A stretch of 64,000 nucleotides of DNA. It comes from Flaccisagitta enflata (lineage: Eukaryota). The position numbers and the translations under genes were made by a program. The stretch lies in the NCBI GenBank assembly GCA_965153355.1, contig OZ231126.1, forward strand, positions 26,350,001-26,414,000, given 5' to 3'. This document shows, piece after piece, positions 1 to 64,000 of the stretch (positions within the stretch are counted from its first letter, which is position 1; every line of letters begins with the position of its first letter). The notes under the pieces were generated by a model. It was given only the letters and a program-made list of their open reading frames with translations. It was not told the origin of the DNA and did not search any database.

Positions 1-217
1 AGAGAAAAAAAAAGAAAGAGAGAGAAAAAGAAAAATAGAAAGAAAGGGCAATGTTTTTTTCATTGTTTTAATTCAAATATATATTGACTAATATTTTTTT
101 TAAAGATACATAAAAATTAAGCAAATAATTTTATCAGTTCATAAAATTTGTTGGGACACAAACTGGGGGTGGCTACCCCTAAAACTTTAGCTCCCATACG
201 CCCCTGATCACCATCAG

Positions 218-1244
218 ATTCAAGTGTAGAACAATGACATTGTCAATGTACTTATCCTCTTCCTCCGCCTCCCCTCTTCTCCTTCCCACCCTCTCAACCA
301 ACTCCCGTCAACAGCATCAGCGATCGATGAGCGTCAGCTCCAGTTACGCCCCTTTGCCTCAAACGATCTCATCCCCATCATCTCTCGGACTACAGCAACA
401 ACAACAACAACAGCACCCTCACTTGGACTCTTGTTCTCCTCCTCCTCTTCTCGTTTCCATTCCTCCAATGATATCGTCTTCAGCGGCCGAAAGCATTTAT
501 TCCGGTTGTCACCAACTTCCACCACATCCTCAACAGCAGCAACATCAGCATCATCAGCAACAACATCATCCCGATATGCATCAACAGCAACAACATCACC
601 ACCAAATGCAACAACAGCATTTGCAACAACAACATCAGCAACACATGCTGCAGCAACATCAGCAACAACAACAACAACAGCAGCACCAGCAGAGAAACCA
701 GCACTCTCCGATGTTCGATAAATTGAGTTGCTTCGACGTCTTTCCATCCCCGAATCCCCATGGCAACCCCCATCACCATCAGCAACAACAACAACAACAA
801 CAACTCACCCCCGGACTAACCTCCCCTTCTCCACCCACGATCGGCGTTAGTTACGCCCACATGAACTTAGGAAGCGGTGGTCCTGGAGTGAACAACCCTC
901 ATCACGGAGGATCGAACCCTCATCTTCATCACCCTCATCACGGTAGCAACACAGGCGCGAGTCTCAACCCGATGTCGCCGATGGGACCTTCCTCTAGAAA
1001 CGCCGCGCATCCCGCGCCTCCTCCCGCGCCACCCGGGCACGGAATCGCCTCTTCTTCCTCTTCCTCCTCCCCTTCGATGTCGCCGTCGCTCTCCTCTTCC
1101 TCCTCCGCCAACAACCAGCCGCATATGACGGCCACTTTCGCGTCTCCAGGTGGCGGCGGCGGCGGCGGCAGTGGAGGTGGAAGTGGCGGTGGATATCCGA
1201 GTGGAGGCGGATTGTCTACACCACCAAAACTCACTCACTTGTGA
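218..1244 (+). CDS. Hox3: Probable terminal coding exon of a Hox3-class homeobox gene (C-terminal Q/H/S/G-rich region; homeobox not in window)
   Basis: Open frame from after the stop at 180-182 to TGA 1242-1244, with mixed-codon poly-Q/H (CAA/CAG/CAT/CAC). It ends in PPKLTHL*, matching the PKLTHL C-terminus of Hox paralogue group 3. Candidate acceptor ctgat..ccatcag|A at 217/218; AATAAA near 1292 and 1491. Exon start uncertain. Confidence 0.62.
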
Positions 1245-2184
1245 TGATCGACGAACAATTACAGACGGAATTCGACAACGATGTTAAATGCAATAAAGAA
1301 GACGCGATCGCGTTATTTCGGGCTACAACGTCGCGTATCGTCATTGATACATCGTAAGACAGAGTCGTGATATGACGCAAAGGAAGTGACCGCAAAAACG
1401 TGGAAAATGCGACGCACACGAAATGTTGCTTTGCGTATGTTTTCGACGAAAAAGCGCGATTCGTACGCGGTAAAAGTCTACGATCTGCCAAATAAAAAGC
1501 GCGTCAGTTGTCTGTCCGTTTATCTGCCTAAATCGCCACCGCTACATGCTACATATTTGTTCTTTAATATTCGATAATGTTCATTTGTCCGAAGAAAAGA
1601 ATCCGACGTGCCGATTGCACCCGGCAAAGGCGGAGCTTCCGCAGCGTTTTTACGCTTCTCCATGAGAGAAACAAAACAAACAAAAGAAATTCGAATCTAG
1701 TTAATTTTACCATCCCTTTTCTTTTCTTTTCCCCCATCTCTTTTTTTCCATTGGGGTGGGCGAAAGCCAAAAAAAAAAAGAAAAAAGAAACGAATCGATC
1801 TGAGAATCTAACGCAGTCCAAAAAGACGCGAAAAGAATCGCCTCAAAGAGTCGCCGACAGTAATGAAAGGATCAAGAGAGAATTTAGACGCTGAGCCAGT
1901 CAGTGAGAGAGAGAGAGAGAGAGACTGACAGAGACCGAGAAGGGCAAACAGACAGAAACAAATGAAAATGAAAAAAATTACAGGTAGACAAACTGACAGA
2001 CAGATGGATTACAATTCAGAAAGTAGGGGGAACGAGCAACAGTGGCTATCTTCTGCACTAGATTTTAGCTCTTTTCGGGGGTTTTGGAGTAGTTGGGAAT
2101 CAATTGCTAATCCACGGGGGTCACAATGATACTCACCAAGCTCTCTAGAGGGACAAGGGGGAGGAGCAATGCTGTTATTGGGAA

Positions 2185-2281
<97 letters not shown>

Positions 2282-3939
2282 TTGGATCCGGTGAGAGACA
2301 AGTGAATCCCCGAAACAAAAGAGGGTTTTAGGAATGAAGAGGGAAAATAGGAAGATGAGGAGGAAGGAGAGGGGGAAGAGAAGGAGATGAGGGGAAGGGG
2401 GGGGACATGGAATCCCCACGGATTCCTCCTTTCGGGTTTTACTGGGTGGAGCCCTGCATCGGGGAAATTGGGAATTTCTAAAGAGTGGGAGGAAGAGGAG
2501 GAGCAGGAGAAAGCGAAAGCAGGAGTTTGAGGAGGATGAAGAAGAGGAGAGGGAGGAGTCGCCGAAGGAGGAGCATCTAGCAAGCAAGGACAGAGGAAGA
2601 ATTGGAGGAAGGGCGGAGAACCAGATGAAGAACAATCGAAGAAAATAGACAACTAGATGGAAATGAAAGAGAAGAAAAGAAAAGAAGAGGAGAAGGGAAT
2701 TTTGAATTTTGAAGGGAAGGAAAGGTGGAGGGAAGGGGAGAGTTAGATGGAAGGCAAGTTGTATATACCGTCCATACGAATATCAAAGACGAAACTTTTC
2801 TTTTGCTTAACAATTTGAACTTAAAAAAACAGAACAACAGAACTACAAAGTATTCCGATAAAAAGAATCTTAAGCGACATGGGGCAAGGGGGGGGGCAGG
2901 GAGGAAAAGTCAGAGGCGAAGAAGGACTGGAGATGAGAGTCGGTGCTACGTGGAGGTCGAGCGGAGGCCAAAATTGGAAGAAGAAAAGAAAAGAAAAATC
3001 AGAGAGAAAGGCAAAGACAGGCTGACAGACGAACAAATGCTCGGTAGACAGATACGCTCAAGAGAGTATGAAAGACGAACAAATACTCGTCAGACAAGCC
3101 GACAACAAAAAGAAATCGGAGACAAGCGTCAAAGAATTCAGCGACTCTTATTCCGTTGTCAAGACACCATAGTGAATGAAATAAAAACACACACAGTGCA
3201 CACTGCACATTGCACAATACCCCAAGATACTGCACGTTGAAAGCACGTTGAATCATGTGCGTGCACGTTGATCATGATTTTGCACACGATCGATACGCGT
3301 AGGGGTGCATGACACGTGTTTGAATGACATCCCGCGTGCAGGCATTGGGTGTGGCGCCTGTCATGTATCACATTCTGTGGAGCAGCAAAACAGTGGGATG
3401 ATGAACGGGCAACGGGAATACAAAGCAGAGGGCGTAAAAGGGATTTGAAGAAATAGCTCATCTGAGGTACACCTCGCAGAACGAAAGAAGGGGGCGCGCG
3501 CGTGACACCTGACAAGGCAAAGGGACGGCAGAGGGAAATGACACGAGGATGTCACGTGACAATTTTGCGCACGTGACAGTCGTGCACGTGTCACGATCAG
3601 GACCGTCAGGAAAGACGCACGCGTAACATCGGCACCCGAGTCACGTGCAAACGCCCAAAGAATTCCACAAAAGACGCTGGAAAAAAAAACGGAAAGGGAG
3701 GAAAAAAAAATAGCAAGGAAAAAGGAAAATAACTGTCTGTGCGTATAACCGTTGTTTTTTGCTCTAACAACTAAATGTATGGTTGTTAGATTGTCGGTAT
3801 TTCCATTGTTTGTTAAGCTTTTGCCAGTTGGTCCTTTTGTTGATTTGTTTGTGTGTGTGCGCGTTTTTTCCATTTTTTCCCAGCGCATATGAACATGAAA
3901 AAAAAGGTTTACCTCTGAAGACCAACTTCAACCCGATTG

Positions 3940-4047
<108 letters not shown>

Positions 4048-4267
4048 TACGGCCACCCAAAACTCACGTTCTCATCCTTCTATTTACGTTCACAAACAGG
4101 CACCATCCCTCTTTCCGCCCATGAAAGGGAAAGAGACAGAGACAGAGATAGAGCAAAGGATTGAGACTGAGATAAAGACAGAGACTGACACAGAGACAGA
4201 GACCGAGACGGCGATAAAGACAGAGACAGAGACAGAGAACAAGACTGAAAGAAGGGCGCAGAGAATC

Positions 4268-4840
4268 AAACTAGTCATCCAAGGATCGCACATGGTCAGC
4301 GGTACCCGATGCCCTGCTTGGAGTGATCAAGTGAAGTAGTGGACTGAGAGCAGGGCAGCGGCCCCAAAGGACCGATGTCCTGTAGGACACAGGGGGTAAT
4401 TTCCAAACGTCCTGAGGGGGAATATATAAGGCCTAAGAGGGATTTGAGGTTTAGGGGGAAGATTTTGGGCCTGAAGATTAGATATGAGATCCGGGGGTAG
4501 GCTTGAGGCATTAGGGGCAGATTGGAGGCCTGGAGGGCTGATTCGAGGCCTGGAATAATGATTTTAGGGCTGGAGAGCAGATTTGAGGCCTGGAGAGCTG
4601 ATTTGAGAGCTGATTTGAGGCCTGGAGAGCTGATTTGAGGTCTGGAGGGCTGATTTGAGGCCTGGAGGGCTGATTTGAGGGCTTAGAGGGCCTAAATCAG
4701 GCCTGAGAGTGACGATTTTAGGCCTCGATGGCCAACGGGGGGGGGGGGACGGACGGAAGGACGGACGGACGGACGGACGTTTGGAAATTACCCCCTGTGT
4801 CCTACAGGACATCGGCCCTTTGGGGCCGCTGCCCAAAAAA
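4268..4840 (+). mobile_element. Non-autonomous HINE/DINE-1-like element, family 1
   Basis: Starts aaactagtcatccaaggatcgcacatggtcagcggtacccg. The internal gggcagcggccccaaag..gatgtcctgtaggacacagggg is repeated inverted at the 3' end. Contains a ~21-bp minisatellite and (GGAC)n and ends in an A-run. Multiple copies in window. Confidence 0.7.
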
Positions 4841-5008
4841 GCACAGATGGCGTTAGTGAGTGAAAGGAGAGGAAAGACAAAAATGCTAAATTCCCGAACA
4901 AAAGAGCATCAGTGGTGGGTGAAGCCGAGGTGCCGCGAGAACGAAGGAAAAAACCGAAAGAAGACCGGATAAAAATGGGGAATTGAAAAGGTTGAAGAAA
5001 CGAAAATG

Positions 5009-5572
5009 AAACTAGTCATCCAAGGATCGCACATGGTCAGCGGTACCCGATGCCCTGCTGGGAGTGATCCAGTGAAGAAGTGGAGTGAGAGCAGGGCAGC
5101 GGCCCCAAAGGGCCGATGTCCTGTAGAACACAGGGGGGAATTTCCATACGTCCTGAGGGGGTATATTTCAGGCAATAGATGACTGATTCAGGCAAAAGAA
5201 GGCATATTTGAAGGCTGGAGGGCAGAATTAAGGCTTGGAGAGTGGATTTGAGATTTGGAGGGCAAATTTGAGCCATAGAGGGCAGATTTGATGCTTGGAG
5301 GCCTAATTGAAGGTCTTGAGGGCAGATCTGAGGTCTGTAGGTCAGATTTGAGTCAGATTTGAGGCGGGGGGGGGGGCTGATTTGAAGCCTGAAAGGCTGA
5401 TTTGAGGCCTGGAGGGCTAAATTTAGGGCTGGGAGGGTAAATTTGAGGCCTTGATGGCCAATGGGGGGGGACGGACGGAAGGACGGACGGAAGGACGGAC
5501 GGACGGACGGACGTATGGAAATTCCCCCCTGTGTTCTACAGGACATCGGCCCTTTGGGGCCGCTGCCAAAAA
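5009..5572 (+). mobile_element. HINE/DINE-1-like element, family 1 (second copy)
   Basis: Same termini, inverted repeat and (GGAC)n as 4268-4840. Confidence 0.7.
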
Positions 5573-5962
5573 AAGGAGACAAAAATGCGCCAACAGTTCT
5601 TGTTTAACTTGTTGCCTTTCCGTTCGCTCTTCGGCACCATACAATTTCCCATCTATTATGGGCATATTTCCGTTAATGCCAATATAGAATGTGTAACTGT
5701 AATTACAAACAATCAACTAAAAATGGACGGGGAAAACACGAAAGAAAAGATGGAATGCACTACACGATAAGGAGGAAGATGCCATGATAAGAGGCAAGGG
5801 TAGAAGGGCCAACTATCCGTTTAGCCTCCAATCCCGTCAGCTGTCATTTAGCGTCCTTTCTTTCTCCATCCCATCTGTCCATCTTCCCATCCATTCGGAC
5901 TTTTCCCTTTGGTCGTTGCAACTATCGGCCAACCTATCAGTCTACCTGATTCGTGCCATGCA

Positions 5963-6174
<212 letters not shown>

Positions 6175-6352
6175 AGGAACCGCATCTTCTTCTTTATTTA
6201 GCTTCTTTTTTTTTCTTCTGTGCGCGCTAAAAGGTCAGACAATCGGAGAAGCTTTTGTTGGCCTATTTTCGCCATGGACTCCGCTGAAGGGCCGCCATTC
6301 ACATGGTGATGGGATCGATCGGCGAAGACAGCGGAAGAAGAAGGAGAAGAAA

Positions 6353-6386
<34 letters not shown>

Positions 6387-6534
6387 AGAAGAAAAAAAAA
6401 AAGAAAAAAAGAAAAAAAGAAAAAAAGAAAAAAAGAAAAAAGAAAAAGAAAAAGAAAAGGATGGAGAAGAAGAAGCAGTAGAAGAGGAAGAAGAAGTAGA
6501 CGAAGAAGAGAGAGAAAGATAAAAAGAAGAAATA

Positions 6535-7312
6535 CAGTATGATTGTTTTCGTTTGTAACATTTCATGACGACATAACTTCAAAAGTTGTAGAGATAACCA
6601 TATTCTGAAAAAAAAAGTGAAAGATATTTAAACTACATTTAATGATAATCAAATCCCAAGACTTTTCAATAAAAATCTGTTCCAGATTTCTTACTATTAG
6701 TTGTAAGGCATATTTGGCTAAAATGAACAGTTTTTTATGTTTTGAGATAAACTGTTTTTCTTTGGATTGCTCTTATTTCTAAACGATTTGACCTACAAAT
6801 ACTAGGTTGGTCTCAAATTAAAGATAATTTGAAGTAGTTTTAGAAAATAAAAAGAAAGAAACCTTTTTGGAAACACGTATCATAAAAAACATGAAAGAAA
6901 TGAGATCATTTTTAAAGATTTAACAAAAGTACCTGCCTATAGTTTATGAATTATATTCAAAACATCAAATCAGTGCTTACTTTTTAGAAAACCTTAAAAC
7001 TAGATCAAATTATCTTTCATTTGAGACCAATCTGGCATCTGTAGCTCAAACCGTTTAGAAATGAAAACAATTCAAAGGTAAACAGTCCATCTGTTAGATT
7101 TTCTCAAATTGTTCAATTTGACAACTTGTGAAGTTGGTCCTGTAGTTCATTTTTTCTTGAGAGAATCAGATTTTTCTAAGTAGATCCTTTGATTGATATG
7201 TTATAAAATGTAATTTCATAATCTTTTAGGAACTTTTTTCAGAATTCAATTATTTTAATAACTTTAAGAACTATGTCGTCATGAAATGTTACAATTGAAA
7301 ACAATCATACTG
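6535..7312. mobile_element. Tc1/mariner-type MITE
   Basis: TIR cagtatgattgttttc..tgtaacatttcatgacgacat / atgtcgtcatgaaatgttaca..gaaaacaatcatactg, flanked by TA on both sides (6533-34, 7313-14). Further internal inverted segments. Confidence 0.85.
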
Positions 7313-7356
7313 TAGAAAAAGAAAAAGAGAAAAAAAAAGGGAAAATGATTGAAAAA

Positions 7357-7440
<84 letters not shown>

Positions 7441-7779
7441 AATAACGATAGAGAGAAGTAACTGTAGAAAGAAAGAATGGTGGAAAGGAATAAAGATACG
7501 AAGAAGGGAGAGAATAAAAGGCTACTGAAAAAGAGGCGGAGAGAAAAAGCAAAAAGATATATCAAAGAAACAGAAAGAAAAATTGGGCGAAAAAAGAAAA
7601 TTTGAATACGAATCACATTTTTTGGTTTTAGGCTTGTGAAGCGACTTAGAAGATAGACGAGAGAGAGAGAGAGAGAGAGAGAGAAGAATCAAAATAAACG
7701 AGTGAGAGAGAGCAACGCACATACAGCCAGCCCAAGAGACATCTGCCGTGCTACTTTGGTGATACGAAAAGATGCGTAA

Positions 7780-7980
7780 AAACAAGGCCGGACATACGGC
7801 CACCAGTTGCGGACGGGTGGGCAGTGGCGGATATGTGCGTTTTCCCACTTTTCGACTCGAGCTGACGGACGGACCGACGGACCGACGGATCGACGGACCG
7901 ACGGACCGACGGATCGACGGACCGACGGACCGACGGACGGACAAAGCCTCTTATAGAGTTGCGTGTCCGCAACTAAAAAG
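7780..7980 (+). mobile_element. Short HINE-like element, family 2
   Basis: aacaaggccgga...agttgcggac ... (GGAC/GACC)n ... aaagcctcttatagagttgcgtgtccgcaactaaaaa. Related copies near 13222-13372, 27308-27651, 30137-30253, 30416-30563, 34930-35133 and 54660-54861. Confidence 0.7.
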
Positions 7981-8110
7981 ATACGAATGAAAATAAGAAA
8001 ATAAAACGATGAAATGCGATGAGATGAGATGAGATTAATAAAAAAGAAAAGAAATTAAGAGATAAAGAAAGAAAGAAAGGGAAAAGGAAAGAACGGAAGA
8101 AGGAAAGTAC

Positions 8111-8196
<86 letters not shown>

Positions 8197-9416
8197 AATA
8201 AAGAAAGGAAGAAAGAAAGCCTAAAGAGAACTAACTACATATTGCCTCCATCTCTACCCCAGCTCTCCACTCGCCTCTTTCTCGTCACCAAAACTTTCTC
8301 TCCTTTTCCCCTTCGTTTTTTTCCTCTCTATATTTTTTTGTTGGACCAAATAAATCGATCCGTTTTCTAGCTTTGAGAAGTGAAAAGAAGATTTAACATT
8401 GACATGTAGATTATAAAAGGAAGAAGACAAGATGAAAAGATAGGAATAGAAAAGTCTCTGCTGGATCTGGTGGTTGAGAATCGAGATGGTAGATGAATAA
8501 AGGTGGTTGGGTGTTGAGGTGGTATATCAAGGATGGGATGGGGTTTAGGATGAGTGTTGCATTGGTAAGTCAAGGGTGGGGATCAGGATGGATGTTGAGA
8601 TAGTAAATCAAGGATGGGGAGCAGGATAGGTGTTGAGGTGGTAAACCTAAACTAGGCCAAGTGGTTGATGCGTTTATGATTGAGTCGAGTACTGGTCAAA
8701 TTGATAGATAGAAATTGATCATGACAGGAAAGATGACCTCGGTAGATTTTGACGTTTTAACTGAAAGAAAAAGAATACAATAACCCAGTTCTTAGTGATG
8801 ATGAAACTGTGATGGAAGTGTTTGTCTTTTAAGTTGGCGAGTACAAACGAAGAAAAAAAAGAAGGTGAGGAGGTTGACAATTTTTGAGGGTGAAATGAAG
8901 TTAACAGTTGACATGGAAATGTTAATTTAGAAAGGAATAAGAGACTCACGCATGAATAACCACATGGTGTGCTCTGTTTGGTGAGTTCGGCGAGTGTAAG
9001 TAGAAGGGGATAGAATAAGTCAAGCTGTATTTTTTGGATTTTGATTCTATCTTACCCAACGCTGACTATTTTTTTCGTTTGAAAGTTATAACGGTTCTTC
9101 TTGCATTCATCAATTCAAAACAAAGTGCAGAGTGTGTAAGTTGTTTATCAGCCACCATTATTTTTTTTATAAACATTGGTACAATATGTCTTCCGTCGGT
9201 CCGCTCCACCCACATATCTTATCCCTTCTTCCTCCCACTTTTGATATCCGGATCCCACCAATATCCTTCTTTTCCTCTTCCTCTTCCTCCTCTCCTTCCT
9301 CATCTTCCTCCTCCAGCCAATCTTCTCAAAGCCTTGCGTCAAAATGAGAGCCAAGCCTTTGTTCAAACCGGAATCAGAGAAGCAAAGAATCAGCACATTT
9401 CCTTTGCGCCAGCTTC

Positions 9417-9522
<106 letters not shown>

Positions 9523-11237
9523 ACAGCGGCGCATCTGAATTCCACCGGCTTCAGGCCGCAGTGTCTCCAGTTCGGTGTACCCCTCCCCCTATCCCATTTC
9601 CAACCCTTACATAAAAAACCACCACAATCGTTAGATTTTTAGAATTAACTAAACCAACATGTCAATCAATATTTTCAATACTTACTCCCATTTTCTCAAC
9701 CACATTGTCATCAATACCAGCATCACTGATCAGTGATCACCTCAACATGACAAGTTGCAGTATCTGGTGCGGCGAGATGGATAAACAAAAACCTAATTTA
9801 CATATTGAGGTATTCAGATATTTCATTTCGAACTTACAAAAACCTGAGATGCATTAATTTGTTATTGAAAAAAAAGTATGTATAAAAAACATAGTTTAAG
9901 ACAAAACGTAGTAAAGAAACTTTTGCATGTTAAAGGAGCGATAGAGTTTTAGACAGTGATACGCCTAGAGAGAATAAGATCGCATTGTATCAAATAGGAT
10001 CTGAAAATTTCGGAGCTCTGGCGGAATTGCACACGGCCTCTTCTACGGATAGTATACAAACGAGTGTACGAAAAAGCCTCGAGTTTTTAGATGTGTCTGC
10101 TGATGTTGCTGAAAAAATGGTCTGATGTAAAATTGTAAATGGATACCTGTATTTAAAAGAATATGTGATGAGATCATGAGAGTTTCAAACAGTACAAAGC
10201 AGTCAAATACTATCTCACTATAAGATGTAACTGCTACTCACTATAACTGTATTAAAGATAGTATGTGATTAGAGTTTCAAACAGCATAGTGCAGTCAAAC
10301 TTTATCTTACTGTATAAAGTTTCTGAAAAACTGAACTTTGACTGCAGACTTAATCATTTTGGCTACCATACAGTTAATCGCTTTCATGCCTCTTTGCTCA
10401 CCCAATCTCCCCCGTCTCACCCAATCAGACAAAAAGTACAAATCAAACTCCAAGTGAGGGAATTTTCTCCATTTTCTTCTTCTTTTCGCGTTTTTGTTCC
10501 CATTTGAATCAAGTCTCAGCCTTTGTTCACCTTTGCGCCCCTTCATGGTCGTGTTCACGCTGATTGCAATTATTTCTTGATTTCAGCATTCATTGATACA
10601 GCACAATGCGTTTTTTGACTGTTTATTCCATCAATCATTAACAGACACACGGACCGACAGACAGACAGACACACATTGGCAAAACTGTCAAAGCTTATCA
10701 CTAAAAAGTGTAAAGCTTAGAAACTAGGTTTACATTAAGAAAGGTTTTTAAGTTCAGTATCAGTGAAAATGGCCCAAAATCTGTGAAATGAACGGTGTTC
10801 GTGGGATTGACACTTTGAAAACAAAGAGCAAGAACGCGCCTTTTTTTTTCCACGACCAAACAACGGGAAACAAACTGTCTTTTAACGGAACCACTCTCTA
10901 AGCTCACGCCTGACTGGTTTTGGGTATCGACAATCACAACCGACAACAAAACACAACCACCAAAAACCATATCACGAGAAATAACTGTCTTTGGTAGAGG
11001 AACGCCGACTCAAACCTTTTCTAACAAAGAGATATCTGCGTAACTGCGGCTGTTCGCTACAACCCCTCATCGTAACTCTTTGTAAATTTGTTGAATGTAA
11101 ACCACCGTTCTTCGCTTTTTTTTTTTGTTCAACTGGGTCATTTTTGTTTTTCTCCTCCATTTCTATTTGTATAACTTTCCTCCGTGGTTTTTTCTTGTTT
11201 CCTTGACTTTTTTCTGTTCCCTTGTCTGTCTGTCTAC

Positions 11238-11334
<97 letters not shown>

Positions 11335-11486
11335 CATACGTCTTTAACACCTATTCAGTCCTGCCTCACTCGGGTTTTCACACATTTTTCTCGTTTGTTT
11401 TCTTGTTTGTCTTTCTTTTTCTCGCTTTTAAAAAGAGAAGAAACGCCATTTTGCCCCATGATTCCAATCTTTTACCCTTTCCATTC

Positions 11487-11581
<95 letters not shown>

Positions 11582-12227
11582 GCATACTCAGGTGTGTCAA
11601 ATACGGGTGATGACTGAATTTGAGACCGTAACGCTGACGCAAGATGGGGCTATTGATTTTAGAATGATCACCGGTTTTTTTTTTTTCAAAATTCATTCGG
11701 CAACCGTTTTTTTTTTCGCGATCGAAATCTAATGCAATGTCTGCACTCTTGTTCGCCAAGAAACAAATTCATTAACCAAAAAAGACCATTTTACTATTTC
11801 ATTGAAGTTGATATGATTAACCCAGGCACTTTTCTGTGAAGCTTTAAAGAGGATAGCAGCATTTAGAAGTAATTCGAATGCCCCACCATACAAGGCAATG
11901 GATGAAAAGTCAAAAACGTGATCACAACGTTATGCAAATTAGGGGCAAAACAGGGATTATAGAAAAAACGGAAGATAACCGAAAATTGAAAAAAGAAAAA
12001 CAGTGAAGGTATTTAAATGAATAACCCCATGATGCCTTAGCATTATACTCTCAGGAATTCATGTTTTGCATATTGACACACCCGACCGGCATACGCTATC
12101 TCCATTTTTCCCCTTCGCTTTCCCTAAACATTTTTTTCCATGCTTTTGTCTCTGTTCTGCCTTATTCCGTATGACTGTGTCTAGCTGTCCCTTTTTTCCA
12201 TGTGACGGTCTGTCAGCCTATTTGACT

Positions 12228-12328
<101 letters not shown>

Positions 12329-12897
12329 TTCATTTTCTCTCTTTCTGGGCGTTTTTCCACTCTCAGGCCTCCACTGTCAATCAAAACCAATAACATCAAC
12401 TTAGTGGAGAGCAAAAACCTTGTTGGCGATAACATACAAAGAGCTCTTGCAGAAACAGAAAAGAGAAAAATAAATAAGGAAAAAAAGTCTCTTTCAGCTT
12501 TGTTACATTGCATGTCTTTTTCTATAAAGAGGGGAAAATTTAGGAACGTCGTTGTATTTAGTAAAAGTGAATCATTGAGGCGTGTTTCAGCGTACATGAA
12601 TTGGCTTTTACTTTTCAGACTTTCATTTGAAAAAAATGTTTCAAGCATAAAATACTCTCGTTTTTTCGTTTTAAAGCATAAATAGTTCATAAAAAAATCG
12701 GTTGGAATTTAAGTAAAATGCCGATCAACTGAACACGAAGCGACTCAAGCAAATACCCCGAGAAAGCTTCGGCGGCTGAGAAGTCATTTCCCGTGGGATC
12801 AAAGGCAAAAAAGGAAAAAAAAGGATGAAAGAAATGGAAGTAAGAATCTAAAAGAGAGGGAGAGAAAGAGATATGGAAAGGACGAAAGAGGAAAGGA

Positions 12898-12981
<84 letters not shown>

Positions 12982-13432
12982 AAAGGAAAAGAGGAAATAT
13001 GAAGAAGCTCAAATCCTCAATTCGGTTGGAGAAAGAGAGAAAGAGCGAGATGCGCGGAAAAGACAAAATCAGAAAGGGATTATTTCCTCATGTCCATATT
13101 CTGAGTCGAGGGGATCAGATGGAAGTAGACAGAGAGAATGAAGAATAAGATAGGGACAGTGAGAGAAAGAGATACAGACAGATGGATGAGAGAAAAAGAA
13201 TAAGAGAGAGACATAGAGATGAAACAAGGCCGGATACACGGCAATCCAGTCATGGACGGTTGGGCAGGAGCAGTAAGTCAAAAACCGCTCGAAATTCAAA
13301 AATGTTACGGACGGACCGACAGACGGACCGACCGACATAGCAAAGTGTAGAGTCGCGTGTCCACGACTGAAAATGAGAGAGGAATATTGAGTGACAAAGG
13401 GGGGAGTTTTTAAGAAAAATAAGTTGAGAATA

Positions 13433-14630
13433 CTACCGAGCTCATATGTTTATCACCTCACTTATCTAACAATATCTCCGTATTAAATGATATCTTTTAA
13501 GCAAAATTGGTGAGATTCTGAAACTAGAGTGAATTTCCAATTGAATGGCGCAAACCATGAATGATTATCTTTAAGCGTTTAGAAATGACATGCAAAACAA
13601 AATTGCCTCTTCAAATAAAAATGGTGAAATAACTGCAAACACAGATGTGGAACATTGCAGTTGATGAAGGTTGGTGATACAGCACAATGCGCCACTCCAT
13701 CCAAGCAGTGGCACTTGAAATAACACCCCTGACATAATTAGGCGAACTGGGAACATATGCCCTAGAGGGTGAAATATTGGCCCAAGCTCTGCAAGATTTG
13801 ACATAGAGATAGCTAAAATGTCATATTTTAACATAGTAGAGCAACATACGGGGATTATTCACTGGTAGAAGGGTGAGAAGGTGATAGGTCAGAAATGGCA
13901 AATCAGATTGTGACGGATTTTCCCAGAAATATTTTTACAAAAAGATGGCACAACCCTACAGCTGTTTTTCGCGGCCTATACCCAAGGTTTTTGGCCTTTG
14001 ATGGCTAAAAACTCATTCTGTAGATAAAACTAAGAGAGGAGGTCAAAGAAATGGGCAGGGGCAGCCCTTGAGGCTGAAAAAATGTGCAATAAGAAACTTG
14101 GTAATAATGGAAAAAGTGGAACTGTCTTTTATCAGAGAATGGCTATAAAATAGGATTTCGACCTATTCTTTTTGGTAATTTTGGCTGAACTTGGACGGAA
14201 TTTACCTTAGTTTATATGTGCATATCCCAAAGTACCATTTAAATCACTTTGTCAGGCTGAAATACATGAAATTCAACCCCAGTTCGCCTAATTTTGTCAG
14301 GGGTGTTATGGCGTCAAACCTTTCCCTTTTGGCCTGGAAAGAGTTCGGACCTCAATCCCATCAAGTCTCTGTGGTCTCAAATGAAGCAACTTCAAAGCAA
14401 AAAGAGGTGTCTGCTGGGGGACTGAAAATGCTTGTCCTCTAGGTTTGGAGGATGATCATACCATCCTATCACAAATCTCTTTATGAAAGTATGCCAAGGC
14501 GAATGAAGGCATCGGTTGATGTCCAAAGTGGTCACATAAAGTATAGGACATGTTTGTGACATGTATTTGTATTGTTTATAAAATGAATTTACTGTACCTC
14601 AAAAAGGTGATAAACTTTTGAGCTAGATAG
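13433..14630 (+). mobile_element. Degenerate Tc1-like DNA transposon with transposase C-terminal remnant
   Basis: TIRs ctaccgagctcatatgtttatcacct / aggtgataaacttttgagctagatag with TA flanks. 14330 onward translates WPGKSSDLNPIKSLWSQMK (Tc1 WPxxSPDLNPIEnLW motif) and ~14480 onward LYESMPRRMKASVDVQSGHIKY (typical Tc1 C-terminus). No intact ORF. Confidence 0.88.
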
Positions 14631-15664
14631 TATAACAAGCCATTGAAGACATTACAGAAATGACCTTTACGAATTACGTCTGTAATCTTGTTCAACATGA
14701 AAGAGTGAAGAGTTGATGCAACTATGTAAAACATCTACAATAAAGTAAACAGAATAGATAAAGAGACAAATTGACAATAAATGGTTCTACCGAAAAAAAG
14801 CGACCTGAAAAGAAAACAAAAAAAAACAGAAAGAAGCGGGCGCAAGGATGGGAAATAGACAAACAAGACAGTCAAAATCGAAACGCACAGACAAAGACAA
14901 GTGGAGAAGAAGAAGGGAAAAAAAGACACCGCGAAAAAAGAGGAAGCAAAAAGAATCCACATTGAAGCAGAAATCACAACTAAGATATCAGCGGGATTAA
15001 AGACAGGCGGGGAATTCCTGCGGTTTGCCTCAGAGGCGCAGGCAAGAACCAAAACGGGAAAGGTAAGGGGGTAAGGTAGGGAAGATGGGGTGAGGCCCTG
15101 GTAAGATGAAGCGAAACCTACGTGGTGGGTTTCGGGGGGGGGGGGGGCGGGTAGGGAAGATGGGGTGCAGCCCTGGTAAAACAAGGAAATCCAACGTGGT
15201 GGGTGGGGGTAAGAGCGTTGGAAGTAAGGAGAATGAAATGAGGCACTAGCGATGGTAAAGGGTTTGGTACAGTAATAGGAAGGAGCTTGGGCAAAAACTG
15301 AAAAGGAGAAATGTATAGACGGGATTGAAGATGAGAATGTCGGGGGTTCTGGGTCTGGTAAAGAGCAAGGGGATCTAGGATAGGGTGGGGAAAGGAAATG
15401 AAGGAAAAGGGAAAGTTTTGAAGCCGCGTAGTTCACTAGCGAGTAAAGCAGGAGATGAAAAAAGAGACACGGAAGTCAGGCAGTTTTCAGGGGAAGTGGG
15501 GTTAGAAGGATGGTTATCTCAGTATTCCACGGTGGGGATTATAAATGGAGTGCAAACAGACGAAACGAGGCCGCTCATGTTTCCCGTTTGGAGGGGGAAC
15601 TGCGGTGGAAAGATGTAATGCATGATATGGAAAAATATCGAATACATGGAAGATTTGAGAGAAT

Positions 15665-15703
<39 letters not shown>

Positions 15704-16748
15704 ACAGATAGAGTCAATGCATATCGCAAAAACCTACGATCAAACTTTGGGGGAATCAAGATTTCGGAAAGCATGCATAAATAGGGAAGATGCTTTGAGG
15801 GGAGGAGAGTTTCTTGCAGGGAAGTTAGTTGCAGCAAGATTGAGTGTCTCGAATGGCGCAATAACTGAACATCAATTCCGTGATTCGGTCCATTGGTCAG
15901 TCTTGAAGACCTTCTGTCGGTTTTAGACATGGTAGGGATTTTCCTAGTCTGCCTTGGGATACTCAATTTCGCAGATAAAAGGAAAGATAGGAGAAAAAAA
16001 GAGGAAGAAGAAGAAATGGAAAAGAATTGTTGGCGATTGACAAGAAAATAAGAAGAAGACGAAAACTCATTTCAGGAGGATTTCCGTTGAAACTTTCGGC
16101 TGCGATGTTGAGCTGATATCTGCCGGAATTCGCCGGAATTTGCCGGATTTGCCCGCAATCCGTGAGAGAGTGCAAAATCAAGCCTCTTCTCTCTTTTTTT
16201 GCTTAAACATTCAGTCGCCCCCCTTCCCACTTTATCACCTACCTCCTTCACTTCATCTTTTTCTCCATACGGTCGATACAGCGACACTTCCCCCCTCCCC
16301 CACTCTTTACATATTTTGCACCCTAGCTAAGCACCATTCCACGCATTCGGTCAAACGGCCCAAATCCCAGCCCACCATGTGCTCTGTGCTCTTATTTTTG
16401 AGCCATCAAGTCTTTATTGTGGTTTGGTATGGTAAGTTGGTGAAAAACCATACCCTCGTCCTTGTACTTTTTACCCTCCCCTTGAAGAATTTTATCCAAT
16501 TTTACCCAATTCTTTTCAATGGCCTCATGCCGCCTCTTGATTCCACCCAATTCCTTGACATTCTTTTCCCAAAGCCCCCTATTCGAGTCAACTATCATCT
16601 CACAGGCCTATCTCATCCCCGGGTACGATCGCTTCTTTCATTTGAGGAGAAATTTTATTTTCCAACAAATCAAAAAAATTACAAGCTGATGCATTGGAGT
16701 CGAAGGGGGGTAGCAGGGGGAGGTATTGTCCCCTGCCATATGTGTGTA

Positions 16749-16805
<57 letters not shown>

Positions 16806-17541
16806 AGAAAAGCATGCCAATCTCTGATAAATCCTCGGCCTTTCTTTTCTGTCGCGATTTCTTTGGAAACCTCCATACATATCACAAAGCAAAATAATGG
16901 CTTCAGATCGACTCGTTTTCCCTTCCCTCTTTTGACTGAACTAGTCAATGACGACTTACTTTGGTAAATTTTTCTTGTGTTATACCATTCATCTTTATTC
17001 GAAAAGCTTTGATGAATTATGTGTGCTATAGGCTGTTTTAAAACAGCTAAGATCTCAACCAAGCATCTTTATGTATGCAACTACATTTTATACCGTAAAC
17101 CATTTCCACGGTTGATGATTTCTCTAAGCAACAATAGAAAACAACACCAAAATCGTCAATTTTTTTCTCGTTTTAATACAATTTGTTCTCATGTCATATG
17201 AAAACAATTCACGTTCGCATTGTTATAACGCTATGAGCAACATGACAATTTAAAATATGGAGTACACAGGGTCTCTCTTTCTCTCTATTCTTTACCACTT
17301 ATCTTCTTCAACTCTTCATTTCGCTATCATCTGATACAAATTTGGAAAAAAAAACATTGCATACTTCATGATGATGATTGAATAAATTGATTTTGTTGAA
17401 AGTTAGTATTTCTAACGCAATTACGTATTGAATATATAACGTACTATTTCACTAATGTTTTCTTCCCCCTCTTTCGTAAATTCAAAACGAGGTTTATTAA
17501 ACGAAATTGATCATTGTTTCGCTGCATTTTGGTAACGATTC

Positions 17542-26228
<8,687 letters not shown>

Positions 26229-26619
26229 GATGCTCCTACACGCCAAACCTCTTCGCGTTTCCCGTCAATCTGGTGGATCGATGGTTGTAATAAGCTAATA
26301 ATTCAACAATGAACGAATATGAAATTACTTCTTTTCTGATTAGAAATGCCTTCTTAGTCGTTTTACCATTGTCTTTCTTTTTCCTTATACTCGAGAAGAC
26401 GGCAGAACAGTGCGTTTGTCGATCTAACACTCTACTCTACACAATAATCAACACCTAAGAGCCGACTTTGATATCAAGTGTTGTTGTTGCTGTTGCTGTT
26501 GCTGTTGCAGTAATTCTGCTTACCTCTTCAGCTTTTGGCGTTGAGTGCTTCTTCGAAATGAGGCTCCGTCTGCCTGCTTGACCTGACTCAGGCTTGGGTC
26601 ACCCAACCACTCAAATGAA

Positions 26620-26660
<41 letters not shown>

Positions 26661-27279
26661 GTTTATGCAATGGCAGTAATCTCGGCTGAGTTGTTTGTTT
26701 GAGCGCATAGGAGATGGAAAAGCAGAAGAGCCGAGAAACAAAGTGCAAAAATTTCTTCTTCAAACAAAAAAAAAACACAGTTAGGATTGAACTTCTTGCA
26801 TGCAGTCAATGTTAATCGTTATTGGTCAATGCTGCACTGGTAGCCGTTTAAGCGAGTCAGGCTATGATGGGGTAAAGTGGGCCCCCAAGGTCGAACAAAG
26901 CCCTTCATTACGAGAATAATATCAGCAAATACGACGCAGTAGTGTAGTGTAGTGTATCTATTTCATGATGAATATGAATATTGGACATGAATGTTCTACT
27001 AACGAAATGCCACAACCGGGTGCTGCAGTTAGTGTTGGTACCGCAGACGTTGACGTGCGTGGGTACCGTCAATAGTGTGACACTTGGGTACCGTTGACGC
27101 TCTGGTTGACGCTGTCATGCATGAGCGATTCTAAACACTCTTTCACGCGCGCACGTAAAAATGCGCCACGAAAAGCGACGGAATTTTAAAAGAGAATTGA
27201 GAATATTGAATCGAGGACAAAATTGAAGACTGAAGCTTTTTGAAAATCCGCTGGTCTCAGGGGTAAAAAAAGCAGAGGC

Positions 27280-27310
<31 letters not shown>

Positions 27311-27939
27311 GACGCGGGGTCACAATATCGTTGCGGACGGGTGGGCAGGGGCAGCCAACCCCCATCCACACCCAATGCCCCACCCAATCCCCCTTCCAAC
27401 ACAGACGCATACACAAAAAGCTTCTAAAATGCTAGTTATCCCCCTTTTCGACTCTTGCTCACCAACGGACGGACGGACGGACGGACGGACGGACGGGCGG
27501 ATGGACGGACAGACTGACGGACGGACGGACAGAAGGACGGAGGTACGGATGGACGGACGGACGGACGGACGGACGGACGGACGGACGGACGGACGGACGG
27601 ACGGACGGACGGACGGACGGACGGACAGACAAAGTGTTTCCGCAACTAAAAAGGAAGGTAAAATAAATAATGGTGCGCAGGATGTGAGTGTGTCAGAAAC
27701 AGAAAGCCATGTTGCAGATTGGTTCGTCAAACAGTATCGTACTACATACCTAATGGAAACGCATTACTCATGGAACAAAGCACGATTGTCAATATGGTAT
27801 GTTGCTGCATGGAACGCGAATGTCTCATGATACATGTACGATGAAAAGTTTACGCACCAAACATGCCCATGATAACTGGCTATGTTGCCTCGGCTGGTGG
27901 ACTCGGATGAACTGAGTCAGCATGGATTTAACGTATTGA

Positions 27940-28232
27940 CGTGTGAAGATTGCAGAAGGGGAGCAGGTAGAGAATTTGATGAAGGGTGAAGGTTGCAGAG
28001 AGGGAGCAGGAAGAGAGTTTGATGAAGGGTGAAGGTTGCAGAAGGGGAGTACGTAGAAAATTTGATGAAGGCTGAAGGTTGCAGAGAGGGAGCAGGAAGA
28101 GAATTTGAAGAAGGGTGAAGGTTGCAGAGAGGGAGCAGGAAGAGAATTTCTTGAAGGGTGAAGGTTGAAGAGGGGGAGCAGGTAGAGAATTTGATGAAGG
28201 GTGGAGGTTGCAGAGGAGGAGCAGGTAGGACA
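27940..28232 (+). repeat. 43-bp minisatellite array
   Basis: Unit gaagggtgaaggttgcagagggggagcaggtagagaatttgat, about 6-7 copies. Confidence 0.9.
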
Positions 28233-28754
28233 CGATGAAAATTATCGTGACAGTTCAGTTTCACGAAGGGTAAAAAATTTTTAATTTTTTTCCAAGAAAC
28301 AATGGATTCATATGATAGTCTATATTTTTTTATGTGGGTAGCAGAAAAATTTAATGCAAAATCTCAAAAATTTAAAAAGTTACAGCTATTTTCCTCTTAA
28401 AAAAACTATTTTTCATTTCTACACATTTTTAGATATTTCACTAAAAAAATAAAGACTACGTTTTTCAAAACCATGTTATATTTATTCAGCAGTGTATTAT
28501 TCAATATCAAGAATATAAAACTCAAAAAATTTTGAGATTTTTAAAGATTTTTTTCAATTATTTTGCCAAAAAATGTTATTTTTTGATTTTTTTTTTCATT
28601 TGGAATATTTCAATAGCCTTTTAAATCCAGACAAATATGAAATAAAGGTAAAACAAATAAATTGATAAACAAATGTACAACTTTTAACTAATTCAAAAAT
28701 ATTATAACGTACCATAAAGGCTCTCGCCGACCCGGAAAAATCGTAAAGCTGTTT

Positions 28755-28786
<32 letters not shown>

Positions 28787-31073
28787 GATTACTGCTGTCT
28801 CTCTCTGTCTCCCTCCGTGCTCCCTCCTCTCTCCTTCCCTCCCCTCCCTCTCTCCCTCCCTCTCCTCTCTCCCTCCCCCCTCTCTCCCTCCCTTCACTCC
28901 CTCCCTCACCTCCCCTCCTCTCTCCCCTCCTCTCCCTCCTCTCACTCCTCCCTCTCCCTCCTCTCCCTCCCCTCTCCCTCCTCCCTCTCTCTCTCCCTTT
29001 CCCTCCCCTCCACCCTCTCTCTCCCTCTCCCTCACTCAATCTCTCCCTCCCTACCCCTCCCTCCCTCTCTCTCCTCCTCTCCTTTCCCCTCCCCTAACCT
29101 TCCCTCTCTCTCCCCTCTCCCCTCTCTCTCCTTCCCTCCCTCCCTCCTCTCTCCCTCTCCCTCCCTCCCTCCCTTTCCCTCCTCCCCTCCCCCTCTCCCA
29201 CCCTCCCTTACTCCTTTTCCCTCCCTCCCTCCCTCCCTCTCTTTCCCTCCTCTCCTCCTCCTCTCCCTCCTCTCTCCCTCCCCCTCCCTCTCCCTCCCTC
29301 CCTCTGCCCTCTGCTGAACTCATTTTTATAGTTATTTAGGGGTCAAAATTGAGATCGATGAAAAATATCGATCTCTGAGAAATATGCGAAAAATGTGAAA
29401 AAATAAAAAAAGATTAAAAAATTCATAGCGCCTAAAGTATTGATCCGACAGTGCCCTGCTTTTTTCCAGAAGGTGTAAAAAAGTGCCCTCTTTCACCCTG
29501 TACCAATTTCAACCCCAGCCTCGGGCGAGCCTAGTCGTGACTCAACTTCCTCAAAACATCTCAAGCGAAAATGGGAAAAATTAATTCCTAAGCGAAACTC
29601 AAAAAATCGAAAAACGTTTTTCGATTTTTTTCCCAATTAAAGCAAAGAGATAATAGAAAACAGCAAGAAAAACCTCATTTTTTACGATAGATTAGCTTTT
29701 CAAGTTCAAATATTTTCTGACAACTGGAAAATAAATCATTGTATCTTAGATTAATAAGGATACATGTATATATGCATTCTACAACTATTCTAAAGATTTA
29801 GTGAAAATTGGTCTCCAATTTTCTTTCACTTTTTTCAACTTGTCATAAATCTACCTGACAAAGTTTTTCTTGACCAGCGTTTAACCTAATTGCACTTTTA
29901 AATTTTAATCCAACATTCTCTTTCCCTACAGTTTGAAAGATTGACATCAACAGCGGCTAGAGTGGGGCTAGTCACAGAGGGAGGGGGGGGGGGGGGCAAG
30001 GGCATTTACAGACCTATTTCCACCGGTTTTCGGCAAATGTTATAGAAGACAACCATTTTTTAAAAGTAACTGACTGACCGACCCACTGACAAAAGACACC
30101 AACAAACGTAACCAAATGAAAAAAAAAAAAAAAAACAGTTGCGGACGGATGGGCAGGGGCGGAAATGCGCGTTTTCACACTTATTGACTCAATCATTACC
30201 GACGGACGGACCGACGGACGGACAAAGCCTCTTGCGTGTCCGCAACTAAAAAAGACACATCAAGAGACCAATAAAGCGAGTGAATCAAGAGACCAATAAA
30301 GAGACCAATTAAGAGACCAATCAAGAGACCAATCAAGGAACCAATCGAGTGACCAATCAAGTAAAGACATGCATTTGCGCAACTGCGAAATTAACCAACA
30401 AATTATGAATATACTTAACAAGGCCGGATACACGGCCACCAGTTGCGGACAGATCGGCAGGGGCGGAAATGCGCGTTTTTCCACTTTTCGACTCGTGCTC
30501 ACCGACGGACGGACGGACGGACGGACAAAGCCTCTTATAGAGTTGCGTGTCCGCAACTAAAAACTTAATCTTTGAGCAACAATAAATAAGCATGCAATAA
30601 ATTGCGAATAGATACAAAGAACACGATAAATAAACAACACACGTGTCCGCAACTAGAAAAGACACATTTACTGCTCACCCATCCGCAATTTAGATTTTCT
30701 TGTATCCAGTCATTTTTAAGAGGTCATGTCCATCTGTCAGTCTGTTGGTTGGTTGGTTGGTCACGCAAACGTTTAGAATGTGAAAAACGGCTGATTCCGA
30801 CATATTTCTTCATTCCTATCACATATCATGCCTCACTACATTCATTCATTCATTCATTCATTCATTTATTCATTCATTCATTCGTCAAAAACGTTCATTC
30901 ACAAATTCTTATTCAAGCTAGGCGCGCTTATTGGCCATAACTTGGCCTCGTTTTTATACATTCTCTTTTTTCTCCTCCTTTTCTTTCTTTCTTTCTATCT
31001 TTCTTTCTTTTTTTTTTTCTTTCTTTCTTTCTATGTTTCTTTCTTTCTTTTTTTTTTCTCTCTTTTCTCCTCC

Positions 31074-31525
31074 TTTTGGGCAGCGGCCCCGAAGGGGTCG
31101 ATGACTTATGCTTTCACACAGGGGAATTTTCTCCTCCTCCTCCTCCTTCTCCGTACCCCCCCCCCCCACCTCCAGGCTCATATCTCAGCCTTGAAGCCCA
31201 TATCCCAGCCTTGAGGCCCAAATCCCAGTCTTGAGGTCCAAATCCCAACCTCAAGACCCAAATCCCATCTTATAGCCAAAATCCTATCTTTGAGGCCTAA
31301 GCCTGGGATTTGGGCCTCAGAATGGGATTTGGGCCTCAGAATGGGATTTGGGCCTCGAGCTGGATACTTCAAGGCTGAGATATGAACCTGAGCAGAGAGG
31401 AGGAGAAAATTCCCCTGTGTGAAGCAAATCGACCCCTTCGGGACCGCTGCCTCTCCCTCAACTTCAACCACAACTTACTAAGGCAGAGCACGGGTACCGC
31501 TGACCATCTTACGCTTTTGCGACTT
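31074..31525 (-). mobile_element. HINE-like element related to family 1
   Basis: ttttgggcagcggccccgaagggg ... inverted gaccccttcggggaccgctgcc ... gggtaccgctgaccat; internal ~21-bp repeat. Confidence 0.6.
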
Positions 31526-31565
31526 TTCTTTTTTCTTTTTTTCTTTCTTTTTTTCTTTCTATTTT

Positions 31566-31628
<63 letters not shown>

Positions 31629-31631
31629 CGT

Positions 31632-31723
<92 letters not shown>

Positions 31724-31796
31724 TTTTTCTTTCTTTCTTTCTCTCTTTCCTTCTTTCTTTCTTTATTCTTCTTTCTTTCTTTTTTTCTTTTCTTTG

Positions 31797-31827
<31 letters not shown>

Positions 31828-32281
31828 TTTCTTTCTTTCTTTCTTTTTCGTTCTTTTCGTTCTTTCGTTCTTTCTTTCTTTTTCATCTTTCTCTCTTTCT
31901 TTCTTTCTTTCTTGCTTTTTTTCTATCTTTTTTTCTTTCTTTCCCTCTTCCTTTCTTTCTTTCTCTTTCTTTCTTTCTGTCTTTCTTTTTTTCTTTCTTT
32001 CTCTCTTTCTTTTTTTCTTTTTTCTCTCTTTCTTTCTCTCTTTCTTTCTCTCTTTCTTTCTCTCTTTTTTTCTCTCTTTCTTTCTCTCTTTCTTTCTCTC
32101 TTTCTTTCTCTCTTTCTTTCTCTCTTTTTTTTCTTACATTTTTACTTTCTTTTTTCTGTCTTTCTGTCTTTCTTTCTTGCTTTCTTACCTTCTTTCGTTC
32201 TTTCTTTCTTTTTTTCCTTCTTTCTTTTTTTGTTGTTTGTTTGTTTGTTTGTTTGTTTGTTTGTTTGTTTGTTTGTTTGTT

Positions 32282-32321
<40 letters not shown>

Positions 32322-32341
32322 TTTTTTTTTCTTTCTTTCTC
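31525..32341. repeat. Long degenerate (TTTC)n/(TTTG)n microsatellite field
   Basis: Direct inspection. Confidence 0.95.
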
Positions 32342-33519
32342 TCTAGTCTTATAGAGGCTATTTCGTTGGAAAGTATGTCCATTTATGTCAAATCAAACGT
32401 TTTCTACATTCGTGCTCCTGTCCTGTCTCCACACAGCCCCCGCCTACCCAATTACTACCCCTACCCATCTGCATTACTGCCACTGACCACCCACAGGTGA
32501 TAACTCTTCGGTCGGGTATCAGGTCTTGTCTTTTTAGGTGCGACCAAGCACCTCTATAACTGGCTCGGTCCTTTGGTTGGTTGGTTGGCCAGTCAGTTGG
32601 TCGGTCGGTCGGTCTGTCGGTATGGCATTCATCCGACAATCCACACGTTGCACCTTATTGACCTACTTGGCCTTGTTAATCTCATTTGATCATTTTTCCA
32701 TCTCCTTCCCTATTGTGACAATTTGCCAATTTTGTCGAGCTCAAAATTAACGAGAACCATCTGAGCGCGGAATAACAAATTTGCATGGAAAATGAAAAAA
32801 ATGAAAAAACAAAAACATCAGACATTTCTAAAAAACATTATTTAAGGTCTGATGTTTTCAGAAATGCAAAATCTTCATCCGCGGTGGAGATTTGTTATTC
32901 CGCGGTTTGGAAATGTTTTTTTCGAAAATGGCCAATGAGCCTGTTTAAATTTGAAAAATTTACAAAATCGATACTTATTATTGGCCAAATGTTATGAAAT
33001 TTGGTATGCAAGTAGGTTAATGTTCTCTCCAGCCACAGTAGATATTTCATCCCTTAACTCCGACAGTAAGTGCCATTAACAAAAAAAAAAAGAAACCGAG
33101 CTGTCATTTTTTTAAAGTTCTCTTTGTAACCTGACATGTTTTACAACATATTTATAAAGGACTAGGAAAATAAAGAATTTGCTTGGCAGAAATTTTTCAT
33201 AGTCGTACCAAATGGGTTTAAGCTGACCTGTAAAAAAAAAAAAGACCATTCGACTCCAACTGTGTAGTAGATATTATCAAGTAGTTGGTGCATGAAAATG
33301 AGTGTCAGGTGATTTTGTTTTTTTGCATAGGAATTTTGTTCTTTTATTAACATATCCACTATATAGAACCCTACACTAATGATTGGTTTTCAATTGAATA
33401 TCATCGGGGCGTGTGATACACACGTCAAAACAGTTTTGAGTCCAAATTGGGCGATTTGATGCATTAAGATATGCTGGAAACATACTGAAATTTAAGTGTT
33501 TTAAATCGGTTCATCCTGT

Positions 33520-34232
33520 CGTAGAGAGTTTGTTGAAGGGTGAAGGTTGCAGAGGGGGAGTGGGTAGAGAATTTGTTGAAGGGTGAAGGTTGCAGAGGGG
33601 GAGCAGGTAGAGAATTTGATGAAGGGTGAAGGTTACAGAGGGGGGAGCAGGTAGAGAATGTGATAAAGGTGGAAGGTTGCAGAGGGGGAGCAGGTAGAGA
33701 ATGCAATGAAGGGTGATGTTTGCAGAGGGGGAGCAGGTAGAAAATTTGATTAAGGGTGAAGATTGCAAAAGCAGAGCAGGTAGAGAATTCAATGAAGGGT
33801 GTAGGTTGCAGAGGGGGAGTAGGTAGAGAATTTGCTGAAGGGTGAATGTTGCAGAGGGGGAGAAGGTAGAGAGTTTGATGAAGGGTGAAGGTTGCAGAGG
33901 AGTAGGTAGAGAGTTTGTTGAAGGGTGAAGGTTGCAGAAGGGGAGCAGGTAGGAAATGTGATGAAGGGTGAAAGTTGCAGAGGGGGAGTAGGTAGAGAAT
34001 TTGTTGAAGGGTGAAGGTTGCAGAGGGGGAGCAGGTAGAGAGTTTGATGAAGGGTGGAGGTTGCAGTGGAGGAGCAGGTAGGGAATGTGATGAAGGATGA
34101 AAGTTGCAGAGGGGGAGCAGGTAGAGAATGCAATGAAGGGGGAAGGTTGCAGAGGGGGAGCAGGTAGAGATTGCGATGAAGGGTGAAGGTTGCAGAGGGG
34201 GAGCAAGTAGAGAATCCGATAAAGGGTGAAGG
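33520..34232 (+). repeat. 43-bp minisatellite array (same unit as 27940-28232)
   Basis: About 16 diverged copies at 43-bp spacing (gaaggg at 33535, 33578 ...). Confidence 0.92.
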
Positions 34233-34447
34233 GGTGGTATGGAAAAGATGAATCAAAGGTCCATTTAGGATTGATTCTGCAGAGGCAGGAGATTCTCTTA
34301 GTTCATTTCTGATCTTTCTTGTCGGTCCATCTGTCCGACTGCCTTTAACCTTCCTGTCTGTTTCTCGTCTATTGGTCTATTTGACACTCGCTTTGTATTG
34401 TAACAACACAGCAGAGACGATTTATTTGTGGAGAAAATTCCGCTTCT

Positions 34448-34922
34448 TTTTTGGGCAGCGGCCCCAAAGAATGGATGTCCTGTAGGACATCTGTCTGTCC
34501 ATACATCCCCCCCTAAAGCTTCTCAAACCTAATATTCCCATTGAATAACATGGGATATTGACAAAATGCAAATTTCCCATTGAATAATATAGAAAATTTA
34601 TGAAAAAGCAAAAAAATGTATGTTTCCCATTGATTGATGTTGAAAATCGATGAAAACTGAGAAAAATGTAAAATTCCCATCGAATAACATGGCAAATTGA
34701 TGAGAAATTGAAAAAAAAATATCAATTTCCCATTGAATATCATGTAATATTGCTACTAAGGTCTCATATATGCCCTCTCAGGACATATGGAAATTCATCC
34801 CTGTGTCCTACAGGACATTGGCCCTTTGAGGCTGCTGCCCTGCTCTCACTCCACTTCTTCAGCTTATAACTCCCAGCAGGGCATCGGGTACCGCTGACCA
34901 TGTGCGCACCTTGGATGACTTG
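34448..34922 (-). mobile_element. HINE-like element, family 1 (reverse orientation)
   Basis: Ends with ggcatcgggtaccgctgaccatgtgcgcaccttggatgact, the reverse complement of the family 1 start. Same inverted repeat, different internal repeat. Confidence 0.65.
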
Positions 34923-36188
34923 TTAACCATTGATGCGGGGTCACAATAGCGTTATGGACTGGTGGGTTGGAGCGCACAACATCCACACCTTCCCCCATCC
35001 TCACACACTCACACACAATTTTACACAAAAGCATTATCTCGAATGCGTGTTTTTACACTTTCCGACTCACACACCACGGACCAACAGATGCACGGAAAAA
35101 GCTTCTTACAGAGTTGCGCGTCCACAACTAAAACTTATCATCCTCTTGTGCCAACAAATCACATTTGTTGAATTTAGGTTACATTGGTAACAACCATTTG
35201 CACTTTTCTATGAAAGTTGGACAACATTACTACTCCACACTATGTTCTATGTTTTCTTTGTCTCAGTTTTGTTAAATGGAAAACTAGGCGTGATGTGCAT
35301 AGTATCTAGTCAGTGAGTACTCACAAGGCCCTCTTCCGTATATTTCAGTTAAGGTACAGCGAGGGATACTGTTCTACTTGTCGTATCTATTGTTCATAAA
35401 CCCTACAGATCACATGGTGATACACTTGGCGATGATACAAAGCGAAGTTGGTTGGGAGACGAATGAAGCGTGGAACAAAGTCCCACATGATTCAGACTTG
35501 GTTGAGGGAGGAGGAGAACATCGGCGATGGCGGCGGCAACAGCGGCAGCAACAGCGGTGGTGGCGGCAACAGCGGCGATGGCGGCGGCAACAGGATAGTG
35601 GCCAAAGCAGGTAGTAGTGGAAGTGGCGGCGGCAGTGGTGAGAGTGAGAATGACAGCGGTGAGAGAAGAGGAGATTGTCGCGGTGACAGAGGTGACAATA
35701 AAAGTGGTTGCGGCGGAGGAGTTGGTAGTAAAATGGAAGTGGTTGCTGAAACGGTGGTTTTGGCAGAGATGGTGGTTTTGGTAAAGATGATGGTGGTGGC
35801 AGAGATGGTAATTATGTCAGACATGGCAGTGCTGGCAGAGGGTGGAAATGGTGGCCAAGATGACGTTGGTGGCAGTGATGTAAGAGGTGGCAGAGATAAT
35901 ATTTGGGGCATAGATGGTGGTGGTAGTGGCTGCGATGGTAGGGATGGCAGAGATAATAGTGGTGGCGTAGATGGGGGTGGTAGTGGAGATTGCAGTGGTG
36001 TTGGCAGTGGTGTTGGCAGTGGAGGTGGCGCTGGTGGCGTTGACGGCGAAGGCAAAGGCGGCGATACTCGGCTTCTTCTCCTTCCTTTGCTCGTGAGAGG
36101 GCGTGGCAGCGAAAGGGGCGTTGCCGTGCACCGAGCGGAGAAGGAACAAGGCATGTGTGCGGGCGCACAAACGCACGCTCGCACGCTT

Positions 36189-36240
<52 letters not shown>

Positions 36241-36591
36241 GGTGCATGAATGCACACGCGCTTGCGAATGAACCTGTGTGCATCACCAATTGCATGTGGC
36301 ATGTGGCATCCTAAATTACGCCACGGGCCTGATCAACAAATCTCATTCAATTTGACAGTTTGTTTTTTTTAACATTCGCTAAAAGAGGGAGAGAGAAACT
36401 GCGAACTTGACGACTGGGCGCTCCTGTCTGTTTTCTTCTTTTTTTTCTGTCGCGTTGTCTCCGTCTCTATTAGCTTGTACCGAAATGACAATAAACAATA
36501 AAATCAGAATTCCACAAGTAGTTCTTGTTGTGGAGCTGTCTTGGGCTTCTAATGACATCAATTTAAGTTTGAAAATTTTGCATCTTACTGG

Positions 36592-36994
36592 CCGCACCTT
36601 ACCTTGAAATTTCCTTTAGCCTATAGGAAAAAAAAAAATTCAAGTTACTAAAATCCCATTTTTGACTGCATATTTGAAATCTGCATGAAAAACTGATAAT
36701 TGAAAGTGCTCTTCTTTTTTCAAAATTCCTTCGGGATCATAGTCAAAATTCATTTTAAAGATATGAAAAAAAGGTAAGTTTGGCGATTTTACAAAGAAAT
36801 AAAAGAGAAAGGTAAGTTTTGCAAACTTCGACGCTTATTTTGAGCACCTTCTAGTTGGAATATTGAAAAAAGGAAAGCACTTTCAATAAACAGTTTTTTC
36901 TGCAGATTTCAAATCTGCAGTCAAAACAGAGATTTAAGCACTTTGAAATTTTTGGTTCCCCATAGAGGTAGGTTTTACCAAGGGTAAGACGCGG
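36592..36994. mobile_element. Palindromic MITE-like element
   Basis: ttttgactgcatatttgaaatctgcatgaaaaactg versus cagttttttctgcagatttcaaatctgcagtcaaaa; outer cttaccttg / caagggtaag. Confidence 0.6.
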
Positions 36995-37254
36995 AAAGCT
37001 TAAAGAAGGATTTGAGTGGCAAAACTGATCTTAACAGGAGCCCAAGACAGCCCCACAGCATAAAGTGCATGTGGAATGCCAAATTTATCACTTTCCGTCA
37101 TTTAGGTACGAGCTAGTCTCTATACTATATCAACGGTTGTCTATTTATCTCTCTGTTCACTTTTTTTTTGTTTCCCTCTTTCTTTCTACTTCGGTTTTGT
37201 TCTTTTTTTTCTGTTTCTCACTTGTTCTCCATCTGTATCTATTTATGACACACA

Positions 37255-37333
<79 letters not shown>

Positions 37334-38103
37334 AAAACACACAATCATGCACAACGTCAACGAAAAAAAGGCCATTTTCAAAATGTTTCATTTCTTTTAA
37401 TAATGAAAAATTCAAAATCAAATCTTTCAAGCCCGAAGAAAAAAGATTACACATATAAACAAAAAATAGAATTTGCACGCCATGTAATCAGATGAGGCGG
37501 TTGTTGCACGCTGCATATTGATTGACACAAAAGTGTGTTCTCTTGCTGGCATTCTCATATCAATCTGTAAACGGATAACAAAGAAAGGTTTCTTTTGTTT
37601 GATAATTATCAACTTTGGATTTGGATGAATAAGACAGTGAAATAATGATTAAAAAAATAAAGATATCTTTTATGACTTTTTTGAGTATGCCACATACTGA
37701 TTGGTAGATTTAGATTAATTTTCGATAACAGTAAGAGGAAGAAAAAGGCACCGTGTTTTAGTCATGGTGACATTTTATGTACATGAGTCATAAAGATTCT
37801 TCATAAGCGTATGATGACGTTCAACTCTCAACAGGAAACATCAATTGACTTTAGTATAACTACAAGTTAGCCACAGCAAACTAAAACGTGAAATTAGCGA
37901 TGATTGAATAAAATATTTTGAGTAAGATTGATGCAAATCATTGTTGAAATGAACAAATAAACAAATAAAAGGAAAATTGTATCCCAAACCATCGTTTTAT
38001 CCTAAACCATTGTTTATCCCAAATCATCGTTTAAATGATTAATTGAAGGAATGAAATGAACAAATTTTATTCCATGCCATCCTTCTCACTAAGACGTCAA
38101 ACG

Positions 38104-41943
<3,840 letters not shown>

Positions 41944-44135
41944 AAAAGTGTCTTTTAGCGTAAGGAAATTTTCATCGTGTTTTTATGATATAATGTCTCG
42001 TGTCAATCCATCTCTAGCTTCTTACTCTTTTGTGAATGAAACTGAAATGAAATAGAAGAGCAAGAATAGGCAGTGGATAAGTTTTCCAATCTGTCACAGT
42101 GTCACTACCGATTAGAATAAAGAATATTGTAACTTATCATGATTACTAGACAAAAAGGGAATTTTCAGGAAAAAAGTCGAAGTATTTTTGACATATTCCA
42201 GACAAACATGGTTTTCATCTTATGCAAAAGTTAAGGTTCTTGATCAAGTGAATGAGTCCTCAAATAAAATTAAAAGATAATTAACTTTTATAGTTCTCTT
42301 TCATTTGGCGCCAAACAAAATGCTCCATGATAAATACTTTTCTAGATATGATTTTTTCGGCTTTTTTTCATGGATTTTTTTCAAGATTCTGATTAAATTT
42401 TTTCATTTATTTCAAAATCTAAGTTATCTACCTTATTTCTATTTTCTGATTTTAAGTGTGATCAACAAAAACTACATGCCTGTTTGACTCAGAAAAGCAG
42501 GCATAAGAGATAGTGCTATTTGATGCTTTAGTTCATTTTCAATCCTATTATTGCTTATGATTACCGCTAACAAACTGAAAATGTCGTAGTGACTGAGGAC
42601 AAAGGCTTAGTTAACAAGTACCCCGGGGCACAATGGTTGAAATCGGCGATTTTGGAGCTTAAAATGTAAGGATTTTCATGAAGTTTTCTCTTTAATATCT
42701 CTTACAATGAGAAGGGGAGAACAAAAATGGAGTTAAATTCTGTTAGAAGGAGTCAAAATAAGGGGGTAGGGAAAAAAAAGTCCTAAAAAAATTTATTTTC
42801 CCCCTGTTATTGCAAGAAAAAGTGACAATGCCCGCATCATTCCTCATCAAACAAATTTTAACACCATTGTGTAGAGGAGAAACAGACTATTCTAAATATA
42901 TAAGCATGTGTGCATAAACTTGCCGGTTTGGCATTAAAAGCAGATGGAAAATCATTCTGGCAGCAATCACCTTCATCGACAATGTCCAGCTGAATCTCGA
43001 TCTAGTCATCAACAGAAATGGAAAAATGAGGAAGAGGAAGAGGATCAACAATTAGCAAGCTGAGGATGATGAAAAAATGAAATCTTTAGATATAAAGCAG
43101 AGCACCCACATTGTTTTGTGGAGAGACAGTGGCGCTGTGCCATGATGCTCTTTTTTTGTTAAGAAGTTTGGGGTTCAAGCCTTGCAAAGAAGCTTTTTTT
43201 TTTGAAAGTTAATTAGGGTTTAAATGTAAGATAATGGTTATGTATAACTCATTTAACCCATGGTTAGCCTGATAGATTTATCTCAAATACTACAATCTAA
43301 TGAAATAGTAAAGAATTCTCACAAGCTCAAGAATAAGTAAAACTCAATGGTTTGCCTTCTTTGGGCAGCGACACATATGGAGAAATTTTTCTTTCTAATT
43401 CTCCTCCTGCTTCTCCTCTTATGTCCCCCCCTATCAAGGTTCTGATTTCAGCATGGAGGCTCATATCCCAGCCTTGAGGCCCAAATCCCAGCCTTTAGGC
43501 TCAAATCCCAGCCCCAAAGCTCAATTCCCAGGCTTGAGGCCCAAGCCCTAGCTTCAAGGCTCAAATCCCAGACCTCAAGGCTCAAGGTTAAAGACTCAAA
43601 TCAAAACCTTGAACCTAAATCTCAGCCAAAAAGTCCAAAAAGTCCTGATGAAATGTTGGATAGGGAAAAAAAAACTTTTTTGCGGGATTTGAACCCCTAC
43701 CTCTGAATAAAGCCCCACAATCTTATCACTGAACCAAATCACAATCTTTCTTACAAATAATTTTTGATCATCATGATCTGAACTATTAGCAAAAGCCTTT
43801 CCCAAGTTGTTCTCATGTTTTTCATTTCAACCTCTTGCAATCATTGCAATCTGATTAGAGTGCCCTCTTCTGCCATAAACATGCATAACAGAAATTCAGA
43901 AATAAGATATATTCTCAACAGGAACTCCTATCAACCACTGTGCGGGGGTACAACGATGCGTCCACATGCGGCTTAGCTCGTTAAGAATGAGGCAATATTG
44001 CATCAACCTTGTGGAATGATGCAATAATCTGAGATATTTCCAAGATTCTATGCATTTTCATCATTCTCAACTCAATCACCACGGACGGACGGACGGATGG
44101 ACGGATGGACGGACGGATGGACGGACAGACGGACG

Positions 44136-45095
44136 CACTAAGGGCCACGGATTGCGCTAGATGGCTCCTTGGGTATTTGGGTGAAAATTTTCATCTCTGC
44201 TATTTGGCTCAAACTAAGTAGAATGGTCATGGTAGCATTTGAGCATACATTACCGGTCCATATGACAGGTTTTATGGCAATTTAGAGTGAAAAAAGGTGA
44301 CCTAAATTGACATTACTACGAAAAATGCTATATTTCAAGAAAAATCAATGAATTTTTTTAGATTATCTGTTAAGATTATAAAGAGCTCATGATATCTTCA
44401 ATTATGGATTGGATTCCTTCATTAATGTTTAAATGTCTGGAAAAATTTAAAAAATCATTATTTTTTACATTTTTAGCACTATCAAATTAGTCTACTATTA
44501 CTACATATTTGACCTAATTTGCATGCTTTTTTTACCCTATAAATATAAAAAATCGCACAAGGACGCGCAATGAGCCACCTATGCCAAAATGCAGTTCAAG
44601 GGGTCCTGAATCCAGAATGCTATGGCTCAAGCGGGCCTTCAACGTCCAAATTGCGATTTTCTTGGCCTAAAATGGACAAGTAATAATGTGGATAAAAGTA
44701 AAAATCTATATTTGATTGGAAGAAAAATGAGCAAAATGAGCTAAATGAGCAAAAAAATGATTTTTTTTTAGCACCTTATTAAGGAATCTTATTGAACAAA
44801 GACAAAAATTTAATTGATTTGGTCAAAACATTAGACAATTTAAATACTGAATGTAAGAGAGTTTAGCAGTATTTTTCACTTTATTTTTTCAAATTTCTCT
44901 TCTTTTGTACTCTAAGCTCATAAAGCTCTTAATCCAATATAAATGAGTCAATATTGGATATAAATAGTTTCATAACATCTGAAAACATGCAGAAAAATGT
45001 TTTTCACTCTGTATATTTCATAAGGAACAATGTAATGGAAAAGATGTAATGTTAATCCCCAATGAGCCACCTATCGCACAATGCAGCCCACAGTG
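44136..45095. mobile_element. Transib-like non-autonomous element nested in a (GGAC)n family 2 element
   Basis: Termini cactaagggc..attgcgctagatggctccttggg / cccaatgagccacctatcgcacaatgcagcccacagtg. GGACG on both flanks (5-bp TSD, although it lies inside a microsatellite). Confidence 0.55.
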
Positions 45096-46850
45096 GGACG
45101 GACCAACGGACGGACGGACGGACAAAGCCTCTTATAGAGATGCGTGGACACATCTAAAAATGGCCAGTGCATTCGACTTTTTTCCTCATGGCGATAGCCG
45201 CCATTGCTGGCAAGAAAAAACAAGAGAATAGAGTTGGAGTTCTTCAAAACACCACTAGCAAGGAATAAAAAAATCAGTTACTGACGGGTTGGCAAGCACG
45301 CAAATTGCGCGTTTTACACTTTTTACTCGGTGTTACAGATGGATAGGACAGCAGCCGAACGGACCGACGCGACGGAGAGAGGGATTAACTGACACGGTCA
45401 GACAGACAGAGCCTCTTATAGAGTCGCTAGTCCGCAGCTAAACGCCAATTACAAATCGAAAAAAGAATCCCATTCTCCAATTGTGCAACTCATGCGGTAG
45501 AAAAAGATATCTATGAAAGAGAAAAAACAGAATCACCATAACAAACTCAAGAAATATTGGCAATGGCCACAACACGAAATCCAAAATCGTTTTCTTAATT
45601 CTTGACTGGAGAATGAATTCATCAAGTAATTCCAATAGAAAAATAACAGGACTAAAAACAAAGGTATGTATCTGACCATCCAAAAGAGCCAGACTGGGAG
45701 GTTATCAGCGAGGAGAGAGTCCCACATGTACCACTTGGACAGGAAATACGAGTTAAGCGAGTGTAAAAAGCTTTGTAGAAACTCTCTTAATTCCTGCGGC
45801 AACCACAGCGGCTGAGAGATGAAGTATTCTGCGTCATGAAAAGTTCGCGTGAAAATGTGCATCATGCTCCTGGCAAAGACAAGATTCACATCCTGGGGAG
45901 CGAGCATGGTAGTGATGGACGAACTTCCTCGATATGGCGAAAGAATCACCTCATCATCGTGGAATGTGACATAATGCAACTTGATGGAATCGACGTGAAT
46001 ACATTGTGACAAGTCGTTATTCTTTGATTTTCATGAACGACTCCGTCATAATCGGTCGCTGTTAAAGTCTGATCCGTTACTATAAGCAACCCGCGTAAAG
46101 TAACCGCCATATGTCTCTTTGGATAAGATGAATTTTGGCCAGTGTTGAAATCTCGACGACATTTTTGGGCGATGAGAGCGTCTTGATTGACGGAAGGGTT
46201 AACATCGATACTTTCTATCAAAGCCTCGGAACAATCTAACTTTGACATCGCCTCCAGATCAACGGGATTTGAAGCCACCATTTCCTTGACATCGCAAAAT
46301 ATCTGACTCCAATTCCCAAAAACTCGCCGTCGACAATAATTTCGCTGCATAAAGTGGAGTTGAACTTCACTCGATCGAGCCAAATTGCCGAAAAACTCGG
46401 CCGATGCCAATTCCCAGTTTTGCATTTCTCGGCCTCCATTGTTAAAGTGAAGAAAGACATGTTTTGCGGTTTTTAATGGCTTTGTTTCCTCGACGACTCG
46501 CGCATCCTTGTCAAAATATCCATTCACCGTCACGAGTTCGAATCCCACTCCAACCGGCATTTTTTTCAGATGTGGAAGCGTCAAGAGCGCTTTCAGCGTC
46601 AAAGTTTCGACGTCAATTCCGACAATGTAAATACGTAAATCTCCTTGCAAATATTTGAACTTTTGAGGATCGCCGTAAATTGAATCGGGAAAAAATTGGA
46701 CAAAACTGTTAAAGTGACGCAGTTGAGGCGGTAACCACAAAGACAAATCTGACACTTCGGGAGTTGGTGGATTCCAAATGTTGATCAAGCTCAAAATCTC
46801 TGCACCGAAATTTGACATTTCATCGATAGTTTTCAAAAGAAATTCAATCA

Positions 46851-47608
46851 AATTCAAATTCAAATTCAAGTACTCCAATTAAGTAAGGCGAATCGCCTGT
46901 TGACTTGGAGACAAACAAGTACTACATCTACTTCCCAAGCGTTAAACCATCACAACAGTCCGTTTTTCCACCCCAAACGAAAGGACAGTCCAATTCACAG
47001 TTGCATCCCCCGAAGTTAAAGTCATTCCTTCCTTGTTTGTCCTTCTTGACGCCTCGTTCCTAAGGCGTCCCGTATTTCCGCCATGAATTGGCGCATCTCT
47101 TGCGCCATCGATGTCCCCGCCTCTTCTTGCTGTTGCTGTTGCTGACGTAGATGTCGATCATCGCGTTGTTGGAAGGATTGTTGCCGCGCGTTATGGTATT
47201 GTTCCTGGCGTGAGGTGCGGCCTCTTCCGGAGTTGTGTTGTTGATTGTGTGGCCCATGATAGTCTCTTGTTGGCGAACGGGACCGGTGTCTCTGACCCTG
47301 AGTTTCTTCGATTGAGAATGAAGAGCGGTGATGCGGCGTTGCGCCGCCACGGAGAGGACCGCCGCCGCCGCGGTGGGTGTTGCCGCCGCGGTGGGTGTTG
47401 CCACCACGGTAGGTGTTGCCGCCATGGTAGGTGTTGCCGCCACGGTGGGTGTTGCCGCCACGGTGGGTGTTGCCGCCATGATCGGTGCCGCCACGATGGA
47501 CGCCGCCATGATTGGTGCCGCCACGATGGACACCGCCATGGCCGTTGCCGTCGTCGTTGTTGTTGTTGTTGTTGTTGTTACCTCTTCCGCGTTGTTCCCA
47601 TGACGACT
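46851..47608 (-). mobile_element. Retroposed-looking insert with Gly/His/Arg-rich ORF end and (TTTGAA)n tail
   Basis: Separates QHQFD from LIEF, which are contiguous in B' (QHNYDELIEL). Contains 18-bp RGGNTH repeats, a stop at 47022, ~160 bp of non-coding sequence, then ttgaatttgaatttgaatttga. Confidence 0.55.
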
Positions 47609-48175
47609 TGTCAAATTGATGTTGAGTCTCGAAATCATTGAGCAAATCGATCATTTCCTTTGTATGATTATGAAGCCATATGTTTGAAAGCAGAGGACTC
47701 ATTCCCTCGGAAAGAAACTACATTTCATAAGCACAACCAATGGACAAAATTGTATTTTCAGCTTGATCTGAGCGTTTACGTAGTCAATCTGAGTCTTTTA
47801 CTGGCACTCTGGTACAAAAATGCGATCAAAAATGAACTAGTTTCATCATTTGAGTTTTGGTTTCGGAGGTATTTAGATCATTGCCGCTCTTTGAGAGGGT
47901 CTGTCCATCGGTCTGTGCAAATGTCCCCATGTCCGTTTGTCCTTTCCTCTAATGTCCGATGGCCGCTACCAAAAAAACTACATTTTCGGCACTTTTTGAC
48001 AAATTGTAATGTCAAATGACCAATACAGGGCTCTACACAGATGACGCCTTAATACGGCGTATTTCTGAAGGCAACATTTGTGTTTCAACGGGGGCTAAAA
48101 TCAAAACTTAAAAATGAATAAAAATGAATGATTATACCAAAATAATCATTGAAATATGTCACAGATATTATTTTG

Positions 48176-48770
48176 ACCATAAGTGCAATAAAAATGGCCG
48201 ATTTTTCAACTACTTTGAGCACAGGTTTTGGTCAAAATATTCTTGAAACCATCCTAAAATTCATGCTGTGTAGAGAGTTATCAAAAATATCTTGCATTTG
48301 ACTCCATGCAGCAATTTTTTTCTCATTTTTTTTCAGAAAATGTGACAAATAAAAGGCTAACAACTAAATTGCCACCTCATGAAAAAACAAACCAAATTTG
48401 TCACTCGGATTTTCTGAAATATTTTAGAAGAGTAAAAATGTTAGAAGATCTTCATCGATTTTGATGAAATTTTGGGTGCTAGTTGACCAGTATATGCCCC
48501 AATTTCAATTCAATTTTCATCAATATCGGGCAATGTCTTCCATGATTTTTTATGGAACTTTGTAAAGATACCATGGGCAGTTTCAAAATTGAGGGGTTTG
48601 GCTAATCTTACTCTCGTTTGCATATTCATCAAGTTGGTGGTCCCACAAACGTTTCAAATAAAAGAACTTTTGAAGGGCTTTCCAGGTGTCATGAGTTTTG
48701 CTATCTTTGGATAAGTTCTAGTTCCTTTACAGACCTTTCAAAAATCGGCCATTTTTATTGCACTTATGGT
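48176..48770. mobile_element. MITE in intron of gene B
   Basis: TIR accataagtgcaataaaaatggccgattttt / aaaaatcggccatttttattgcacttatggt. Confidence 0.8.
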
Positions 48771-50541
48771 TATTGCAAAATTTGCATTAAATCATGAAAT
48801 AGAATCAAATATTGGTAAAGTTGATAAAGAAAATATATTGCAAATTACAGAAAATTTCATTCTTGGTCACTGACAGGGGGCCGTTTAAATTCTAAGATTG
48901 CATAAAAAATGAAAAAATAAGAAAATAAAAAACATAGTTCTCTTCCAAAAACAATTACGGAGAGAACTATGTTTTTGAAAATGCAAAATTTCCCTGCATT
49001 TGAAAGTCTTAGAATTTAAATGGCAATAAAAGATAAAAAAATGTAAGCAAGATTTTATTAAAACCTGGATTTTCTTGTCTTTTTTTATGAGAATTGCATA
49101 GTTTGAATTACTTTTGAGGTCAGAATATGATGAATATGTATACACCAAGTGTCTTTAAAGACAATTTGTCTATTAAAAGCATTCCTACACCATTATGATG
49201 CTGATAATGATGTAAAAAGTATGGTGAAACACTTAATTTTCCTTCAAAAATTCGCCGTCTTAAGTTGCCCACACGGGCTTGTTACATTCTCTGAAACATT
49301 TTTAAACTAGAATTACATACATTGAATATTAAAACAAAGCTTCCTTTGCAAATGCGTGAACTCATATCCTTTTTTCAAAAAAAAATTGAGAGATTGACAA
49401 ATTGACTACCAAGAAACATTTTGTCCACTGACTGTGTTGCCATGAAGACATGAGTCTTCATTCTTAAACCAATCATCGACATCAGCCAAGTCCAACGATC
49501 CGCTGATCCTTGGTAAAGAAGGTAGAGACACTCTGCCAACAACATGCTGGTCAGAAGGAGATTCCACCTTCGCATTGTAAACTGGCGCAATATAACGCAA
49601 AAAGTCAATTGTCGAAGATGGACTGACGTGAATCCCGCGTTGAACGTCATTGGCGTTATTTGTGTCCGTGTCCAATGGCAACGACTCAAAAAAACAAAAA
49701 ACATCTTTTGTCCACTCCTTTCGAAGAATGAGTTTTTTTGGGGAGTGCAATAGCAGTGCATCGTCGTTCCACAGTATATTATTATTAGACATGTCAACAC
49801 TGTTTAACTCTTTGACCCCACATCTATTTTCCACGAACGCTTTTCTTCTTCTTTTTTTCATTTTTGACACCAATTTCCTTAAGGCAACTCGCAAATTCGT
49901 GACAAGTCTCGTGATTTTCCATCTCACGTGATTTCCGGCGGATTCGTCGACGTCGACAAAAGTTTGAAGATTCCGCGGCGGTTGAAGAATCGAATCCGGC
50001 AGCACTTTGACGGTCGACGGGAAGAGGAGAAAGCCGTCTTCCTCGTAGATCGTCTCACGAACGTTGATGGCGCTACAAGTCGATGGATGAAGGAAAGTTT
50101 TGCGCCGGTAGGTGGAATTGTAGGTGTCACTTTTCTTATCGTTGGCAACCGTGGCGTTACTACCGAACTTGTTGGTGGTGTTGCTAGTGGCAAATTTACC
50201 GACGTCGTTGGAGGAATTGTTGAGTGTGGCGTGCGAGACATGGTTGATGGCGTTGCTTGTGACGTGGTTTTGGACATCGCGAATATCGCTGGAGGGCTGG
50301 TTCGTGGCGGCGCCAGGGCTGGTAATTGCGCTGACGTGGGCGGGATTGTTAAGGGTGTTTGCGATGGCGTTTTCATCGGCGTTTTTGAAGGTATTTGCGG
50401 TGTCTACCTCAGCAGCGCCACAATTTAGCGCTGACAAAATGGACAGAAAGGTGATGAGGAAAAATGAAGAAGGAGGACAGGTCGATGAATTGACGGAAAT
50501 GCACACCTGACAGTAAACATAGGAAATTGGCGTTGTCATCG

Positions 50542-50615
<74 letters not shown>

Positions 50616-50683
50616 GGGGCGGGGGTTGTAGAGTCGAGTATCATGTGACTAAGAAACAAAGAAAGAAAGAAAAAAAAGAAAAA

Positions 50684-50723
<40 letters not shown>

Positions 50724-50760
50724 AATAAGGGTTGAATAGCCTTGTAGCATGGGACTGAAA

Positions 50761-50824
<64 letters not shown>

Positions 50825-50930
50825 AGGAAGGAAGGAAGGAAAGAAGGGTTGTATAGTCTTGAAGCATGCGACTGAAAAAGAAAGATAGAAAGAAAGAAAG
50901 AGAGAATGAATGAATGAATAAATGAATGAA

Positions 50931-50986
<56 letters not shown>

Positions 50987-51000
50987 AAAGAAAGAAAGAA

Positions 51001-51068
<68 letters not shown>

Positions 51069-51262
51069 AGGGTTGTTTAGTCTTGTAGCATGGGACTGAA
51101 AAAGAAAGAAAGAAAGAAAGAAAGGTTGTATAGTTTTGAAGCATGCGACTGAAAATGAAAGATAGAAAGAAAGAAAGAATGAATGAATGAATGAATGAAT
51201 GAATGAATGAATGAATGAATGAATGAAGGAATGAATAAATGAAGAAAAGAAAGAAAAAAAAG

Positions 51263-51313
<51 letters not shown>

Positions 51314-51456
51314 AGGAAGAAAAGGGGATGTAAAGTTGCAAAGCATACGACTAAGAGAGAAAGACAGAAAGTAAGAATGAAAGAATGAAAGATAGAAAGT
51401 AAGAAAGCAAGAAAGCAAGAAAGCAAGAAAGCAAGAACGCAAGAAAGCACGAAAGC

Positions 51457-51543
<87 letters not shown>

Positions 51544-51575
51544 CAAGAAAGGGCGCAAGAAAGCAAGAAATCAAG

Positions 51576-51684
<109 letters not shown>

Positions 51685-51693
51685 GAGACAGAC

Positions 51694-51778
<85 letters not shown>

Positions 51779-51862
51779 AAGAAAGAAAGAAAAAAAGAAA
51801 GAAGGAAAGGAAGAGAGAAAGAAGGAAAGGAAGAGAGAAAGAATGGATAAAAGAATGGACGA

Positions 51863-51893
<31 letters not shown>

Positions 51894-52875
51894 GACAAAA
51901 GAATGAAAGAAAGAACTAATTGAAAACCTCAGCTCACGCGGCGGTAAATGACACATATTGACCGATAGAGAGAACTCACCAACAAACGAAGCAAATTTAC
52001 CAAACTTACCATTTTGATTTGAATTTTTGAAGGCGACTCAGTCTCATTCTTTGATATTGATGAGGTTATCGAATTAAATTCTCTTGATAGTTGAGTATAT
52101 CGTCAATCCTGAACCCCAACAAAAAAGCAAACGTCAGAAAAAAACAAACAAACGAAAAACAATTGAGATTCTACTCTCATGGCATGATACACAACAATTT
52201 CTGCTCAGTTGTAACACTATCTCATCATGATGTAACGATTCGTCTTAGATGGCGGAGTTTTTTCTATAATGGATGTCAAAGAACCTACAATTGTTTTAGT
52301 TATTGTTATTGACAAAAAAATAAAGAAATGACATAAAGGAACTAAGATTTAGCATCCCTTGTTTACGGATTTTTGTTCCTCTTTATGTTTCTCCTTAGAC
52401 AGCACATTTGATTTTCATATTCCCGCTAAAATCTAAATCACACGCATTATACACTTTTTTGAAGTATGAGAATTTCATTCATTTTTAGGCACCGTCACTG
52501 TCATTGTCGGCACTCGGCAACATAAAAGTCGATGTACTGATGTAGATAGATATGACACTGCAAGCAAACGCATATTAAAGCGCAGTAAATAAATAGATGT
52601 TTGTAATCCTTTGCACGAAAGTGTGCAGTGCGTTGGGAGCAATAGGGCCAGTACATAGAGGGTCTCTTACAGTTGCACTTTTTGATTGAAGAACCCCAGG
52701 CTTGAATTATTCTAGTAGTCAGTGGTGCAAGGCATGATTTACAACAAAACTGACAATGAATTTTCTTAATTGCATGACGCAAAGGTAGAGGTCACCAATT
52801 CGAGACAGAGCTATAAAACTAAATTCACTCAAAGCTCTGGCCTATCAGTCTTCAGAAAAACCACGGTTCGAATTA

Positions 52876-53464
52876 CAGTACGATGGGAGCAATGACGACC
52901 TAGACTGGAGGCTAGATTTTAGGTATCTTAATTTCATTTGTATCATAAAATATTTGAGATCTAGGTTAATTAAAGGTTGCTCTATTGAATGAAAATGTTT
53001 GTGTCTCTTAAACTTCAATTTGTGACTTGACCTCATCAAGACTTTATTTCTCAAAGTTCTAACCTATCCTAATAGATTGGGTAGAAAATTTTTAATAGTT
53101 TTGAAAAAAAAATCAGCTCAATCGGTCTATTTTTACAGGTTTTATGGCCATTTTAAGTTTTGCACAAAAACTAATTTACATAAATTTTGTTTATTAAAGA
53201 TAGCCATAAAACCTGTAAAAACAGTCCAATTGAGCTGATTTTTTTTTCAAAATAATATAAAATTTTTCGCCAATCTAATGAATTAGGTTAGAACTTAAAA
53301 AAAAAAATCTTGATGAGGTCAAGTCACAAGTTTAAGTTTAAGAGACGCAAATGCATTCACTCAACAGAGCAACCTTTAATTAGCCTAGATCTCAAATATC
53401 TAATAATACACATGAAATTAAGATACCTAAAATCTATCCTCCAGTCATTGCTCCCATCGTACTG
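52876..53464. mobile_element. Fold-back MITE with TA TSD
   Basis: cagtacgatgggagcaatgac / gtcattgctcccatcgtactg with TA flanks; nearly the whole element is one inverted repeat. Confidence 0.88.
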
Positions 53465-53634
53465 TACTTGATTGAAATGGTGAAGCAGGAAATGATCCTT
53501 TTTCTGAGGGCCTCATTGCTCCCAAAGTGGCATGTGCAACAATTCATCCTATATAATCTCACAATTATTCAAAAGGAAACACAATCCGAAGAAAATCTGG
53601 AAACGTATGGACATCAATATACATCCATTACATA

Positions 53635-54219
53635 ACAGGGTGTGCAAAATTATCCGCAATTTGCACATAATTTTCATAAAAACCAAAGAGGATAATGATT
53701 TTTGAAAGCATAAGTGGTAGGTATGAAAAAACATTTTTTTTAGTATTTGAAACAAAAATTCACAAAGTCAAAGATACAACTTTTCAGGTAAATTTCATAG
53801 TAATGAAACACTCCTTAAAAAGATCTATCAAAATATTTCAAAATTCTATTATTAATTTTTCTTGTACTTTAAGCCTGATTTATTTGCTTTTATTGAACTC
53901 CATTCATAAGGATATAATTAACTTCCTTCAGCATTACATGTGCCATGCAAAGAAAATCATTTTTTAGAAGTCACAAATATAGCAACCTATGATTTTATAA
54001 CCTTTTTAGCCAATGAAAAAAAATCCTGTCAAAATCAAAATCTTTGCTTCAAATCATTTGACTCCCATAGTGACAAGGGGGACAGAAAATACCTGCAATC
54101 AATTCTAGCTTCTAGCATGACTAACTGGGGCACTCTTGTCCAAATTTTATAGTGCTGGGTTACTTTTAAGTACAGTTTTTTTATCATGAAGCAATTGCGG
54201 ATAATTTTGCACACCCTGT
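53635..54219. mobile_element. Tc1/mariner-type MITE
   Basis: TIR acagggtgtgcaaaattatccgcaatt / aattgcggataattttgcacaccctgt with TA flanks. Confidence 0.85.
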
Positions 54220-55375
54220 TACACATACATACCTAAAAATAGTGTTTTGAAACATCATAAAAATTCCTTAGGCATATACTTTTTACTTAATGCATCATAT
54301 TTTCCTATCTTAAAAATATGTAGTGTACAAGAAAAAATATCAAGATTGGAAAGAAGTGAACCGCAAACTTACAAGTCAATTCTGATGACAGGGAATAAAA
54401 ACGACTTATAAATGAATGAATAAATAAATGAATAACGCTACCGAGAGATGCTTCTCTACAGGGTGATTATTGTCAAATGAAAAAAAAAACGTACAAAGCT
54501 TCTATGACCTGGAATCAGTTTTCACTTTATGTACTATGATAGGTGGAACAACATCCCTCACTATACCCAAACTAAAATAAATGATATTTTTTTTTGTGTC
54601 AAAATTTCATTGGTCTGAGTTGAATAGTTCGCCACAATATCAAATTGAATTATTGAAGTAAACAAGGCTGGATACACAGCTACCGAAGTTGCGTGCGGGT
54701 GGGCAGGGGCCATATTTGAGATCACCAGACCATTTGGGCAGGAGCAATGAGGTCAAAGAATAAAATCATAAAAAAAGTAAAGTGTGACCGACCGACCAAC
54801 CAACCAACCAACCGACGGATGGACAAAGCGGGTTGTAGAGTCGCGTGCATGCAACTAAAAAGGCATTTCTAGAAGAAACTCATTTTCAGCTTAAAATCCT
54901 CTTGTTTAAACAGGGAAGTTTTTCTTTGATTTGCTCTGAATTGAAGACGACTTGAGCTATAGATGTCACACTGGTATCATATTTGAGCTTTTTGAGCAAA
55001 CAGCTCCTACCCAGATGACTCAATGACCTTCTCCAGCACTGCTCCTGCCTACCCACATGCAACTAGGGTAGCCGTGTATTTGGCCTTGTTTGTATTTAAC
55101 AATAATCACCCTGTGCAATAGATGCAATTGATTTATCAGAGAGTATGCCAAATCAAATGACAGCTTTCATTCAAACAACTTCCATAATGGACACAAAATT
55201 GACTTCACGGCCTGATGCACTGCAAAAAAATTGACCATCATGAGAGAACGACAAAAAAGTGTATAATCAAATGTGTCAAATTGATAAGAATCAATTCCAT
55301 TTTGTGTAAGATTTCGTAAAAATCTATGCATATCAACATTTAGCATTGAGACAGAGTAAATCCTAACGTCAAACA

Positions 55376-57840
55376 TTAGATCTTATTCTTGCTCTTGGCA
55401 TGCTCCGCTTTATGCCTCTGAAACCAGTCTTCTTTGCAGCATTCCACGCTGCAATACAGCATTCTTTCCTCAACCCTCCTCTCTTTCTTGCATTTGACGC
55501 AAGTAAGAAAAGTTTGAGGCACCATTTCGACTTTCTTGCAATGTCTGCATTGAGCTATGACAACCATTGAAGATTTGTTATCCATTGACTGAATCTCCGA
55601 CATCTGCAAGGCAGTTGAAGATGAATCTGAGATTCTGCTGTCTTCAGCGAGTATCTTCGTTGGCTCCTCAGAATGGTTGACATTCCATTTGAAAGCAGAA
55701 GTCGCTAAGGAGAAAATTGTGTCAATGTAGCCCCATAGACAAGATGCAAACCAGCAATTGCCTTCATGAGCAGCGAAAAGTATGTGCCGGAGTATTTCTA
55801 CGGTGAAATTGCTGATGCAAGTCGCTAATGAGAAAATTGCAACAAAAAAGCCCCAAAGGCAGGATGCAGACCAGCAAATACCATCATATGCAGCAAGGAG
55901 TATTTGCCAGAGAATTTCTACGGTGAACCAAATATATGCGCGTGGAAAAAACAGAATGACTTTGATGAAGAAATGAATCAAGGATTTGCAATACAGCATG
56001 ATTTTTGATTTGGCGAATTTCCTTACTTTCTTAGCTATGTAATTTTCCACAATGGCCTTTAGATCGCAATTGGAATCGGTTCTGTTGTTGCAAAGAATAG
56101 TTAATTTGCTAGTACATGCCCAAGCAGCCAAAAGAAGCAGTACTATGTATAACCTAATCTCAGAAAAGTTGTGGGCATCTGGATGGCTGCAGCGTTCACA
56201 TCTCCAAGCAGCATAAAAACCACCTCCACAACTGCTGAAAAAAGACATCACACTTTCATACTTCATTGTTGAAAACACATGACATCTGGGCTTGCCATTT
56301 GGATCTGGTGTCAACAAGATCTCCCCAACGTAGCTCTGCGTTACTCCAATAACTGTTTCATTGGTAAACACCAAGAACTGGTCGTTGTGATTAATCGAGA
56401 AGTGTTGTTGATGATTGTTCTCTCTGATGTTGTTGAAATTGCATCTCCATTCGGGCTCTCTTTTTTGATCCCGCAGTATGTCCAATGCACATTGTGGATC
56501 TCCTCCTGATGAAATGCTGCTTTCCTCAAGTCGCCTCTTCATGAGATCAAAATCGCAGTATAGCTCTTTAGTTTGAAGATCATGGTACTGGCAAAATTGA
56601 CGAGAAAACCATCTTAAACTGACTTTATTTGACCTGAGATGAAATTGGAGATAGTTAGGGTCAGAGAGCTGTTCATAATCGACATTAGTAAAATTAGAAA
56701 AATCAAGATAAGCTGAAAAATGCATATTAGTTGTATATGACTGATGAACGTGAAGTTGCTCTTTGTCAGTTTTCAACGACTCAATACCATTTATTTTCAA
56801 ATGTACGGGTCTTGAAGCCTTTATTGTACGCTGGCCGCCGGGGAAATGTCCCATCCAAACAATTTCAACACCGCGCGGTTTCTTTTCTAATACCGGCGTC
56901 ACAACCAAGAAAGATATTTCAAATTTCCTGAGATCAATGCCGGTCAGTAAAGTGGATGATTGGTTAATGAGCAAATGCAAATTATCCAAGGCCTTTCCAC
57001 TTAGTGAATTGCGATGGACAAGCTCTGTTTCTTCATCAACCAACTCGAAAATTTCAGCGTGAAGATCATGCCGTGGGTAACCATGGACAGTTTTTTCTTT
57101 TTGGAAAAGCGTACGGTTCCAGTCTTGAAATTTGGCTTCATGTCCTTCCAATAAGTCTCTTACGGTGACAGCAAAATTAATGAGATCTTGCTCTTGGGGA
57201 CTATCAACTAGATTTTCAGCATCTGAGAGAGTGAGGCGGTGTATTTCCTCTGCGTCTGTTGCATTTAATACCCAATTTTTTAGCATATCTTTGCTGACTC
57301 TCTGGCGTTTGGTGATGCGGAAAGTTTTGTCCATTTCCCACGTGGCAGTGTCATCACCACCGCCGAGGCTGTTGTAGACGGGCGTCGCGTAACGCAGAAA
57401 GTCTTGCCATTTTTCAGGTTTGATTCCTATTTTTGACGGTATTTGTGGGCCAAAATCGTCCTGTTCAAGTACCTCGTAAAAGCAACCCAAAATGTTGTCA
57501 CTCCTGACGACCGACGTCACGAGCGGATTTTCGCGTTTGCGATCATCGGGGAACAAAGGGTCATTGTCATCATCAACGCCAATTGCCACCTCTTTGGGCG
57601 GCTGGGCTTCTTTCAACACGTTTTTGTCTTCATCATTGCTGCGATTGAAGTTGATATTGTTGGGGATACTGTAGCTGTTCTTGTTGATAGCATATCCGTC
57701 GTTCGATTGTTTCAAATTACGTTTTTTTCTAGGATTCATGCTGCTTAAATTTCCATATTCATGCTGTTTATAGTCATCGGCATTCTTACTTGGAGAAAAA
57801 GTTTTGGAATCTGTTATTCTTTTGAGAAATAGATCGATGA

Positions 57841-57916
<76 letters not shown>

Positions 57917-58306
57917 CCTTCGTAGCCTGCAAACATCACTAGACTCAGCCTCGACTCTGAAAGAATCGATGGTAAGTAGAAAAGATCGGGGCATATCCTG
58001 AATCTTTGTAACAATCGCTTTTTTCAGTTCATCACTGACAATTTTAGGATAGTCTTCAGTCATTGCTGCACATGAGGAGTATTCTTCACGCGGCTTACGG
58101 TGCAATTCGATTAACCAATCGGGAACGAGTTTAAGAACGACTGGACGAATGGCGTATCCATCTTGATTGTAGACAGTTTCCTTGATGTAGACTTGATGAC
58201 AATCATCTTCAGTTAAAGATTCGTGGATTAGAAGATTGGAGGCGTCAACAACGACACTAATCGACGCCAGAAACAGCAGTGTCCCTGAGGAGATGGAATT
58301 AATCAT
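55376..58306 (-). CDS. Gene A': ~976-aa paralogue of gene A with signal peptide, poly-Asn, RKKR site, F/env-like ectodomain, hydrophobic segments and C-terminal MYND-type zinc finger
   Basis: Single ORF (open from 58438; first ATG 58306 precedes the hydrophobic TLLFLASISVVVDA). Shares HESLTxDDCHQV, GIKPEKWxDFLRYATPVY, FSRQFCQY, QCALD and the zinc finger with A. Confidence 0.9.
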
Positions 58307-58492
58307 CTTGAAAGAGATGCGTTTGAGATTGTCATAAACGGAGGCGCCTTTTAGACTGCACTGTGTCAAACATTCTTTTGTTTCATAGCACTGGGTGAAT
58401 AGATCTGAAATGTGAAAAGACGTCCATTGACGTGACACTCGAGAGAATAGTTAGCACTTGGCAGGTTATAGAATAGTCAGTGGTTATATATG

Positions 58493-58906
58493 CAGTTGAA
58501 TCCCGCTCTAACGAATTTCAGGGGGCCAACACATTCTATTTGATATATTTATCAAGTGTTTTCTTGTGGTCTGCATACCTCATGTATAGAAAGAAATTGG
58601 TTACCCTTTTCTAAATGTTGCATAACTTTTAATAAGTCCTATGATAATTTTTGAAGAAGGAATGTTTTTTTTCAGAAATTTAAAGGATAGTTGTGATGGA
58701 TCCGGATTAAAGACCAGTGAGAGCTCCAAAGGCTCTTGTCCTTATTTTGGATATTGTTGAGTAGTAATGTTGTCCAACTTTCATAGGCGGTGAAAACTGG
58801 TTGAAGGGACAAAGGATAAGTATCTGTTCCAGGCGGAATTCTGGGTAATTTTGTAGATAAAATGTTGCATTTGAAAAAACAAGTCCGTTAGAGCGGGGTT
58901 CAATTG
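58493..58906. mobile_element. MITE (pogo/Tigger-like termini) between B' and A'
   Basis: cagttgaatcccgctctaacg / cgttagagcggggttcaattg; TA on the right flank only. Confidence 0.6.
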
Positions 58907-59157
58907 TACAGCTTAACCCTTCAACAACGAATGTCAAAGGACCAACAAATTCCACCCATTAAAGGTGACTGGGCAGGGGCAGTAATGATCAGAAATCTGT
59001 ACTTTGGCCGATTTCTTGACAATCAAAATTCACAATACCATCCTTCGGTCCCACCTACCCACCTACCAAAAAAAAAAAAAAAACACCCAACAAAAACAAA
59101 AACAAACATAAGACAAAAATAACAAAAATGATGACATGCCAGACTTTCAATACCCGT

Positions 59158-60672
59158 TTAGAAACCTAAGAGAAATCTGAAAAAGAATCCCAGTCTACGA
59201 TCACGTATCTCATGCGGTAAAAAAAGATATCTATGGATTAGAAAGAACAGGGTTTCTAAAACTAATTCCAGAACTATATATAATGGCTGTAACGTCGTAT
59301 CCATCAATTTCGACTGCAAAAGGAAAATATCAAGCATTTGAAGAACAAATGATATTGGCACAACATAATATGGAATGTCTCTGATAATCAAAAACAGCCA
59401 GTCCGGAAGGTTTTCGGCAAGAAACGCATCCCAAAAATACCACACGTACAGGATGTGAGATTGGGTATAGTGAGTCAGACTTTCTTGAAACTCCCTCACT
59501 TCCACAGGTGTCCACAATGGCTGAGAATCGTAGAATAGTTCTGTATTGTTGAATATTCCCCTAAAAACTAACATCATGTGATACCGTAAGGCCACATTCT
59601 CATCCCAGAATGAGGCTGCGATGGATGCACTTCTTTTTAGAGGCGAAAGCATCTCTTCATGGTCGTAAAATGTGACGTAATGGAACATCCGTGAATCCAC
59701 ATGAATACATTGCGACGAGTCATCATTCTTTGATTTATTATGAAGGTTATGGACATTCCCATCATAATCGGTGGCAGTTAACGTTTGATCTGTCACTATA
59801 AGAGAACCACGCGAAGACCTCACCATGTGCCGTCTTGGGTAAGACAAGTTTCTACCAGTATCAAACTCCCGATGACATATTTGAGCGATGAGAGCATCTT
59901 GATCGATGGAAGGAGCCTCACTGAGACTAAACAACAAAAGCTCGGAACAATCCAACTTTGACATTGATTCATAGTCCACGGGATTTGAGGCGTGGTTTTC
60001 TTTGATGTTGCAGAATGATTGGCTCCAATCTCCAAACCTTCTTATTCGGCAGTAATTGTGTTGCAGGAAATGAACTTCACTTGAAAGTAGCAAATTGGGG
60101 ATGTGTTCGGCAGATGACAACTCGCTTGTATCAAAGTCCCGTTTTCCATCGTTGAAGGATAACAAAACATCCTTGGCAACCTGCAACGGAGTCGTTTCCT
60201 CGACAACTCTTCCCTCCTTCACGTAATATCTATTCACAGCCACGAGTTCGATTCCCACTCCCACCGGTGCTTTTTTCAAATCCGGAAGAGTGAACAGTAG
60301 TTTCAGTGTAAAGGTTTCAACATCAATACCGACGATATACAGACGCAAATCACCCTGTAAGTACTCAAACTTGTGAAGGTCACTGTAAATCGAATCGGGG
60401 AAACTTTTGACAAAACTTTCCAAGTCACGAAGTTGAGGCGGAAGCAAAAGGGAAAAATCCAACATTTCCGGCAATTGTTCGGTCCAAACATTGGTCAAGC
60501 TCAATGTCTCCGCTCCAAAATTTGACATTTCATCGACAGTTTTGGAAAGAAGTTCAATCAACTCGTCATAATTATGCTGAATCTCGCTTTGGTTCAGCAA
60601 CAGATGCATTTCCTCGATATCATTGAGGAGACCCAAGGCTAAAAACAAAAGATCAAGCTCCCCAGATGGAAA
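59158..60672 (-). CDS. Gene B' exon 2 (F/env-like core and C-terminal hydrophobic segments)
   Basis: Acceptor cactaactgtatttgtag|TTTCCA at 60673/60672 is phase 0 and in frame with the 496-aa ORF. An equivalent acceptor exists in B (47718/47717). Confidence 0.85.
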   Translation of the reverse strand, partial: FPSGELDLLFLALGLLNDIEEMHLLLNQSEIQHNYDELIELLSKTVDEMSNFGAETLSLTNVWTEQLPEMLDFSLLLPPQLRDLESFVKSFPDSIYSDLHKFEYLQGDLRLYIVGIDVETFTLKLLFTLPDLKKAPVGVGIELVAVNRYYVKEGRVVEETTPLQVAKDVLLSFNDGKRDFDTSELSSAEHIPNLLLSSEVHFLQHNYCRIRRFGDWSQSFCNIKENHASNPVDYESMSKLDCSELLLFSLSEAPSIDQDALIAQICHREFDTGRNLSYPRRHMVRSSRGSLIVTDQTLTATDYDGNVHNLHNKSKNDDSSQCIHVDSRMFHYVTFYDHEEMLSPLKRSASIAASFWDENVALRYHMMLVFRGIFNNTELFYDSQPLWTPVEVREFQESLTHYTQSHILYVWYFWDAFLAENLPDWLFLIIRDIPYYVVPISFVLQMLDIFLLQSKLMDTTLQPLYIVLELVLETLFFLIHRYLFLPHEIRDRRLGFFFRFLLGF

Positions 60673-60681
60673 CTACAAATA

Positions 60682-60974
60682 CAGTTAGTGGACAAAAACA
60701 TCTTTTTAGGAAAAATCTATAAACCTGCAATCTATCTAAATTTGATAATTTGCTTCTGAATTTAGAAACAGTGAAATTATTAGAATTAATCGTTAATAGT
60801 CTTGACATCTTAAAAGTTAAACATTTAACAGTCTGAAAACTCATGTATGCATTCATTAAAACACCAAAATTTTTGTAGCTGTTTAATCAAATGTTTTATA
60901 AATATATTTCAATATCATAAATTTTATGGCTTTCTAGCAATGGAGGATATAAAGATCATTTTGTCCACTGACTG
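60682..60974. mobile_element. TIR element (Tc1/mariner-like MITE) forming almost all of the B' intron
   Basis: ta-cagttagtggacaaaaacatcttt at 60682 and aaagatcattttgtccactgactg ending at 60974. Confidence 0.8.
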
Positions 60975-61605
60975 TCTCGACGAAAGGATTAGACTCTTCA
61001 TCGTTAAACCAAGCATCGATATCAGAAACGTCTTCCTGCCTGATTCTCGGCATATCAGTCTGAAATGTCATACCAATGGACTGCCGAGAAGATGAGACAC
61101 GATGAGTCACGTTGTAAAGTGGAGCAACGTAACCCAAGAAATCGAACGTCGAAGATGAACTGACGTGAATTCCCCGCGAATTGTCGGTGACGTTATTGCC
61201 ATCATTTACAATGTCGCTGTTATTGACGATCCTGGTATCATCGACATTGTTGACGTTATTGGCGTCACTTTTTAACGGTAACGCCTCAAAAAAACAAAAA
61301 ACATCTTTCGGCCAAGCCTTGTGATGAACGAGATTTTGCGCTTGATGCATGACATCATGGTTCCAAACAATGTTGCCGAATTCTGCGGGGTTGACGATAG
61401 TCGGCGTTGTTATCGATGTGGTCACTGTTGCTGTGGTAGTCGTCGTTGATAATAATGTTGTTTTTATTGTCGTTTTCATTGTCGTTGAAGTCCTTGAAAT
61501 TGTAGTTGTCACTGTAATTTTTTCGTTTTCAATGTTGACTTTTCCAATGTCATTTTCGTTGTTGTTAATATCTTCGTTTTCTGTCATGTTGAATTTGCTG
61601 TCGTT

Positions 61606-61642
<37 letters not shown>

Positions 61643-61759
61643 CGATTGATGTCACTGTCATTGTTGTTGTCTTCATCATTATCAAAGTCATTGTACCTCT
61701 CACTGTCATTGTGGTCTTCATTGTCGTGATTTCCGTCATGGTTGCTTGCACTGTCAAAG

Positions 61760-61850
<91 letters not shown>

Positions 61851-62249
61851 CATGTTCGATGTCGTTGCCGTTTTTCTTTTCTGCTTGCTCCACCTCCTTC
61901 TCCACTTCCACCTTCTCTTCCCCCTCCTCCTCTTCGTCCCCGCATCTTTTTTCCACAATCGCCTTTTTTCTTTTTTTCTCCATTTTGGCGATTAATTTCC
62001 TCAAAGCCTCTCGTAGATTCATAATCAGTTTCGTGACATTGTTTTTCATGTGATTTCCGGCTAAATCGTCGGCGCCGAGATGAGATTCAGATTCTCCCGG
62101 AAGTCTTAGAATCGAATCCGGAAGCAACTTGATCGTCGTCGGGAAAAGGAGGAATCCGTCTTCCTCGTAGATGACATCCCCAACGTTGATGGCGGTGCAA
62201 GTCGATGGATGAAGGAACGTTTGGCGTGGAAAGGTGGCGTCGCTGGCAC

Positions 62250-62342
<93 letters not shown>

Positions 62343-62814
62343 AGGTACTGCTGGTGATGTTGCTATCAAAGGTACTTGTAGTAATGTTGTTATCTTCATT
62401 CTTGGCGTTGAAGACTGGCCCGTTGTTGGCGTCGTTATTGTCGGTGTTGATGCTATTGGTGCCGCTATTGTTGTTGTCGATGGCGCTGCAAGTCAATGAA
62501 CAAAGAAACGGATTATGTCGGTATGAGACGAAGTTGGTGTCATTTGCGGCGTTTTTGTTCTTGCCAATGTTGCCATTGAAGTTGGCGCTGTGGCAGTCTC
62601 CGACGTCGCATTCCCTAGTGGTGTTTGGAATATGGTAAGTTTTGCGGTTTAAGACGTTATTTTCAGAGCAGGGAACGGTCGAGATGAGGTAGAAGGCGAT
62701 AATGAAGAATGAGAATACGAAAATTGTCGATGAAACAGTGGAAATACGAGCCTGGGCAGGTTGGGGAATGAATAAAAAAGAATTGAATAAGAAAATTAAT
62801 ACAGTGTGATTCAT
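60973..62814 (-). CDS. Gene B' exon 1 (signal region, poly-Asn tracts, basic KKRKK site); spliced product ~1118 aa
   Basis: ATG at 62814; donor ACA|gtcagt at 60973/60972 is conserved in B (49433/49432). Homologous to B exon 1 and, more distantly, to the A N-terminus. Confidence 0.82.
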
Positions 62815-63505
62815 CTCGATTGTTATACGGCATAACTCAAAAAAAGATAATCCATATAAAAAAAAAAGATAATCCAAATCAAAAAAAAAAAATTTGACAG
62901 GTAATGGTTTGGCATTTTATTATGGATGTCCAGGACTTTTCAAGAAGATTTTATCCCCTAGATATGCAATGATCCAAAAATCATGCTTTACAAAACCAGT
63001 TGTCTTGTTATTTTGTCAAAAAAAAATTGAGATTGCTCTAATTTTCTAGTAGATTTTAGCATTTGATACCAGATAGGTCTCAAATATAAACTATATCGAT
63101 GTAGTTCATGGTTTAAGTGAGAAAAAATCGCATTTGGATAAAATTTCATGAAAAAAAGGAGAGAAAAATGATCATTTTTAGCATAATTTGCCATAAAGTT
63201 CCTTTTACGCAAAAAGTATCAAAATTTGGTAGAAAAGCCTAAGAAATAATTTATCATAAAATGCCAAGCAGATACTTCTCATATATTTATTTCAGAATTG
63301 AATTATCTCTATCACTTTTTGAGCAATGCTGTCAGTAAATGTTACAGTCGAGCAGCCCTCTTAAAAATGGAGTAGCGGGTAACGCCGCTACTCGGAAGGG
63401 AAGGGGGCATGTTGGAAGGAAGAAGAGGAAGAAAAAGAAGAAAAAGAAGAAGAAGAAGAAGAAGAAGAAGAAGAAGAAGAAGAAGAAGAAGAAGAAGAAG
63501 AAGAA

Positions 63506-64000
63506 GACTAGTCATCCAAGGATCGCACATGGTCAGCAGTACCCGATGCCCTGCTAGGAGTGATCAGCTGAAGAAGTATAGTGAGAGCAGGGCAGCGGCC
63601 CCAAAGGGCCGATGTCCTGTAGGACAGGGGTGAATATCCAGACGTCCTTAGAAGGCACAATAAAGGGCTGACATGCTTGATTTTCAGCCTGACAAGGCTG
63701 ATTTAGGGTATTAGAGAGCTAATTTTGGAGCTGAAAGGGCTGATTTTGGGCCTGAGAGGACTGATTTTGGGCCTGAGAGAGCTGATTTTGGGCTTGAGAG
63801 GGCTGATTTTTGGGCTTGAGAGGGCTGATTTGGGGCTAATCTGGAGCTAATTTTGGGCTTGAGAGGGCTGATTTTGGGCCTGAGAGGGCTGATTTTGAGT
63901 CTGAGAGGGCTGATTTTGGGCCTGAGAGGGCTGATTTTGGGCTTGAGAGGGCTGATTTTGGGCTTGAGAGGGCTGATTTTGGGCCTGAGAGGGCTGATTT
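63506..64000 (+). mobile_element. HINE-like family 1 element with expanded 21-bp minisatellite (runs off window)
   Basis: actagtcatccaaggatcgcacatggtcagc start, followed by gggctgattttgggcctgaga repeats. Confidence 0.7.

What the first reader, a model, noticed from the sequence alone, without database searches (positions are those of the whole stretch)
60673..60974. Intron apparently created by a TIR transposon: donor in one TIR, branch point in the other
The predicted 300-bp B' intron (60972-60673, minus strand) nearly coincides with a 293-bp TIR element (60682-60974). The donor GTCAGT begins 2 nt inside one TIR (CA|GTCAGTGGACAAAA). The opposite TIR reads TTTTGTCCACTAACTG and supplies a CTAAC branch-point consensus just before tatttgtag. 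Splicing restores the frame. Paralogue B keeps the same donor TIR (to 49434), a decayed second TIR (~47733-47749) and the same acceptor register, while the homologous region in A/A' is uninterrupted. This is introner-like intron gain in a formerly intronless gene, predating the B/B' duplication.
Basis: partly seen in the sequence, partly recalled or inferred. Interest (0 to 1): 0.78.

Follow-up and report, generated by a model that had tools for sequence, protein, structure and literature searches.

The report
Transposon remnant serving as an intron
A small jumping DNA element landed inside a formerly unbroken gene and appears to have become an intron whose start signal comes from the element's own end; this is a known route of intron birth, seen here once rather than genome-wide, in a gene family whose predicted shape resembles viral fusion proteins.

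Summary
A 293-bp element (60682-60974) has inverted ends. GT lies 2 nt inside one end and AG 9 nt beyond the other, and removing those 300 nt leaves one open frame. The 16-mer end has 2,371 exact genomic matches against 0 for the control. It marks a MITE family with 4-bp target duplications, not TA (39 of 63 elements exact). Five tandem paralogues are uninterrupted and colinear at this site. Paralogue B shares the donor and the phase. Best reading (0.75): one insertion before the B/B' duplication, now spliced. Splicing is inferred; no RNA reads were laid. It is not a family-wide introner: no other sampled copy has long frames on both sides, and acceptors are not enriched after TIRs (80 vs 78). 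The branch-point claim is weak: the A sits at -13, and B has lost it. Both splice sites score weak against 61 myosin introns. Unexplained: all four TIR cores are intact although the interiors no longer align and synonymous sites have diverged (p 0.42), which hints at selection on an RNA stem. Side finding: the host family folds like class I viral fusion proteins.

The parts
60973..62814 (-). B' exon 1 (first ATG at 62814); its last codon contains the first two bases (CA) of the element
   Evidence: homology to paralogues
60673..60972 (-). predicted 300-nt phase-0 GT-AG intron of B'
   Evidence: frame restored; best profile score among 6 junctions scored
60682..60974 (.). 293-bp TIR element (MITE remnant); interior unique, no TSD left
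60951..60974 (-). 5' inverted arm (16-nt family core 60959-60974 plus a local extension); carries the donor CA|GTCAGT
60682..60705 (-). 3' inverted arm (core 60682-60697); holds CTAAC at 60688-60684, candidate branch A 60685 (-13)
   Evidence: branch use is inferred only
60705..60709 (-). alternative branch-like motif CTAAA, A at -34
60673..60681 (-). 9 nt outside the element that end in the acceptor TAG (co-opted from host flank; inferred)
   Evidence: family boundary
59158..60672 (-). B' exon 2, 504 codons, first ATG at codon 22; codons 1-14 still family-like
   Evidence: allele P0011 97.5% identical
49433..50539 (-). B exon 1, ending in the same codon as B' exon 1
47718..49432 (-). predicted 1,715-nt phase-0 intron of B; arms 49418-49434 and 47734-47750 form 17 contiguous pairs (3 G.U) on the sense strand
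48067..49268 (.). two repeats nested in the B intron (49268-48777 plus 48173-48067; 48773-48176), 71-89% identical to copies elsewhere
45441..47717 (-). B exon 2; in this haplotype broken by a ~755-bp insert (46852-47606) and by frame changes near 46030 and 45645
55376..58450 (-). A': single-ORF distant homologue with a weak MYND-finger match, uninterrupted at the homologous site
38104..41982 (-). A: single-ORF distant homologue with a weak MYND-finger match, uninterrupted at the homologous site

Best explanation
A non-autonomous DNA transposon of the CAGTCAGTGGACAAAA family (4-bp TSD) inserted once into a loop-coding stretch of an intronless gene, before the B/B' duplication. Its 5' arm carries a cryptic donor (CA|GTCAGT), and an AG in host sequence just beyond the 3' arm became the acceptor. 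The spliceosome removes a phase-0 intron that leaves 2 element bases in the mRNA and drops a few host bases, so the protein is restored to within the family's natural loop length. Shown: sequence anatomy, the family, its TSD, empty-site paralogues, shared site in B and B'. Inferred: splicing itself, a single origin, which adenine is the branch point, and any role of the arm-arm stem.
For: (1) Family: 2,371 exact TIR matches vs 0 control; 39 of 63 two-ended copies have identical 4-bp flanks and 16 more differ at one base. (2) Empty sites: five tandem paralogues C1-C5 and the database protein P0004 are continuous here. The loop between the conserved W-F/L and the next P is 10-15 residues in them and 12 in spliced B'. 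The B-type clade is nested among them (support 99/99, midpoint root). (3) This junction scores best against a profile of the uninterrupted proteins: 41.5 bits vs 40.4, 32.2, 31.8, 30.9 and 26.1 for 5 alternatives scored, out of 17 other frame-keeping pairs listed. (4) Both exons show dN/dS below 1 between B and B': 0.46, 0.55, 0.39 (first 37 codons of exon 2) and 0.20. (5) Exon-2 codons 1-14 of B' lie upstream of its first ATG, behind an in-frame stop, yet score 17-19 against the family (intact paralogues 12-30; after simulated neutral decay -0.4 to 10; P 0.004-0.21). (6) Database alleles P0011 and P0007 carry open exon 2 frames of B' and B. (7) In the model of paralogue C3 the site is a loop between helices 227-235 and 248-259, inside the region 46-390 that aligns as one unit, so a split gene would cut a fold.
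Against: No transcript evidence: no reads were laid, and no database protein spans the junction (and a metagenome scan found none; weak negatives). Splice signals are poor against this genome's myosin introns: only 2 of 61 donors and 0 of 61 acceptors score lower than those of B'; B's acceptor is weaker still; none of the 61 has A at -1 (the introns are my own predictions from 18 myosin regions). The 9-nt-upstream donor scores almost as well in the profile test (40.4 bits). B's first 14 exon-2 residues are not family-like (score 1.3). Neither interior aligns to the other or to any sampled subfamily, and no TSD remains, so element identity rests on the arms alone.
Confidence: 0.75

Rival explanations
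1. The insertion is not cis-spliced. It split the gene into two cistrons: exon 1 ends a few codons into the element and exon 2 is translated alone (for example after trans-splicing at the same AG), or both genes are decaying.
For: Weak splice signals. Read-through gives the same six codons in B and B', which could explain the conserved 5' arm as coding sequence. B is broken in this haplotype.
Against: Family-like residues upstream of the first ATG of B' exon 2; dN/dS 0.2-0.55 on both sides; the GT and AG give the family's loop length; open exon 2 alleles in other samples; the site lies inside one structural unit; it does not explain the conserved 3' arm core.
Confidence: 0.12
2. The region is spliced, but at other sites (such as donor 60981, or donor 60968 or 60938 with acceptor 60639), so the TIR does not supply the working donor.
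For: 18 frame-keeping donor/acceptor pairs exist nearby; 60981/60673 scores 40.4 vs 41.5 bits; acceptor 60639 scores slightly higher than 60673 on the matrix (1.68 vs -0.05).
Against: In the scan of 60901-61100 only 60972 and 61073 score above zero on the donor matrix, and 61073 is not among the frame-keeping pairs, whose scan stopped just short of it. 60972 is the donor kept identically in B. Pairs using acceptor 60639 score 26-32 bits.
Confidence: 0.07
3. The arms are young. Either two family members inserted independently at the same site in B and B', or an old insert was re-written by excision and gap repair from another family member, which would reset the arms and swap the interior (mechanism recalled from P-element replacement; no call). 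This can coexist with splicing and would remove the need for selection on the stem.
For: Arms are near consensus while the B and B' interiors do not align (173 of 200 shuffles score as well). Family arms are generally more conserved than interiors (28 of 30 far-end cores intact at 80-99% interior identity).
Against: Young copies keep their TSD (55 of 63 within one mismatch); B and B' have none. Neither interior has a match among 170 sampled arms or in a genome DNA search. B and B' share the rarer bases at arm positions 17-18 and the same TGTAG|TTT acceptor (only 185 of 2,371 arms lack C at position 17).
Confidence: 0.06

Closest known systems
Introners derived from TIR DNA transposons (Gozashti et al. 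2022, PMC9860276: passages and section 7 read; PMC12130899: passages read)
   Same: Non-autonomous TIR element with a 4-bp TSD; carries the 5' splice site and co-opts the 3' site from flanking sequence (their Fig. 2C pattern); small in-frame change at the junction (Fig. 2F-G); lower GC than the exons.
   Different: They define families by at least four similar introns. Here there is one event in two paralogues, the interiors do not align, the TSD is lost, and the parent family shows no sign of forming introns elsewhere.
Singular transposon-derived introns (review PMC11282704, part 2 of 5 read; PMC3443670, passages read: 35 events listed in Oryza, Drosophila, Oikopleura, Zea)
   Same: One-off intron gain in which the element supplies a splice site near its boundary and a latent site nearby is activated.
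   Different: Here the inverted arms remain near consensus long after the interior has become unrecognisable, and the event is dated by a gene duplication.
Introns whose ends pair: euglenid nonconventional introns (PMC11282704) and Hypoxylaceae symmetrical stwintrons (PMC8469720, passages read)
   Same: Terminal inverted repeats predicted to bring the intron ends together.
   Different: This intron has canonical GT-AG ends. In the fungal paper symmetry is reported as not needed for splicing, and the donor G and branch A are often unpaired; here the donor GU is predicted to pair with the candidate branch AC.
Class I viral fusion proteins (paramyxo-/pneumovirus F), for the host gene only
   Same: Model residues 46-390 of paralogue C3 align to prefusion F (Z 8.8, rmsd 5.0, 202 aligned; Z 7.8, rmsd 5.6, 208 aligned among 48,161 chains); hydrophobic N-terminus and C-terminal helices; intronless.
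   Different: 7-13% identity, model pLDDT 49, Foldseek best E 8e-4 (viral) and 0.017 (PDB); no sequence-level match; function not shown.

Membership tests
MITE / non-autonomous TIR DNA transposon | terminal inverted repeats | tested here: met
   15/16 (21/24) in B', 13/16 in B
MITE / non-autonomous TIR DNA transposon | many dispersed short non-coding copies with these ends | tested here: met
   2,371 exact arm matches; size classes near 260, 310 and 470-530 bp
MITE / non-autonomous TIR DNA transposon | target-site duplication in the family | tested here: met
   39 of 63 exact 4-bp, 16 with one mismatch
MITE / non-autonomous TIR DNA transposon | target-site duplication at this copy | tested here: not met
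   GAGA/TATT in B', AACA/TGCT in B; read as decay, which is inference
MITE / non-autonomous TIR DNA transposon | interior homologous to other copies | tested here: inconclusive
   no match in the genome DNA search (which skips common words) or to 170 arms and 3 subfamily profiles; only about 130 loci of more than 2,371 arms were sampled
   TA on both sides in 7 of 63, and 6 of those are 4-bp duplications
Sola1 or Ginger2 (4-bp TSD superfamilies, PMC3845634 passages) | AWWT target (Sola1) or TGT termini (Ginger2) | tested here: not met
   targets mostly TNNA (TAAA 7, TATA 6, TACA 6, TTAA 3, TGAA 3 of 39), termini CAG; superfamily left unassigned
Any DNA transposon superfamily | autonomous partner with a transposase between these arms | tested here: inconclusive
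   none in 14 regions of 2-10 kb read inward from unusual arms
Introner family (PMC9860276) | at least four sequence-similar introns | tested here: not met
   one event in two paralogues. Of 127 element-orientation rows only B' has long frames on both sides (408/497 codons; next best 84; blind to short exons and UTR introns). TTTYAG after an arm 80 vs control 78
Spliceosomal U2 intron | GT-AG ends that restore the frame and homology | tested here: met
Spliceosomal U2 intron | absent from mature mRNA | not tested
Spliceosomal U2 intron | branch adenine inside the 3' arm | not testable with these tools
   motif present at -13 in B', lost in B; alternative at -34; needs lariat reads
Class I viral fusion protein (host gene) | prefusion F-like fold | tested here: inconclusive
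   all 11 rows covering residues ~46-390 among the top 50 of 48,161 chains are viral fusion proteins, but Z 6.3-7.8 on a low-confidence model
Class I viral fusion protein (host gene) | cleavage site, fusion peptide, trimer, fusion activity | not tested
   no call examined these

The most novel reading that the evidence does not exclude
The transposon's inverted arms have been kept by selection as an RNA stem that holds a weak donor next to a weak acceptor, across 0.3 kb in B' and 1.7 kb in B. The former transposase-binding ends would then be a required splicing element of a canonical intron, in a tandem family of domesticated viral-fusion-like genes. Support: the 8-nt core is intact at all four ends (neutral P 1e-4 to 1e-3; 0.009-0.04 for B's two ends alone, which were not how the element was found). 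B's three arm changes all keep G.U pairs on the sense strand (about 0.06 by the family's 30 of 77 spectrum). The arms pair in the predicted fold of both introns.
Probability: 0.3. Interest if true: 0.75.

Novelty: new member of a known kind. Interest (0 to 1): 0.5.

Why it matters
Intron gains with a named source element, empty-site paralogues next door and a duplication that dates them are uncommon. This one shows an ordinary MITE, whose ends happen to read as a donor on one strand and a branch motif on the other, making an intron only where a host AG fell in frame. That is the step before a true introner. If the arms prove necessary for splicing, it would show how a newborn intron with poor signals survives. 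Separately, the host family may be a captured viral fusion gene that became a multi-copy host gene and then gained an intron.

Tried and rejected
RNA: the run search listed 2 metatranscriptome runs with a 0.05 share and 1 unindexed poly(A) run. No reads were laid, so these are no evidence of expression or habitat. Junction-spanning proteins: none; metagenome scans found nothing. Family-wide donor improvement: GTRAGT arms 44 vs control 35, and 30 such loci were mostly ordinary copies. The CTAAC arm variant occurs 55 times, mostly in ordinary copies, so it is a common transition. 'The arm is just this genome's splice consensus': rejected, 0 of 61 myosin introns carry either core. A weak similarity of the B' interior to the ~520-bp subfamily (z 3-4) vanished with dinucleotide shuffles (22 of 100 as high). 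The nhmmer test returned nothing even for shuffles and is uninformative. The 'median length' printed is a script error; one search gives 388 nt over all candidates. The age control is confounded by nested inserts. Other unique-interior copies (L073, L075) show no coding-intron anatomy. No transposase-bearing partner in 14 regions. Pfam, PDB-sequence and Atlas searches gave no family for B/C proteins (the Atlas's methyltransferase rows scored under 0.9 and were set aside). One alignment for a domain-only fold failed on a frame slip and was not repeated. The Sola superfamily paper was not held. Literature searches found no paper on selection for TIR pairing in a canonical animal intron; the library lacks most subscription journals and no supplements were read. 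The organism was not identified.

Full report
Observation. The sequence is as described. On the minus strand a 293-bp element (60974-60682) has 16-nt inverted arms with one mismatch, extending to 21 of 24 nt. GT begins 2 nt inside the 5' arm; an AG ends 9 nt beyond the 3' arm. The 300 nt between are 25.7% GC against 44.3% and 41.7% in the flanking exon bases. Unspliced, the frame stops 13 codons in; removing the 300 nt gives one open frame. Paralogue B has the same donor arm (18 nt identical), a 13/16 second arm, an AG 16 nt beyond it and the same phase, over 1,715 nt that include two nested repeats.

The element family. The 16-mer pattern has 2,371 exact matches in the 794-Mb genome and the reversed control has none. 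In 119 loci drawn from four pattern searches, 63 distinct two-ended copies other than B' were found. Of these, 39 have identical 4-bp flanks and 16 differ at one base, mostly TNNA; only 7 have TA on both sides. This is a MITE family with a 4-bp TSD, not a TA-duplicating Tc1/mariner. It also fails the Sola1 and Ginger2 signatures given in PMC3845634 (passages read). No transposase-bearing copy was found in 14 regions, so the superfamily is open. The B' and B copies have lost their TSD, and their interiors match neither each other nor any sampled subfamily. Their membership rests on the arms.

Empty sites. Five closer paralogues (C1-C5, G000:C1:26.419-26.520 Mb, 35-39% identical) are continuous across this position, as is the database protein P0004. 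Their loop here is 10-15 residues; spliced B' has 12. B, B' and P0005 form a clade (99/99) among uninterrupted members, with a midpoint root only. A and A' are distant homologues, also uninterrupted. Gain in the B lineage is the simplest reading (inference).

Is it spliced? This was not observed: no reads were laid, and searches for a junction-spanning protein found none. Indirect support is fourfold. The junction is the best of six scored against a profile of uninterrupted proteins (41.5 bits; next 40.4). dN/dS between B and B' is 0.46 and 0.55 in exon 1 and 0.39 and 0.20 in exon 2. The first 14 codons of B' exon 2 lie behind a stop and before the first ATG, yet remain family-like (P 0.004-0.21 against simulated decay; B's do not). 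Other samples hold open exon 2 frames of both genes, so B's lesions belong to this haplotype. Against it, both signals are poor. Of 61 predicted myosin introns (kept from 87 candidates by strand and score margin), only 2 donors and no acceptor score lower than those of B', and B's acceptor is worse.

Branch point. The family arm reads as a donor (GTCAGT) on one strand and as a branch motif (CTGAC) on the other, so every copy carries both. B' has the CTAAC variant, which occurs 55 times in the genome. Its A lies at -13, whereas 11 of 14 CTRAY adenines in myosin introns lie at -20 to -46. B has lost this A, and B' has a second candidate at -34.

Not a family-wide introner. Of 127 element-orientation rows only B' has long open frames on both sides (408 and 497 codons; next best 84). 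This test misses short exons and UTR introns. Acceptor-like TTTYAG follows an arm 80 times against 78 for a reversed control. Stronger-donor variants are not enriched (44 vs 35). PMC9860276 requires four similar introns per family; this case has one event.

What remains unexplained. B and B' differ at 44 of 104 fourfold sites and their interiors do not align, yet the 8-nt arm core outside the splice consensus is intact at all four ends. The neutral chance is 1e-4 to 1e-3, or 0.009-0.04 for B's two ends alone. B's three arm changes all leave G.U pairs on the sense strand, giving 17 contiguous pairs (duplex -21.9 sense vs -15.0 antisense; about 0.06 by the family spectrum). The arms pair in the predicted folds of both introns (z -2.15 for 60673-60974, only -1.07 with flanks). 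A stem that holds weak sites together would explain both the weak signals and the kept arms. A stem could equally hide the donor, PMC8469720 reports that symmetry is not needed in fungal introns, and re-writing of the arms by gap repair is not excluded. I put this at 0.3.

Host gene. No Pfam, PDB-sequence or Atlas family was found for the B and C proteins; only 6 relatives were found among 1.84 billion representatives. A model of C3 (pLDDT 49) matches class I viral fusion proteins over residues 46-390: Foldseek E 8e-4 and 0.017, Z 8.8 with rmsd 5.0 over 202 residues. In the unbiased search all 11 rows covering that region are viral fusion proteins (best Z 7.8). That is a lead, near the tool's stated noise level. 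The intron site is a loop inside this region.

Comparison and verdict. It works like a TIR introner that carries its donor and co-opts its acceptor (PMC9860276, section 7 read), but it belongs with the singular transposon-derived introns (PMC11282704, part 2 of 5; PMC3443670, passages). Two unchecked earlier notes of this scan describe similar one-off cases in other animal genomes, which lowers novelty. New member of a known kind; splicing inferred at 0.75; interest 0.5, raised by the empty-site paralogues, the kept arms and the possible viral origin of the host family.

Noticed in passing
window 38104-62814 and G000:C1:26418774-26519940: A tandem array of about ten related, largely intronless genes (A, A', A'', B, B', a B-like remnant, C1-C5) whose model resembles prefusion class I viral fusion proteins; possibly an endogenised viral gene expanded by the host.
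   Followed up: partly
window ~42045-42085 and ~58405-58490; G000:C1:26427657-26427690: The acceptor-like sites upstream of A, A' and A'' carry a branch-position motif resembling the TIR's 3' arm (12 of 13 nt in A''); no donor-side arm was found upstream. This may be a second, older co-option or chance.
   Followed up: partly
window 46852-47606: A ~755-bp insert in B exon 2 with a Gly/His/Arg-rich open frame, absent from allele P0007; it looks like a retroelement fragment (impression only).
   Followed up: no
window 48067-49268; L028/L029, L065, L080, L148: The two repeats nested in the B intron are also found nested inside or beside other copies of the same TIR family.
   Followed up: no
L081, L082, L083, L085, L087: Tandem arrays of a ~450-bp unit, each unit carrying one TIR arm, at five places on C2 and C4.
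   Followed up: no
L075:1500-1630 and L073:1500-1770: Copies with near-intact arms, unique AT-rich interiors and no TSD, like B'. L075 lies about 36 nt after a stop codon, between two open frames, and could be a UTR intron.
   Followed up: partly
window 45441-41982 and 59158-58450: B-type and A-type genes lie as repeated same-strand pairs, B' only about 700 bp from A', suggesting duplication of a two-gene unit.
   Followed up: no
L159:8998-9594: An open frame resembling the N-terminus of a pogo/Tigger-type transposase (recalled resemblance, not scanned), 9 kb from an arm and probably unrelated.
   Followed up: no
window 52903-53446: A 152-nt inverted repeat pair (88%) 240 nt apart, probably another MITE.
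   Followed up: no
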